Source: a virus. Taken from it: a stretch of 64,000 nucleotides of DNA. Shown piece by piece: positions 1 to 64,000 of this stretch (within the stretch, counting starts at the first letter, position 1; each line of letters begins with the position of its first letter). Location of the stretch: IMG/VR virus record IMGVR_UViG_3300031578_000013, positions 1-64,000 of that record; one strand, 5' to 3'. The position numbers were made by a program, and so were the translations under genes. Below the pieces are notes generated by a model. The model did no database searches. It saw nothing but the letters and a program-made list of their open reading frames with translations, and was not told the DNA's origin.

Positions 1-2
1 GG

Positions 3-278
3 GCACTCGCTGTAAAGCATGGTCTCAATGATGAAGGTATTGTCGAAGGCGTAATCCAGTTCATCGTTATCGCTGTACTGATCGTCTTTGTTCCGGGTAT
101 CCTCTATGTGGTCAGCACTGGAGCAATCGAAGTTCCTGTTGGAACAATCTTCTACAACGCATCGCAATCAACCAACACAAACGTTGCAAACGGTGTTTCA
201 ACGATTGGTGTGATTCCCACCATCTTTGCCATTGTGCTCATCATCGGTGTGCTCATGTTACTGGCAATGAGGAGATAA
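3..278 (+). CDS. Putative major capsid protein, paralog 1 (5'-truncated by window)
   Basis: Manual translation: ...ALAVKHGLNDEGIVEGVIQFIVIAVLIVFVPGILYVVSTGAIEVPVGTIFYNASQSTNTNVANGVSTIGVIPTIFAIVLIIGVLMLLAMRR*. Two hydrophobic helices, a loop with an NAS sequon and a basic C-terminus. Near-identical to 307..651. Confidence 0.7.
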   Translation, partial: ALAVKHGLNDEGIVEGVIQFIVIAVLIVFVPGILYVVSTGAIEVPVGTIFYNASQSTNTNVANGVSTIGVIPTIFAIVLIIGVLMLLAMRR

Positions 279-482
279 CCCTAAAAACATTTTTGGGGGT
301 ATTCTCATGTTTCTCAAAGAAGAACTACAGTCGAAGATGGAAAGTATTCGTTCTGGTGTTGAACCAACCGTTCGTAGAATGGCAAAGAACGCTGGGGTGA
401 ATGATGATGCAATAGTGGAAGGTGTCATCCAGTTCATCGTTATCGCTGTACTGATCGTCTTTGTTCCGGGTATCCTCTATGT
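54..482 (+). repeat. 56-bp perfect direct repeat (54-109 and 427-482) shared by the two capsid-like paralogs
   Basis: ATCCAGTTCATCGTTATCGCTGTACTGATCGTCTTTGTTCCGGGTATCCTCTATGT is identical in both genes. Confidence 0.95.
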
Positions 483-651
483 CGTATCAAATTCTGCGAT
501 AGATATCCCAGTGAACACTACGTTCTACAACGCAAGCATTACAACAAATACTAATGTTGCAAACGGTGTGTCTACCATTGGTGTGATCCCGACTATCTTT
601 GCGATAGTTTTGATCATTGGCGTGCTCATGTTACTGGCGATGAGACGCTAA
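307..651 (+). CDS. Putative major capsid protein, paralog 2 (spindle-virus helix-hairpin type)
   Basis: Hydrophilic N-terminal leader, two hydrophobic helices separated by a loop with NTT and NAS sequons, C-terminal RR. Same architecture as the fusellovirus VP1/VP3 pair. Confidence 0.7.
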   Translation: MFLKEELQSKMESIRSGVEPTVRRMAKNAGVNDDAIVEGVIQFIVIAVLIVFVPGILYVVSNSAIDIPVNTTFYNASITTNTNVANGVSTIGVIPTIFAIVLIIGVLMLLAMRR

Positions 652-717
652 TAAATTTCAAAACATAGTACAAAACAACGAGATTTCCCAAAAGGGGTTT
701 GGGTAAAAACCCCACTT

Positions 718-1581
718 TTAAGTGCCACTTCGTCTTCCCCATTGTTGATCTAATAAAGAACCATTTGGATATCGAATGTTATATTCTTCTAACGACAACA
801 TGCATTTATTTCCATATTCAAGTGCGATAGTTTCTCGCAATCTCGTTTCAAATTCCGGTTTGTTGCCTTCTCTCGCATGACACGATTTACATAATGTTGC
901 AAATAACCATCCGGATTTATTATTGTTACAGCATGTGGATTTATCACGTGTTACATGATGGACACTCATGTGTTTGTTGTCATTATCTTCTATCCCGGCT
1001 CTACAAAATATGCATTTATTTCCATATCTCGCCCTTACACGCTTTCGGATTTTTAATATCGGATCTGTCCATTTCTTGCAATATACACCAGCCGTTGCAA
1101 ATCTTTTCCAATCTTCTTCTGGGATACCCTGGTGAGATGCACTCATTTTCATTCTGATGTCTTCTGATATGCTCATACCAACATGACACTCTGCAATTTT
1201 TCCTTTCATCTCATCAGAAAAACTCTTTCCATAATTGTGATTCTTCTCACCGCTTGTCGCAATCCTAATCTTCTCTTTAACCTCCTCTGATAATTGTTTA
1301 CCATAATTATAATGCTTCTCCCCTCTATTGGCATCACCAATCGCCTTTTTTATATACTCTGGTCTGTGCGTTCCATACAAAGGATTCTTATCACCTCTTC
1401 GCGAATCCCCGATTTTCTTTCTTGTCTCTTCTGAAAATACCTTCCCAAAATTGTGATTCTTCTCACCAGAATGTGAGAGTCGCATTTTTTCTCTCGTGGC
1501 ATCACTGGCTGTGTGTCCCGTTCTTGCAAGCCTGTTTTTTTCCAGGTGTTCCGGAGATTGTTTGTAACCTTTCTTTGGCAT
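718..1581 (-). CDS. NUMOD3-repeat HNH homing endonuclease
   Basis: Repeated GEKNHN(F/Y)GK..SEE.K.KI motifs; C-terminal CxxC...VHH...LCKSCH. Confidence 0.85.
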   Translation of the reverse strand: MPKKGYKQSPEHLEKNRLARTGHTASDATREKMRLSHSGEKNHNFGKVFSEETRKKIGDSRRGDKNPLYGTHRPEYIKKAIGDANRGEKHYNYGKQLSEEVKEKIRIATSGEKNHNYGKSFSDEMKGKIAECHVGMSISEDIRMKMSASHQGIPEEDWKRFATAGVYCKKWTDPILKIRKRVRARYGNKCIFCRAGIEDNDNKHMSVHHVTRDKSTCCNNNKSGWLFATLCKSCHAREGNKPEFETRLRETIALEYGNKCMLSLEEYNIRYPNGSLLDQQWGRRSGT

Positions 1582-1688
1582 ACGTATTGATATTTGGTGT
1601 TTACACTGTTAATACTTTTGTTATTGTTTAGATAATTGCACCAACAGTAAGAAATAAATTTACATGCACTAACATCATCATAATTACT

Positions 1689-3056
1689 ATGGATAGGCGC
1701 GACTATACATTTCTCGTAATCCTCGCGCTTGGATGTGCAATGCATCTTTCATTGCTCGCAACATCCAACCTTTCAAACTATAACCTCTACGATACCGACA
1801 CATGGTGTTTCGTGTGGATGTATTCGCAATGGTTTCACCTGTCACCACTATCAACATTTAATATTCTTGCATTATTTCCACCAATATTATCAGCGTTATT
1901 TGCAGTATCAATCTATTATCTCATCACTAGGCTATATAATAAAACGGTTGGATTTTATGCCGGAGTAATGTTTGCGATATCACCGGGATTGTTATATCTG
2001 AATAGTATGTTCGGAATGATAGACCATCACCTGATACAAGTCGTGCTTTTCACGCTGTCCATTGTATGTCTTTTGTTGTTATACAAGGAACGCAACGTGT
2101 GGTGGGTTATCCCAATAATCATTTCTCTGATTTGTATTCGTTTTACTTCTCCGGTATTAGACGAGATATATTATGGGTTGTTTATCGTGTGTGCGATCAT
2201 TTGCGCTGTTCATTATTTAATTACACTGCGGTACTACAAAATGGCAGTCTTGACATTTGTGGCTGTTATTGCATCTGGTTTTTGGCTATTACAACCGTTA
2301 AACATTATCCCACGAGCAACAAGTTGGATTTCCTGGGTAGAACCAATTACTGAAATACAACCATCAGATCCAATAATATTCTTGATAAAATTTAACACTT
2401 TATTATTCGTTATCATTTTGGGTGTTGCTTCATTTCATCATTCGGATAAAGATGCACCAGAAATCATATTGATATTTCTTACTGTAGTATTATTCATTGC
2501 GACATTAAGATTTGTCAGGATGGAATATATATTCGCTGCCCCATTGATGATCCTATCGGCGTATTATATTGATAAGTATTTCACACGAGACATATCCCAC
2601 TCCATAATAGCAATATTCCTAATTATATCTATTCTATTCGGATGCGTTATTACAGCAGAGATGATGAGGACTGAAATAAACAACGAGGCATGGGATGGTG
2701 CGCTGAAATTTATATCAAAAGAACCGAATGGGCTGGTTCTATCACATGGGGATTATGGATACTGGATTAAGAATGCCAACCAAACAGAGTTCGATAATTC
2801 AGCGTGGGGAAACGCGCTCAACGGAGGAAAGATATTCACTTCGTCTAATATAACAGCAGCGAAAGAATTGATAATGTCGCATGGTATATCTTATATAATT
2901 GTTACCGAGCGGGATATGCGATATTATGAAGCACAGCAGTTCTATGCAAAATCAACAACTGATTATAATGAGAGCATGCTATTCAAATTAATACGTGGGA
3001 CTTCTGGTTATGATGCGATATATTCAAAAGATGGTATTATAATATATAAGACGTAA
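1689..3056 (+). CDS. aglB: Compact AglB/STT3-like oligosaccharyltransferase (GT-C fold) with variant WWDYG motif
   Basis: Multi-TM N-terminal part with motifs in AglB order: DTDTW, PPIL..L, AISPG...GMIDHH, PITEIQP (TIXE-like) and RFVRMEY. The soluble domain has W..AL.F, VLSHGDYGYWI (for WWDYG) and YIIV..D. Confidence 0.8.
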   Translation: MDRRDYTFLVILALGCAMHLSLLATSNLSNYNLYDTDTWCFVWMYSQWFHLSPLSTFNILALFPPILSALFAVSIYYLITRLYNKTVGFYAGVMFAISPGLLYLNSMFGMIDHHLIQVVLFTLSIVCLLLLYKERNVWWVIPIIISLICIRFTSPVLDEIYYGLFIVCAIICAVHYLITLRYYKMAVLTFVAVIASGFWLLQPLNIIPRATSWISWVEPITEIQPSDPIIFLIKFNTLLFVIILGVASFHHSDKDAPEIILIFLTVVLFIATLRFVRMEYIFAAPLMILSAYYIDKYFTRDISHSIIAIFLIISILFGCVITAEMMRTEINNEAWDGALKFISKEPNGLVLSHGDYGYWIKNANQTEFDNSAWGNALNGGKIFTSSNITAAKELIMSHGISYIIVTERDMRYYEAQQFYAKSTTDYNESMLFKLIRGTSGYDAIYSKDGIIIYKT

Positions 3057-3063
3057 AAAAGTA

Positions 3064-3819
3064 TTATTCCCTTTTTCTTACCGATACAAGAAACATTGCA
3101 ATGGCTACGGCAAATCCTATGATAAATGGGGGTAGTGGCGTTTCTTGGACAGTTAACGTTTGATAAGATGCCCCATCATCTCCCCCATTTGCAGGACAGA
3201 TATACCATCCACTCTCAATCATAGAAGCCCGAAGATTGCCACCAATTACCATTGATACTGTTCTTGCTGGCAAATTTGATGTACTGGCATATATTTTTAT
3301 TACAATACGATCTCCGTCAAATAGCGTAGTCGAATTTCGGCGGGCATATGATGTTAGAAATTCTGTAGCCACGGGATTATCAATATCCTCCGTTATGAAC
3401 GGTTTGTAGAATAATTTCGTTTCTACACCAGTAGAACTACGGTTGTATAGTTTAAACTCGATGCGTGTGAGTCCAGTAGCACTTGTAGTATTTAAATATA
3501 CACGCGATCTCCACAACCCAGGCGCAATTGTTGTTACTCCCGGAGAACCATCTGGGGTTACAAATGCACCAAGAAGAACTTCTCCCGATGCCGGGACTAT
3601 ATCTACTGCTTGAACCAACGATTCATCGGCTTTTTCAGGGATATGATCGATTATTTTATACGAACCATCTTTAATTAGGTCAGATGATTCGTTCCAGAAG
3701 AATATATCCTGTTTTCCGCACCATAAGAAATCTTCCGATTCACACGATGCAATAGGAGCAATAATAGCAATCATCGCAATAAAAGAGAGTATAACAACCA
3801 ATCGTTTTAAGTTTGTCAT
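3064..3819 (-). CDS. Secreted, C-terminally anchored surface/virion protein
   Basis: N-terminal signal peptide and several sequons. C-terminus is TPLPP + TM + RKRE, resembling an archaeal CTERM sorting signal. Confidence 0.65.
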   Translation of the reverse strand: MTNLKRLVVILSFIAMIAIIAPIASCESEDFLWCGKQDIFFWNESSDLIKDGSYKIIDHIPEKADESLVQAVDIVPASGEVLLGAFVTPDGSPGVTTIAPGLWRSRVYLNTTSATGLTRIEFKLYNRSSTGVETKLFYKPFITEDIDNPVATEFLTSYARRNSTTLFDGDRIVIKIYASTSNLPARTVSMVIGGNLRASMIESGWYICPANGGDDGASYQTLTVQETPLPPFIIGFAVAIAMFLVSVRKRE

Positions 3820-3910
3820 GCATAGAATGTAATCATGCAATTGTATTATTACTTTCCATGCTCTGAATAAAAGAAAGACTTAATACAGTTATAGTATCAT
3901 AATCTTCTAT

Positions 3911-4399
3911 ATGATTACCATCCCAAAGCGACTCCTTATTCTTATCACTCTTGTATTGCTTATTATACAACCAGCAATTGCCTCAATACCCGACTCTGGA
4001 ATGTCAAGTTATATTACCACCTCGGATGTTGTTATCAACACACCATATCTTGATTTCAACACATGGGTTTTCATAACACTATTGGGATTCTTCTTCCTGA
4101 TACTAAGTAACTTTGCAAAACCAGATCAGGCTCCGAAGTTGTGGGCAATTATCGCTCCACTCTTTATAGGCCCGTCGGCATATTTTGTTTTGATGCTTCG
4201 GAGAGTTACAGTTGGTATGCATATGACATCCACAGAGATGCATATTAACGCGGTTAATACAATTATGCACCCAGAGTGGCTTTGCTTTGTGATGTCGGTA
4301 ATTCTAGTCATAGCGTTGATTAACGTATGGGTGCAATTATCAAAACAACCCATTGAGAAAACGAAGAAAGAAGATATTTTGGGGAGTGGTGGTTTCTAA
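3911..4399 (+). CDS. Multi-TM membrane protein
   Basis: Signal peptide plus ~3 TM segments; TATA-like CTTAATA at ~3879. Confidence 0.7.
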   Translation: MITIPKRLLILITLVLLIIQPAIASIPDSGMSSYITTSDVVINTPYLDFNTWVFITLLGFFFLILSNFAKPDQAPKLWAIIAPLFIGPSAYFVLMLRRVTVGMHMTSTEMHINAVNTIMHPEWLCFVMSVILVIALINVWVQLSKQPIEKTKKEDILGSGGF

Positions 4400-4536
4400 T
4401 GATTGATGACGTTGATACAACAGAGCGAGACAAAAAGATACTTCTTTCGATTGCGATAGGACTTGGGATAGGATTGATTATCTTCATTGTATATCTTTTT
4501 GCGAGTGGTGAGATTTATTCCATGAGGTTATTCTGA
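4399..4536 (+). CDS. Small single-TM protein (45 aa)
   Basis: Manual translation MIDDVDTTERDKKILLSIAIGLGIGLIIFIVYLFASGEIYSMRLF; overlaps both neighbours by one base. Confidence 0.55.
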   Translation: MIDDVDTTERDKKILLSIAIGLGIGLIIFIVYLFASGEIYSMRLF

Positions 4537-5084
4537 TGGCGTGGAAAAATCCCTTGGTGCAAGAGAATATCCAGGTGGAGCCACTCATTGAGCCAGTTCC
4601 ACAACCAATCGGTGGTGATATGGGTATGGGTGGTGGAAATTTGCCCCCAATGTCCTCATATGGCCCCATGCTTCCAGCGTGGAACGAAGCGATGATGACT
4701 CTGCTGGTGGATATCGAAATCCCGGAAGAGTACATGAAAAGCCCTCTGATGACGAAGGTATTCATCTGGTCGAAGAAGGTTCTCATGCAATTGCAGTTTG
4801 GTAACTACACCGCATCAATCCAGAAGAAGATGATTAAAGATTTGCAGATGATCCTTTTTCTTGGTGGACAAGACGGTAATGAGGGGTTGGTTGCCGAAGC
4901 ACAGTTTATCTTTGTTGCGAATATGCAAATCTATAAAGGAAGGAGTGATATGCCCGATGGTATCAGGGAAAGGATAGCGTGGATTATGGGGATTAACAAG
5001 CAGGTGTTTAGTGAGGATAGACCGGCTAGACCAGCAGAGAATAAGGGGATTTTGAGTTCGATATGGGGAGGGGGGAATAGATGA
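4536..5084 (+). CDS. Hypothetical protein in virion/membrane module
   Basis: 182-aa ORF coupled to its neighbours; Pro/Gly-rich N-terminus. Confidence 0.7.
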   Translation: MAWKNPLVQENIQVEPLIEPVPQPIGGDMGMGGGNLPPMSSYGPMLPAWNEAMMTLLVDIEIPEEYMKSPLMTKVFIWSKKVLMQLQFGNYTASIQKKMIKDLQMILFLGGQDGNEGLVAEAQFIFVANMQIYKGRSDMPDGIRERIAWIMGINKQVFSEDRPARPAENKGILSSIWGGGNR

Positions 5085-5248
5085 TTGATTTGCCACTTAA
5101 AACGAGAATCGATCGGATTGTAGAAAAGGGTGTAACACAAGAAAGATTTGTCGAATCAATATGGCATACAATTTTCATATCGGTTGTTGTGATGTTTATA
5201 ATGTTTATGACAATCGGATTATCATATTACATTGGAGCGTTGATATAG
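5081..5248 (+). CDS. Small membrane protein (55 aa)
   Basis: Manual translation with a C-terminal TM; ATGA overlap with the upstream gene. Confidence 0.5.
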   Translation: MIDLPLKTRIDRIVEKGVTQERFVESIWHTIFISVVVMFIMFMTIGLSYYIGALI

Positions 5249-5443
5249 ATGAAATTCAAATGCAATAGATACTTCGTATTCGGTGTTGCTTACATCACAG
5301 GAATGATACTCATAGGGATTGCTTCTCTTGGGAGATTTTATGAAGCATATATTTTCAGCGAATACACACTTATTACGCTTATCATAATGAGCACTATTCC
5401 TTTTGTAGTTGGATATTTAGCAGAGGTTGAATTTTCATGGTAG
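5249..5443 (+). CDS. Small two-TM protein
   Basis: 64-aa ORF with two hydrophobic segments. Confidence 0.55.
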   Translation: MKFKCNRYFVFGVAYITGMILIGIASLGRFYEAYIFSEYTLITLIIMSTIPFVVGYLAEVEFSW

Positions 5444-6285
5444 ACTTACAAGCAACACAGCAGCAGCAACTCACCATCTTTTTCGGTGGTCAGATGGATC
5501 AGGTTGTCGCAGGAGCACCCGTTTATTTCTGGTGTATCTTTGCATTAGGCATGTTATGCATGGTAATGGGATTCTTAATCCTATACTATCGTCTATACAT
5601 CCTCGATAAAGTGTGGGCATTTGTTGAGTGCTACAAGAAAAGAAAACCCCTTGCTTTGGTAAGGAACAGCAACCGACAGGCATACTTTAAAGCACTCGAA
5701 TATATGGCGCAGGTGTTTTATTCTGACGATGGCCCGGATAGGTGGATTAGTTCTGCTCTCGAATCCTCGCAGAGCATCGCAGGTGTGCCACTCCTTGATG
5801 TGTGCGACTATTACGATTGGCTACAAGATCCATTTAAAAATCAGGCAATCCTGGAGATCGTATCTGCATGGAATGATGGTATTCTTGATGAGACCGAAGA
5901 ACAAGATCCAGAGACCCCTATCTTCCTGAAAGGAAAAGAACCTCATGCGGATGATGAAAAGATATACAACGGAGAGCAACTTCAAAAATTGCTCGGTTCG
6001 GGGAAATTGACGGATTATTTCGATTCAACAGAGATTGTTGTGTACAAGAAAGGAAGTGTTAAAATCCCGGCATTCTTCATCATTGATATCTCAAAGGTAG
6101 AGCAATACCTTCCGAGGATTCGAGGCTCTGCGTTGTTTGGTGGATATACGAGTTGGCTTGTCGAACAGGCTGGTGGGAAGCAAGAGAAAGATAACAAAAC
6201 AATGGCGATGTACTTCATAGCGGGATGTACTGCCATTATTATCTGTGGTGTTATCGCTGGGTTGTTGAGTGGGGCAATTGGATAA
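5437..6285 (+). CDS. Membrane protein with N- and C-terminal TM anchors
   Basis: 282 aa; TM near each end around a soluble core; followed by a T-rich tract. Confidence 0.75.
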   Translation: MVDLQATQQQQLTIFFGGQMDQVVAGAPVYFWCIFALGMLCMVMGFLILYYRLYILDKVWAFVECYKKRKPLALVRNSNRQAYFKALEYMAQVFYSDDGPDRWISSALESSQSIAGVPLLDVCDYYDWLQDPFKNQAILEIVSAWNDGILDETEEQDPETPIFLKGKEPHADDEKIYNGEQLQKLLGSGKLTDYFDSTEIVVYKKGSVKIPAFFIIDISKVEQYLPRIRGSALFGGYTSWLVEQAGGKQEKDNKTMAMYFIAGCTAIIICGVIAGLLSGAIG

Positions 6286-6321
6286 CACCCCCACTTCTTT
6301 TATTGTACATACATCAAATAC

Positions 6322-6329
6322 ATTTATAA
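6322..6329 (+). promoter_or_regulatory. Archaeal TATA box (probably leaderless transcript)
   Basis: TTTATAAC ~25 bp upstream of ATG 6352. Confidence 0.55.
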
Positions 6330-6351
6330 CACTACATAGCATAACACTATT

Positions 6352-6573
6352 ATGGAACGATTAACCAAAGATGAGCAATTCATCATTGTTGGTATCGGAA
6401 CTTCGGCAGCGGTCACCGGATTGGGGGTTATGCTTTTCTACGCTGCCCTTATGGAACCAACTACGCTTGGTTATATGACTGATATGTTTCTAGGAACTAC
6501 ACTCTCTGTGAGTGGTGTTGTTGGGGTTATGGGGTTCTGCTCTATCTTCTTTAACTATCGAGCAATACTGTGA
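6352..6573 (+). CDS. Small two-TM protein
   Basis: 73 aa with two hydrophobic helices. Confidence 0.6.
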   Translation: MERLTKDEQFIIVGIGTSAAVTGLGVMLFYAALMEPTTLGYMTDMFLGTTLSVSGVVGVMGFCSIFFNYRAIL

Positions 6574-6615
6574 GGTGGTAGAACGACACACAAATTATTA
6601 TCATTCGCATCCCAT

Positions 6616-6804
6616 GTGTTTATGATTTTTGGGGTTATTATTGCCGCAGTTTCACTATGTTTAGTGGTAATTAAGGCTCCATCGGGTGTATATGATGTGC
6701 TTGTCATTAGCGGATGTATACTCGCATTAGCCGGTTTGGGTTTAAATCTATCATTACGGATAGATGAACTATCAGACATAGTAGAGGAGTTGAAAAATAA
6801 ATGA
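6616..6804 (+). CDS. Small two-TM protein
   Basis: 62 aa, hydrophobic; start uncertain. Confidence 0.5.
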   Translation: MFMIFGVIIAAVSLCLVVIKAPSGVYDVLVISGCILALAGLGLNLSLRIDELSDIVEELKNK

Positions 6805-6953
6805 GTTATCCAATCAATCTATCATTCAAAGATGCCGAGTTCGAACAAGTAAACAAGGCGGCAACCAAGATGAAAACAAAGATTAGGGAATACATCAAAG
6901 ATGCTGCTACGCAAAAGGCGGAAGCGGATCTTAAAACAGGAAGTGTATCATGA
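6801..6953 (+). CDS. Ribbon-helix-helix DNA-binding protein
   Basis: Manual translation MSYPINLSFKDAEFEQVNKAATKMKTKIREYIKDAATQKAEADLKTGSVS fits the strand-helix-helix RHH pattern. Confidence 0.65.
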   Translation: MSYPINLSFKDAEFEQVNKAATKMKTKIREYIKDAATQKAEADLKTGSVS

Positions 6954-7228
6954 CGAAAACAAAACCAGAACCAGAACCAACACCCGAAAAGCCGGTATAC
7001 ACGATGCGTGAAATGAATGCCGTTGAGGAACTATTGCAGAGTATTTATTCCCTGGATGATGCTGTTGCCAATCAACTTGCCCTGAAACGTCCTGAAACGT
7101 TCATCCAGCCGTTGAGGAACATCAGGGAGAATGTGAATAATGCATTGGGAAGATTATTTGAAAAAGGAAATCAACTGGCAATGGATGAAAAGTCAAGCGA
7201 ACCTTCTGATGCAGATCCAACGACATAG
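6950..7228 (+). CDS. Hypothetical protein
   Basis: 92-aa ORF with ATGA coupling. Confidence 0.6.
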   Translation: MTKTKPEPEPTPEKPVYTMREMNAVEELLQSIYSLDDAVANQLALKRPETFIQPLRNIRENVNNALGRLFEKGNQLAMDEKSSEPSDADPTT

Positions 7229-7239
7229 GGGATATCGAA

Positions 7240-7566
7240 ATGGATGACTCTACATCTTTAAAGATAACCTACTATTGTGGTTATACCGGAATGGTATTAT
7301 CATGGTTTGTTATATTCGCAGGATTATTGATTGTCTTTTCATCCTTTGGGGTATCACAAGCCATTAGTATTGCCGAAGCAATCGGGAGTGTGTCTCCACA
7401 AGTCGCTGCAAATATCATCCTGACAAGAGGTGAAGGGGTTATCATTGGGTTGTTGTTTGTTGTGATTGGATTCCAGGCGGATCATACTTTCACTTTGATG
7501 TGCAAAGAGGCAAAGAAAGAACTTGTTAATGTATGGCCCCACCAAAAATTAATGTCGTATAGTTAA
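7240..7566 (+). CDS. Two-TM membrane protein
   Basis: 108 aa with two hydrophobic segments; T-tract downstream. Confidence 0.6.
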   Translation: MDDSTSLKITYYCGYTGMVLSWFVIFAGLLIVFSSFGVSQAISIAEAIGSVSPQVAANIILTRGEGVIIGLLFVVIGFQADHTFTLMCKEAKKELVNVWPHQKLMSYS

Positions 7567-7765
7567 ACCACAATCTTTTTTAATCCACATCCCCAATTCT
7601 ATTTTGCTACTGTGTTTTTGCATACTTGGTTTTGTCCGATTTCTAAGTCTGATTTTTCCACAGTGGCACTTTAAGGTCTGGTATAGTCATTGTTGTGTGT
7701 GAAAGAGGGTCTGCATAACAATGACTTTTTTAATTTTATACATAGCATTGCCTATGTGTGAAACC

Positions 7766-7972
7766 ATGACTAACAAGATCGTAACGTATGAAATAGAGTA
7801 TTGCAATTCGACTTGTATTCATTTCTATCATAAATATGAAGATATGGAGAATTGTTGGTGTAGTAAAATGAATAAGAAAACTTTTGAGTGTGATACGCTT
7901 ATGAATCTTAATGATTACAAAAAAAGAGAGATACCAAAAGTGTGTCCACTTGAAAATTCATCACAAATCTGA
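7766..7972 (+). CDS. Small Cys-rich (Zn-binding) protein
   Basis: C..C.H...C.C...IPKVCPL pattern. Confidence 0.55.
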   Translation: MTNKIVTYEIEYCNSTCIHFYHKYEDMENCWCSKMNKKTFECDTLMNLNDYKKREIPKVCPLENSSQI

Positions 7973-8181
7973 TTTTTTGCGAAGTTTTGCAGTTCTGGAG
8001 GGTGCTGGCACACCAAAGGGTTTGAGTTCGGGGATTTCTAGTGCCTTGGTACAATTCTATTCTCGGACACCCACCAATACAAAACAAAACTTTTGTAAGT
8101 TGTCAAGATTGTATATAGTGTAAGTATCAGGCGTTAAATAATAAAAACGGATTGTCATTACTTATTTTGTGTGGTTATATG

Positions 8182-8209
8182 TTGACATAAGTTTAATATA
8201 CATTGTCAA
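8182..8209 (+). promoter_or_regulatory. Recombinase promoter: TATA flanked by TTGACA/TGTCAA inverted repeat
   Basis: TTGACA-taagTTTAATATAcat-TGTCAA, ending 15 bp before ATG 8224. Confidence 0.5.
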
Positions 8210-8223
8210 ACAAATAGTATTGT

Positions 8224-8832
8224 ATGGATGAAGTTTTGGAAGAACAAATATTACCAAAAGCCATAGTAAAAGAGAACACAAGGATCTTAACACCAAAAGA
8301 GTATGCAAAATTAAAAGAAAAATTATCTGCCGATTATAATTGCATATGTGATGTTCTTTTGTATACTGGAATGAGAATGCCGGAATTTATAAAATTTTCA
8401 AAACACCCGGAATGGTATGATGCACACAGGAGGTGTATCGAACTTCCAACAACAGCGATCAGAAAGAAAAAGACGGTTTATAAAACCCGTCAGATCAATT
8501 TGAATGTTAATGGGTGTGATGCCATAAAGCATTTCCAGTCTATGGTGAAAGCAAATCTGCATATCCCATCCAGACAGTCAATGGTGGGTGTTCTATCACG
8601 TGCTGCGGTTGAAGCAAAACTTCCAGAGGGTGATAAGGGAATATGCCCGAAAATGTTCAGGAAGATGCTTGTATCGTATCTCATGAAGTGTTTCCCAGAA
8701 AGAATGTTTGAAATTGCTGCAAATATGGGGCATACATTAGAGGTTATGAGGATTAATTATACAAATCTATCTTTTGCAAGAGAAGATACAGAAGATATTA
8801 GGATTTTTTTGAAAGGGTGGGGTGATGCATGA
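8224..8832 (+). CDS. Tyrosine recombinase/integrase (catalytic domain only)
   Basis: LLYTGMRMPE (R1), KMFRK (R2), MGH and terminal NY; 202 aa. Confidence 0.85.
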   Translation: MDEVLEEQILPKAIVKENTRILTPKEYAKLKEKLSADYNCICDVLLYTGMRMPEFIKFSKHPEWYDAHRRCIELPTTAIRKKKTVYKTRQINLNVNGCDAIKHFQSMVKANLHIPSRQSMVGVLSRAAVEAKLPEGDKGICPKMFRKMLVSYLMKCFPERMFEIAANMGHTLEVMRINYTNLSFAREDTEDIRIFLKGWGDA

Positions 8833-8852
8833 GCACCGGTGAACTGGCACAG

Positions 8853-9267
8853 TTGATGAAAGATAAGGGTGGTATCTAAAATGTGGTTACAAGATATCAA
8901 ATATAGATTTTACATATATGGAGCAATTCTTGGAATTCTCGTAGCAATACTTGTTGTTGCAACTAATACTGTAATATTAGATATGCAAAATAATGAAATA
9001 GAGCACACGAAAACAATAACCATTATTGGGAAAATCTGCCCGCATAACTTATTTGGTAGCAACCTTGGAAAAATACAAGATTCTGATGATGTTATATATT
9101 TCATAGATCCTTCAAAGTGCAACGAATATATTATAGGTTCTACAAGAAATATCTCGTATCATAAGATTCATCAGGTACTTAGTATGAAAATGTTTGATTT
9201 TAATAGAGTGTCTGGAAAATATGGGGGTTGGGATCATTGATGAAAGATAAGGGTGGTATCTAAAATG
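8853..9267 (+). repeat. 31-bp perfect direct repeat (8853-8883, 9237-9267) bracketing one gene
   Basis: TTGATGAAAGATAAGGGTGGTATCTAAAATG occurs twice. Confidence 0.95.
8881..9240 (+). CDS. Membrane-anchored protein inside the direct repeat
   Basis: N-terminal TM; its ATG is the last three bases of the repeat. Confidence 0.65.
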   Translation: MWLQDIKYRFYIYGAILGILVAILVVATNTVILDMQNNEIEHTKTITIIGKICPHNLFGSNLGKIQDSDDVIYFIDPSKCNEYIIGSTRNISYHKIHQVLSMKMFDFNRVSGKYGGWDH

Positions 9268-9915
9268 GCTAAACTCACAGAGAAAGAACGCGAAGGATTC
9301 GAGGCAATACTAATGTCCGATTTAAAAGCAATCAATTCCCGTTTTATGAGTCAGATAAAAGACTTTTGGGGTATTGCCAGAATACAGGTTCTTGAAACAA
9401 AAGGATGGGATAAACTCATTAAAGAAAAGGAATTGCTGGATATTCAACGGAAACAAATCATAGAACGCATCCATTCAATAGAGCATATTCTCAATAGCGA
9501 ACATCTGCTAGCAGAACAAGTAATAGAACTCGGTGGAAAAGCAAATGACTATGGCAAAATGGATGGTGCTAATTTCTATGGTATCCCGGTAACTTCTCAA
9601 TTCGAGTATGAAATAGTCGAGTATATCAGAAGTAATATTGATCTTGAAATCCCGTCAAAAATATTACGCGATGTTTGCCAATCGTCCATTCGTGCTCTTA
9701 CGATGTCTGGGTCATTTGAAGAGGCGAGGGGTGCGTATGAGAAGTTTTATTCGCTTGATTTCAGGAAGTATGGTGTTGATATTCCTCCGAGACTTGATGA
9801 TATTTGTGAGGATAGGAAAACTATGTTGTATGCACAACAATCTTTACAGCAGATTAATGGTGGGAAACCAGATATGAAATTGTTAGAGGGTGATAAAGAC
9901 AAGGAGGGGATTTGA
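9265..9915 (+). CDS. Hypothetical coiled-coil protein
   Basis: Long ORF whose ATG lies in the second repeat copy. Confidence 0.7.
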   Translation: MAKLTEKEREGFEAILMSDLKAINSRFMSQIKDFWGIARIQVLETKGWDKLIKEKELLDIQRKQIIERIHSIEHILNSEHLLAEQVIELGGKANDYGKMDGANFYGIPVTSQFEYEIVEYIRSNIDLEIPSKILRDVCQSSIRALTMSGSFEEARGAYEKFYSLDFRKYGVDIPPRLDDICEDRKTMLYAQQSLQQINGGKPDMKLLEGDKDKEGI

Positions 9916-10408
9916 AAATGCAAAAACAAGACACACAACCACACGATATTGTAAACTATCTACCAGTCCCAACATATCCATCCAAACCAACTCTACCACT
10001 AAAGAAAGCACTCGGTATAATCTCACAGTCACAGCACATCATTATCTCGAAAAACCTTACAGAAGAGCAGACTACAATGCTTATAGAGAACTGCACAAAA
10101 TTGATAGGGTTTATCGAGAGGGATTACTATCCGAAATCATTTCTGTCTGGTTTATTTGGTAGGGGTGATGAGTAATGACACATGGTTTTAAGTGGGAATA
10201 TCCATTATTTGCATTCTTATGTAGTGGGTGGTTCATAGCAATATATTTGGCAATGCTTCCTGGATTTAATAAAATGATGAGTGAAGCATCAGAAGATGGA
10301 ATACTGTTGAATGTAATTCCTCCTACAATGTGGTTGGGGATGTTTGTCGCTGCCAATATGGTTGGGTGGATGGTTGCTGTATTTATACCCACTGGAGTTG
10401 ATGAATAA
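9912..10408 (+). other. Two coupled hypothetical genes (9912..10175; 10175..10408, two-TM)
   Basis: ORF track; overlapping stop/start codons. Confidence 0.55.
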
Positions 10409-11116
10409 TGCCCTTTGAATGGTGTTACATCTGCAATGAGTTTATAGACACTGTGTTGATTCAGAATTGTGGCAAGTGGGATAAGAGCGTTGAGGTTACT
10501 CATCGCTGTATGGAGTGTGGTTTTGAATGGAGTGAGATTGTGTGAGAGGTGGTGTTGGAGATTGTGTGGATGGTATGCGTAACATACTTCAGCAACCTGT
10601 CGATATTTTTCGCAGAATGCATATTATTGAATCTTGGATTACCAACATCAGCAAAAATAAAAGAAATATGAACCAACCAAGCAATAATTTCAACCAAAAA
10701 TATCTTTTACTACTCGATAGTATGGACAAACGACGGAAACGGAGAAATCCCATGCGATATGTAATGATGAGGGCAAAACGGAGTTGTGATGGGGATTTGG
10801 TATGAATAAACAATCCAAAGAAGATTTTGCAACGGTTCTACTCGCAGGAGTAATTGCAGCAACAATTTTTGGAATCGTTGCGGTTCGTGATGATGTTGTA
10901 GGAATTCTTATGTTAATCGGATTTCTGGTATTTCTTATTGGGGTGTATTCGTTTGGTAACTGGGAGTATGAAAAGATATGAATAAAAAGAAGATAATCGT
11001 CGAGAATACAAACAACGAAATCCAACTCACTATAGGAGACAAACTCCTAATGCTTGTATTTGCAGCGATAGGAATACCACTACTATTTCTCTGCATTATC
11101 AAGCAACACTTTTAAG

Positions 11117-11329
11117 TTACTTTCTCTTCTTCATAGCCTTATCAATCGCCGCCATTCTTTTCTCTGCAACGGGTAATACTATATAATAAGATTTATATTC
11201 CTTCAAGTGTTGTTTAGCGATCCTAATCGCTCTCCTCTTGTTATACTCTGGTGATGCGGTCGGAGTAGCGTGTTCCATTTCAATCTTAGTGCCTATGGCG
11301 AGTTGCTTCTTGTTATACATACTTCCCAT
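11117..11329 (-). CDS. DUF5661-like small viral protein
   Basis: QLAIGTKIEMEH...IAKQHLKE...YY motif. Confidence 0.6.
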   Translation of the reverse strand: MGSMYNKKQLAIGTKIEMEHATPTASPEYNKRRAIRIAKQHLKEYKSYYIVLPVAEKRMAAIDKAMKKRK

Positions 11330-11376
11330 AGAGTATGCAAAACCTATAAATCTTCCCATGCCAATCACTCTATAGT

Positions 11377-11565
11377 ATGGCAACTCCAATCATGACTGGT
11401 AATCGGCAGATGCAGGAGTATCTTCGGCAGCAGTATGAGCAAGCCCATCGCTTCCATAGCATCTTCGAGTACGAGCGTGGCCTGACAAAACGTGAGGCAC
11501 ATGCCGTAGCATTCCAGCAACTCCTGGCGGCAAAGCGTGCAGCAGAATCGCAACATAGAAGGTAA
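11377..11565 (+). CDS. Hypothetical protein
   Basis: 62-aa ORF; GLTKREAH motif. Confidence 0.5.
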   Translation: MATPIMTGNRQMQEYLRQQYEQAHRFHSIFEYERGLTKREAHAVAFQQLLAAKRAAESQHRR

Positions 11566-11640
11566 TACAGTAGCATCTGCAAAATATGCAAAACGTTTAT
11601 ATTCTGCAAAAACTGTCTATACAGTAGGAGCGTGATCAGG

Positions 11641-11736
11641 ATGGTTCAGAAAACCAAGGTGAAGGTAAAGCAGTATGTGAGAGATGTGCCGAGTAAATAC
11701 CGTCACCACAAAACGCCAAGACCGAAAAAGTATTAA
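11641..11736 (+). CDS. Very small, highly basic protein (31 aa)
   Basis: MVQKTKVKVKQYVRDVPSKYRHHKTPRPKKY, preceded by AGGAG and a TATA-like TTTATATT. Confidence 0.45.
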   Translation: MVQKTKVKVKQYVRDVPSKYRHHKTPRPKKY

Positions 11737-12296
11737 AAAGACTCTTCTTTTATTTTTGATCTCCATCTATTTCCAAGACCACTATACATAGATGTGTTTT
11801 TAGACGAATTACAATGTCGACATAACGCTTGTGCATTTTTAAATGTTAATGCACCACCCTTTGATAATGGTATTATACAATCTTTTTGTGCTTTCATATC
11901 TTCTGAAAATACACGCATACAAATAGCGCATCTATGATTCTGCATAATTAAAATATAATTCCATTCTACAAATGATAGTGTGTGTTCAACATTTATATTA
12001 TATTTTCTAGATACACTCCTATGATCCTCTTTTGAATAATTGAATTTTCCTTTTTCTGTAATACCAAATCTTTTTTTCCTGGATTTATACCGTGGTGTTT
12101 TTTCGAGTTCTTTTTCCCTGGCTTTGTAGAATGGCGAGATCCTATATTCGCGCTTACACTTTATGCAAATTATCATGAGACCATCTTTATTTCTTTTATC
12201 TTTATGGAATTCAGATACGGATTTTGCACAATTGCACTTAGTACAGATTTTTATTCCATTTACCGCTCTTGGCATACTTACAATATTTGGATTCAA
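11733..12296 (-). CDS. HNH endonuclease-family protein (catalytic His replaced by Cys)
   Basis: N-terminal CxxC...CxxC; C-terminal CAIC...KDCIIPLSKGG...NAQALCRHCNSSK. Confidence 0.8.
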   Translation of the reverse strand: MNPNIVSMPRAVNGIKICTKCNCAKSVSEFHKDKRNKDGLMIICIKCKREYRISPFYKAREKELEKTPRYKSRKKRFGITEKGKFNYSKEDHRSVSRKYNINVEHTLSFVEWNYILIMQNHRCAICMRVFSEDMKAQKDCIIPLSKGGALTFKNAQALCRHCNSSKNTSMYSGLGNRWRSKIKEESF

Positions 12297-12661
12297 AATA
12301 TATATAGTACGTCCCGACGATTTTACAGGAGTGAGAAAATTTAGAAAAAAATTTTTTTCGAGGTGAAAATTGACCGGTACGTCCCGCCACTTTTGGGTGC
12401 ACGTATCGACGCGCTCTGACCATTGGTTTCTTCTTAAAAGGGGGATGGGGGTACGGCCTTAGTATTTTGATTAGAAGAAAAAAATTTTTAAATTTTTGAG
12501 GGTGCGTCCCTATTCGCACATCGGCCATAATTCCCACCGATCGCCATCTCAACAATTTTGCCATTACAGGGTATATCGGTTAAGCACGGTTTTTCCGATG
12601 GACTACCAAAGATATCCCGGTTTTAATTGGCTTTTAGATTGTGTGGTTTTTTTGGGGATAG

Positions 12662-12669
12662 TTATATAA
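12662..12669 (+). promoter_or_regulatory. TATA box heading the early small-gene region
   Basis: TTATATAA followed by an AAGGAG RBS and ATG 12712/12721. Confidence 0.6.
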
Positions 12670-14198
12670 ACTAGTAATAACATATTAGAAAGTGCCTAAC
12701 AGGTTAAGGAGATGAGAAAAATGCCGTACGCAATAACAAATGGAACGGAATGGTTAAGTGGTGTAATTACCGCCGGTAAAACACGACCGATATTAACAAA
12801 GCTCACAGAACGCCGGTACGAGTACGACGACTATAACGCTGCTGATGACGTAATTACGGGATTATATCAAAACGGGTACGGCCCGGTAGCTACCACTCTG
12901 CGTATTGTACCGGTACGAACACTCTCACTTTTTGCCCGGATTACGCCCGGACTCGTAAACAGATGTATTGTGATTGCGATATCCTGTGGGGAGCGGGAGC
13001 ACCGTGGTACGGTCGCAAAGAACACAGTGGATATAGTATTCAGGTGTGATCATGTCAGTACTGGATAAAAGACAGGATATCGAACAGATTACCGATGCAC
13101 TGCTATATGATGCAATGGGATCGCGGCGGTTTGTCCATGCAGTATGCAACGACCTGAACGCTTTTTCGGCCAATGTTGAGGATTACAAAGGGATCATCTA
13201 TGCATGGGCTAACCGGCTATACATCGCTAATCAAATTGCGTATATTCTCACCTATTCGCATAATGATGACTGCGATATGACCATTGTGCAGCTCAACGAC
13301 ACGGACCACTTAAACCACGGTGGGCATCTGATGAAGGATATTGCCCGGTGGTATAGGATGTTGGAATCAATTAAGTATAATTTGTTCTCTAACGGCGGGC
13401 AGGTTATGTTATGCCGTGAGGATATGGAGCGCCTTGATACTCTAATGAGCGTACTGAGCCGGGAAATAGTCGGAATGTATCAAAAGGAAAAAGGAAAGGT
13501 GAAATAATTATGAATTGGCTAAACGCAGTGCAGGAAGTAAAGAGAGATCATCAATTTTGTATGATACACACCCCAACCGGCAACAAGGTAACAAAGAGAA
13601 AAACAAATTTCTATATCGATACATTAGAATCTATAGAAAATTTGGAGACTGAAGGATCTTCGGATAAAGCAATTTGCAAAATATTACCAACCGCAAAAAA
13701 GGTACTGAAAACCGATTGTGTGTTAATGGATGCTGTAACCGCAAATATGCTATGCTGTATCTACGATGCACTATCACCGGATAACCAAAAGAAATTCGCA
13801 GGATTTAAAATCGATTTTGCAGTAAAAACGGGATGGAAATTATACGAAAAATGCAAGGTGTGATCATGACTGAAGTATTGCAATACATCAGGAAAAACCG
13901 GGGCAGGTTGCCAAAGATGTTTCTGCCCTTCTCTCTGTTAAGAACATCACAGAGATCAGGATAGTAAAGAGAGAAAAAGAAATATTCGTTTATTCGGGGA
14001 GTGAGTAAGATGTCACAATTTATCTTGAAAATCAAGTTAGGCAATGAAGCAATGCTAACAGGTTATGACATTGCAGGCGCATTAAGAGAGATTGCCGATA
14101 AGGTAAATGATAATGAAGATATGAGAGAATTTTCAGGAGAAAAAAGGATACTGGATATTAACGGTAATAGCGTTGGTACGTGGTCAGTAAAGTAAATC

Positions 14199-14259
14199 TA
14201 CCCTCATAAACCTTTTAGGGTTTTTGCGTTCAATCGCATTGAGGGTATACCTGCGCAGG
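14199..14259 (+). ncRNA. Candidate structured RNA element, copy 1 (three-way junction with T-loop-like hairpin)
   Basis: TACCCTCA...TGAGGGTA stem enclosing AAACC-ttttag-GGTTT and GCG-TTCAAT-CGC hairpins; intergenic. Confidence 0.5.
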
Positions 14260-15534
14260 CAGGGATTAGAGGAGATGTAAAGACAATGTTGGAAGTGTTT
14301 GTAATCTATCAGCATAGAAATATGCAGAAATTTGTATTCGGATATACAAAGGATGAAAAAATCGCAGTATCCGAATTAATGCGATTGACGAATGAATCAA
14401 GCGAAAACCATTTTTCGATGGAATATAATTTCATCCCGTTTAATGGTGTATTGCTAAAGGATAATTCACACAAATAAGGAGATGTAAAGTAATGCAAGCA
14501 AAAACCAGATATTCGGTAAATGTGATGGATCTCACAAAAGACGATGTCTTAAGCACCTTTATGATCGCGCCGGTGATTCAATCACGAATAATTGTAGATG
14601 TTGAAAAAGGGCGCATTGATGGTAAAGCAGTGGTGCTTGATTGTCCTGAAGAGCAAGCATTAGCGATAATTGAGATCATCCATCAGAAGTATGGGAAAAA
14701 TGAATTCAGATGCTATAAGGGCACAAAGAGGATTTAACCATGCCAAAAACAATTAAAATTTCAATCATCCAAGATGAGATCAATCGACTACTATCACTGG
14801 ATAACATCGACGAACAAACCAAAATTACCCTTTGTAATTTCATCGAAAAAATCCTTATGGATACCAAAAACTATAAGGGTTTTAATCACATCGACTGGTC
14901 AAACGGAGGTTTCGATCAATGGGAAAAAGACGGCGAACCGGGGTTTCCTGAAAAATCAAAATATCTCGGAAGGGAATATTCAAGGGTATATTACAAAAGT
15001 GAGAAGTTGATTTAACCATGTCACAAATTACCACTCACAGAAAATCCCTTTTTGATATCTCATTACGGGATATCCAATTAGACAAACATATGATAGTGAT
15101 ACGAGAAATAGAACCGGCGTATAATGATTCGTTCGCATATTACCTTTGTACAATTAGGGAAATTCATAATCCAGAAAGTAAAGACCCTGTAGTATGTGTC
15201 TGGATTAAGGCTATGTCTTTTGACGATAAAAGATGGTATAAATCATCATCCACATTAGCATGGTTTAGAGCATCAAAAATATTGAGGATTGATAATAATC
15301 TTCAATATGAATTATTACCGGAGCCCTGATCATTATGCAAAAACAGAAAGGTGAATAACAATGATGAAAATGGAGCGACCAATATCATACAAAGCAGCGG
15401 TATCCGAAAAACGATCACTAATGAGATGTGGTATAAAATGTCACGTAATTGAATCAAAAATATTTAATTTGGATTACTTATACAATCGTAATGAACCTCA
15501 ATGGATATCCACCTACATGGTACAATTATTATAA

Positions 15535-15595
15535 TCCCATTTTTACATCGGTAATAGCGTTCAATCGCAAAATGGGAATACCCTGTAATGGGGTT
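15535..15595 (+). ncRNA. Candidate structured RNA element, copy 2
   Basis: TCCCATTTT...AAAATGGGA stem enclosing TAC-atcg-GTA and GCG-TTCAAT-CGC hairpins; intergenic. Confidence 0.5.
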
Positions 15596-18500
15596 AAGGG
15601 AGATGTCAGACTATGAGAAACACAAAAAAACTGGATGCTCTATTAATCGAAAAATCGGTTAATATGGCACGCCGAAAAGGAGACGAATATAACGGTTTCC
15701 TTTTTGCACAAATGAATACAGCGCGTTTAACCGATGCTGAAAGAAGATCCTGCAATGTGTATCTATTCGGTGCAATGTGGGATAGGATGACCATTGAAGA
15801 TTTGAAGGCATTACCATGATGCAAATATCATCAACCCGAAAAAACATTGCTATGGTTGTGTTTACCATTGGTGATACAATCCATTTTACACCACTGGACA
15901 AATACAACCCTAATGTAATGGATGCAAAAGCACCGGTGTTCGATGGAACTTTTGATGACTGCGTGACATTCATTTCAGAGGTTTTATAATGGATGCCTAT
16001 TTCACAACTTGTAAAGATGCTGGTCGCACTGCATACCTGTTAGGGCCATTCACCACAGAAAAAGCATGTAAAGTATTTGCAGAATTCCCGGAGGATAACC
16101 CAGAATCCAGGCACACTGAAATATATGATGCATGTTGTGAGATTGATCGCAAGGCGCACTTTTTCGCATATGGTATGTGTCGAGTAAGGGATTTTAAACC
16201 GGGTGAAATAACCGGGATTTTGAATAGAGTTGATAAAGAGAAATGGGATAAGGTGTTAGGATGACGTTCGATAAAGTAATACCATATCGTTGCTCAACTG
16301 GGTGCAAGCCCTTTATGCTAGCAACAAACATCAATGCACCAATTTGTCCAACGTGTAAAGATCCGATGACACGATCAAAAGAGCATTTTGCACAAAAGAG
16401 GAGATATTACCATGTTGATTAATTACGCTATCCGAGATATCAATACGGGAAAATATTACCGTCATCCAAAAACCGATGTAACCGGCGAACGACTAGAGTT
16501 GGTATCTGGTATAAACCGGGCTATGACATGGGTACAATCAGATGATGGAGAACCACGTACAGCCCGCTATGTAATCTGTCATCATAACCTAATCGGTTGT
16601 GAAATTGTAGCATGTTATGAACATGAAAATCTTAAGAAAGGGAGATTGTATAACCGGGAAGTTAAGGGAGTTGTATCATGACCACAATTCCTGAAAAAGA
16701 ATGGAAAAAGATACAAACTCTATCTGATACTATCAAACGTAAAGTATGGGAGATTGAGAACGATATAGAAAATCTGGATAACCTCTTACACGCTTTACAT
16801 GGAGAAGGTATTAGAAACCGAAAATATACCACGAGTGGTTATCCGCAGGTATTTCAAAATGGGGAATGGGTTGATCGGTGATGGGATCATGATAGAATTC
16901 GCAGATAACAAAACAGGTAAAACCATTATGGTATCCCATGCAGAATCCTTCAAGTACGGCTCTGAAAATCAAAGACGTTTTGCGGATAAGATATCTGCAA
17001 AATATATCCTGATAACAGGAGACAATAGAGGGCGATTGCCACTATGGACAAAGCGTATCTTGAAGGAGAATAATCTTTGGTATAGAAAGATAGGGCGCAC
17101 CACGTATAAGAGTAATACTTTTGCGTTGTATGACGAGAGGATGAAACCATGAATCAAGTATTCAAAGATATTGATGCTATCCTTACTGAATACAAAGTAA
17201 AAGGATTCAAAGTAACTGATGGTGAAATGATCGCTATAAGGAAAAACCATCTTTGGTATTATTTCAGATGGAATTGCAAAGAAAATGGATTAATGCTATC
17301 GGGTGAAACTGATCGTTATGAAAGGAGATGGTAAAACAATGACCCCAGAAGAAATTGCAAAAAACAAAAGATTGCAAGATACGCAATGGAACAAACAACC
17401 AATACCGGATAAATTCGATATGCAGGGGATAATCAAATACCTGCACGAATACTCAGGGAGAATCCCCAACGAGAACGAATGTTTACGATTCAATATGTTT
17501 CTTGAATCATTCCAGGGGAAACCATCAGAGCGGGAATGCTCTGATTTCTTACAGGTATTGGGGATGGTTAAGAAATGACCCCCTCCAAAAAATCCCTACT
17601 CAACCTCTTCAAAGCAAACACCGGCAAAACACAACTCAGAGTGCCACAGATTGATGAGCGGAGGATAGTATTGCAAGGGTGGCAGAATAGCAAGGTAAAG
17701 AATTATAGGAAGTGGTGATGATGAAAATTACAAAAGATGGATACTTTAAAAAAGGCGCATTTAAACTGGGTGTAAACCCAACAATGATCGGACAGAAGAT
17801 CATACACGTTGATCGGTGTGAAACTCCATACGGTTATGATGGATCTTATTGCACGATTGCTGGAATAGGAATTCCACAAAATCCAAAATATGAATATGTG
17901 ATCTTGAGAGAAATTTGTAAGGATAGATCACTCGTGATTGAATGGAATCCCCGCATATTCCCGGGCGAATTATCCAGATTAGAACCGTGGTGGAATGATG
18001 GCAAATGGGTTTTGCTAGAGAGTATAGTATGACCCTCTCCCACTTTGCAAAATCCTATCTCCATCTCCAGGGTGTCGAACTCCTAAAACCGCGAGAGAGA
18101 AGCAAACCCGTTGGGGATAGACAGGGTGAGACTATGATTAAGGTTGATCAATGTGAAAGGGGAGATTTATCATGAATATTGAAATTGGTTGCATTGACAA
18201 ATACGATGCTATGGAAAAATTCGGAAATGACGAGATTGACATTCTATTCCGCACATGGAACGAACAAAGAAATCGGATGACCGGGTGGAGATCATTCCAA
18301 AAAGTATGCAAAACTATTGCCAGTCCAGTATGGCCGTGGGAATATCCATGTTCACAAGTTGAATGGAAATATGTGAGGGTATCATGACCGATTTATCAGA
18401 TGTCGAAATACACTTGTATGTAGAGTGTGTTAAGATGAACTACTCAAAAGAACAATCCGAGAACTTCTTTAAGAGTGTGGATGAGACGATTAACTTCGAA

Positions 18501-19380
18501 TTTCTTAACATCTTACGAGAACAGTATGGGAAGGAGAGGTTATGAAACCAGAAACCAATGAACTGATACGAAACTGGTTTTATCAGTCATGTCTTAACCA
18601 TCAGACATTTAAAAATCTAAATTATCAAAACCAGTATAACGTAAGAAATCTCCTTGCTGGATTTCTTCAGGCGTGTGAAACATTCAAACACATTACTCGC
18701 GATGAAGGCACAAAGTTATTTGAAGAGTTGACATCATGATACCCAAAACAATCCAGGATGCAAATACACTCTACAACCCCAAAGTCCTCTATGATGTTTC
18801 AGATGAGTATGACACACTCCTGCAAAACGGAATGGGGTTCAATAGAGGTGAATCTAACATCGTTGCTATTGAGTCTGATACAGCAAAGCGCAACAAGAAA
18901 TTACAATCCCTGCGAGAGAAGAATCCCTTGCAGGAATACCGTGTGCAAGGAGATTATATAGACGCGATATGTTACTATCCCATGCACGGCTCGGATGCAG
19001 ATGTGCTTCAGGATGATAAGCAGGATTATGAATGGTCAGGGGAACAGATGGGTGTTTTGACGATGCCCTTTGATGGGAGGAAATGAAGTATGCAAAAAAC
19101 CCTCTTCGATTGCGCACGACGCCCGGCATTCAAAATCTGCGATAGGTATGACATAGATGGCGAGTGGCATCATAAGCAAGGCATCGATCCATGTATCGTT
19201 GTTGGCTACACCGATACAGGAATGGTTTTCAAGTCGGAGGGGGTGGTCGATGCCTAACACTGTCTAACAACGCTATTGTATATCTCCTCAAATACCAGCA
19301 CTGCACTACAAAGTGCAGCAATGCCACACGATGTAGCAATACAATACCCAATAATTTTCATCGCCGTATAAATCCTCACA

Positions 19381-19791
19381 ATGAAAGGGGAGTACAGGGG
19401 AATGAGAATGAATCTTAAACAAGCCAATAAAATCTCTAAAAGATTATCATCACAGTATGGGATTATCAATCCTCCCGTGGTGCAATCTTTACCATATTCC
19501 AGGATGGGAAAGAAAGTAATACTTGGGTATTACGATAACCTTGCAAATCAGATAGAGATAAACAAGTATGCTTTGGAATTGTGGAACGCCCAACAAATCA
19601 CCGATACCATAAAGCACGAGTTGATGCACGCCAGATGTTATCAGGACTTCGGGCATGGTGGACACGGAAAGCAATTTGGGTTACTATGTGATTTGTATGA
19701 ATTAACCAATGATATTAAAAGAGCAATCAAGCGACCACACGTATACCACATTAACAAAAAAGCACTACTGGAAATGCGAAGGGTGATTTGA
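19381..19791 (+). CDS. SprT-like zinc metalloprotease
   Basis: DTIKHELMH...GHGKQF (HExxH...H); the start may be the downstream Met at 19408. Confidence 0.8.
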   Translation: MKGEYRGMRMNLKQANKISKRLSSQYGIINPPVVQSLPYSRMGKKVILGYYDNLANQIEINKYALELWNAQQITDTIKHELMHARCYQDFGHGGHGKQFGLLCDLYELTNDIKRAIKRPHVYHINKKALLEMRRVI

Positions 19792-20057
19792 GTTATGCAG
19801 GTAATTTGGGATAGAAGGGGATATCCCGCGTGCTGTGAAAGTGAGGGGGTAAAAGTGGTGGTGGCGAAGGAACGATATATACGTCCAAACCCCGCTACAT
19901 TTTATGACGTTTGTGCAAAACGGACACACTTCCCAGTCAAAAACGGATGCCCGTTTGAATTAGGCAATATCATACGATGTCTCGATTATCACGTCGATTG
20001 TATCACGTGCATTAAGATGTATGCGTATTGCCGTAATCTTACTGGAGTTGGTCGGAT

Positions 20058-20642
20058 ATGAAAGTTATTGTTGGTTGTGAAGAAAGCCAGGTTATCTGCA
20101 AGGCATTCAGAGCAAAGGGACATGAAGCATACTCGTGTGATATTATACCTTGTAATGGTGGACACCCCGAATGGCATATTCAGGATGATGTTTTAAATCA
20201 TCTTGGAGATGGTTGGGACTTGGGAATCTTCCATCCGATGTGTACGCACCTTGCTGTATCAGGAGCGAGATGGTTTAAAGAGAAAGAGATTGTGCAAAAC
20301 GAAGCGATCGTATTTTTCTTTGAGTGTGTCAATGCACCCATACCGAAAATCTGTATCGAAAACCCCATCGGAATAATGAGCACCCTGTACCGTAAACCCG
20401 ATCAGTATATTCAACCCTATGAGTATGGACACCCCGAAACAAAGAAAACCTGTCTATGGCTTAAAGGATTGCCAAAACTTGTAGAGACAAACAACGTTCG
20501 TGATGGAATGTTGTTGTTACCAAAGAAACAACAGAATCGAATACACTATATGTCTCCATCTGATAACCGGTCATCTGAAAGATCAAAGACCTACACGGGA
20601 TGGGCAGAAGCAATGGCAACCCAATGGAATTTCAAGGAGTAA
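20058..20642 (+). CDS. Short phage-type DNA cytosine methyltransferase-like protein
   Basis: VIVGCEES...SCD, WDL.IFHPMC (PC motif IV), ENP (motif VI), IQP..YG, K.TCLW, RSKTY.G.A.AMA.QW. Confidence 0.7.
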   Translation: MKVIVGCEESQVICKAFRAKGHEAYSCDIIPCNGGHPEWHIQDDVLNHLGDGWDLGIFHPMCTHLAVSGARWFKEKEIVQNEAIVFFFECVNAPIPKICIENPIGIMSTLYRKPDQYIQPYEYGHPETKKTCLWLKGLPKLVETNNVRDGMLLLPKKQQNRIHYMSPSDNRSSERSKTYTGWAEAMATQWNFKE

Positions 20643-20812
20643 CTTTATGCAAAACCCAACACCGGCGCAAGCCCTACTCTATATCAAGTCCCGCTACCCA
20701 CATCATCGCTTGATATGGAATGACTACCTGAAAGCGCCGAAGGTAATGAAGGTTGAGAAGATATAAATAATAGTAGTAATATAGTAGATAATGCGAAACG
20801 GAGCACAATGGA

Positions 20813-22574
20813 ATGACAGACTTAAAAAAAGCAACCAAAGAAGAATTGCAAGCGGGGATGGACAGACGAACTACATTAGCAACCCAAATGGACATTGCAG
20901 ATAAGATAGCAGATATTGCAGGACATGGAATTTCTGGCAACATCGTATCTATATGGAAAGGTGCGTTGTTATACAAGTCGATTGATAAAAACAACCCCGA
21001 TATGACACGCTATGTAACATACCTTGTCCGAACAAATATAAAGAAAATCGAGGATGACTAGTCATGCAACCACAATGCACACCCCCGGTAACCGTCCTGC
21101 ACCTCCCGCTCCATTGCGGGGCAAGAGGATATGGATGTAAGGTAAGTGGGAATGAACTCATAGTGACACACAACCCACTGACGGTGAAAGCCTTTGAGGA
21201 TGTAAAGCCACGAGTGACTACGATGGTAAGAAGTCGTTGGAATGATTTGGTGGTTTGGAAGGAGTGAGATGGAATGACATACTTTGCAGTGATAACAAAA
21301 ACTCCAACATCGGATGATGGAAATCGTGCGTGCTCTACAGTGTATATCAACCCGCACGGAGAAGAGCACGTTGTTGGATCTCGCATAATAATATCCCCAA
21401 ATAAATTCGAGGATGATCTGTTTGCAAAAGCAATCACTTCAGTGTGTATGAATACAATTGATCTATCAGAAGAGCAGGTTCTTTTCTGTATGGTTCCGGT
21501 ATTCAAACTCGGAGAAATTCTTGTTATGGATTGTAATAGTGATAGAACAATTCCAGATGGAAGAAAACCTTCAAAATGGGATGTTGAATATGAAACCTTC
21601 AATGATATTGAGAGTGCTGTTAAAAGAGCAATCGAGGTGGTGGAATGAACATCGCAGAACTAATAGCAATCCCTGGAAGATTACACTCCCGATTGCCCGT
21701 GTACATCAGAGAATGGGATAGCGAGTCTGACTGTGAGGATTTAATACCAGAATATATCAGTACACAATATATTACGGTGGTTGATGAAGACGAAGAAGAG
21801 GATACGGAAATAAAAGCACTTGTGCTTGGAGAGATGGAATGAACAAATTAACATTTACCCCCCTCATTAAAAAGCGACGTGCAAAGTATATTGTTAAAGA
21901 TGATGGGCAAATTATGGAAAAGTCTGGATCAACCCCTTACTACTACTATATCTGCTCAAATAGAAAATGCACGTGGGAATATCGATGGGTAAGTAGAGAC
22001 CCTGAATTAAAATGTCATTGCTGCGGGAAACCAATGATACTGGTTGCTAACCCGCAAGCGTTTGAATTGAAGGTGATAGATGGATGATAATTAATACAGG
22101 ATCAAAAGCGTTTTGGCTTGGGGCATTATTCTTTGTCCTGATTTGTGATAGTGTTATTAAAATAATTGCAGGTCTTACTCACATGCCGAAACCCACGCAT
22201 TACAGATTTTCAAATCCATTAGATGGACTTTTAATACTGGTGATATCTCTCGGATGGTGGTTTGGATCATGACCCTCGAAACGGATAACCTGGAAAAAGA
22301 ACTCGAAGAGAACCGCCTTGAAATTCAAGGTTTGGAAGCGAGGAATGCCGAAATCACAAAGCAGTTGATTAAGGCGTTTCATGGTATCGAAGTTGGGGAT
22401 ATTGTATTGCACAAAGGCAATGAATATCAAGTCAAAAGGATTGAAATACTACGACCCTGGAGCGTGTATGAACAAACACATAAGCCGTGGGTATATGGTT
22501 ATGCAAAAAAGAAAGATAACACATGGGGATGTTTAAGGGCGCGTTGTTTGTATACCGAGTGGGTGAAGGCATGA
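20813..22574 (+). other. Cluster of small hypothetical genes (20813, 21064, 21274, 21645, 21839, 22084, 22269)
   Basis: Coupled + strand ORFs. Confidence 0.6.
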
Positions 22575-23644
22575 CTATTATATTACCCACTGCTACAGGA
22601 GGATTAAAGTACACGAGCCAACTCGCCAAATTTGCACTCGGTCTTATCGAATTGTCTGATGAAATCGGATTCCGTATGTCAGCCCGTGGTTGGGCATATA
22701 CATTAGAAGGATTGCGTCTTATCAACAAAGACCAATTCAATCGTGTTGAATCCCTTATCAATACCTGTAGAGAACGCGGGTACTTACCCATTGACTTTAC
22801 AGCAGAGGAAGAGGGACGTAAATTTGCAGGCATTGAAACGCCCACAAAAGAAACAGTACCGACATTTCTAAATAAATATGTTAATTATGTTGCGCACTGC
22901 GAACGCTCGTTTGTCCCGGAATGGTGGGATGGAGAGAAATATTATATTCAAATGCTCGTTGAAAAAATCGATCTGAAAACATTATTTGAACCAGTTTGTG
23001 AAAATTATAAAATACCAATCGCCACTTCAAAAGGCTGGTCATCTATGCTTCAACGCGCCGAGTATGCCAAAAGATTTAAAGCAGCAGAAGAAGTCGGACT
23101 TGAATGTATCTTACTATACTGTGGTGATTTAGATGCAGATGGTTTACGAATTTCCAAATTTCTATTTGACAACTTGGATCAAATTAAAAATATCGAATGG
23201 GCAGATGGAACCACTGGGTATGATCCTACCAATCTTACGATAAATCGATTTGGTCTCAATTATGATTTCGTAACCCGTCATGGATTAACATGGATTGATA
23301 ATCTCATCACGGGTTCTGGAAAAAATCTGGCGAGCCCAAAACACAAGAATTTCAAGATGCCCTATGTGCAAGAATACCTAAAAACAATTGGAGAACGCAA
23401 ATGTGAAGCAAACGCCATTGTTAAAGATCCACCACTAGGACGAGCATTGTGTCGAGCAGCCATTGAAAGTTACTTAGGAAAAAATGCTGTCGGTAGATTT
23501 AAAGCACGGCGAGAAAAAATAAACGATGGATTTGACACACTGCGGTGTTGCCTATCAATTGATGTTCTCAACGAAGGAGATCAACTAACATTAGATAGGT
23601 GTATAGATATGTTCTCACACAAGTTGGAGATGATGAACGAATGA
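22571..23644 (+). CDS. TOPRIM-domain protein (Topo VI-A/Spo11/DUF2399-like)
   Basis: MLVEK, SKGWSS, ILLYCGDLDADGLRI (DxDxxG), CEANA. Confidence 0.75.
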   Translation: MTIILPTATGGLKYTSQLAKFALGLIELSDEIGFRMSARGWAYTLEGLRLINKDQFNRVESLINTCRERGYLPIDFTAEEEGRKFAGIETPTKETVPTFLNKYVNYVAHCERSFVPEWWDGEKYYIQMLVEKIDLKTLFEPVCENYKIPIATSKGWSSMLQRAEYAKRFKAAEEVGLECILLYCGDLDADGLRISKFLFDNLDQIKNIEWADGTTGYDPTNLTINRFGLNYDFVTRHGLTWIDNLITGSGKNLASPKHKNFKMPYVQEYLKTIGERKCEANAIVKDPPLGRALCRAAIESYLGKNAVGRFKARREKINDGFDTLRCCLSIDVLNEGDQLTLDRCIDMFSHKLEMMNE

Positions 23645-24025
23645 CACTCCCACAATGGATGATCGAACTTATCGACAAAACACAAAGCAATACCTTTGAT
23701 GTTATGGTTGAGCAGATGAAGATAAACCCCGATGCTATGGAAGCGTTGTATAGTAACTCGGAGTTGCGGCAATGACACTCTCCCACTCCGACATCGAAGC
23801 ATTCAAAACCCTTCCCGCACCCCCAGACTTAACAGACGATAATTTCTATCGCTTTAAACTCCAGCGCTATAGAAGCAAGTGTTTCCTGGATGCGGTGAAG
23901 AAAGACTTGCTCATTGAAGGGCATCCCAAGGCAGACTTGCTGTTGAGTATTGCATGGAGCAATGGGCATGCAGGGGGATACCATGAAGTGTACCGGGAAG
24001 CGATGGAGTTGGTGGAGTTGCTTCG

Positions 24026-24205
24026 ATGAAATACAAAGTGTGTTATTCGGAATTTTCCACGCACGAAATAGAGATCAATGCCAAGAGTGCCGAAGAAGCA
24101 GAGCGTATGGTATTGGATGGTGATGGTGTTGATTATACCACATCGCATGAACGGGATGCCGAACTAGTAAGTGTGAATAGCGTGGAGGTGATTGGGGAAT
24201 GTTAA
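24026..24205 (+). CDS. Small DpnD/PcfM-like protein
   Basis: Manual translation MKYKVCYSEFSTHEIEINAKSAEEAERMV...; similar motif in 27714..27845 and 49140..49325. Confidence 0.5.
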   Translation: MKYKVCYSEFSTHEIEINAKSAEEAERMVLDGDGVDYTTSHERDAELVSVNSVEVIGEC

Positions 24206-24478
24206 ACGATTTTGATGGATTTGTATTACCGTGCTTATGTATGCACTCGGCCGGATTTGACGAAAAAAAGAAAAACGTTGTGAATGGATATGATTTATTT
24301 AATATACGAGAACTCAATGGTGTTGTCATTATTCCATTCAATCGTGTTGCTGATATCAAAGCCAATGCGAAAGATTATCCGAACTCTTGGATATCAGTAC
24401 TTAACGCTGATGTGTTCTATGACGACATACCATTTTTCGTGAGGGATCATTGAGGAATGATTGGGAGATGAGTGAATC

Positions 24479-25357
24479 GTGATTGATATTACCAAAATCA
24501 AATATCCACACCTTGAACGGATTTACAATCTGAAGCCAAACCCGGAGATCCTACTCGGACAGGAAATTTTTTGGACTGAAAAACGGGACGGCTCAAACAT
24601 CGGGGCATACCTCACAGAAGATGGGGTACAGTTACGGAGTCGCAATCAGGACAAAGCATCAGAGGATTTCTATAAAGCGTTCAATGCTTCAGAACAAGCA
24701 GTGGGAATCCTTGAACTGTTACGGGATGCCTCTAATTGGGGTAACGAATACGTTATTTTTGGCGAAATGCTCACAATGGGCAAAAGTCCAACCCGGATAG
24801 AAACCCATGAGAAAAACGAGTTTATTGTATTCGACATCTGGGATTCAAAGCATCAGGGATTCATGAACTATAACGCAACGTTCCAGCATTGTCACCACTT
24901 CGGACTTCCGATAGTTGAACTCTATGGAACATCCAATGTATGCACCGTTGAGGCGCTGTATGCCTTTAAGGATCAGATGCTCGAAAAGGCAAAGGAATGT
25001 GGGAGAGAGGGCGCTGTTGGGAAAGCGTGGGGAGAGACAGCGTTTAATCGTGGTGAGAATGCAGGATGCTCTCGTAATATCACCTACTTCAAAGAGAAGA
25101 ACGATCTACCTGCGCTTGAGAAAGTGCCACGATCAGAACAACCTGGATATGTCATTCTCCCGGAACTTCCAGATTCTGAAATATATGGAGCCACAGAAAA
25201 GGTTCGCACCGATATTGGGGATGAGAAATTCCGTGATATCAGGATCGCCATGCCTTTGATCGCCCGTTACGTTGGTGAGGAATGTAAGAAACACAATTCA
25301 ACTGGGCCAAAGAACTTGTATCAATACTATCAACAGCGTTTGAAGGATATTTCATGA
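24479..25357 (+). CDS. ATP-dependent RNA ligase (Rnl2-like)
   Basis: Nucleotidyltransferase motifs: EKRDGSN (I), RSRN, FGE (III), FIVFDI (IIIa), EGAVGK (IV), FKEK (V). Confidence 0.85.
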   Translation: MIDITKIKYPHLERIYNLKPNPEILLGQEIFWTEKRDGSNIGAYLTEDGVQLRSRNQDKASEDFYKAFNASEQAVGILELLRDASNWGNEYVIFGEMLTMGKSPTRIETHEKNEFIVFDIWDSKHQGFMNYNATFQHCHHFGLPIVELYGTSNVCTVEALYAFKDQMLEKAKECGREGAVGKAWGETAFNRGENAGCSRNITYFKEKNDLPALEKVPRSEQPGYVILPELPDSEIYGATEKVRTDIGDEKFRDIRIAMPLIARYVGEECKKHNSTGPKNLYQYYQQRLKDIS

Positions 25358-28300
25358 CAGAACCATTAACTGTTAAGGATTTGAATTGTGGGAATTGCAT
25401 CGTGCCGCACAAAGTTGTAAATGGATTAAGCAGGCATCCTAAATTTTATTGCAATGATGTGGAGTTACCCATTTCAACATATCAAGTGGTATGTGAACGC
25501 GGTTGCTGTACAAACCCCCTCGCCCTGCAAGTATTGGCACAGGGTGTTGTGAAAGAACTGGAACAGAAAGCAACACACTACCACAATGAGAGTGAAGGAT
25601 ATGCAGAATCATTAAACAAGCCCCTTGAAGAAAGGTTGTGGGGGGAATGGCTGGGAATAACAGAAGCAATCAAACTCCTGCAAGGTGATACCAAATGAGT
25701 TACACCGGCGTAAACAAAAAGTGGTTGGAAGATCACGACAAAGCCATCCGCAATGCCGCACTGGATAAAGCGATAGAAGAAATCACATCTCAATTGAACG
25801 ACATGGATCGGAATTGGAAAGGCATGAATAAGTCCATTGGGATTATTAAATCGTTGCGGAGTGGGGTTATGGCTGAAGAGCACCAATTGAAATATATCAT
25901 TACAGAAGAACTTATGAATGATATTAAATTTTGTTTATGTGTTGGTTGTGATGGTACATTACCCAACGAACGTGAATTGCTCAACGCTATTGTTAAGTAC
26001 GCACAACCACTCTCCAACGAACTCAGAAAAGAGCGAGTAAAAGTAATGGATACATTTGGAATCCTACACGGTGAAGATGCAATTCGTTTTAATAAGTATC
26101 TCAACTCCCATGAACCTTTGAACCAGCGAGCGCAGGAGATTGTCAGGCAAGCAAGGGATTTGGTTGCTGAAGATAAGAACCGTGAAACCACACACATATT
26201 GAACGATGCATTCTTTTCGATGGATATCTTCTTTGGGGATATTCCTATGGACGAACACATTATAAAGTGGGCTGTATCAAAACAGGATTCGTTTGTTACA
26301 GCAGCAATGGCGTGTTATTTAGAATCAAGGAAACTTCGAGGTACATTATGATCCCCTGCTCCACATGCAGCATCAAAGACACCTGCAAGCGCAAACTCTC
26401 CCACCCCAATGTCTGCACCCACAAACCCGTCTTACTCCCAAGAAGCATTGTCAGACCTCCAGTGTGGCATAGACCCAACAATGTTATCGAAGGCCCGAAC
26501 TACATTACAAGAATGATGCGACAAGAGAGAGTATTACGAGCGGGTATTACGGAGGGGAGCAGGGATGAATACTAACGAAACGCCCCCCATCTGTAAAATC
26601 TGTGGTAAGCCGATCCACAAACACATCATTCAAGAAGGTGCACGATTTCATGTTACATCATACAAGCTCGTCGTTCGGGATAGTGCTGAACACGCTATTG
26701 TAAGATGTAGTGATCCGTTATGCGAACACAATCATGGTGATGGGGTTGGGGGGTGTGGTGATGATTAACCTTGACGACATCACATCTCCAGATTATTTCC
26801 AGATGCGAGAATGTAAAAAAGAAAGATATCGCAACAATATGCTTTCACAATGTCAATTTGTTTGTCATCACAATGAAGAGTGTCTCAAGCGTGTAGGAAT
26901 TGATGCAGAGATTTGGAAAGAAGAATATATGTTTAAGGTGTTTAATGGATGAGTATTAACATGCTATCACGAAGCCAAAACCAGAACCCATTGTGTTGCA
27001 GGAAAATATTCCGAAACTGTGATGGTTGCTTAACATGCAACTCGGAAAATTATGAGTATGTACGAACAAAATGTATTGATGGATATGGACATTGCAAATG
27101 CCGTGTGAATAGATGGACAGGAAAAACGGATATTGATGGCATTCCCAAGGGTGATGAGTAATGCCAGCACTCCCAAGAGCACAGAAAGCACGAGAGTATC
27201 TGGATCAACTTATCCCAACTCGCACGAGCGGTTCGGTGCTATTAACGGAAAACATCGCCTCGTCGCTTAGTACTAGATTTCGCTCGGTGCATAGCAAAAC
27301 CGTTGGACTTGCTATGCGAGAGAGAGACGATGTGGAATTGATAAGCAATGGAAGATGGAGGGTGAAGTAACTCTTTACCCCACATGTTTTTAAATCCACA
27401 AAACAATTACTATCCATACCCTCAATGATACACCTTCGCAGTTTCATCTCCTTCTGCGAAGATGTGGAGAACGAAGCATGTAAGACATGCCCAGCACTGG
27501 AGTGTGCACCAAGAACAACAAGAGCGCCTGTCAAACCAGCAACCACAATTCAGAGTGGGCATCTCTATCCCATAGTAAGTCTCTTCATGATGCACCGGGA
27601 ATCTCCTTACCAGCATTTGGGATTCCTGGTGCTGACTCTTTTTTAGGACTCTTTTTAGAGGGTGGGTTTGGATAGGGGATACCCTTAAATAAGGGGAACC
27701 CCTATGTATATGTATGACAACAAAGCGATATAAAGTTCATTTCAGTGAACAGGATGTTTTTGTGGATGCAACCGAAGAAGCAGAAGCGATGTTCCTTGCG
27801 CAGTCAGATGTTGAATGCAATTCAATAGATGAGTGTGACACATAATGACAGGAAAACCACAAATTGTTGTAATGCCTTCTACGGATAATGCAATTACCGT
27901 AAATGGAATGTCTGAAGGAAATGAATGATTACTACCCACACTTGGGATAAGGACATTTAGCCACTCCTTCGAGATTGTAGTTGTTGATCTCGCAGGGGAT
28001 TTGGTTCATACAATTGTTGTAAGACAGAATGGAGAAGTTGAGGTGGATAAGTAATGACAGAAAACGACAAAATATTTTGGGTTGGGGTTATGGATCATAA
28101 ACACGCAATCGGATATCTCGCCTTTGAGATTATCCCCAACAAATTCTTAATTTATTATGGTGGGCACAAATTCTCACCTGGGCACGGAGAACATTTTATT
28201 CGAGTATCAGAGAATTGCTACGACAAAATTGTAGATAAATCAAAGAGGGTTGTATAATGCCCTCCGCTAAATACTCAATCTCCAAACCCTCTGCTATCAT

Positions 28301-30407
28301 CGCCCTGAAGTATGGCAAGAATGTCAGCCGGGGGATACTGGAAATGCAGAAGAAGATTGTGGAGCAGGAGGAAGAAATCTCAACAATGGGTGCATGGATT
28401 GCTGGCTTTCTCCAAAAGATTTGCGAAAAATAATAAAGGAGTGTGTGAAATGAACGAACTTGAATATTTAATGCATGTGGCTGATATGTTTAATTCTCAA
28501 ATTATCATTCATGTAAGGAATTTTTTTGATGATCCGAATGCGATATTTTACGCACAAATTGAACACGTTGAGGTATCAGACACCCCCGGCTTCCTTACAA
28601 GTAAATGTGGTAATGGGGCAACCGCAGATGTCGCACTTCATGATTACCACGATTGGATACGAGGCAAAGTCCTTGTCAAACATGCTGGATGTTCTAATGA
28701 GATTCGGCGGAGGGTATAGGAATGTGTGGAATGACTGACAAACCCTACATATCAGAAGAGAATATTATCGATCTCCGTGGTATTGCAGCGAGTATGCATA
28801 GGATAGGTGTAATTAAAAATAACACCATTGATGATTGTATATCCGAATTGATTACGTATTGGATGCGTGATGATGTATGACTGATATCCCGCATCGCATG
28901 ATCATAATGTCCGAAGATGATTTTGATATGATTGTCAAAAATACCTTTGGTAATACATTTATACAGGAGTTAATCGAGCGTGTCCGTTCTAGCCACCGCA
29001 CCACCCCCGCACCATCCCCAAGCACCCCCAACAAGATGAACTTCAATGGTGGGAAATGCACCTGTGATGAATTTTTTAATTGCCATGATTGTAGAGACTT
29101 GCTTCGGTGTAATAAAGAGCATGATGCCGAGGTGAGGGAGAAAGTGCTGGGTGATCTGATTATACATTTCAAAGGATTTGAAAATCAAAGAACATTCCAA
29201 TATAGTGCGGCAGACATAATCCAGTATTTGGAAGTATTCCAGAGAATGGAATCCCTCCGCACCAACAAGGAGGAGCAATGACCGATAACCCACAACACCC
29301 AGATCCCTGCCAGATCTGTCGATACAGGACTCAAGCATGTGCTTACATAATGGATGGTAATAAGAAAGAAGATGCCTGTTTAGATAAGATGCGATGGTTG
29401 AGAAGAACCACACCGGCACCCCAACCACCACAGTTCACCATCGATGCCGTATTGCGAGCAGAGGTGATAGAGACCCTCCGTAAGGCAGGATGTCCATGTC
29501 TGGCGGAACAAGTGCGAGATGAGACCACGCCAAATTATCATTGGTGTTCGGGGGTAAGTAATACCCCGAAGCAGGCAGAAACCATGACCGATCAGCAGAA
29601 ATACCTCATCGATGATGCAATGCTTCTCCAGTGGAGAGCGGGGTGCATTCGAGCAGCCCCAATCAATCCCGATTGTGACGGCTGTGAATTTGACAACGAA
29701 ACACGTGGTGGTTGTGATTTCGACGATGACGAAATGCAGAAAATATTCCAGTCCCGCCCATACAACGGTGTCACACTCTATACTGCGGGCATGGTGGCCC
29801 ATCGGGTTGCACACGCAAAAAAGGAGGTGCTGAATGAAGTAATCAAAATTGTAATGGCATATGAACGGAAGCCCAAATATGATTATGAAGCAACACTTTG
29901 TAGTGTGATTGTGGAGAGTTTAGAATCCCTACGGGGTGCACCATGAGCGAAGCCCTCTCAACCCTTTTTGAAGGGCATGAAATCAGAGTATTGGAACAGG
30001 ACAATGATCTATGAAGATGAGAAGGGTGAATATTTTGTTGAGAGAGGAAGTAAAAGATGACAATGCCAGAATATGATGAAGAGTGTGATTGTGATCTCTG
30101 CAAGCAGTTGCGAGAACGCGGGATACCAACCAAACTGAAAGCGAAAGGATATGCAAGTGTAAGAAGTCAGATATCAACAAAGGATCAAATGGGTGCTCTT
30201 TTTAAGAAAATTGAGAATCTGATTTATGCGGCAGAGGTGGCGTGTCATTCGATTAGTGACAATGAATATCATTGTGCACTTGGGAGAGAATGTCCGTTCA
30301 AAAATATTGGGAATCTATATTTCAGTTGCAGGGTAAATAGTATGCGATCTGTAATGGGCGAACGCCCGGAGCAGCACGACATCCCGCACGTGGAGTTGAA
30401 GGAATGA
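25354..30407 (+). other. Cluster of small, often Cys-rich mosaic hypothetical genes
   Basis: ORFs 25354, 25695, 26348, 26565, 26949, 27161, 27425, 28054, 28877, 29278 and 30057. Confidence 0.6.
27672..27705. promoter_or_regulatory. Imperfect palindrome centred on a TATA box
   Basis: ATAGGGG-at-ACCCTTA-aa-TAAGGGG-aa-CCCCTAT, 8 bp before ATG 27714. Confidence 0.6.
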
Positions 30408-30536
30408 CAGACAAAGAACGATTTGGGATGATGGGTTGTCTTATTATGACAGACGAAACGGATTATAATATCACATGGTATTGTGGGTGGACGGAATGAC
30501 ACACGAACGCAAAGATAGTAACACCGCTGGTGTAAA

Positions 30537-31595
30537 ATGAAAATCCTAATCGTTGATGCAGACAGCACAATTCCAAATCGTGCTTGCTGTCAATTGAATG
30601 CCTACTGGAAAACAAAGGAGTGTGACATAACATTCCTTCGATTGGGAATATCGGTATATGGAAAATCAAAACACCACACCATCGATTGTAATGGATATGT
30701 TCGATCATTCATTAGTTCCATATTTGATACAACTCCACAACACATCGAAATACTAACAGGAGATTGTATTGTTGATTGCGGCGGTACTGGTTACGACATT
30801 AAAAAGAAACTCCCTCCAGAAATTGCAGCGTGTAAACCAGACTATTCAATCTATCCAGACAACGACACAACATATGATTTCATATCGAGGGGGTGCTTCC
30901 GTAATTGTGATTTCTGTATAGTCCCACAGAAAGAAGGTGGTATGCACCAAGAGGTTCAGAGTGTAACCGAATTAATACAACACAAGAAAATCAAATTCCT
31001 TGACAACAACTTCCTTGGACTTATCAATCATAAGATGTTTCTCAAAGAACTCGTAGCATTACAGATCCCATGCCAGTTTAATCAGGGTTTGGATATCAGA
31101 CTTATAGATGATGAAACCGCCAGACTATTACAGCAACTCAATTACATTGGGGAATACATCTTTGCCTTTGATCATATCGAAGATAAAAAAATCATAGAAG
31201 AAAAACTAGCAATTGTAAAAAAGTATATCACAACACCGTGGAAGATAAAATTCTTTATTTATTGCCACCCAAAGATGGATATCGAATCGGATGTCCTCGC
31301 TCGGATAGAATGGTGTAAAGAAAATAAAGTTCTCCCATACTTCATGCGGGATTTGTCATGTTGGCAATCCGAGAATGCCAGAACCTACAATGACTTTTCC
31401 GCGTGGTGTAACCAACCCGGAATATTCAAGCACCACTCGTATAGAGAGTTTTGTTTGAAACGTCGTCCACAACCGAATAGGGTGGATGTATTCCCAGAAT
31501 GGTTAAATGGGCAAATCACCCCGCATCCAACTCAACCTATATTAACTATTAGTAACATATTACTTGTTAGAAACAAAGTGGTGATTTTGAAATGA
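30537..31595 (+). CDS. Radical SAM protein
   Basis: SRGCFRNCDFC (CxxxCxxC), GGTG, LDNN, FNQGLDIRL, FAFD. Confidence 0.85.
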   Translation: MKILIVDADSTIPNRACCQLNAYWKTKECDITFLRLGISVYGKSKHHTIDCNGYVRSFISSIFDTTPQHIEILTGDCIVDCGGTGYDIKKKLPPEIAACKPDYSIYPDNDTTYDFISRGCFRNCDFCIVPQKEGGMHQEVQSVTELIQHKKIKFLDNNFLGLINHKMFLKELVALQIPCQFNQGLDIRLIDDETARLLQQLNYIGEYIFAFDHIEDKKIIEEKLAIVKKYITTPWKIKFFIYCHPKMDIESDVLARIEWCKENKVLPYFMRDLSCWQSENARTYNDFSAWCNQPGIFKHHSYREFCLKRRPQPNRVDVFPEWLNGQITPHPTQPILTISNILLVRNKVVILK

Positions 31596-34500
31596 GATTT
31601 GAAGAGTACTTAGATAATTCAAAATTGGGAACTATCCTGCGTGTGGAAAATGATCGCGGGGAATGCATCAATCTGTGCGAAGCAGATATCCGGGAGTTAT
31701 CAGAATGGCTTGTAGAACATCGCAGCGAAATGATTGTTGATGTAAGGATAAAGCAGCGCGAGAGGGTGAATACTATGAGGGAAAGGTTGGATGGGGTGGG
31801 TGCATGACTTGCGACTGTGATGCGACTCCCTTTACCCTCATCGGCCTTACATTCTGTATCCTTGCTGTCTTAACCGGCATAGTTGTTATCAAGTTTATAT
31901 CCGTGTTCGATACTTACCGGCGGGATAGGGATGAGCAATCATGACTTATGAGCAAGGCAAACTCCTCGCGTGCTGGCGCAAGAAGTCTATCGATGTCACT
32001 GCGAAGTTGGTTCTCTATGCGGCGTGTGTGATAGATACTCTCGCTGTGGGAATTATAACATTTCTTGCGTCAGTATGGACATATGAGAATTTTTATTCGC
32101 CCACAGTTAGTTTGTTCACTGGCATTGTATCGCTTGTCTCACTCATCATCGCATTCGTGCCGTGGTATGTCTGGCTTGGCGTTGGGGTTATAGTGGCGAT
32201 ACTTGTTTATTCGTATGCGTGGTGTGTAGCGAGGGAGTTTACGGATGAGGATTGGGCGTGTGAAAATACTTTTGTAAGCGTTAGTGTAATAGGTATATCC
32301 GGTGGAATTGTATCAATCGTGCTTGCATATGCAACTTCGGTGTTTATAATTATTTATCTTGGGGGTCAGGCAGATGGGTTGCTTGTTGGAACAATTGGCC
32401 TGTGGTTTATTTATGTTTTCATATTATTAGGTATCGGTATGTCTCTTGTGGGATGCAAATGGATTTGGGTTTCAGATGTGTATCTCCACTACCGCAAAAG
32501 AATCAAGGGTGAGAAGAAATGACTCCATCATGGCAAGTAGATCCAACAACCATCTTCTTCGAGGAACTCCAGCGCAGGATGAAGTCCGGCGAAGTAGTGC
32601 AATGCAATGAATGCAAGTCCTACATGGTGTGGGAGAAAATACCCAGTGATGATATCATCACACAAGGAAATGGTGTGCTATCCTTCTGGGGTGCACCCTG
32701 CGAGGAAATCATAGTAGTGGGGTTTGTATGCCCTGCTTGTACAGCATCGAATGAATTGTAAAGAGGCATTGAAATGACAGCATCAGAATTACTTGAATCA
32801 CAAATGAGAGAAATGCGAGAGGATATGGCATCACTCAACCGAGCACTCGGAGCATTGCATATCCACTTGCATAGAATTGATGAACTGACAAAGGATTACG
32901 TTGGCAGAGAAGCCATAACGGAAGAACTTCAGAAAGCACAGAATATCATCAGTAGAAGAGAAGGGGTGCGATGATGGAACCACAAGCAGAAGCACAAAGC
33001 CTAAAATCCGAACCACTCCCGGTATCAGAGAAAGAGAAAACCATTCCCACCCAAATCCACACGCTTGACATTCACATCTCACTCCTAAAGGAAAACCTCG
33101 CCCATCTGCAAGCCCAGATTGCTGACTCGGAGACAGACAGGAAAATCCTCATCTCCAAAGCAAAGGAGTATCACATAACCACAGACTCAAACTACAAAAT
33201 CATCGAAATCCCTCTCTATCCAAAGAAGCATGTCGATGTCGAGCTATTGAGAACAAAGTATGAAGATAAATACACGCTTATCATTGCGAACAAAAGAGCA
33301 CAACTCCGGGACAAGATAGAGAGTGAGACGCAGAAGTTGCTTGATGTGATTACACAGGCTGATTTGAAGGCAGTTGTTAAGGATAAGGCGGCGTTGGCGA
33401 TGTTGATACCAGAGCCGAAGGAGCCGAATGGATTTGAAGTGAATGTGGTGCGGCGATGAATAATTCACTGTTTGTATTCGAGCAAGGACACGTCAGTATA
33501 ACATTCGTGAATGGTTATAGAATATCAATGACAAATTATTCGTGTGCACATTGTGATTATAATTCATTACGATCAGATATTCATCGTTCGGTTTCATTTA
33601 ATGTGGAGGTGATGATATTTGATCCATCTATGAATGATATCACAAAGGTATTTTTCAAGGATGCATCACCAGACGCGGGGCATATAGATTCTGCTGGTAT
33701 TGCTATAATTATTAATAAATTACGATACTACAAAGACTCGTTTACAAAAGAGGATTTAGAATGACTGGCATATTCCCACAATGTTTTGCGTGTTACTGGT
33801 GCAGGGATAGCGATGATAACAACCCATCTCCTAAAAAAACATACGCTCTGGATAAGGGAGAACTCACTTGTAAGTGTTCTGGTTGGATTGATCCAATGCC
33901 TATACGGTATATGGATTATTTATTTATGAAATCGGTTGGGTGTCATACATTTGCGTTGAGAACGGATGGTATTGATTTAAAGGCGGTGTGAGTAAATGCT
34001 ATCTATCACCATACAGCACCCCGATACACCATTCCTTCAATATTGCCCCTCGTGCAAGCGCAAGCACTACATGCTTCACCAGTCTTGTCCAACATGCAGT
34101 GTCTACGAAACCCCACAGCCGGTGTCGGATAAAGTCTATGATGCTTGTGGTGCGGATTATTCATGCGATGGATGCGAGGCATATAAGGAGCATCTGGCAT
34201 GACTTTGGAGAATGGTAAGACGGTTTATACAAGAGAGGTTTGAAATGAAAGAAAACTGTTTCAAAGAAACACTAAAGCGAGACTTCAAAAACATTGGAAC
34301 TTGCGCACTTTTAATATGTGCAATTGGTATAGCAGGAGTTGTTGGATGGTTGGGTACAGTTGCCGTAAATGCATGTATCATTCCAATAGTCATTCCAATA
34401 GTATTACCACACATTACAGGATACAATTGTTATATCGTTGCTTCGTGTGCTGCGATTTTAATCGGGGTGTTTATCTCGTTGACCACGAATGATTCAGATG

Positions 34501-35160
34501 ATTGTAAATCATTATCTGATGCCGATGCAACGATTTATTTGCTTGGTACGGAATTATTACTTGCTGGTGTATACACTTACACGGTGATATGGGCAAATCT
34601 TGCGGGGGTTGTTGTCTATCTTCCACCACTTATGGTAGCACCAACAATTGAATGGATTGCATTCTCACTCGCAGCACTCGTAATTATTACGGTTGTTACA
34701 GCATATGCACGATGCAGGGACTAACAATGCCCCCAATGAACGGTAAGAAAAGCAAGGGTGGGGTCTCCCAGAAAACCTCCACTCACAGGTTGGTTCTCGT
34801 AAGACAAGGAAAGGCGAGTTGGCTTCCGATAAGATTGATGAGCGTTGAGGATGCTTGCAGGAAGGCGGGGTTGGAATGGGTAAACTAAAGTTTGAGAGAT
34901 GCACTCGCTTTGACACGCTATGCCGCTTTTGTTCCAAAGAAATGGTTGTGATACCATATTCACCTTTAATCACAGATCCTAGAAGCAAACGGCTAATAGC
35001 GGGCGCTGTTGAGTATCGTGGCGAGTCTTTGGGCGAATGGTGTAATAATTTATCGCAATGGTGTAACACTGTTAACAAGTGTCCCGCCAGGGAAGGGCTT
35101 GCCGCTTACGGGTGTGGGATCAAGGCTGATGGGTGTGGGGTGTATGCGGTGATTAAATAA
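31592..35160 (+). other. Cluster of hypothetical genes, including multi-TM proteins (31941..32522, 34212..34724)
   Basis: ORF track; ATGA coupling. Confidence 0.6.
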
Positions 35161-35348
35161 TGGGTAATAATAACATATTACAGAAAATTTTGGAGCAGTT
35201 AAGTATTTTTAATTTATATAATAGAATGTTAAAGTAATGGTATGATTTATACCTACTTCGCAGAATAATTTTTAAATTCGTTTATTTGTCTTGAATACGA
35301 ATTAATATCCACAGTGGTGTTGGAATCGACTTTTTTTACTAGTCCCAC

Positions 35349-35474
35349 TAATCTCTTTAATCTCCTAAAGAACTCTTAACTCTTTTAACGCGAATAAGAT
35401 GTAGTATATAAAGACTTAAAAGAGATTAAAGAGATTATAGAGATATTAGAGATATAAGTGATATAAGAGACTAC
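35349..35474. repeat. Iteron-like AGAGAT repeats with a 16-bp perfect inverted repeat; probable replication origin
   Basis: TAATCTCTTTAATCTC (35349-64) pairs with GAGATTAAAGAGATTA (35422-37). About 7 tandem 9-10-bp units, AT-rich, next to the prim-pol gene. Confidence 0.65.
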
Positions 35475-35510
35475 TAATTATTATAACGCCGATATCAGGC
35501 GTATAAAAAA

Positions 35511-37778
35511 TTAGATTACTATATGATACATTCTTTTGTTGCCATCCTGAATCATCTTTATCTCTTCGCTTTCAATCAATGTTCGGATAGCCCTGGCGAA
35601 TTCGGTAGAATCCATCTTTGTTCTTTTCAACAATGCAGTGTGTTTAGCAATGCCACCAAATGCTTTGAGCGACTCTAATACATGCAGTTGCTTATTGGTG
35701 ACATCAACCTTATTTGAATAGTCGACCACTATCATCATTCGTGGTAGAAGATATTTCTCAACAATTAGTATCGCCTCACGCACCCAACGTTCGGGTATCT
35801 CTACTCGAATCGGATAATCTGATCTGCCCAAAACCTCTTTCTGAAAATCTGGATCAAACATGGCAAGCACCATAGCAATCTTATAAACGTGGATAACACT
35901 TCTCCCGGTTGCCGCCTGATATGTTTCATCATCGCTTCGTTTGCTGATGTCCATACTCCACTGTTCAATTATATCATTAACCGTGAAACATATAGAGTCT
36001 GGTTGCATTCGTTTTAGAACAGTTCCTATGTTGACCAGTTCGTTTTTAATATCCGCAATATCTTTTAAATCACCCGTGCTTGCCGTCACGTTTTTTTTCT
36101 TTTCACCACCATGTTCTAAAAACCATAACCACCTGTAAAAGAAACCACTTCCAACAATCTTATTGGTGGATGCTTCTTTTAATTGGTTGATAGTCATATT
36201 AAATAATAAACTCAAAAACGGCGTGGGGCATATCCATTTGTTATCTTCTGAATCGGGTTTGTTGCTTTTATTGGATCGTGCGCTTTCAAGCGACGAGCCA
36301 TCATACGCAGTACATAAATTACCTATGATTGGTGCATTCCAACCCCGCTCTGAACTCTCGTCAAAGAATTCTTTGGCCTCGTCATAGTACCACAGCATAT
36401 TGTGCGACTTGCTTAAATCCTGTACCAATCTTGGGTTGCTACAGGATTTTCTTTTTAATACTGTGCTATCGGTTGGATTTACAAGCGTTGGTATATTTAC
36501 TGTTGGTATTCCCAACTCCTGTATTGCCGTATCCGACGAGAATGATTTCCCCGATATTGTGCTTGTCCCAACCAACATCATATTAAAATTGGTATAGGTA
36601 TATTTAGTTGAAATCAAAACCCCGACGCGCCTACCCAACGCCATAGCTGCGATTGCCAGAAGGTTTCCAAAGTGATATGACTTGTGGGAATACATCAGTC
36701 GCCCTCCCACTTCCATCCACTTCTTAAATAGTGGGTGTGTTATCTCTGGGAGAGGCGGGAGATTGTCGCATAGTTTAATCGCGTCGCGTATTACTTTTAT
36801 CTCGACTTGGGTGAGTTGTTGGGTGGAAGTAGTTGAAACCGTTTGTTTTGTTTTTTTGAGAAACGCAGTTGCGATTTCGCTACCGTGCTTGATATCTCCA
36901 GTAGACGTGGGTTTGTAAAAACCAGTACATGTGTCAATTGCTTTCCGAATTGTAATCTGTGATAGATATGTTTTGTGACTATTCCACTTATCTCGTAATA
37001 ATCCCGATTGTCGCATTATGCGTTCAATCTGGTTTGCGTCTCTGGTGTAGAATGCCAGAATACTTGCGAGTGCCATATCTGAACTACTACGATCCGATCC
37101 GCCATCTCCATTCATAAGGCGCAGGAATTTATCGGATGATGTCGAGTGTGAAATTATACTAATGATATCTTCATCGGATAAGTCGTTGGTATCGGTTGGG
37201 GGGGTGAGATGTTTCGGTGGTGTTGGATTAAGAAACGGATCACACAATAGCCGGATCAATTCAGCCGGATATTCCTTTATGGTTGATGGAGTGCCAACAA
37301 ATTGATTTCCCGTAACCGTGAAATATCTACCTTCCGAATATATTTCCAGATCGCCTTTCTTTCTACCAGTGGTATAGGGTTTTGTTTTACAACGGAGTAT
37401 AAGATGTAATCCAGTTCCAGATGGAGATATTTCAGTATATGTTTTTAGTTGTGTGAGAATAAGGGCAAACTTGTCAGAAACGTTGCCATCGAGTAAACAG
37501 TGGTCTAAATCTATACCAACAATACCGTTACCATCGAATACAAATCCTATTCCCTTATCAGGTGCGGGTGGAATAGACCGAACCTCTTCATATGATCTCC
37601 ACGTTGTTTTATCTGTGGATATTGCGAGTGTTCTCTTATCGGAGTATGGGAGTTTTGTTAGTTTGTTATCTTTGGTTAATGTTAATTTCCACCCCACCCA
37701 GTTTGGTAGTTGCTTAAGTTCCTCTGGAACGGTGGAATAGTCATCTGGTGGTATCTGCGGTGAATGCACAGAGATCAC
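35511..37778 (-). CDS. Primase-polymerase (NrS-1-like prim-pol) fused to a DUF3987-like P-loop domain
   Basis: PEELK..PNWVGW, GIGF, GIDLDHC, YTEISPSGTGLH, EIYSEGRYFTVTG, helical DRS..D.AL domain, C-terminal GTSTISGKS and YDE. Confidence 0.9.
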   Translation of the reverse strand: MISVHSPQIPPDDYSTVPEELKQLPNWVGWKLTLTKDNKLTKLPYSDKRTLAISTDKTTWRSYEEVRSIPPAPDKGIGFVFDGNGIVGIDLDHCLLDGNVSDKFALILTQLKTYTEISPSGTGLHLILRCKTKPYTTGRKKGDLEIYSEGRYFTVTGNQFVGTPSTIKEYPAELIRLLCDPFLNPTPPKHLTPPTDTNDLSDEDIISIISHSTSSDKFLRLMNGDGGSDRSSSDMALASILAFYTRDANQIERIMRQSGLLRDKWNSHKTYLSQITIRKAIDTCTGFYKPTSTGDIKHGSEIATAFLKKTKQTVSTTSTQQLTQVEIKVIRDAIKLCDNLPPLPEITHPLFKKWMEVGGRLMYSHKSYHFGNLLAIAAMALGRRVGVLISTKYTYTNFNMMLVGTSTISGKSFSSDTAIQELGIPTVNIPTLVNPTDSTVLKRKSCSNPRLVQDLSKSHNMLWYYDEAKEFFDESSERGWNAPIIGNLCTAYDGSSLESARSNKSNKPDSEDNKWICPTPFLSLLFNMTINQLKEASTNKIVGSGFFYRWLWFLEHGGEKKKNVTASTGDLKDIADIKNELVNIGTVLKRMQPDSICFTVNDIIEQWSMDISKRSDDETYQAATGRSVIHVYKIAMVLAMFDPDFQKEVLGRSDYPIRVEIPERWVREAILIVEKYLLPRMMIVVDYSNKVDVTNKQLHVLESLKAFGGIAKHTALLKRTKMDSTEFARAIRTLIESEEIKMIQDGNKRMYHIVI

Positions 37779-37948
37779 AACGGGGTTTCTAGGTAATCCG
37801 ATAATTTAACAACCGTCCCATAACTTACATTTCCAGGCATCCCTTTGGCGATGCGCCACACGGTAAGATATGATACTTCAGAGCGGCGGGATACTTCCGT
37901 GAGTTTTCTATCTTGTAAAATTTTTGTAATTTCTTCTAAAGTGAGCAT
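37775..37948 (-). CDS. Cro/XRE-type HTH protein
   Basis: Manual translation MLTLEEITKILQDRKLTEVSRRSEVSYLTVWRIAKGMPGNVSYGTVVKLSDYLETPL. Confidence 0.8.
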   Translation of the reverse strand: MLTLEEITKILQDRKLTEVSRRSEVSYLTVWRIAKGMPGNVSYGTVVKLSDYLETPL

Positions 37949-37969
37949 GAAAGTAAGTTGTGCTTCCTT

Positions 37970-38020
37970 CTATATATCATTTACCAAATGATAATTTTTG
38001 TTTATCAGAAGATATAAATA
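37970..38020. promoter_or_regulatory. Divergent promoters of the replication module
   Basis: TATATA at ~37971 (minus strand) and TATAAATA at 38013-38020 (plus strand). Confidence 0.55.
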
Positions 38021-38102
38021 CTAACCTATCTAACATAGTATCGCAGAGCGTTAACACGCCGAGCAACCAACCAATCGAACAACCAATCGAACGGAGAACA
38101 CC

Positions 38103-38879
38103 ATGATCGATCTCAAATCAATTTCAAAAAACACGGTTAAATCACCACGCATTGTAGTGTATGGGCCACCCGGAGTAGGTAAGACTACCTTTGCAGCGAT
38201 GTCTGAACAACCAATTTTTATTCTAACAGAAGAAGGTCTTGGCGATTTGGAGGATATACACGCGATCCCAGTGGACGAATCTGGAAAGCCCCACGTCGCA
38301 ACAACATTCGCAGATGTTATAGATTGTTTTGCAGCACTTGGAAGTCAGGATCACGATTTCAAAACAGTCGTGATTGATAGTCTTGATGCGCTTGAACAAC
38401 TCATATGGGCATCTACTTGCAGGCGCATGGGTTATTCTTCAATCGAAGCCCCAGGATGGGCCAAAGGATATAGAGAAGCAAACACAGAGTGGGATGAATT
38501 TTTCGCATGTGTGTCGGCATTACGCGACATAAAGAATATGACTGTAATTATGATTGCGCATAGCGCATACACTCATATTAACGATCCAGAGCGCCCGTCC
38601 TATGATACCAACACGTTGAATGTCCACAAGTATGCTATTCCCATAATTGTTGGTACAGCAGATATTGTTGGGTTTGCAGCACAGAAAGTTTACACGCAAG
38701 CGGATGCCATCCCCGGTAAAAAGGATGACAAGCGTGTCCGTGCGGTTGCTGGAGTTAAACGCGAACTTCGCCTATCTATCTCCCCCGCATTCACCGCAAA
38801 GAACCGCTATCATATGCCAGACAGTGTACCGCTATCGTGGGAAGAATTTGCAAAGTATTTACCGAATGGAGGAACCTAA
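38103..38879 (+). CDS. AAA_24/Sak4-like recombination ATPase
   Basis: YGPPGVGKTT, TVVIDSLD, MIAH, AKNRY. Confidence 0.85.
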   Translation: MIDLKSISKNTVKSPRIVVYGPPGVGKTTFAAMSEQPIFILTEEGLGDLEDIHAIPVDESGKPHVATTFADVIDCFAALGSQDHDFKTVVIDSLDALEQLIWASTCRRMGYSSIEAPGWAKGYREANTEWDEFFACVSALRDIKNMTVIMIAHSAYTHINDPERPSYDTNTLNVHKYAIPIIVGTADIVGFAAQKVYTQADAIPGKKDDKRVRAVAGVKRELRLSISPAFTAKNRYHMPDSVPLSWEEFAKYLPNGGT

Positions 38880-38882
38880 ATT

Positions 38883-39395
38883 ATGGCAGCAATTAATTTT
38901 GATTCAAACTTGGTTGAACCGGCTGGTTCATTCGAGCCACTACCGATTGGAGAATACACCGTTGTTATTTCAGCATCGGAAATCAAACCAACAAACAAGG
39001 ACAAGGACAAGCCCGAATCCGAACAGAGGAATAAGTACCTTTTGCTAACGTATGATGTTGCAGACGGTAAGTTTCAAGGCAGGCTGATATTTGATCGGCT
39101 TAATATCAAAAACGAAACCCCAAAAGCACAGGAGATCGCAGAGCGATCATTATCGGCAATATGCAGAGCAACCGGAATTTTGCATCCAGATGTAACCGAA
39201 GAGTTACACGGTATCCCATTCATCGTGAAACTTGGTATTAGGCCAGGAGACGATAAATATGGCCCTACCAACGATATAAAGGAATACAAACGCATTGACG
39301 GGGTTAAACTTTCCGAAGTGTGCGATAGTGCGCCGACAGAAAAGAAAGCAGCAGCACCCGCAAAGAAGAAGATGCCGTGGGAGAAGAAGGCATAA
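38883..39395 (+). CDS. DUF669 family (putative ssDNA-binding) protein
   Basis: FEPLP.GEY...I...E, L..ICRATG, C-terminal PW; typical position after Sak4. Confidence 0.8.
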   Translation: MAAINFDSNLVEPAGSFEPLPIGEYTVVISASEIKPTNKDKDKPESEQRNKYLLLTYDVADGKFQGRLIFDRLNIKNETPKAQEIAERSLSAICRATGILHPDVTEELHGIPFIVKLGIRPGDDKYGPTNDIKEYKRIDGVKLSEVCDSAPTEKKAAAPAKKKMPWEKKA

Positions 39396-39453
39396 ATTAT
39401 TTTTTATGACAATATGGCATCGTGTAGCCAGTTGTTATGTACGAGGTTTAACA

Positions 39454-40434
39454 ATGTCTAAACTACCAACCGAGCAAACACTAACAGTAGACTTGATCTA
39501 CAAAATGTATGAAGAAAAGAACGGTGACTGGAGACGCAACCATATGGGAGCATCACAGATTGGGCATTCATGTGAACGTAAGTTGTGGTATGATTTTCTG
39601 TGGTGTTCCGAACCAAAGTTCGATGGGAGAATGCTGCGGTTGTTCCAGACTGGATTTAGGGAAGAGTCCCGCATCATAGATGAATTGCGAGCGAACGGTA
39701 TAACCGTCTATTCGGTTGATCCGTATTCGGGCAAGCAGATCCACTACGAGGACTTTGGTGGTCATCTTGGTGGTTCACTTGATGGCGTAGCAATTGGGTT
39801 TCCCGAAGCACCAAAAACATATCACGTTCTCGAAATTAAAACGGCAAATACCAAATCAACCAACGCATTAACGAAGAATGGCGTTGCTGCTGCAAAACCA
39901 GTCCATTACGCACAGATGCAGATATACATGCGGTGGGCGGGTCTTGAACGGGCAATGTATCTTTCCGTATGCAAAGAAACGGATTTCATTTATGAAGAGC
40001 GGGTTTACTATGATGAAGCGGTTGCCCTTCGGTTGAAGAATAAAGCAGAGCGTATTATTTTCTCTGCTTCCCCACCACACCAAATTGGAACTCCAGACAA
40101 TTTCGAATGCAAATGGTGTAACCATAAAGATGTTTGCCACCAATGGAAACTCCCGATAATCAGTTGCAGAGTTTGTGCATTCGTGAATGCAGAAGAAAAT
40201 GGAAAGTGGATGTGCACTAGAGAGGGCAGGGTGTTGTCTCCGCTCGATCAGCGAATGGCGTGCGAGAAACACTGCTTCGTCCCTGGGGTTGTTCCACTCG
40301 AACAAACTGATGCATCTGAAGAGAAAGGAACCATAACCTACGGGGATATCACTAACGGATTTGGAGAGGTGCTGTCGAAGGATTTACAGGGGGTTGTTGA
40401 TTGTCAAACTGGGCACGCAGACAAAGTTGGGTGA
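39454..40434 (+). CDS. Cas4-like PD-(D/E)XK exonuclease
   Basis: GASQIG..C.R, GSLDG, LEIKT, H.AQMQ.YM, CKWC...C. Confidence 0.85.
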   Translation: MSKLPTEQTLTVDLIYKMYEEKNGDWRRNHMGASQIGHSCERKLWYDFLWCSEPKFDGRMLRLFQTGFREESRIIDELRANGITVYSVDPYSGKQIHYEDFGGHLGGSLDGVAIGFPEAPKTYHVLEIKTANTKSTNALTKNGVAAAKPVHYAQMQIYMRWAGLERAMYLSVCKETDFIYEERVYYDEAVALRLKNKAERIIFSASPPHQIGTPDNFECKWCNHKDVCHQWKLPIISCRVCAFVNAEENGKWMCTREGRVLSPLDQRMACEKHCFVPGVVPLEQTDASEEKGTITYGDITNGFGEVLSKDLQGVVDCQTGHADKVG

Positions 40435-40472
40435 CGAAAGATACTCATACTAATATCGTAAAAGATATTACT

Positions 40473-40598
40473 ATGATAACAGACAAAGAGTGTAAACGTT
40501 GTGGTCACAAGTGGATCCCCAGAACACATGATGATCCCATAGTATGCCCGGTTTGTAAATCTCCTTATTGGAATAGGGATAGGAAGGATCGGCGGTGA
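40473..40598 (+). CDS. Small Zn-ribbon protein
   Basis: CKRCGHKWIPR...CPVCKSPYW; preceded by a TAATATC/GATATTA inverted repeat (40451-40470). Confidence 0.7.
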   Translation: MITDKECKRCGHKWIPRTHDDPIVCPVCKSPYWNRDRKDRR

Positions 40599-40978
40599 AC
40601 CATATCGGAGTGTATGGGAGAAAAAGGGGAACCGCAATAGTTGACACACCCAAAGGAATTGTTGTAGTTAAAGGTAAAGATCCCAATTCAAAGTTTATTC
40701 TTCCGGGTGGTGGGCCGAAAGGAAGAGAATCCAGATTGGAGGCATCTGTTCGTGAGTTGCGCGAAGAGACAGGATTGATTGCAAGGGGTGTTTTATTTAT
40801 GTTTGATTACCAAAAATCAAAGGTATTCCTTATAGACGCGATTGGACTTCCGCACCACCACCATGAGATTGCTGCTATCGGATATTATACTCCATATAGT
40901 AACGTTGCGATTACATACGATACTCTAATGGTGATAGAACAATACTTAAGAATGAGGAATAGGATGAGAAGAAAATGA
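40595..40978 (+). CDS. NUDIX hydrolase
   Basis: PGG....ES...A..RELREETGL Nudix box. Confidence 0.9.
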   Translation: MNHIGVYGRKRGTAIVDTPKGIVVVKGKDPNSKFILPGGGPKGRESRLEASVRELREETGLIARGVLFMFDYQKSKVFLIDAIGLPHHHHEIAAIGYYTPYSNVAITYDTLMVIEQYLRMRNRMRRK

Positions 40979-41688
40979 CCACAAGAGTTTGCACGCAGTG
41001 TGGTGTAGAGAAAGACGTGGGTTTATTTTATATAGAAAATAGGAGTAAAAAACCAAGATCGACGTGTATTAAATGTACCAGTTCCGCATGCAAACGATAC
41101 CGAGAAAACAATGCAGATGTATTAAAGGAACACGCAAAATTATATCGGTGCGCCAACAAGCAGGAGATATCGGAACGCAGTAAAGTGTATCGTATGCAGA
41201 ATTCTGAGTTACTAAAACAAAAGAAACGAGAACGGTTTGCAGCAAATTCCGAAGTATTGAATGCAAGACATAGAGCAAAGCATCAACAAAATAAAGATTA
41301 CGACAACGCAAAAACCAAAGAATATCGTGATGCAAATAGAGAAAAAATCAGGGTGTCGGATAGAGCATATTATCTCAATCCAATACGCCAAGCAAAAACA
41401 AAATGGTATAGTCATAATCGGAGGCAGAGAATTTTGAATAGTGATGCATCTCTTACGGTAAAACAGTGGATGAGAATTATAGAGATGCAGAATAACAAAT
41501 GTTCCAATTGTGGGCGTATGTTCGGTGAACATCTAAAACCAACAAGGGATCACATCATTCCTGTATCGCTTGGAGGAGGCTTGACGTTTGGTAACGTTCA
41601 GGCACTTTGCCACTCGTGCAACTGTAAGAAGAGTAGTAGCGTCATATTCACAAGAGCATTAAATGAATTGCTGGTGAACCCATGCTAA
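40975..41688 (+). CDS. HNH endonuclease
   Basis: RDHIIPVSLGG...NVQALCHSCN; paralog of 11733..12296. Confidence 0.85.
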   Translation: MTTRVCTQCGVEKDVGLFYIENRSKKPRSTCIKCTSSACKRYRENNADVLKEHAKLYRCANKQEISERSKVYRMQNSELLKQKKRERFAANSEVLNARHRAKHQQNKDYDNAKTKEYRDANREKIRVSDRAYYLNPIRQAKTKWYSHNRRQRILNSDASLTVKQWMRIIEMQNNKCSNCGRMFGEHLKPTRDHIIPVSLGGGLTFGNVQALCHSCNCKKSSSVIFTRALNELLVNPC

Positions 41689-43364
41689 CCCTTCGTCCAT
41701 ATCAACAGAAAGCAATACGAGACTTATTTGAGTTTTGGGAGTCTGATAAAGGAAATAACGCCGTCGTGGTCATGCCAACGGGATCTGGGAAAAGTTTATT
41801 AATCGCAGATTTCTGTAGACAGGTGGGTTTAGAAAATCCACTTGTAAGAATACTAATCGTTACTCACTCAAGAGAACTCGTTTGGCAAAACGAAAAGGAA
41901 TTAAAGTTATATTGGCCAGAAGCAATAACTGGTATATATTCGGCTGGTCTTAAATCAAGGGACACGGATAAACCAATTCTTTTTTGTGGAATTCAAAGCG
42001 TCTATAACAAAGCATTCGAGTTTGGGAAGATAGATATTGTCGTGATTGACGAGTGTCATGCGATTTCAAGAAAGGCGGGTTCGCGGTATCAGCAATTCTT
42101 TAAAGATTTGCGTATTGCCAACCCGAATGTTGTGATTTGGGGATGCACCGCAACACCATTCAGATTGGAGAGCGGTTTAATACACGAAGGCAAAGATGCC
42201 ATATTTGATGAAATCGTGCATGTAACAGAGATCAAAAATCTTATTAAAGATGGGTTTCTCGTTCCGTTGATATCAAAGGGTGGTATGAGATCAATTGACT
42301 TGACAAATGTAAAAATAAAGGCTGGCGAGTACGATGCAAAAGATTTAGCATATGCCGCAGACGATCCAATACTTGTAAAACTTGCAGTAGAGGAGATTGT
42401 GACGTGTGGAGAAAAGCGTAAATCGTGGATTATATTTGCGGCTGGCGTTGCACATGCTGAACACATTGTAAGTGCGCTGCAATGGCGTGGTATTGACTGT
42501 CACCTTATTACTGGTGAAACCCCACTGGATGAGCGCGATAGAGTCATCTCAAAATTCAGAGCGGGTAAGTTGAGATGTATTGTAAACATTGGCGTTCTCA
42601 CTACAGGGTTCAATGCCCCTTGCACGGATTTGATAGCACTTCTATTTTCGACATTATCTACTGGAAAATATATACAAGTCTGTGGGCGAGGTATGAGAAC
42701 ACATACAGGCAAAAGAGATTGTTTGTTGTTAGATTTTGGTGGCAACATTTTAAAACACGGACTTATTGATGAACTTGATCCCGTAAGAAAAAAAGATATA
42801 TTGTGCATGCCTATGGCAACCCCTCCCATGAAACAGTGCGAAAGATGTAATGCAATTGTTCATCCGAGAGTTTTGATATGTCCAGTTTGCGAACAGGCAT
42901 TCCCGGTAATATCTCCGCATGGAACTACCGCATACGAAGGGCCGGTTCTCTCTACGCAAGTTCTACCATTCATAGTAGAAGTGAAAGACCAGTGGATAAG
43001 CAGGCACAAGAAACAAGGAGGCAAGGACTCAGTCAAGGTTGCATTTTATGACTCGATTGAAAAAGAGTATGCGTTGTGGTTAGCACTTGATCACGGAGGA
43101 TACGCTTCCGAAAAAGCAAGAGCACTTGTTAAACAATTTGGGGGTAGTGCCACAACCGTTGACATGGCATTGAAAGAACAATTCACCTGGAAGAAAGCAA
43201 CGCACATCCGCGTAAGAAAAGAAGGCAAATTCTTTCGTATAGATGGGTTTGTGTTTGCACCCAGAGTATTGCAGCAGACAATTCATACGCAGCAACAAAC
43301 CATTGGTGGTGGCGTACCGATTGACGATCAATTTTGGAATGAAAAAATAAGGAGAAAAGTATGA
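41682..43364 (+). CDS. SF2 (DExH) helicase with Zn finger, RadD/YejH-like
   Basis: LRPYQ, PTGSGKS, DECH, TATP, LTTGFN, Q..GRG.R, CxxC...CxxC. Confidence 0.9.
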   Translation: MLTLRPYQQKAIRDLFEFWESDKGNNAVVVMPTGSGKSLLIADFCRQVGLENPLVRILIVTHSRELVWQNEKELKLYWPEAITGIYSAGLKSRDTDKPILFCGIQSVYNKAFEFGKIDIVVIDECHAISRKAGSRYQQFFKDLRIANPNVVIWGCTATPFRLESGLIHEGKDAIFDEIVHVTEIKNLIKDGFLVPLISKGGMRSIDLTNVKIKAGEYDAKDLAYAADDPILVKLAVEEIVTCGEKRKSWIIFAAGVAHAEHIVSALQWRGIDCHLITGETPLDERDRVISKFRAGKLRCIVNIGVLTTGFNAPCTDLIALLFSTLSTGKYIQVCGRGMRTHTGKRDCLLLDFGGNILKHGLIDELDPVRKKDILCMPMATPPMKQCERCNAIVHPRVLICPVCEQAFPVISPHGTTAYEGPVLSTQVLPFIVEVKDQWISRHKKQGGKDSVKVAFYDSIEKEYALWLALDHGGYASEKARALVKQFGGSATTVDMALKEQFTWKKATHIRVRKEGKFFRIDGFVFAPRVLQQTIHTQQQTIGGGVPIDDQFWNEKIRRKV

Positions 43365-43690
43365 GCGACGAGCACTCGGGGCAATCGGGGTTTGTTCGGT
43401 GGTTTCGTAATAAATATCCAAGCATCTTAATTTTTGCCATCCCTAACGGAAGTTACAGGGATATGTCAACTGCGAAGAAATTAAAAAAAGAGGGGGTTGT
43501 TTCGGGTGTCCCCGACTTGTATGTACCGAAGTACCATTTATGGATTGAGATGAAGCGCAAAGAGGGCGGCGTGTTATCAGAGGAACAAAAGGCAATGCAT
43601 CACTACTTAACTATGATAGGGGATACGGTAATAGTTGGTTACGGTGCAGAAGACGCAAGCCGCAAAGTTTTAGGGGTGATTGGATGGTAA
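43361..43690 (+). CDS. VRR-NUC domain nuclease
   Basis: EH..Q, AIPNG, GVPDL, IEMK...G.LS.EQ. Confidence 0.85.
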   Translation: MSDEHSGQSGFVRWFRNKYPSILIFAIPNGSYRDMSTAKKLKKEGVVSGVPDLYVPKYHLWIEMKRKEGGVLSEEQKAMHHYLTMIGDTVIVGYGAEDASRKVLGVIGW

Positions 43691-44745
43691 TCGTAATTGA
43701 AGGGGATTGTCTTGATGTCATGAAGATGTTTGATAATGATATGTTCGACTCCATCGTGACTGATCCACCAGCAGGGATTTCATTCATGGGAAAAAAGTGG
43801 GATCATGACAAAGGTGGGCGTAACCAGTGGATAGCGTGGATGACAACCGTTGCTACCGAATGTCTGCGTGTCATTAAACCCGGTGGACACGCATTGGTAT
43901 GGTCTATTCCGAGAACGAGCCATTGGACTGCTACAGCGTGGGAAAATGCGGGGTGGGAATGTCGCGACAAAATTGTACATATTTTCGGAAGTGGGTTTCC
44001 GAAAAGTTTAAATATAAGTAAATCTTTGGATGCGATGTTGGGAGCAGAGCGGGAAGTTATTGGGAATAGAACGAGAGTATATGGTTACGAGAAGGACTAT
44101 CACAATTCGTTTGATAATGCATTGTTTGATGTGGGAAACAATAATAAAATTACCGCTCCCACAACAGACATTGCTAAACTTTTTGACGGCTACGGCACCT
44201 CACTCAAACCGGCGCACGAAGATTGGTTGCTCTTTCGTAAACCATTGGCGGGCACAGTCGCGCAGAACGTTTTAAAATATGGCGTGGGTGGGATTAACAT
44301 TGACGGGTGTAGGGTTGAGTTAAACGGAGAAAAGCCATTCCACTATCCAAACGGTGCGGGGGGTAGCGATCCTAATCATATGTGGCGAGGTAGAGAGAAG
44401 GGAGATGGTGACATTCCGCAGATGGGGAATGACAAAGGACGTTTCCCTGCGAATTTAATTCTTGACGATAGTGAATGTGTGAGGGAGTTGTTTCCACATA
44501 GCAAATCTGGGGCAATGACAAAGCCATATGTTTATACAAATACGGGCCATTCGTTAGGTAAGCCTGCAGGTTCCACAAAAACACTTTGTGAATCAAGTGA
44601 AGGTTCCGCAGCCCGTTTCTTCTATTGTGCGAAGGCGAGCAGAAGCGAAAGATCAGAAGGATGCGAAGAGTTTTATACTTTAAACAGCAATATATCTACA
44701 GATGACATAAACGAGATTGTTAAAATACTCGCTTTTGTTACATAA
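43684..44745 (+). CDS. N6/N4 DNA methyltransferase, N-terminal fragment (catalytic motif)
   Basis: GDC, TDPPAG, KPGG, GSGFPKS, LKPAHE, RFPAN, ARFFYCAKAS; lacks FxGxG. Confidence 0.85.
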   Translation: MVIVIEGDCLDVMKMFDNDMFDSIVTDPPAGISFMGKKWDHDKGGRNQWIAWMTTVATECLRVIKPGGHALVWSIPRTSHWTATAWENAGWECRDKIVHIFGSGFPKSLNISKSLDAMLGAEREVIGNRTRVYGYEKDYHNSFDNALFDVGNNNKITAPTTDIAKLFDGYGTSLKPAHEDWLLFRKPLAGTVAQNVLKYGVGGINIDGCRVELNGEKPFHYPNGAGGSDPNHMWRGREKGDGDIPQMGNDKGRFPANLILDDSECVRELFPHSKSGAMTKPYVYTNTGHSLGKPAGSTKTLCESSEGSAARFFYCAKASRSERSEGCEEFYTLNSNISTDDINEIVKILAFVT

Positions 44746-44754
44746 GGTAATATT

Positions 44755-45453
44755 ATGGGTAAGCGAACGGTTTTTAAAAAATATATAATAAAAAAATGTA
44801 TTTTTTGTGGTGTTGATATACTAAAACGCTCAAATGAAAGCATCAATACCTATTATAAACGAAAGTTTTGCAAATTGTCTTGCCAACATCAATGGAATGC
44901 GAAAAATAAAAGTAGCGATGTCAAATGTGATTTTTGTGGAATTTTATTAAGACGGAGAAACAGTGGCATCGGGGTTCATAATTTTTGTTCAGAACGTTGC
45001 CAATATAAATATTATTCTCAAACTCACACAAAAATCGCTTCGTGTAATTGGTGTGGGAAATCATTTACTAAAAAATTATCGGATCGTAAAACCAAAAGAG
45101 TATTTTGTACACGAAAATGCATGGGTGAGTGGCAATCTAAATATGTTATAGGAGAATTGTCCCCCAGTTGGAATGGGGGATCGTCTTCACTGAATCGTAG
45201 AATACGTAGTTTGGTGAAATATGTTACTTGGATGAAACGAGTTTATAATAGGGATAATTATACCTGTCAAGTGTGCGGAGATGCAGTTGGTGGAAATTTA
45301 AATGTGCACCATATTAAATCTCTTTCAAAAATTATCAAAGATTGTGGTATAAAATGTATTGCAGATGCCATCATTTGTTCCGAGTTGTGGGATATAGAAA
45401 ATGGTGTAACAGTTTGTAAAAAATGTCATGCAATTAAACACAGGAGGAAATAG
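44755..45453 (+). CDS. HNH homing endonuclease with Zn-finger repeats, inserted in the MTase gene
   Basis: Repeated CxxC...FC...C; RDNYTCQVCG...VHHIK...NGVTVCKKCH. Confidence 0.85.
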   Translation: MGKRTVFKKYIIKKCIFCGVDILKRSNESINTYYKRKFCKLSCQHQWNAKNKSSDVKCDFCGILLRRRNSGIGVHNFCSERCQYKYYSQTHTKIASCNWCGKSFTKKLSDRKTKRVFCTRKCMGEWQSKYVIGELSPSWNGGSSSLNRRIRSLVKYVTWMKRVYNRDNYTCQVCGDAVGGNLNVHHIKSLSKIIKDCGIKCIADAIICSELWDIENGVTVCKKCHAIKHRRK

Positions 45454-45454
45454 A

Positions 45455-45727
45455 ATGATAATATCAAAAGAGCAATACAATAAACTTCCAAAAAATTTAC
45501 AAGATTGCTTTGAACCTATGAAAAATATTCATCCTACGGTCAAACCCATTGCCCTCTGCAGATACCTCTGCCGTCTCATCACACCCCCAAAGGGATTAAT
45601 CCTTGATCCTTTCGCGGGTTCTGGTTCCACTGGGGTTGCTGCTACTAATGAAGGGTTTGAAAGTATCCTGATTGAGTTAGAACATACATCGTGTGAAACT
45701 GCACGAATGAGGAATGGCTTACATTGA
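45455..45727 (+). CDS. N6/N4 DNA methyltransferase, C-terminal fragment (SAM-binding motif)
   Basis: HPTVKP..L..YL..L, LDPFAGSGSTG; own AGGAGG RBS at 45442. Confidence 0.85.
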   Translation: MIISKEQYNKLPKNLQDCFEPMKNIHPTVKPIALCRYLCRLITPPKGLILDPFAGSGSTGVAATNEGFESILIELEHTSCETARMRNGLH

Positions 45728-45751
45728 TGAATACCGCAACGGAGCAAAACA

Positions 45752-46513
45752 ATGATTGAACCAAACCGAATATACTGCGGGGATAATGTAAAAGTAATGC
45801 AAGATATCCCAGACGAAAGTATTGATCTGACGGTAACATCCCCACCATATGACAAACTGCGAATATATCAAGGCTATTCCTTTGATTTTGCACGAGTAGC
45901 ACAGGAGTTATATCGTATAACAAAGAAGGGTGGTGTTGTTGTCTGGGTTGTTGGTGATGCCACAATTAAAGGAAGTGAAAGTGGAACTTCTTTTAGACAG
46001 GCACTTCATTTTAAAGAGATTGGATTCAATCTGCATGATACGATGATCTATGCGAAGAATAGCTATATGCCACTTACACACAATAGGTATGAGCAAGCGT
46101 TTGACTATATGTTTGCTTTCAGTAAAGGGAAACCCAACATATTCAATGCTATAAAAATACCTTCGGTTACCGCAGGGACAACCCGCAACCGTGGTGGTAG
46201 CAAGGCAAAAGAAGTCACATATTCAGAACGAGTGAGAAATGAAAAAACCGTGGTGTCTACGACAAAGCAGCATCCGAATATATTCTATTATGATGTCGGA
46301 AAAAATGATAAAACAGAACATAATGCACCATTCCCAGAACGGTTAGCAAATGATCACATCCTCTCTTGGAGCAACGAAGGTGACATTGTTTTAGATCCGT
46401 TCAATGGTTCTGGGACAACTACAAAAATGGCAAAGAAAAACAATCGCAAATTTATCGGAATCGACATCTCTCAACAATATTGTGATAATGCTATGGCACG
46501 ATTAGAAATGTGA
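45752..46513 (+). CDS. N4/N6 DNA methyltransferase (beta class)
   Basis: TSPPY, H.APFP, LDPFNGSGTT. Confidence 0.9.
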   Translation: MIEPNRIYCGDNVKVMQDIPDESIDLTVTSPPYDKLRIYQGYSFDFARVAQELYRITKKGGVVVWVVGDATIKGSESGTSFRQALHFKEIGFNLHDTMIYAKNSYMPLTHNRYEQAFDYMFAFSKGKPNIFNAIKIPSVTAGTTRNRGGSKAKEVTYSERVRNEKTVVSTTKQHPNIFYYDVGKNDKTEHNAPFPERLANDHILSWSNEGDIVLDPFNGSGTTTKMAKKNNRKFIGIDISQQYCDNAMARLEM

Positions 46514-46548
46514 TTTTAACATCCCTCTTTTCCCAACACCCAAACACC

Positions 46549-46556
46549 TTTAAATA
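46549..46556 (+). promoter_or_regulatory. TATA box
   Basis: TTTAAATA 22 bp before ATG 46579; similar context at ~48931. Confidence 0.55.
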
Positions 46557-47005
46557 TTAATACAACTTATATTATAGTATGACAAACTTTGTTATACGAA
46601 GGTTAGGTGAAGATGTATTTTTGGACATTACAGGTATCAAACATATCCTCGTGACTAACAGTGGAACCCGCGCCGAGATACAATTATCAGAGGGGGATGT
46701 TATGATGCTGCGGGAGGCATTGCGATGACAAACATTACGATGATGAAACTATGCCCGTTGATGAGCAGGGGGATACACCCGGCAGATTGTTATAGTCATT
46801 GTATGGCTTACATCCCCCCAACCGATCACTACTTCGCTTGCACCCTTGAACTCACAATAAAAAACTACAGCGAGTTATGCAAGTCAGAACGCTACATCGA
46901 AGCCCCAGATACCCCGCAGGAAATGACTTGTGATGGGTGTGAGTATTACAAGAAGATCCAGTGCACTCCCATTCCTGCACGGTGTAAACTTATGGAGAGG
47001 AAAAC

Positions 47006-47338
47006 ATGACATCTAAAACAGAAAACCTAACCATCCTCAATGTCCCGCGAACCGTAGCAGGAGTACTCGAAGTCCTGGCAGACTACCAACCCCACACAAT
47101 GCACGACATCGAACGCAAGTCCGACTTGCGACAACCCGAAGTAAGCCTTGCTATTGGAGGGGCATTAAGTGCGTATGTTACCGTGGAGGATGTGAAGCGA
47201 GTAACACCGGGTAGACCCGTTAAGATCGTAACAATGAAACACGAGGCATATGATGAGTATATCGACGCATGTCTTGCTTGCTTTGAAGCAGCGTATGATG
47301 TTGCGAAGGAGGCGGCGGGGGAGTTGCGAGGGAGATGA
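47006..47338 (+). CDS. Winged-HTH transcription regulator of Methanomicrobia type
   Basis: IERKSDLRQPEVSLA...GRP.K motif. Confidence 0.75.
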   Translation: MTSKTENLTILNVPRTVAGVLEVLADYQPHTMHDIERKSDLRQPEVSLAIGGALSAYVTVEDVKRVTPGRPVKIVTMKHEAYDEYIDACLACFEAAYDVAKEAAGELRGR

Positions 47339-49855
47339 GAAATGATAATGCTCATATCGGAATTGTAGGAGCATTCGCGCTCTTTAGCGTGTCTATTGTT
47401 GCGATATTTTTTGGGGTTGCCGCGTATACAGTCATATCAAGTAGTTATCCGAGTTCCTATGATAACGTAACCATTCTTGACAAAACATCATATGATGTGT
47501 CACAAGGATTTTTTTCGTCCAGAGAAGGATTCTTTGTATTTACAGATAAAGGAAACTACGAGGTTGGAACTACTGGGAATGTTGCAGATGTATATGCATT
47601 GTATTCTCGTTTGAAGGTTGGACATACATATAACATAAAAGTATCTATGGGTTTGGTATTAGGAGCAGAGGAGGTGAAAGAGAGATGATCCAAAATCCCA
47701 TAGATGATTTCAACGAACAATACAAGAAAATACAAACGGATTATGATCAGGAAGAACTAGACGAACTCCGCGAGCGAGAGCATACCAGATGGCAATTGAA
47801 ATCCATAGCGGCGCGACTGGTTGGGTTTTTCATTAAAGTTTGGATTGCATATTGGATATTCTCACTTGCTTATATTGGGGCAAGAGAGTTGTGTAGACTT
47901 GATTATGCGTGGATTGGATTATATACAGTGTTGATATATTCGAGCTCGTGCATATGGATTATCTACGAAGCAATGTCCACAACGATATACAACCCAATTC
48001 GAGAGGATGCACAAAAAGGATTTGAAATCCTTGGTGGCAAACTCAAATGTGCGATAAAGGGTTGGAGAGAATGTAAGGTGGGGGAATAGTAATGAATGGA
48101 TTAAGAACGTACATAAAAAAATTAATTTGCTGGAAATGTCGTCACTACACCACATTCTCACATAAGTGTGTGTTTGATCCATCACCCCGCGAAGAAGATA
48201 ATACTTGTAAATTGTTTGAGCTAGATAGTGGGGGTTACGTGTGACTCCTAATGTAGATACCATACCCACAAAATATTCCCTAACCATTCTGGGCTACACC
48301 ATCCCCTTAGAACCAGAACTGTTTGAAACACACGAAAAGATTGGATGGATATTATATGTCCTTATCTTTTTCTATACCTACACTATATTCAGTATCTTCT
48401 TGACTACTTACATTTGGTTGCTGGTGAATGTATTTGGATTCAGAGTTACTGGAACAATCCTTGGGATATGGGGGATGTGAGATGACAGACTACTACGTTG
48501 TGATAATTGAGAACAAACATGATAATACATCCCGCAGCGTCTTAAAGAATTTCCTGCGCAAGCGAACAAAGGTAGATATGGGAATAACACAGATTTCAGC
48601 AGAGGGTAAAACAGCAAAGGAAATACTCACAACTCTTTTTAGGATCGTGCAGGCTAATCCCCACCAATTCATTGGTGGGATACAGCCGTAATTCATGTCA
48701 ACCACAAACTTTATTGTTCGTGGGGTTCTATAATTAATTACAATTACAAAAGAACAAAGCGGAAGATGCTGGTTCTCACGATTTTCATGTTTCTTCACCT
48801 GAAATATGTAATTGTGTAATTTCAATACCGGATTGGGGCTACAATCCGTTGGTGAAACTCCATAGATGCCCGTCAATTTATTGGCGGGAGTGGTCACATA
48901 ACCAACTTTTCCCAACCCCACAGCAAAGCCTTAATATACTCTTACTACAAACATATTATAGGTGACTCAATGAGCATCACGACACAAGTTAGTTTCCCAA
49001 AAGAACGAGAAATCCAACTCTCGCGGATCTTCGCAAAGTGTCCCGATCTTGCCGAACTCGGCACTTCCGGGGCAATCTATAAGATCCTCTTCGATGCGAT
49101 GGATCGTATCATCCCGCTTGAAAAGAAAGGTGACGCATAATGATCCTCGATGAACAAGACTACACAATTGAATTCTCCCTTCTCATGCCCAACGCCCAGA
49201 AAACAACTTCCTACCCCATCACGGTAAAGGCATCGTGCATGGAGGAAGCCCTTACAAAAGCAAAGGCCAAGTGGGAAGAAATCACATCGCAGTATAGCGT
49301 TAAGATTAACGCGGTTAAGAAATAACCGTTTCAATTTTTATTTTCTCTTTTAGGAATGTTTATTACATATTGCAGCATATTACTACATATGGTAACATTC
49401 TGTAAAGCGCGAACCGTAGCAAGGGGCGAAAAGATATTCCATGCTCCGAGGGATGCAGAGGGATATTTTGAGTGCACGGAGAAGCGCGATGAAGATGGGA
49501 TTTTGAAGGAAGTTGTTTTTAGGAAGTATGAGGTATGACTGGCATACACGACTATTGGAAATCCAAGCGTCTGAACTATGATGATGTTTTATTCTCACAC
49601 ATAAAAGAACAAACCGCTTATATGGCAGATGTGGCTGGAGATAATGCTAGACAGTGTAAAGATAAAAATTCCGAAGAGTATCACTACTGGGCTGCATTCT
49701 CTGATATAGTGGGGAAATTCAATTCGCTGGCGGCATCGGAACACGTCGGGGAATTCGCGTTGGGAAAAAATCGTATTAAAGGTATGCTTGATGCAATGAA
49801 TGTAATTTGCAACGGGGTATCGAAAGGGGATTTTTCAATCGGGGAACGATCATAA
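47335..49855 (+). other. Cluster of small hypothetical and membrane genes
   Basis: ORFs 47335, 47685, 48241, 49140 and 49535. Confidence 0.55.
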
Positions 49856-49856
49856 T

Positions 49857-50597
49857 ATGACGCTCTCCTTAATCTACGGTGCTGATGCAACCGGTAAATC
49901 CCTTCACTGCAAAACCCTCTGCGAAGCATCCGAGACTCCGCTTTACATCAGTCTTGAACTTAAAAACCGAAGAATGCTATCCCTCGATGCAAGAACTGGT
50001 GCAATGACGAAAGACACACCCTTTGATGTGTTTGAAGCAATCGTGTTGGAAAAAACTCCGAAATTTAATACCGATTTGATCGCCACTTACAATAAATTGG
50101 GTGAGGTGTTGGAGAAGATCCTTAATAATAAAGGATTTGATGGTAAACCGAAACACTATGATGTTGTTGTAATTGATGGCGTATCTGACTTGTCAAAGAT
50201 GGCAGAGAAGATTGTAATTAAAGAGTTACAAAAGAAACAATCAACAAGACAGGAAATTGGAAAAAATGATCTTGCATCGTGGGAAGTCAGAAATAATCTT
50301 GCGTGTATGCCATTGGAACGACTTGCAAATTGGGCGCAAATAGAAAGCGTACATGTTATTGTCACTTCGCTTCTCACAGGAGAATATGTTAATGATACTA
50401 AGGTTGGTTATAAGATTGCGGTTCAGGATCGTATAAAAGAAAAGGCAAGTGCAATACAGGTGAAACTGTTAAAGGATGGTCGGGGGTATATTGCCGATTT
50501 CGAGAAAGTGCCAAACTGGGCAAACGATGGTAATCAAACCGTGAAGGTGATGCGTGGGGGTTTGGTTGCGGAGTTTGGCAAGAGGGGCTTATTATGA
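49857..50597 (+). CDS. Second AAA_24-like P-loop ATPase
   Basis: YGADATGKS, VVVIDGVS. Confidence 0.75.
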   Translation: MTLSLIYGADATGKSLHCKTLCEASETPLYISLELKNRRMLSLDARTGAMTKDTPFDVFEAIVLEKTPKFNTDLIATYNKLGEVLEKILNNKGFDGKPKHYDVVVIDGVSDLSKMAEKIVIKELQKKQSTRQEIGKNDLASWEVRNNLACMPLERLANWAQIESVHVIVTSLLTGEYVNDTKVGYKIAVQDRIKEKASAIQVKLLKDGRGYIADFEKVPNWANDGNQTVKVMRGGLVAEFGKRGLL

Positions 50598-50771
50598 CTT
50601 ACTCGCCAGACACACCAGTGACTTATGAAGTATCAGTGCGTGTGTTCAGAAAGACATCAACACCAGCAGATGATAAATTACTCGCTTATACAAACATACC
50701 GTTCAAGACAATCAAAGAAGTGACGGACTGGATAGAGAAAGCAGGAGTGACTTTCATATGAGGCACGATAG

Positions 50772-51464
50772 ATGGAGTGGGGGTGTATCATTATTTGCAT
50801 AGACACACGCGAATGTTACCGCGATGAAATCAAAGCGAAGTTAGACAGGATAGGCAATGCCTCGGAAATATGCACCTTCTCCCAATGGACGGGGTGTGAC
50901 TACTATGTTGTTAATTTGCATGGTTCGGCGTGCATCCAACGAAAAGACAGTGCTGCGGAGTTATGCTCTCAAATGGAAGAGTTGCGGTATGATGTGCTCC
51001 CACGGTTGATCAACTTCGCATCCGAACTCAATTCCAATCCTGTCTTACTCGTAGAAGAAACGCATACGATTGGTGACGTGGGGTATATCTTCCGAAGAGG
51101 AAAGAGAGGGGTATTTGTTGAGACTGGTTTGCACATCTCGTCTTACTACGGCTTTCTCCAAAGTGTGAGGTTGATGGGTATCGATGTTGTTACTACGAAG
51201 GGCTTATCAGAATCAATCTGGTATCTCTCTGCCTTGGATGGCTTTCTATCAAGGCAACACTATCCCAGGCATAACAAGTCTTACAAACCCCACCAGCAGG
51301 CGCTTGGGGCTTTGTGTTGTATTCCAACGATTGGCTCTAAAAGGGCAACGAAAGCACTTACAGAGTGTTCCATTGCAGAGATGCTTCATGCGAAGGAAGT
51401 TGAGGGGTTGACGAAAGTGCAGTTGGGGAAGGTTAAGAGAGTATTGAGGAGTAGATTGACATGA
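50772..51464 (+). CDS. ERCC4/XPF-family nuclease with C-terminal HhH
   Basis: IDTRE, CDY, IQRK, LLVE, IPTIGSKRA. Confidence 0.8.
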   Translation: MEWGCIIICIDTRECYRDEIKAKLDRIGNASEICTFSQWTGCDYYVVNLHGSACIQRKDSAAELCSQMEELRYDVLPRLINFASELNSNPVLLVEETHTIGDVGYIFRRGKRGVFVETGLHISSYYGFLQSVRLMGIDVVTTKGLSESIWYLSALDGFLSRQHYPRHNKSYKPHQQALGALCCIPTIGSKRATKALTECSIAEMLHAKEVEGLTKVQLGKVKRVLRSRLT

Positions 51465-53059
51465 CACCAGATGAAAAAACCGCACTCGCATTCTTTCTGA
51501 TACTTCTGGCATTATTCGCTGGGGTAGCACTGGGAAACTTTTATGCATCATTTTCTATCCCGTCCTGTAAAGTGTGGGATTCCCCAAGATTATACGATCA
51601 TATCCTCATAGCAGATGATGTGGTATGTACATCGTGGAATGAAGTGAATGCCACGTATTATCGCTATGATACTTTGGTGTTTAACGGGACAGAGTATATC
51701 GTGCAGAAAGTAGAGGTGGAGAATACGACAGCGAAGAGTATTATTGTTTGTAGTGGAGGGAGAGTATGACACACGATAAGATAAACCCGCTTGCTATTCT
51801 TGAAGCGTGTATCGAAAACGATATGGACGAATGCAAGTTTGTTTTTACAGACTGGAACGATGAGGGTGAAGTTGTTCTGGATTGTTTCGAGATTAAACTC
51901 ATTATTGAAGAACTCCGCACAAACCCAGAGGCAGTTTGTGAGCGTGGAAGAAAAGAAGGGTGGTTGGAGTGATACTCTATGTTAACTGGGACAAGGACGA
52001 TAAATATCATATTCATGTTGGCCCCGCAGTTCACAGATGTACTAAACAAATTAAACAAGAAATACCATTTGGTATCAACCCATGTATCAATTGTGACACG
52101 CACCAAACTGGCAAAGTTATAAGGTGTGATCCGTGAATGACACCCATTGAAATATGTTTGTCGCATCTAGCATTGGTATTAGATGGGGTTCCCCCACTAT
52201 TGTTAATATGCGGTATTACAGGATTCTCATTGTGGGTAACACACGGGCTGTTCAATGGCGATTAAAATGACCCTCACAAAATACCCACACGAATATATCA
52301 ACGTCCCATTTCTGGTGTTCGTTGCATCTCTAACCATACTCATAACATCCGTCATAGTTCCCTCGTGGTGGGTGAATACACAACCAATCGGTCTGATCGG
52401 TTTTTGCTGTTCTACGAATTGGTATGATGAGTTTATGTTTGCCCCATGGTATATTCAAATATTGAATTGGGTTTGGATAAAGATCATATGCCTCGTGGTA
52501 ATGGCTATATCGGTATTATATCAGTTAATTCCTACTGGTGAAGAAAAGACGTGTGAGAATTGTAATAACTATAAGAGGAAAAAAGAATGAAACAAAAAAC
52601 ATGCATTTTATATTACGGTTTCGGAGTAACAATCCCCGAACGCATAGCAGACATTTCAGGCGATGGAACATGCATTGGTTTATTCACACCAGATGGGGGT
52701 TACAAGTCCTGCCGTGAAGCAATTGCTGCATTGAAATGCCCGAAGAAGAGAACAACTTGGTTGGAGGGATGAAAGACGATGAAAGTAATTCATAGCAACC
52801 CCAAAGAAACAGTCGGTATTGTAACTGAACTCGTAGGACTCACAACAGTGGGGGAGTTTGATCTTGCTATATTAGAAGAGTGGATCAAACAAGTGCGGGA
52901 TGTATTCGGTGATGATGAGTATATCCACGTGCAGTTCAAGATGTCCGATGATGCAAGAGAACCTGGATATATGATTACCGCGTGTCACGGCAATACAGAC
53001 CCCAAGATTGCAGTGTGCGGGACTTACAAGAAAGACGGGACAAAGTGGGAGAGTGGGTG

Positions 53060-53980
53060 ATGACTTTCGATATTAAATCATACCAACAGTATCATCATGA
53101 TATAAAAGTTGTTATAACTAAATCTCTCATAGAAAATTACTATAACGAAAACGGCGGGAAAGTGTATGTTTCATTCTCCGGTGGGTTGGATAGTAATGTC
53201 CTGCTTCACATTGCAAGGCAAGTAATACCCACAATGAAGGGGGTGTTCTCGAATACAGGATTGGAATATCCAGAGATTGTTAAGTTTGTCAAAACCTTTA
53301 ATAATGTAGATATAGTAAAACCCAAGATGCGATTCGACGAGGTTATTGAGAAACATGGCTACCCCGTTGTGAGTAAGAGGATTTCCCGTTATATCAAAGA
53401 CTTGCAAAACCCAACCGAAAATAATGTTAATGTCAGAAACTTGCGCCTCACTGGTATTAGCAGTGTAACACAACCTGGTAAACTTCAAAAATCAATGCAA
53501 CTCCCCAAAAAGTGGTTATATCTTGTAGATGCCCCATTTAAGATATCTGATGTATGTTGTGATAAATTAAAGAAAGAACCACTTAATCGCTATGCGAAAG
53601 AAACCGGGTGTAAACGTATTATTGGTGTGATGGCAGATGAGAGTGATATGCGTATGCAGCAAGCACGTAGGGATGGATGGTCAGGAAAGGATTTACTACA
53701 ACCTATGATTTTCTGGACACGCCTTGATGTTCTTGCATACACCAAACTTCATAATCTCCCATACTGCTCGGTGTATGGTGATATTAAAGATGGACAACAC
53801 GGGCTTGAAACAACTGGAGAACACCGCACAGGTTGTATGTTCTGTATGTTTGGGGTTCACATGGAGAAGGGAGAGAATAGATTTCAGAGGATGAAGAAAA
53901 CACACCCCAACCAATATAATTATTGTATGGATAAACTTGGGTGTGGAAAGGTATTGGATTTCATAGGAGTTAATAAATGA
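53060..53980 (+). CDS. PAPS reductase-family (PP-loop, Fe-S) protein
   Basis: SFSGGLDS, NTGLEYPE, CC..LKK.P, G..A.ES..R, RTGCMFC. Confidence 0.85.
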   Translation: MTFDIKSYQQYHHDIKVVITKSLIENYYNENGGKVYVSFSGGLDSNVLLHIARQVIPTMKGVFSNTGLEYPEIVKFVKTFNNVDIVKPKMRFDEVIEKHGYPVVSKRISRYIKDLQNPTENNVNVRNLRLTGISSVTQPGKLQKSMQLPKKWLYLVDAPFKISDVCCDKLKKEPLNRYAKETGCKRIIGVMADESDMRMQQARRDGWSGKDLLQPMIFWTRLDVLAYTKLHNLPYCSVYGDIKDGQHGLETTGEHRTGCMFCMFGVHMEKGENRFQRMKKTHPNQYNYCMDKLGCGKVLDFIGVNK

Positions 53981-54341
53981 CCCCTACCCCTTCCGAGAAC
54001 CTCCGCAAGCACATCAATACCCGCACTCGCAAAACCGTTGCCCAGTTAGAAACAAAAGTTGGTTCTCTCAACCCACAAGAGAAGAAATCCCCCTCGCAGA
54101 AGCACAGCGAAGCGATGCGCAAGAAACTAAATCGCGGGGTTGTTCCACCGGCGCAGATTGGTTATGATTGCAACGACTGCTCTAAATACCCGTGTGGTGA
54201 AACAACAAAGACATGCTCGGAATCAACTCGTAAGAATCGCTGTGCCAAGTGTGGAATGGTGGTTGTGTATCGCTTTGTAGCAGAGGGTGAATGGCAGTAT
54301 TGTTTGCCTTGCCGGGAGGGATTTAAACGAAAGTCGTAAAC

Positions 54342-54650
54342 ATGCATACCTGCAAACCCCCATTCGGGCAGGTGGGTGATATCCGCATTGACAGGAAAAC
54401 CAAGTGGGGTAATCCATACCCACTTCCATGCGATACACCATCGTTGAGAAGTGCAGTGATTCGGAAGTATGAAGTCTGGGTGAAACAACAGATGGCAGAG
54501 GGGAAGTTAGACATTGATGAACTTGCGGGTGTTGCGAGGTTGGGGTGCCATTGCAAGCCTAAGGAATGCCACGGGGATGTTCTGGTGAGACTGCTTGGAG
54601 AGAAGTATAAACGGGAACAGACTACTTTGATATCGGAGGGATTTGAATGA
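54342..54650 (+). CDS. DUF4326 domain protein
   Basis: IDRKTKWGNP...LGCHCKP..CHGDVL. Confidence 0.85.
   Translation: MHTCKPPFGQVGDIRIDRKTKWGNPYPLPCDTPSLRSAVIRKYEVWVKQQMAEGKLDIDELAGVARLGCHCKPKECHGDVLVRLLGEKYKREQTTLISEGFE

Positions 54651-64000: not shown

Follow-up and report, generated by a model that had tools for sequence, protein, structure and literature searches.

Oligosaccharyltransferases (OSTs) of the STT3/AglB type, which link sugar chains to the asparagines of proteins, are the signature enzymes of N-glycosylation. The OST is regarded as a cellular enzyme, and the viruses of archaea are thought to depend on that of the host (PMC10384203). The metal ligands and the roles of individual residues have been described for AglB-L of A. 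fulgidus, and in every OST studied the WWD motif is taken to be indispensable for recognising the +2 Ser/Thr of the sequon (PMC7226087). The DK-type motif was defined together with the paralogue AglB-S1, which at 591 aa was called the shortest known STT3/AglB/PglB protein in 2013 (PMC3703281). Solved structures include those of AglB-L (PDB 3WAJ, 3WAK, 5GMY and 7E9S) and of the C-terminal domains (3VGP and 3VU0) of AglB-S1 and AglB-S2, which are 591 and 593 aa long.

The window, the stretch of DNA analysed here, comprises 64 kb of a 76-kb IMG/VR virus record that is described by IMG/VR as linear and about 75% complete. A first-pass annotation had proposed that this virus carries a rewired AglB-type N-glycosylation system next to its capsid genes and that no characterised viral OST is known. 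The latter agrees with our search of the literature and databases, in which neither a paper nor a deposited virus genome with a virus-encoded OST was found.

The STT3/AglB-like gene and its virus context

The gene is located near the left end of the window:

1689..3056, + strand: mini-AglB gene, 455 aa with an ATG start, recognised by Pfam STT3, the AF2 fold and hydropathy

The AglB/STT3 motifs that had been read from this unusually short ORF were found in order and at their places. The 455-aa protein matched the Pfam family PF02516 (STT3) with 31.3 bits against a cut-off of 24.5 (E=2e-7), and the match was seen again in a six-frame search of the 76-kb record. The family profile aligned with A. 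fulgidus AglB-L at E=4e-20, with HGD of the window protein placed on W550-W551-D552. The AlphaFold (AF2) model (pLDDT 92, pTM 0.89) had STT3, AglB and PglB proteins, all of them OSTs, at Foldseek ranks 1-19. Using VIA-align, the solved OSTs were superposed with Z 20.8-26.6 over 406-449 of the 455 residues at 2.6-4.3 A, and the proposed comparison with A. fulgidus AglB gave Z 24.3 over 449 residues at 2.8 A (3WAK). The non-OST GT-C folds DPY19 and PMT scored below the OSTs (Z ~19-20), PMT covering only the TM part. With OSTs rather than other GT-C enzymes as the best matches of both sequence and fold, the ORF is, judged by its profile and predicted structure, a genuine STT3/AglB homologue.

Hydropathy together with the DSSP of the model indicated ~11 predicted TM helices (aa 1-331), against the canonical 13, followed by a small C-terminal alpha/beta domain (aa 332-455). 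In the alignment, ~100 residues of AglB-L between TM7 and EL5 have no counterpart in the window protein. The best NCBIfam match, TIGR04154 (archaeosortase-A-associated STT3), reached 59.5 bits, which is below membership at the cut-off of 450. Because its WWDYG reads HGDYG, the protein is filed, on its sequence, as an AglB-derived variant and not as a canonical AglB.

The placement of this homologue on a virus was upheld by the IMG/VR record itself, by its virus-type replication module (PrimPol-helicase, Sak4-like ATPase, DUF669, nuclease and HNH genes) and by the finding of no tRNA, rRNA or housekeeping genes in the 64-kb window. A piece of a cellular genome or plasmid, or a chimera of the assembly, with AglB as a host gene, would be compatible with a linear, 75% complete record in which family-profile searches recognised no hallmark capsid, portal or terminase families, and with the labelling of one relative of the coat-like protein described below as a bacterial MAG protein. 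However, besides the replication module, the same gene order recurs in independent assemblies from other samples, and the adhesin of this virus contains a PHROG tail-protein domain. Moreover, a search of 185,579 species, each represented by one genome, gave no close relative of the mini-AglB, and a clear match to the coat-like protein was absent from 401 sampled Halobacteriota genomes. We regard a non-viral origin as highly improbable.

The idea of a complete N-glycosylation system did not hold, as the AglB homologue is a lone transferase: no GT2, GT1/GT4, AglH-type or flippase families were found in the 76-kb record. Therefore, the enzyme would have to use the lipid-linked glycans of the host, although the record is only ~75% complete and its missing portion could contain genes for glycan assembly.

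Catalytic residues and the acceptor pocket

The motifs of the mini-AglB are as follows:

1791..1799, + strand: DTD (aa 35-37); D37 corresponds to the catalytic D47 of AglB-L in the alignment to 5GMY/3WAJ
2013..2030, + strand: GMIDHH (aa 109-114); D112 and H114 correspond to the metal ligands D161 and H163 of AglB-L
2346..2354, + strand: ITE (aa 220-222), part of loop EL5, with E222 as the catalytic Glu of TIXE type
2508..2522, + strand: RFVRM (aa 274-278); R277 aligns with R426 of AglB-L
2745..2759, + strand: HGDYG in place of WWDYG (aa 353-357), with CAT GGG GAT at 2745-2753
2913..2924, + strand: DMRY at the DK-type motif (aa 409-412), near K618 of AglB-L, the equivalence being approximate

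The metal-binding residues had been said to be kept, and indeed D37, G109, D112, H114, E222 and R277 were the sole invariant columns among 29 family sequences. From the motif order, E222 is probably equivalent to E360 of AglB-L; the loop around ITE was modelled with a lower pLDDT (62-67) than the rest, as expected for the mobile EL5. R426 of AglB-L is presumably, following the A. fulgidus structure papers, the lipid-phosphate contact.

Both reported changes of the acceptor pocket, WWDYG to HGDYG and DMRY at the DK position, were confirmed at their coordinates. In the subclade of the window protein, G354 and D355 are fixed, G354 even across orthologues that are only 46% identical, and position 353 is H, R or W, so that the conservation of HGDYG, about which the annotation had asked, applies to its glycine and aspartate but not to its first residue. 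At the second motif, the window protein reads D-M-R-Y-Y-E-A-Q against D-x-K-F-Y-x-A-M in its relatives, with R411 for Lys and Q416 for Met; the register relative to K618 of AglB-L differs by one between alignments, and the change of Lys to Arg is conservative. In addition, the alignment has a gap in the EL1 loop behind DTD, which lacks ~32 residues that are present in the relatives with WWD. As aligned, the Ser/Thr pocket has been remodelled, with HGD for WWD and Arg for Lys. Since WWD counts as essential in the OSTs studied, an HGD enzyme might fail to bind sequons.

In comparison with the 89% identical orthologue in locus L087 (RGDYG), the dN/dS of the mini-AglB was 0.13 (0.134 for the TM part and 0.125 for the C-terminal domain), similar to the values of 0.075-0.18 for the neighbouring genes, and the ORF was intact in four independent assemblies. 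The gene is under purifying selection and is not decaying. Decay had been expected to leave WWD in the close homologues and a dN/dS near 1; instead, these homologues carry RGD or WGD. In the tree, the mini-AglBs (434-494 aa) form one group with an SH-aLRT of 100, to which the window protein belongs and whose members were seen in virus-like contexts only, beside sequon-rich secreted proteins, and in none of the cellular genomes that were searched. WWD was lost in at least five lineages of this viral clade and in 0/18 AglBs from binned genomes, and WGD arose a second time, independently, in the protein P0061. The natural variants of the clade (WWD, WGD, HGD, RGD, FWN and EWD) all have their catalytic residues intact.

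These data bear on the possibility that the protein is a catalytically dead relic heading to loss or a structural membrane protein with a non-enzymatic role. Such a protein could well be without WWD, have a short EL1 and, by prediction, approximately two TM helices fewer than canonical enzymes, and be absent or replaced in some relatives, as is the case here. Meanwhile, the low dN/dS, the ORF intact in all four assemblies, the confident fold prediction and the fact that the six invariant columns are exactly the catalytic and donor-binding ones argue against it, and we consider it improbable.

Neighbouring genes and candidate substrates

The genes around the mini-AglB and the large surface protein of the virus are:

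3..278, + strand: small capsid-like protein, copy 1, with two hydrophobic helices and a sequon loop, the 5' end cut by the record end
307..651, + strand: small capsid-like protein, copy 2, 114 aa
694..713, + strand: putative GC-rich hairpin with a 7-bp stem GGGGTTT/AAACCCC and a 6-nt loop, read from the letters
714..1672, - strand: free-standing NUMOD3/HNH-type homing-endonuclease cassette (ORF 718..1581; Pfam NUMOD3 100 bits; PHROG homing endonuclease)
3064..3840, - strand: secreted protein of 258 aa with a C-terminal anchor, convergent with AglB, a conserved neighbour
57053..60085, + strand: PKD-domain surface protein of 1010 aa (PHROG tail-protein N-terminal domain, E=2.5e-21)

The two capsid-like genes are tandem paralogues, and in each product a loop that bears NAS/NTT sequons joins two hydrophobic helices. 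Copy 1 is 91% identical to a copy on the 48-kb contig behind locus L091 (dN/dS 0.075), and copy 2 has relatives in at least 80 protein clusters (112-117 aa, 53-99% identity), many of them on contigs of 36-57 kb. The proteins have the architecture of spindle-virus capsid proteins (two hydrophobic helices, an exposed glycosylatable loop, abundance and conservation), a resemblance only, and the nearest named ESM clusters to copy 2 were His1_capsid and VP1_VP3 at 0.85, which is taken as a lead only. No match to the capsid-like proteins was found in Pfam (E<=1, including His1_capsid PF25665 and VP1_VP3 PF06281) or PHROG, nor by tblastn of the coat-like protein against deposited viruses, and hhalign against His1 ORF21 (VP21) gave a probability of 6.6%. 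Thus, of the capsid-like neighbours proposed earlier, the position ~1 kb away and the NAS/NTT sequons stand, while their capsid identity found no homology in Pfam, PHROG or hhalign. A coat-protein identity is plausible; the spindle-virus likeness is architectural, and the virus is placed without a fusellovirus assignment.

The ~1 kb gap between the capsid-like genes and AglB is the homing-endonuclease cassette. Some variants in the population carry this cassette and others do not (joints 662->1673 and 713->1673, two runs). The hairpin follows capsid-like copy 2 and is directly followed by ACTTTT (714-719); the variants with the joint 713->1673 lack the endonuclease and join exactly behind the hairpin. 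Without the endonuclease, the AglB start codon lies ~40-90 nt behind the second capsid-like gene. The endonuclease is only 52-78% identical between otherwise close relatives, and one run contains a form in which 1289 other letters stand in the place of the endonuclease together with AglB. The mini-AglB gene is dispensable in some relatives; within this virus group it is to be seen as an accessory cassette and not as a core gene.

Its linkage to the capsid-like genes is nevertheless conserved at 46% AglB identity, as had been asked: on the 48-kb contig behind L091, the coat-like gene, the endonuclease and AglB, here the orthologue with WGDYG, are arranged as in the window. The same neighbours surround AglB in L087 and L090, and the more distant clade members in L084 and L088/L089 lie next to secreted proteins enriched in sequons and to homologues of genes in the window. 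The 258-aa protein contains 4 sequons against 1.4 expected and is 92% identical in L087 (dN/dS 0.085).

Host-interaction genes typically reside, as the mini-AglB gene does, in exchangeable accessory cassettes, here next to a mobile endonuclease. The enzyme might accordingly act on the S-layer or receptors of the host, or hydrolyse or divert its lipid-linked glycan, for a superinfection block or as a release aid rather than for virion decoration. OSTs release free glycans, and a weakened peptide pocket would favour such donor hydrolysis. Host N-glycosylation is also known to affect archaeal virus infection (PMC10384203). However, the position of the gene in a virion-protein module, by sequon-rich secreted proteins, is conserved in several lineages, and no pointer to a host target emerged in this analysis; we judge manipulation of the host quite unlikely.

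The 1010-aa protein, described earlier as a sequon-rich adhesin, indeed has PKD domains and 42 N-X-S/T sequons where 19.5 would be expected (p<0.0005), and from its sequence it is the likeliest candidate for a heavily N-glycosylated substrate. The surface proteins together have 52 sequons against 26.8 expected, and the cytoplasmic proteins 14 against 19.9. N-X-T occurs 39 times in the surface proteins, where 15.3 occurrences would be expected (z=6.8), and Thr is the only residue enriched in them at +2 from Asn. The AglB of the host might by itself serve all of these additional N-X-T sites.

The proposed rewiring of acceptor recognition is retained for the pocket motifs, which have changed, but not for the acceptor rule, as only N-X-T is enriched. 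An active transferase re-aimed by HGD, Arg411, Gln416 and the short EL1 would follow a different rule: it might accept N-X-any with relaxed specificity, require a different residue at +2 or recognise a specific viral or host protein by shape, which would allow glycosylation at sites closed to the host enzyme. Both Ser/Thr-pocket motifs have changed beside invariant catalytic residues. The change is old and maintained, given G354 in the 46% orthologues and the dN/dS of the C-terminal domain, and the repeated loss of WWD in the viral clade, against none among the 18 AglBs from binned genomes, and the independent origin of WGD in P0061 point the same way. In spite of this, we hold re-aiming to be unlikely: Thr alone is enriched at +2, Asp355, one of the hydrogen-bonding residues of WWD, is retained, and the free variation at position 353 looks more like a loosening of constraint than like a contact that has been newly tuned.

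The explanation that we place first, with about even confidence, is that the gene encodes a virus-borne, miniaturised, catalytically competent OST derived from archaeal AglB, as sequence and model suggest. The protein would insert into the host cytoplasmic membrane during infection, take the host's own dolichol-phosphate-linked glycan as the donor and move it onto asparagines of the secreted and membrane virion proteins of the virus, its substrates being the upstream two-helix coat-like proteins, the anchored protein of 258 aa and the adhesin with PKD domains. The sequon may be read by D355 and the reshaped pocket, perhaps with a looser or shifted preference. Because N-X-T is the sequon that selection maintains in the surface proteins, the enzyme most probably continues to act on it, and a switch to a different acceptor code is less likely. 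A wider reading seems doubtful to us: an archaeal virus lineage carrying the smallest natural OSTs (434-494 aa, ~11 TM) in its virion modules and owning the last N-glycosylation step, in the window branch of which WWD was replaced (by HGD, RGD or WGD) under purifying selection, which would give an OST with a new or relaxed acceptor rule.

If a virus-borne OST is true, some viruses control their own virion glycan coat and with it host recognition, stability and evasion. With its core-only C-terminal domain, short EL1 and probably 11 TM helices, the 455-aa protein is well under the 591 aa that marked the lower limit in 2013 (PMC3703281), and structural studies and glyco-engineering could use it as a minimal scaffold. 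The WWD/WGD/HGD/RGD/FWN/EWD variants make the strictness of the need for WWD in sequon reading directly testable, and a WWD replaced under selection, if true, is a natural experiment on this reading.

Comparison with known systems

The window protein shares the single-subunit GT-C OST fold with A. fulgidus AglB-L, whose D47, D161, H163, E360 and R426 correspond to its D37, D112, H114, E222 and R277. Its C-terminal domain is superposed on that of AglB-S2 (3VU0) with Z 16.2 over 127 residues at 2.1 A and is similarly minimal, or "core-only", as in the AglB-S paralogues. The protein is 136 residues shorter than AglB-S1. It differs from the A. fulgidus AglBs, with which it has 16-20% identity, in ~11 predicted TM helices instead of 13, an EL1 shorter by ~32 residues, HGD for WWD and Arg for the signature Lys, and it is virus-encoded, whereas theirs are cellular.

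The WWD-bearing mini-AglBs (P0005-P0010 and the protein of L084) belong to the same clade (SH-aLRT 100), have the same architecture and invariant residues at 434-494 aa and 31-36% identity, and are likewise encoded beside sequon-rich secreted proteins. Unlike the window protein, they keep WWDYGHWI, D-x-K-F-Y-x-A-M and a full EL1 with the N-Y-P-x-G-R-x-I-D-W-G stretch. Campylobacter PglB (3RCE, 5OGL) is also a single-subunit OST of the same fold (Z ~21), but the pocket of this bacterial, chromosomal enzyme of 713 aa and 13 TM helices is of the MI type, and an acidic residue is required at -2.

Virus-encoded glycosylation enzymes of archaeal viruses include STIV A197 (GT-A) and His1 ORF31 (GT-B-type), the latter annotated as a glycosyltransferase in its record. 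In contrast to the window enzyme, these are soluble nucleotide-sugar builders of glycans and not lipid-linked, en-bloc protein N-transferases. The enzymes of chlorovirus PBCV-1 glycosylate its own major capsid protein at sites off the rule of the host; chloroviruses use cytoplasmic glycosyltransferases for this and have no STT3-type enzyme. For a re-aimed transferase, PBCV-1 thus offers a functional analogy and not a homology.

STT3/AglB homology and fold of the window protein

The STT3/AglB-type motifs that the first-pass annotation had claimed for the 455-aa window protein, hereafter mini-AglB, were all found at their claimed positions, with HGDYG in place of WWDYG.

Motifs of mini-AglB (window coordinates; aa, residues of the protein)
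1689..3056, + strand: mini-AglB ORF, 455 aa
aa 35-37: DTD
aa 109-114: GMIDHH
aa 220-222: ITE
aa 274-278: RFVRM
aa 353-357: HGDYG (CAT GGG GAT at 2745-2753)
aa 409-412: DMRY

The Pfam STT3 model (PF02516) matched the protein with 31.3 bits (gathering cut-off 24.5). The best NCBIfam model was that of an archaeal STT3 subfamily (TIGR04154), whose score of 59.5 bits lies far under its own cut-off of 450. A profile made from the window protein and seven relatives matched A. fulgidus AglB-L with E=4e-20. This alignment paired D37 with D47, D112/H114 with D161/H163, and R277 with R426 of AglB-L, and placed H353-G354-D355 opposite W550-W551-D552.

The AlphaFold2 model of the window protein, for which a 29-sequence alignment was the input, had a mean pLDDT of 92 and a pTM of 0.89. 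When it was compared with the PDB using Foldseek, the STT3, AglB, and PglB chains took ranks 1-19 (E 1e-11 to 2e-8) and were followed by the C-mannosyltransferase DPY19 (6e-6) and by AftA, ALG12, and ArnT (~3e-3). VIA-align against OSTs aligned 406-449 of the 455 residues (Z 20.8-26.6), with 449 residues aligned at 2.8 A to the A. fulgidus 3WAK chain (Z 24.3), and the C-terminal 127 residues alone matched the core domain of AglB-S2 (3VU0) with Z 16.2 at 2.1 A. Top matches among non-OST GT-C enzymes were looked for, and OSTs came first in both comparisons; the claim of an AglB/STT3 homologue therefore holds, and another GT-C family was rejected on the same ranking. A chance pattern is excluded. 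The fold search of BFVD gave no match at E<0.001, its weak matches being the 580-aa protein Q684B0 and proteins of Nitrosopumilus spindle-shaped viruses.

Fate of the WWD motif and selection on the gene

Two database searches retrieved a 99% variant, an 89% orthologue with RGDYG (P0002), and a 46% orthologue with WGDYG (P0004), the latter retaining the Lys and Met of the DK-type motif. Relatives with 31-36% identity (476-489 aa) retain both WWDYGHWI and D-x-K-F-Y-x-A-M. An exhaustive search gave 234 matches at E<=1e-3; the fourteen cluster representatives below 1e-30 are 455-494 aa long, bar five shorter and evidently partial sequences. The active site is intact: the only invariant columns in the 29-sequence alignment are D37, G109, D112, H114, E222, and R277, which are catalytic, metal-binding, and donor-binding positions (residue roles according to PMC7226087). 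In the subclade formed by the window protein and its 99%, 89%, and 46% relatives, loop EL1 is shorter by about 32 residues; the missing stretch, N-Y-P-x-G-R-x-I-D-W-G, corresponds in the alignment to Y-Y-P-Y-G-S-Y-T-H-F-G of AglB-L.

In a maximum-likelihood tree of 47 sequences, the window protein falls within a clade of 22 mini-AglBs (434-494 aa) that has a SH-aLRT support of 100 and a long stem. Its sister group consists of euryarchaeal AglBs (Methanosarcinales, Methanophagales, Archaeoglobi) and Dehalococcoidia-type AglBs. All 18 AglBs from binned genomes in the tree (567-1029 aa) keep WWDYG intact. Since WWD is the majority state among the 22 mini-AglBs, it is probably ancestral in the clade; five or more lineages have altered it ([H/R/W]GD, FW[S/N], EWD/QWG/WMGDSG, VWD, and WWN).

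A scan of metagenome contigs with the subclade alignment gave no match. A DNA-pattern scan of such contigs with Y-N-[FL]-Y-D-T-D-[ST]-W yielded loci L084-L092, three of which are subclade assemblies: L087 with the 89% orthologue, L090 with a 99.5% variant, and L091 with the N-terminal half of a P0004-type gene (89% identity to P0004). Between the window and L087, mini-AglB shows dN 0.054, dS 0.41, and dN/dS 0.13, with nearly equal values for the TM part (0.134) and the C-terminal domain (0.125); the neighbouring genes range from 0.075 to 0.18. The gene is thus under purifying selection, and its decay was rejected on this ratio; a catalytically dead relic is among the less likely rival explanations. 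As for the altered WWD, we looked for homologues with WWD and for a dN/dS near 1, and found RGD and WGD orthologues and the ratio of 0.13; the altered motif is maintained.

G354 is fixed even between orthologues with only 46% identity, and position 353 varies among H, R, and W. This suggests that position 353 was released from constraint after the loss of the second Trp. To judge by its sequence, the predicted Ser/Thr pocket has clearly been rebuilt, with Asp355 retained and Arg in place of Lys. The 99.5% variant in L090 has Ile at the site aligned with the pocket Lys (Arg411 in the window), and this Ile411 is the final codon of a truncated contig and may be an assembly error.

Viral setting and neighbouring genes

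Features beside the mini-AglB gene
3..278 and 307..651, upstream of the AglB gene: tandem paralogous coat-like genes
714-1672, - strand: NUMOD3/HNH homing-endonuclease cassette (ORF 718..1581)

Each coat-like protein has two long hydrophobic helices and a joining loop with NAS/NTT sequons. The family is abundant (at least 80 clusters at 90% identity, 112-117 aa, many on contigs of 36-57 kb), its members usually occur as tandem pairs, and the gene is strongly conserved (dN/dS 0.075); the AglB subclade is much rarer. The coat-like proteins had no match in Pfam or PHROG, in the IMG/VR scan, or by tblastn in 50,697 deposited phage and archaeal-virus records, and their profile gave one marginal match (E 9.7e-4) in 401 sampled Halobacteriota genomes. 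One coat-like pair is labelled as Proteiniphilum MAG proteins, probably from a mis-binned viral contig. Homology to spindle-virus capsids was not found by hhalign with His1 ORF21 (probability 6.6%), and the AlphaFold2 model has a pLDDT of 60.7. The sole capsid lead comes from ESM features, by which the nearest named clusters are His1_capsid and VP1_VP3 (similarity 0.85). As none of the sequence and profile comparisons ties these neighbours to the known capsid proteins of spindle viruses, we call them capsid-like.

The linkage to capsid genes proposed by the first-pass annotation stands as far as gene order is concerned, the neighbours being capsid-like only. The order recurs in L090 (coat-like gene 97%, endonuclease 62%, AglB 99.5%) and in L091, from a 48,184-b contig (coat-like gene 91%, endonuclease 52%, and a WGD-type AglB). 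L087 carries a 258-aa protein (92% identity), AglB (89%), and the endonuclease (78%). The L090 endonuclease, with 62% overall identity, is near-identical in its 5' part, though the AglB identity is 99.5%, which points to turnover of alleles or to a mosaic at a single insertion site.

Contig mapping on the region showed that the virus is present in six soil-metagenome runs. Contigs from two public runs join position 662 or 713 straight to 1673, so that in these forms, which have no endonuclease cassette, only ~40-90 nt separate the second coat-like copy from the AglB start codon. In one contig of the sediment run X7, 1289 other letters replace everything from the second coat-like stop to the AglB stop (window 649-3056); lower-depth contigs of that run still match the 3' part of AglB. 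Such population variants show that the AglB gene is an exchangeable accessory cassette and not a core gene.

Distant clade members likewise lie within virus-like structural modules. In L088/L089, a mini-AglB with FWN has as neighbours a PKD-like secreted protein, a homologue of window gene 3911..4399, a two-helix protein of 88 aa, and an anchored glycoprotein of 513 aa. In L084, P0008, a member with WWD, has an anchored glycoprotein of 528 aa on one side and a protein with a basic tail on the other. The latter is similar to an Ala/Pro/Thr-rich protein of 1409 aa, likewise basic-tailed (L083 6035-10264), which has 1 sequon versus 3.8 expected. The FWN module also encodes a polytopic membrane protein of 497 aa that has no match in Pfam (L089 483-1976, - strand) and may be a second GT-C-like enzyme.

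A non-viral origin of the locus is a rival explanation. No HK97 capsid, portal, or terminase was recognisable among the window genes. The source is an IMG/VR virus record (76,161 b, linear, CheckV completeness 75%), whose first 64 kb make up the window. The window encodes a PrimPol-helicase, an SNF2-type helicase, a PD-(D/E)XK nuclease, a Sak4-like ATPase, a DUF669 protein, several HNH genes, DNA methylases, an RNA ligase, and a small tyrosine-recombinase-like protein. In a pattern scan of 185,579 cellular genomes, each representing one bacterial or archaeal species, the best of the matches listed had 21-24% full-length identity to mini-AglB. In deposited viruses, PrimPol matched bacterial phages only, from which the host is not deducible; an IS6-like transposase weakly matched five archaeal genomes. 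This transposase, which carries a zinc-finger region at its N terminus, is encoded just beyond the structural operon (L083 525-1631; record 63525-64631). No tRNA genes or Rfam RNAs were found in the window. An N6/N4 DNA methylase is apparently split at window 43684-46513 into a partial N-terminal match (43684..44745), an HNH ORF (44755..45453), and a full domain (45752..46513).

Sequons, proposed role, and known oligosaccharyltransferases

The window's surface and membrane proteins contain 52 N-X-S/T sequons versus 26.8 expected from shuffles, and the 1010-aa PKD adhesin (57053..60085) alone has 42 versus 19.5 (p<0.0005). Ten cytoplasmic proteins have 14 versus 19.9. In the surface and membrane proteins, Thr alone is enriched at +2 (39 versus 15.3, z=6.8), Ser is slightly raised (13 versus 9.6), and no other +2 residue after Asn is enriched. 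The neighbours of mini-AglB in L089 and L084 are sequon-enriched also. Selection keeps canonical N-X-T on the virus surface proteins, an argument against a complete switch to another acceptor code. A new acceptor rule is the main rival explanation of the rebuilt pocket; since the surface proteins keep N-X-T with no other +2 residue enriched, we rate above it a still N-X-T-reading, perhaps looser, enzyme.

The virus-encoded N-glycosylation system envisaged at first was not borne out. No GT2, GT1/GT4, AglH-type GT4, or Polysacc_synt flippase family matched in the 76-kb record, which has a single STT3 match; a complete system was rejected, and the virus would therefore supply the last enzyme only and require host lipid-linked glycan. 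We think that the gene most likely encodes a minimal, active AglB-type transferase produced during infection, that it would glycosylate the exported proteins of the virus itself, and that host dolichol-linked glycans would be the sugar donor; activity, donor, and acceptors are inferred. A rival possibility is that the enzyme manipulates the host's glycosylation or its pool of glycans. The N-X-T excess is compatible with service by the viral or the host enzyme and does not discriminate between them.

Full-text literature searches found no paper describing a virus-encoded OST; for viruses, a 2023 article on glycosylation in archaeal viruses names putative glycosyltransferases only (PMC10384203). 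By tblastn, mini-AglB had no homologue in 50,697 deposited phage and archaeal-virus genomes, and a scan of IMG/VR with the AglB family alignment found no further clade members. Scanning IMG/VR with the W-W-D-Y-G-[HY]-W pattern revealed a true STT3-family gene on just two further contigs. The first (L002/L095; IMGVR_UViG_3300025655_000107, 38 kb) is unrelated to the window; it encodes a 597-aa STT3/AglB (L002 9269-11062, Pfam 98.6 bits) with WWDYG intact, just upstream of a 2035-aa fn3-repeat protein and with no relatives in the IMG/VR scan. The second (L097; IMGVR_UViG_3300035698_028676, 65.6 kb, GC 30%) has an AglB of at least 782 aa at the end of the part covered (1-2346). It clusters in the tree with the AglBs of two DPANN-type MAGs, L040 (Nanoarchaeota) and L045 (Woesearchaeota), and could be host flank or a viral gene.

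The window protein is strikingly small for an STT3/AglB. In 2013, AglB-S1 and AglB-S2, with 591 and 593 aa, were named the shortest known STT3/AglB/PglB proteins (PMC3703281). About 11 TM helices were predicted from hydropathy and DSSP, a canonical OST having 13 (PMC7226087), and ~100 residues of A. fulgidus AglB-L, from TM7 to loop EL5, have no counterpart in the window protein. The STT3/AglB OST is a known kind of enzyme; new in this case are its place in a virus, its reduced size, and a WWD motif lost in nature while the gene stays under selection.

Follow-up and report, generated by a model that had tools for sequence, protein, structure and literature searches.

Covarying RNA elements with acceptor/T-arm-like geometry between early genes of an uncultured soil virus

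The window analyzed here is a stretch of 64,000 nucleotides, positions 1 to 64,000 of the virus record IMGVR_UViG_3300031578_000013, which measures 76 kb in total. In its early-gene region, two intergenic elements bracket a group of five small genes (Table 1), and the neighboring small genes have no protein family assigned. An initial annotation had described two tRNA-like RNA elements at this locus, and both are indeed present where it placed them, each just 3' of a TAA stop codon. As it had also described, the copies carry closing stems of unrelated sequence and an identical hairpin sequence, contained in a 13-mer that is followed by ATACC in both; TACC then leads into another short hairpin, P4. 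In the entire 76-kb record the exact 13-mer occurs twice, in these two copies. One component of the original description had to be removed. GGAGATGT, counted there as part of the element, is the context of a Shine-Dalgarno sequence and lies outside the fold, because it also precedes the gene at 14492, which has no element. An archaeal virus is not supported either: the replication genes match tailed-phage families, and an AglB-like glycosyltransferase alone leans archaeal.

Table 1. Coordinates of the two elements and of the adjoining features in the window.
Feature	Position	Strand	Description
Copy 1, whole element	14196-14266	+	between early genes of an uncultured soil virus
TAA stop of upstream gene 14001-14195 (phrog_9027-like)	14193-14195	+	3 nt ahead of the copy 1 closing stem
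Copy 1 core	14199-14247	+	P1, P2 and P3
Copy 1 closing stem P1	14199-14206 with 14240-14247	+	TACCCTCA/TGAGGGTA
Copy 1 first hairpin, P2	14208-14223	+	
Copy 1 P3 hairpin	14225-14238	+	contains GCGTTCAATCGCA; loop TTCAAT, G-C closing pair
Copy 1 linker (UA) and P4	14248-14263	+	TACC; P4 hairpin 14250-14263, CCUGC/GCAGG
Copy 1 Shine-Dalgarno GGAG(ATGT) at 14271 and ATG at 14286	14271-14288	+	ordinary start of gene 14286-14477, outside the fold
Five small genes between copy 1 and copy 2	14286-15534	+	
Copy 2, whole element	15532-15594	+	between early genes of an uncultured soil virus
TAA stop of upstream gene 15361-15534	15532-15534	+	abuts copy 2 P1
Copy 2 core	15535-15577	+	P1, weak P2 and P3
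Copy 2 closing stem P1	15535-15543 with 15569-15577	+	TCCCATTTT/AAAATGGGA
Copy 2 P2 (weak, 3 bp)	15544-15553	+	
Copy 2 P3	15557-15568	+	loop TTCAAT; 13-mer identical to that of copy 1 at 15557-15569
Copy 2 linker (AU) and P4	15578-15594	+	ATACC after the 13-mer; P4 hairpin 15580-15594, ACCC/GGGU
Copy 2 Shine-Dalgarno GGAG(ATGT) at 15599 and ATG at 15613	15599-15615	+	start of the conserved 68-aa gene 15613-15819

For copy 1, RNAfold returns the fold of Table 1 with a z-score of -2.5 relative to dinucleotide shuffles (-4.0 for the core). Copy 2 folds more weakly, with z-scores of -0.4 for the whole stretch and -2.7 for the core. The covariance models score copy 1 at 82.3 and 76.6 bits and copy 2 at 76.7 and 73.3 bits, and the predicted folds leave the Shine-Dalgarno sequence unpaired. 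The three-way junction of the initial annotation was recovered in the predicted fold of copy 1, but P2 is weak in copy 2 and absent from several relatives; as this first hairpin is optional, the junction is not the invariant core. The P1 5' arm could instead pair with the P4 3' arm in copy 2 and in the related contigs L019 and L021, a pairing that is poor in copy 1.

Searches with covariance models (R1 and R2) located about 16 further copies in nine related metagenome and virus contigs, which brings the family to 18 copies in 10 contigs with the same architecture and different sequence. All of them are intergenic and on the gene strand, lie between a TAA stop and the next ribosome-binding site, and end at an ATG. 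TAA precedes every element with an identifiable upstream frame (15 of 15), versus 30 of the 97 long frames in the window. Early regions carry two or three copies, and contig L011 has three within 1.1 kb. Since the 76-kb record contains only two, the elements are not general operon punctuation. The family covariance model had no match in 661 kb of unrelated viral DNA. These results suggest a rare, lineage-restricted family of putative cis-acting structured RNA elements, located in the variable early-gene region of a group of uncultured viruses from soil, sediment and landfill.

The 13-mer plus ATACC, used as an exact pattern, found nothing in IMG/VR beyond the source record, and a distant blastn search of 13500-16500 against GenBank phages gave no match. 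The pattern TAATCCC..GGGAATRCCC hit 105 stretches in IMG/VR; among the 80 loci listed, none was confirmed by the model. A 22-mer of the subgroup formed by contigs L013 and L029 matched L029 as the sole entry of IMG/VR, and its one match in species genomes, in GC-rich coding sequence of an Eisenbacteria MAG, was a chance occurrence rather than an element and so gave no clue to the host. The relatives reached through the phrog_9027-like upstream gene (L006-L010) are GC-rich phages with no element, and none was found in L004 and L005, the relatives reached through the primase-polymerase, where a descriptor match inside a 354-aa ORF proved to be a false positive. Homologue clusters numbered 24 for the 68-aa gene and three for the 63-aa gene; the 103-aa middle gene led to no relatives, and the 68-aa protein family had no match in species genomes.

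Covariation supports four helices in the family. An element starts at the UAA stop or within 4 nt of it with P1, a closing stem of 5-9 bp that usually reads YCCC.../...GGGR. P2 is a variable, dispensable insert that may form a hairpin. P3, with 3-6 bp, a G-C closing pair and a loop of 6-7 nt starting with YYCR, abuts the 3' strand of P1; an unpaired A follows, then U-R-C-C running into hairpin P4, behind which lies the Shine-Dalgarno sequence that serves the next gene. The invariant core is thus the closing stem stacked on the G-C-closed YYCR-loop hairpin. Few unpaired nucleotides are conserved across the family, and the junction strands (0-2 nt) are not. A closing stem enclosing P3 appears in nearly all of the 17-18 copies, in constrained as well as unconstrained single-sequence folds, the main exception being L011:2780 when folded without constraint. 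In an alignment made with MAFFT only (A4), 81% of the cells are paired versus 69% in shuffles, double changes occur in 9 of the 19 pairs, and the covariation score is 0.40 versus 0.18 for shuffled and 0.05-0.25 for slid controls. In the alignment of 16 sequences (A8), the corresponding values are 84.8% versus 65.8% paired cells, double changes in 16 of 19 pairs, and a score of 0.434 versus 0.152. With these compensatory changes, the claim that structure is conserved while sequence differs extends to about 18 copies from 10 contigs. Two further interactions were considered and discarded. On visual inspection, kissing of the P3 and P4 loops was inconsistent across copies, and continuing P1 through the stop codon (UAAU with AAUR) gave two or three weak pairs at most and no covariation.

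An identical 13-mer plus ATACC in both copies might be taken for the trace of a recent duplication, in which case the elements would be functionless remnants and their relatives orthologous spacers. We consider this reading to be near refuted because of the covariation. Copy 1 and copy 2 have closing stems of entirely different sequence that nevertheless pair perfectly in the same register, over 8 and 9 bp, respectively, and the compensatory double changes across contigs speak in the same direction, with the MAFFT-only test arguing against an artefact of model fitting. Furthermore, within the population the core varies less than the coding DNA on its flanks: no variant among those listed falls into 14199-14247, whereas the flanking genes have many.

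The geometry of the element is tRNA-like in the acceptor/T-arm sense, as the following measures support. With core pairs counted and a small bulge tolerated in P1, P1 and P3 together comprise 11-13 bp in 16 of the 17 curated copies, most often 12, with the split ranging from 9+3 to 6+6, and the 3' strand measures 12 nt between the loop and the end of P1 in most copies. The base after P1 is A in 13 of 17 copies and is followed by U in nearly all and never by CC (AAUACC, AAUGCC, AUAUCC). RNase Z cuts directly after the discriminator, depends on the acceptor stem and the T arm while the D and anticodon arms are dispensable, and is inhibited by a C directly downstream; the archaeal enzymes studied in the same work required a mature 5' end (PMC7479834). 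By this rule the elements would have a trailer competent for RNase Z, namely an unpaired discriminator-like base with no CC directly 3' of it.

The initial annotation had read the P3 loop as a GTTCRA T-loop, of which about half stands. The closing pair is G-C in 17 of 17 curated copies, and the loops begin with UUC, UCC or CUC followed by A or G. A 7-nt loop with A at the fifth position, the reverse-Hoogsteen partner A58 of U54, is missing in most copies: the 6-nt loops (UUCAAU, UUCGAU, UCCAAU) have the A but are one nucleotide short, and in most 7-nt loops position 5 is occupied by U or C (UCCAUAA, CUCAUGA, UUCAUCA, UUCGUGA, UUCGCGU). In addition, the first base pair is usually U-A, unlike the G-C typical of tRNA, and a compact fold might reach about 12 bp by coincidence. 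The broader label of tRNA-like survives for the acceptor/T-arm geometry and fails for the rest of the molecule, as there is no anticodon arm, ARAGORN predicts no tRNA gene in the window, and the Rfam tRNA model (RF00005) has no match at E-values up to 10.

A search of all elements against all Rfam families, again with E-values up to 10, returned no match, in line with the earlier proposal of a new RNA class rather than an already described motif. Small self-cleaving ribozymes (hammerhead, twister, pistol, hatchet and HDV-like) were rejected, as there is no Rfam match and the junctions are 0-2 nt long and unconserved. A MITE-like element was rejected because the terminal inverted repeats are not alike between the copies. 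A catalogue of candidate structured RNAs from IMG/VR lists more than 8,000 entries, some of them tRNA-like or upstream of genes (PMC10690425). Our family resembles these in being a motif found by comparative genomics in phage intergenic regions; the description given in that paper contains no punctuation by a tRNA top half, though our family may be among its unnamed entries.

The conserved start of the loop, the invariant G-C closing pair and the AAUR linker are also what one would expect of a protein-binding site. In such an arrangement, a phage or host protein would bind the P3 loop and linker and act as a translational repressor of early genes or in processive antitermination of the nut/put type, and both the position just upstream of ribosome-binding sites and the copy number per early region would suit it. 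We regard this as unlikely. The loops differ between contigs in length (6 or 7 nt) and at positions 5-7, the three closely spaced copies of L011 exceed what antitermination needs, and no candidate RNA-binding protein was found, the small genes nearby being without family.

Comparison with related contigs showed where homology begins and ends. The sister contig L019 is about 90% identical to the window over 14193-14472 and again from about 15530, with similarity at the random level elsewhere; L019 carries unrelated DNA in place of 14473-15530. Contig L014 has just one element, with the homologues of the two outer genes on either side of it. In soil-metagenome contigs, loose ends fall immediately before 14195 and 15536 as well as immediately behind 14251 and 15580, and joints lead into 14195-14202 and 15536. 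Because homology breaks exactly at the element edges in both the metagenome contigs and the sister contig, the elements border gene cassettes. They are not the sole breakpoints, since some gene-sized deletions in the population (joints 14467>14716 and 14741>15318) end at places without an element. The P4 hairpins vary as well. Variant contigs differ in that of copy 1 from 14251 on, and in copy 2 changes at 15584-15586 and an insertion at 15580 alter the loop and lengthen the stem while the pairing is kept.

The comparison shows the conserved core to be a patch that related viruses share and at which they exchange neighboring genes, much as T4-like phages do at their PeSL cassettes (Arbiol et al. 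2010, PMC2839356; Comeau et al. 2014, PMC4122927). Both are short conserved intergenic modules of hyperplastic early regions that flank small accessory genes, and in both cases unrelated genes are swapped there between close relatives. However, a PeSL consists of a sigma-70-type promoter and a terminator stem-loop and is conserved in sequence, whereas our elements have co-varying helices of tRNA-like dimensions. No sigma-70 promoter-like site was found in 14196-14285 or 15535-15612, and no intrinsic terminator on the + strand of the region, where neither P1 nor P4 is followed by a T run.

Breakpoints exactly at the element edges, flush with the stop codons at cassette borders, together with the retention of structure rather than sequence, would also fit a DNA recombination site. 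Its inverted repeats would fold in single-stranded DNA and be cut and joined by a recombinase, the RNA fold being a by-product. Integron attC sites are likewise inverted repeats that keep their structure while their sequence varies and that lie flush with the ends of swappable cassettes, but they have defined R and L boxes and extrahelical bases and act as folded single-stranded DNA with IntI, none of which was found in our elements. Inspection revealed no RYYYAAC/GTTRRRY cores, the arms ending instead in (U)CCC.../...GGG(A), and the elements are strictly co-directional with transcription and tied to the Shine-Dalgarno sequence and P4. A tyrosine-recombinase-like ORF at 8224-8832 might supply the enzyme; its Phage_integrase match is weak and below threshold (16.2 bits versus a cut-off of 27.1), it lies 5 kb away, and it is not shown in relatives. 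The conserved core of 45-57 nt suffices for ordinary homologous exchange. A dedicated recombination site appears quite improbable.

The explanation that we prefer, with a probability of about 40%, is that the elements are mRNA processing and stabilizing signals similar to the t-elements of plant mitochondria, which double as a homology patch for cassette exchange. T-elements are tRNA-like structures associated with mRNA ends (Forner et al. 2007, PMC1920247). In the proposed mechanism, the stack of P1 on P3 would mimic the acceptor/T-arm top half of a tRNA precursor without CCA, and a host endonuclease would cleave the polycistronic early transcript within the short A-U linker. This enzyme could be RNase Z, which processes tRNA 3' ends, or RNase E, and RNase P might act at the 5' edge. 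Cleavage would leave a stable tRNA-like fold at the 3' end of the upstream message, and the downstream message would begin 1-2 nt before P4, with the ribosome-binding site next. A productive 5' cut is argued against, because an upstream message cleaved by RNase P right behind its stop codon would terminate in that codon and lack protection of its 3' end.

The likeness to t-elements and to mitochondrial tRNA punctuation (PMC1920247) lies in a tRNA-like fold beside coding regions of a polycistronic transcript, in a proposed role as a cis signal for RNase Z and/or RNase P, and in a definition by structure rather than sequence; as with punctuating tRNAs, the stop codon directly abuts the fold. Our elements differ in that they occur in a prokaryotic virus, mimic the acceptor/T-arm half only with a variable insert in the 5' strand, continue into a P4 hairpin and a Shine-Dalgarno sequence, and also mark recombination borders, with cleavage being a proposal. 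A second precedent comes from the early region of phage T7, where RNase III hairpins are intercistronic signals in a polycistronic transcript and the upstream message keeps a protective hairpin after cleavage. Sites of RNase III are extended irregular duplexes of roughly 20 bp. Our elements share with the T7 hairpins the role of an intercistronic structured signal in an early polycistronic transcript, but a stack of about 12 bp with a T-arm-like loop is a misfit for RNase III.

Much of the same evidence could be explained without any cleavage, and we consider this alternative possible, if doubtful. The element would be an autonomous spacer fold that keeps the ribosome-binding site of a swappable gene independent of the preceding gene. 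In addition, it may prevent translational coupling to the upstream stop or scanning from it, and it may hold up 3' exonucleases that act on decay intermediates. Its location between the stop and the next, unpaired Shine-Dalgarno sequence agrees with this, as do its movement with the downstream gene as a single cassette, the scarcity of conserved unpaired nucleotides and the dispensability of P2. Moreover, with the stop codon abutting P1, terminating ribosomes must melt this stem. Such a spacer would leave unexplained the constant stack of about 12 bp with its variable split, the G-C/YYCR hairpin and the A-U linker, and most of the tightly packed genes of the same operon do without an element.

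The initial annotation had also proposed decoys for anticodon nucleases, which finds no footing here, as the element offers no anticodon-like loop. In a modified form, host tRNA-maturation enzymes would excise the P1-P3 core of about 45-57 nt, and the resulting minihelix, perhaps CCA-tailed, would serve in trans as a decoy for defense toxins that attack acceptor ends; we give this version very little credence. The same virus carries an RNA ligase gene at 24479-25357, an observation that fits an arms race over RNA damage such as the decoy version supposes.

If the preferred mechanism of processing and stabilization is true, it would amount to mitochondria-style tRNA punctuation in a prokaryotic virus, with host tRNA-trimming enzymes recruited to cut single-gene messages from a long early transcript and thereby stabilize them. 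A functional RNA fold would at the same time double as the homology patch that moves small accessory genes between related viruses. Such small accessory genes usually include anti-defense functions. The family adds to the known repertoire a covariation-supported RNA motif that Rfam lacks, and it provides an annotation rule for viruses of this kind, in which the succession of TAA, fold and ribosome-binding site denotes a cassette border. Also, the element is a compact natural part, a candidate processing site or insulator, that could be tried out in synthetic operons.

Between about 12.5 and 35 kb, the 76-kb IMG/VR virus record (completeness estimate 75%), of which the window is the first 64 kb, carries small plus-strand genes that lie tightly together, overlapping by 4 bp or leaving a few bases between them. 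Two spacers in this packed region are unusually wide, 14196-14285 (90 nt) and 15535-15612 (78 nt). Inspection of the sequence found both elements where the initial annotation had placed them, with the parts it had described. The closing stems (P1) have 8 or 9 perfect pairs, their sequences are unrelated between copy 1 and copy 2, and each encloses an inner hairpin (P2). The 13-mer GCGTTCAATCGCA, which occurs twice in the whole record, once per element, is identical in both copies and folds as a 3-4-bp hairpin with the loop TTCAAT (P3); it is followed by ATACC and then by another hairpin (P4). RNAfold reproduces this fold, with a strong signal for copy 1 (core z = -4.0) and a moderate one for copy 2 (core z = -2.7). 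The motif GGAGATGT, found about 10 nt 5' of the ATG in both spacers, had been counted as part of the element. However, it also precedes the gene at 14492, which has no element, and hence it represents a local Shine-Dalgarno context outside the structure.

Conservation is poor among the genes around the elements, with the exception of a 68-aa gene 3' of copy 2, which has 24 homologue clusters at 67-97% identity. We aligned this family (alignment A3) and then retrieved 11 metagenome loci. In four contigs (L011, L012, L014 and L019), the same order of parts in a different sequence lies directly 5' of the 68-aa homologue: TAA, closing stem, hairpin, hairpin with a 6-7-nt loop, closing stem, A-U-R-C-C, hairpin and Shine-Dalgarno sequence. 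Covariance models built from six (R1) and sixteen (R2) sequences found 18 copies in 10 contigs, with three in L011, two each in the window, L019, L013 and L029, two and a weak third in L021, and one each in L012, L014, L015 and L016 (= L017 = L018). Every copy is intergenic and on the gene strand, and nearly all run up to the ATG of a small gene. The virus's own 76-kb record contains only the two copies. As 661 kb of unrelated viral DNA yielded no match to the covariance model (E up to 1) and the distant relatives L004-L010 yielded none either, the family is both specific and rare.

The three-way junction, which the initial annotation regarded as the conserved feature, is not the invariant, because P2 ranges from strong (copy 1, L012 and L014) through marginal (copy 2) to absent (the copies at L011:1720, L013:2468 and L029:9652). 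What is invariant is P1 (5-9 bp, mostly YCCC.../...GGGR), the 3' strand of which is continuous with that of P3 (3-6 bp), a G-C closing pair in P3, and a loop that starts with YYC and a purine. P1 and P3 share out the pairs in different ways (9+3, 8+4, 7+5, 6+6) but add up to 11-13 bp, most commonly 12, and, counted from the loop through P1, the 3' strand has 12 nt in most copies. The base after P1 is A in 13 of 17 copies, and U-R-C-C then leads into P4. With twelve stacked pairs, a UUCR loop closed by G-C, an unpaired A and no CCA, the fold has the dimensions of the acceptor/T-arm half of a tRNA precursor that lacks CCA. The proposed tRNA likeness thus holds for the acceptor/T-arm size and the G-C-closed YYCR loop, but it is incomplete. 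In most 7-nt loops, U or C takes the place of A58, the 6-nt P3 loops are one nucleotide short of a T-loop, and the first base pair is usually U-A. ARAGORN and Rfam 15 (E up to 10), the latter a check that the initial annotation had called for, gave no match on the elements to a described motif. In copy 2 (15535-15594), L019 (1495-1560) and L021 (2704-2770), a repeated AAUGGG or AGAGGG allows the P1 5' arm to pair with the P4 3' arm instead. Hence, a two-state fold is conceivable in some copies, although copy 1 lends it no support.

Comparison with shuffled alignments bears out the earlier argument that a structure conserved in different sequences implies selection. In A4, an alignment of 6 sequences made with MAFFT only, 81.3% of the cells are paired versus 69.0% in shuffles (0 of 500 reach this value), 9 of 19 pairs have changed on both sides, and the covariation score is 0.40 versus 0.18 in shuffles and 0.05-0.25 in slid controls. 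The corresponding values in the model-fitted A8 (16 sequences) are 84.8% versus 65.8%, 16 of 19 pairs, and 0.434 versus 0.152 and 0.05-0.18. As A4 was fitted to no structure, it is the more independent test. Folding of single copies, which does not depend on alignment, gives the same architecture. L019 differs from the copy 1 core by four substitutions: two replace Watson-Crick pairs with G-U wobbles, one is in the bulge and one opens the outermost pair. Among the variants listed for soil metagenomes, none falls inside the core 14199-14247 and many are found in the flanking genes, whereas those in P4 alter the loop and keep or lengthen the stem. Given the covariation, the single folds, the L019 substitutions and the metagenome variants, we take the structure to be real and under selection; that the elements are remnants without function has next to no probability.

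TAA is found 0-4 nt before the element in all 15 copies with an identifiable upstream frame, and it terminates only 30 of the 97 long plus-strand frames in the window. P1 must be melted by the terminating ribosome. L019 matches the window at about 90% identity in two stretches, one running from 14193 through gene 14286-14477 and the other from about 15530 onwards; before 14193 and between the two stretches, identity is at random level. Hence, the shared unit is TAA, the element and the downstream gene. In the population, as sampled by Logan contigs of four soil metagenomes, loose ends occur exactly before 14195 and 15536 and also behind 14251 and 15580, and joints lead into 14195-14202 and 15536. 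Furthermore, L014 has one element between homologues of the genes that flank the window's stretch of copy 1, five genes and copy 2. These three observations identify the elements as cassette borders. They are not the sole breakpoints, as two gene-sized population deletions end away from any element. The deleted stretches, 14467-14716 and 14741-15318, are missing from several soil contigs, which have 7 nt or 4 nt instead; they cover gene 14492-14737 and two genes at 14740-15329 and represent gene-sized presence/absence polymorphisms. Two contigs that come from different samples, L013 (2468-2789) and L029 (9251-9733), carry four copies with an identical 3' half, comprising P3, the 3' strand of P1, the linker and most of P4, and with differing 5' arms and inserts, which suggests that exchange also takes place inside the element. 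Overall, we estimate a probability of about 0.85-0.9 that the elements constitute a real structured family, under selection and located at cassette borders. Such borders could also be read as attC-like DNA recombination sites, which we consider improbable; membership tests rejected the element as an attC site, as they did for a tRNA, a canonical T-loop and a known ribozyme. No ribozyme family matched, and the junctions are too short and variable for a catalytic core.

RNase Z cleaves right behind the discriminator and is inhibited by a C immediately downstream; its recognition depends on the acceptor stem and T arm, and not on the D or anticodon arms (PMC7479834). In plant mitochondria, tRNA-like t-elements are associated with mRNA 5' and 3' ends (PMC1920247). 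We tentatively favour a t-element-like processing signal, a reading that accounts for more of the conserved features than the others and that we put somewhat short of an even chance. A cut after the unpaired A would leave the upstream message with a stable tRNA-like fold as its 3' end, and the downstream message would start 1-2 nt before P4; hairpins close to the 5' end are classic stabilisers of mRNA. Cleavage of the A-U linker by RNase E would yield identical products, whereas an RNase P 5' cut just behind the stop codon seems less useful to the upstream message. No RNA sequencing run was found to contain the region. The same fold might act uncleaved, as an insulator or stabiliser, which we regard as rather unlikely. 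A protein-binding operator is unlikelier still, if less so than a recombination site. A scan of the elements revealed neither a sigma-70-type promoter nor an intrinsic terminator.

The replication module matches tailed-phage families and includes an NrS-1-type primase-polymerase with DUF3987, a helicase, AAA_24, DUF669, a Cas4-like exonuclease, a topoisomerase, and HNH and NUMOD3 endonucleases. The Atlas structure neighbours of the STT3/AglB-like protein are mostly archaeal AglB (TM 0.85), with bacterial clusters too, and the protein is a possible clue to host or virion glycosylation. An archaeal virus, as suggested initially, is conceivable. Phage RNA ligases have a known role in tRNA-repair counter-defence; no kinase-phosphatase partner was recognised among the neighbouring ORFs scanned. 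The layout of 43684-46513 is consistent with a methylase interrupted by an HNH gene, as initially proposed, and several genes of homing-endonuclease type could contribute to the mosaicism of the virus. A 31-bp repeat-bounded cassette, noticed earlier from sequence alone, lies just 3' of the ORF with the integrase match.

Selected genes of the window outside the elements
Feature	Position	Strand	Remark
Four-NUMOD3-repeat protein and two HNH endonuclease ORFs	718-1581, 11733-12296, 40975-41688	-, -, +	
STT3/AglB-like oligosaccharyl-transferase core	1689-3056	+	Pfam E 2e-7
202-aa ORF, sub-threshold Phage_integrase match	8224-8832	+	E 0.009, 16 bits vs cut-off 27
292-aa ORF, RNA ligase domain	24479-25357	+	PF09414, E 1e-17
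DNA methylase N-terminal fragment	43684-44745	+	profile positions 2-80 match only
HNH-domain ORF	44755-45453	+	behind methylase fragment
Complete N6/N4 methylase	45752-46513	+	after HNH ORF

The nearest known kinds are t-elements and tRNA punctuation for a role in RNA, and the PeSL cassettes of T4-like phages for a role in modular shuffling (PMC2839356, PMC4122927). The element belongs to neither family: unlike PeSL, it has no promoter or terminator, and unlike t-elements and tRNA punctuation, it is not found in an organelle. The more than 8,000 unnamed candidate RNAs catalogued from IMG/VR may include the motif (PMC10690425). In summary, the elements form a new and narrow family, and the kind to which it belongs, tRNA-like processing signals or regulatory cassettes at mosaic borders, is known in principle.
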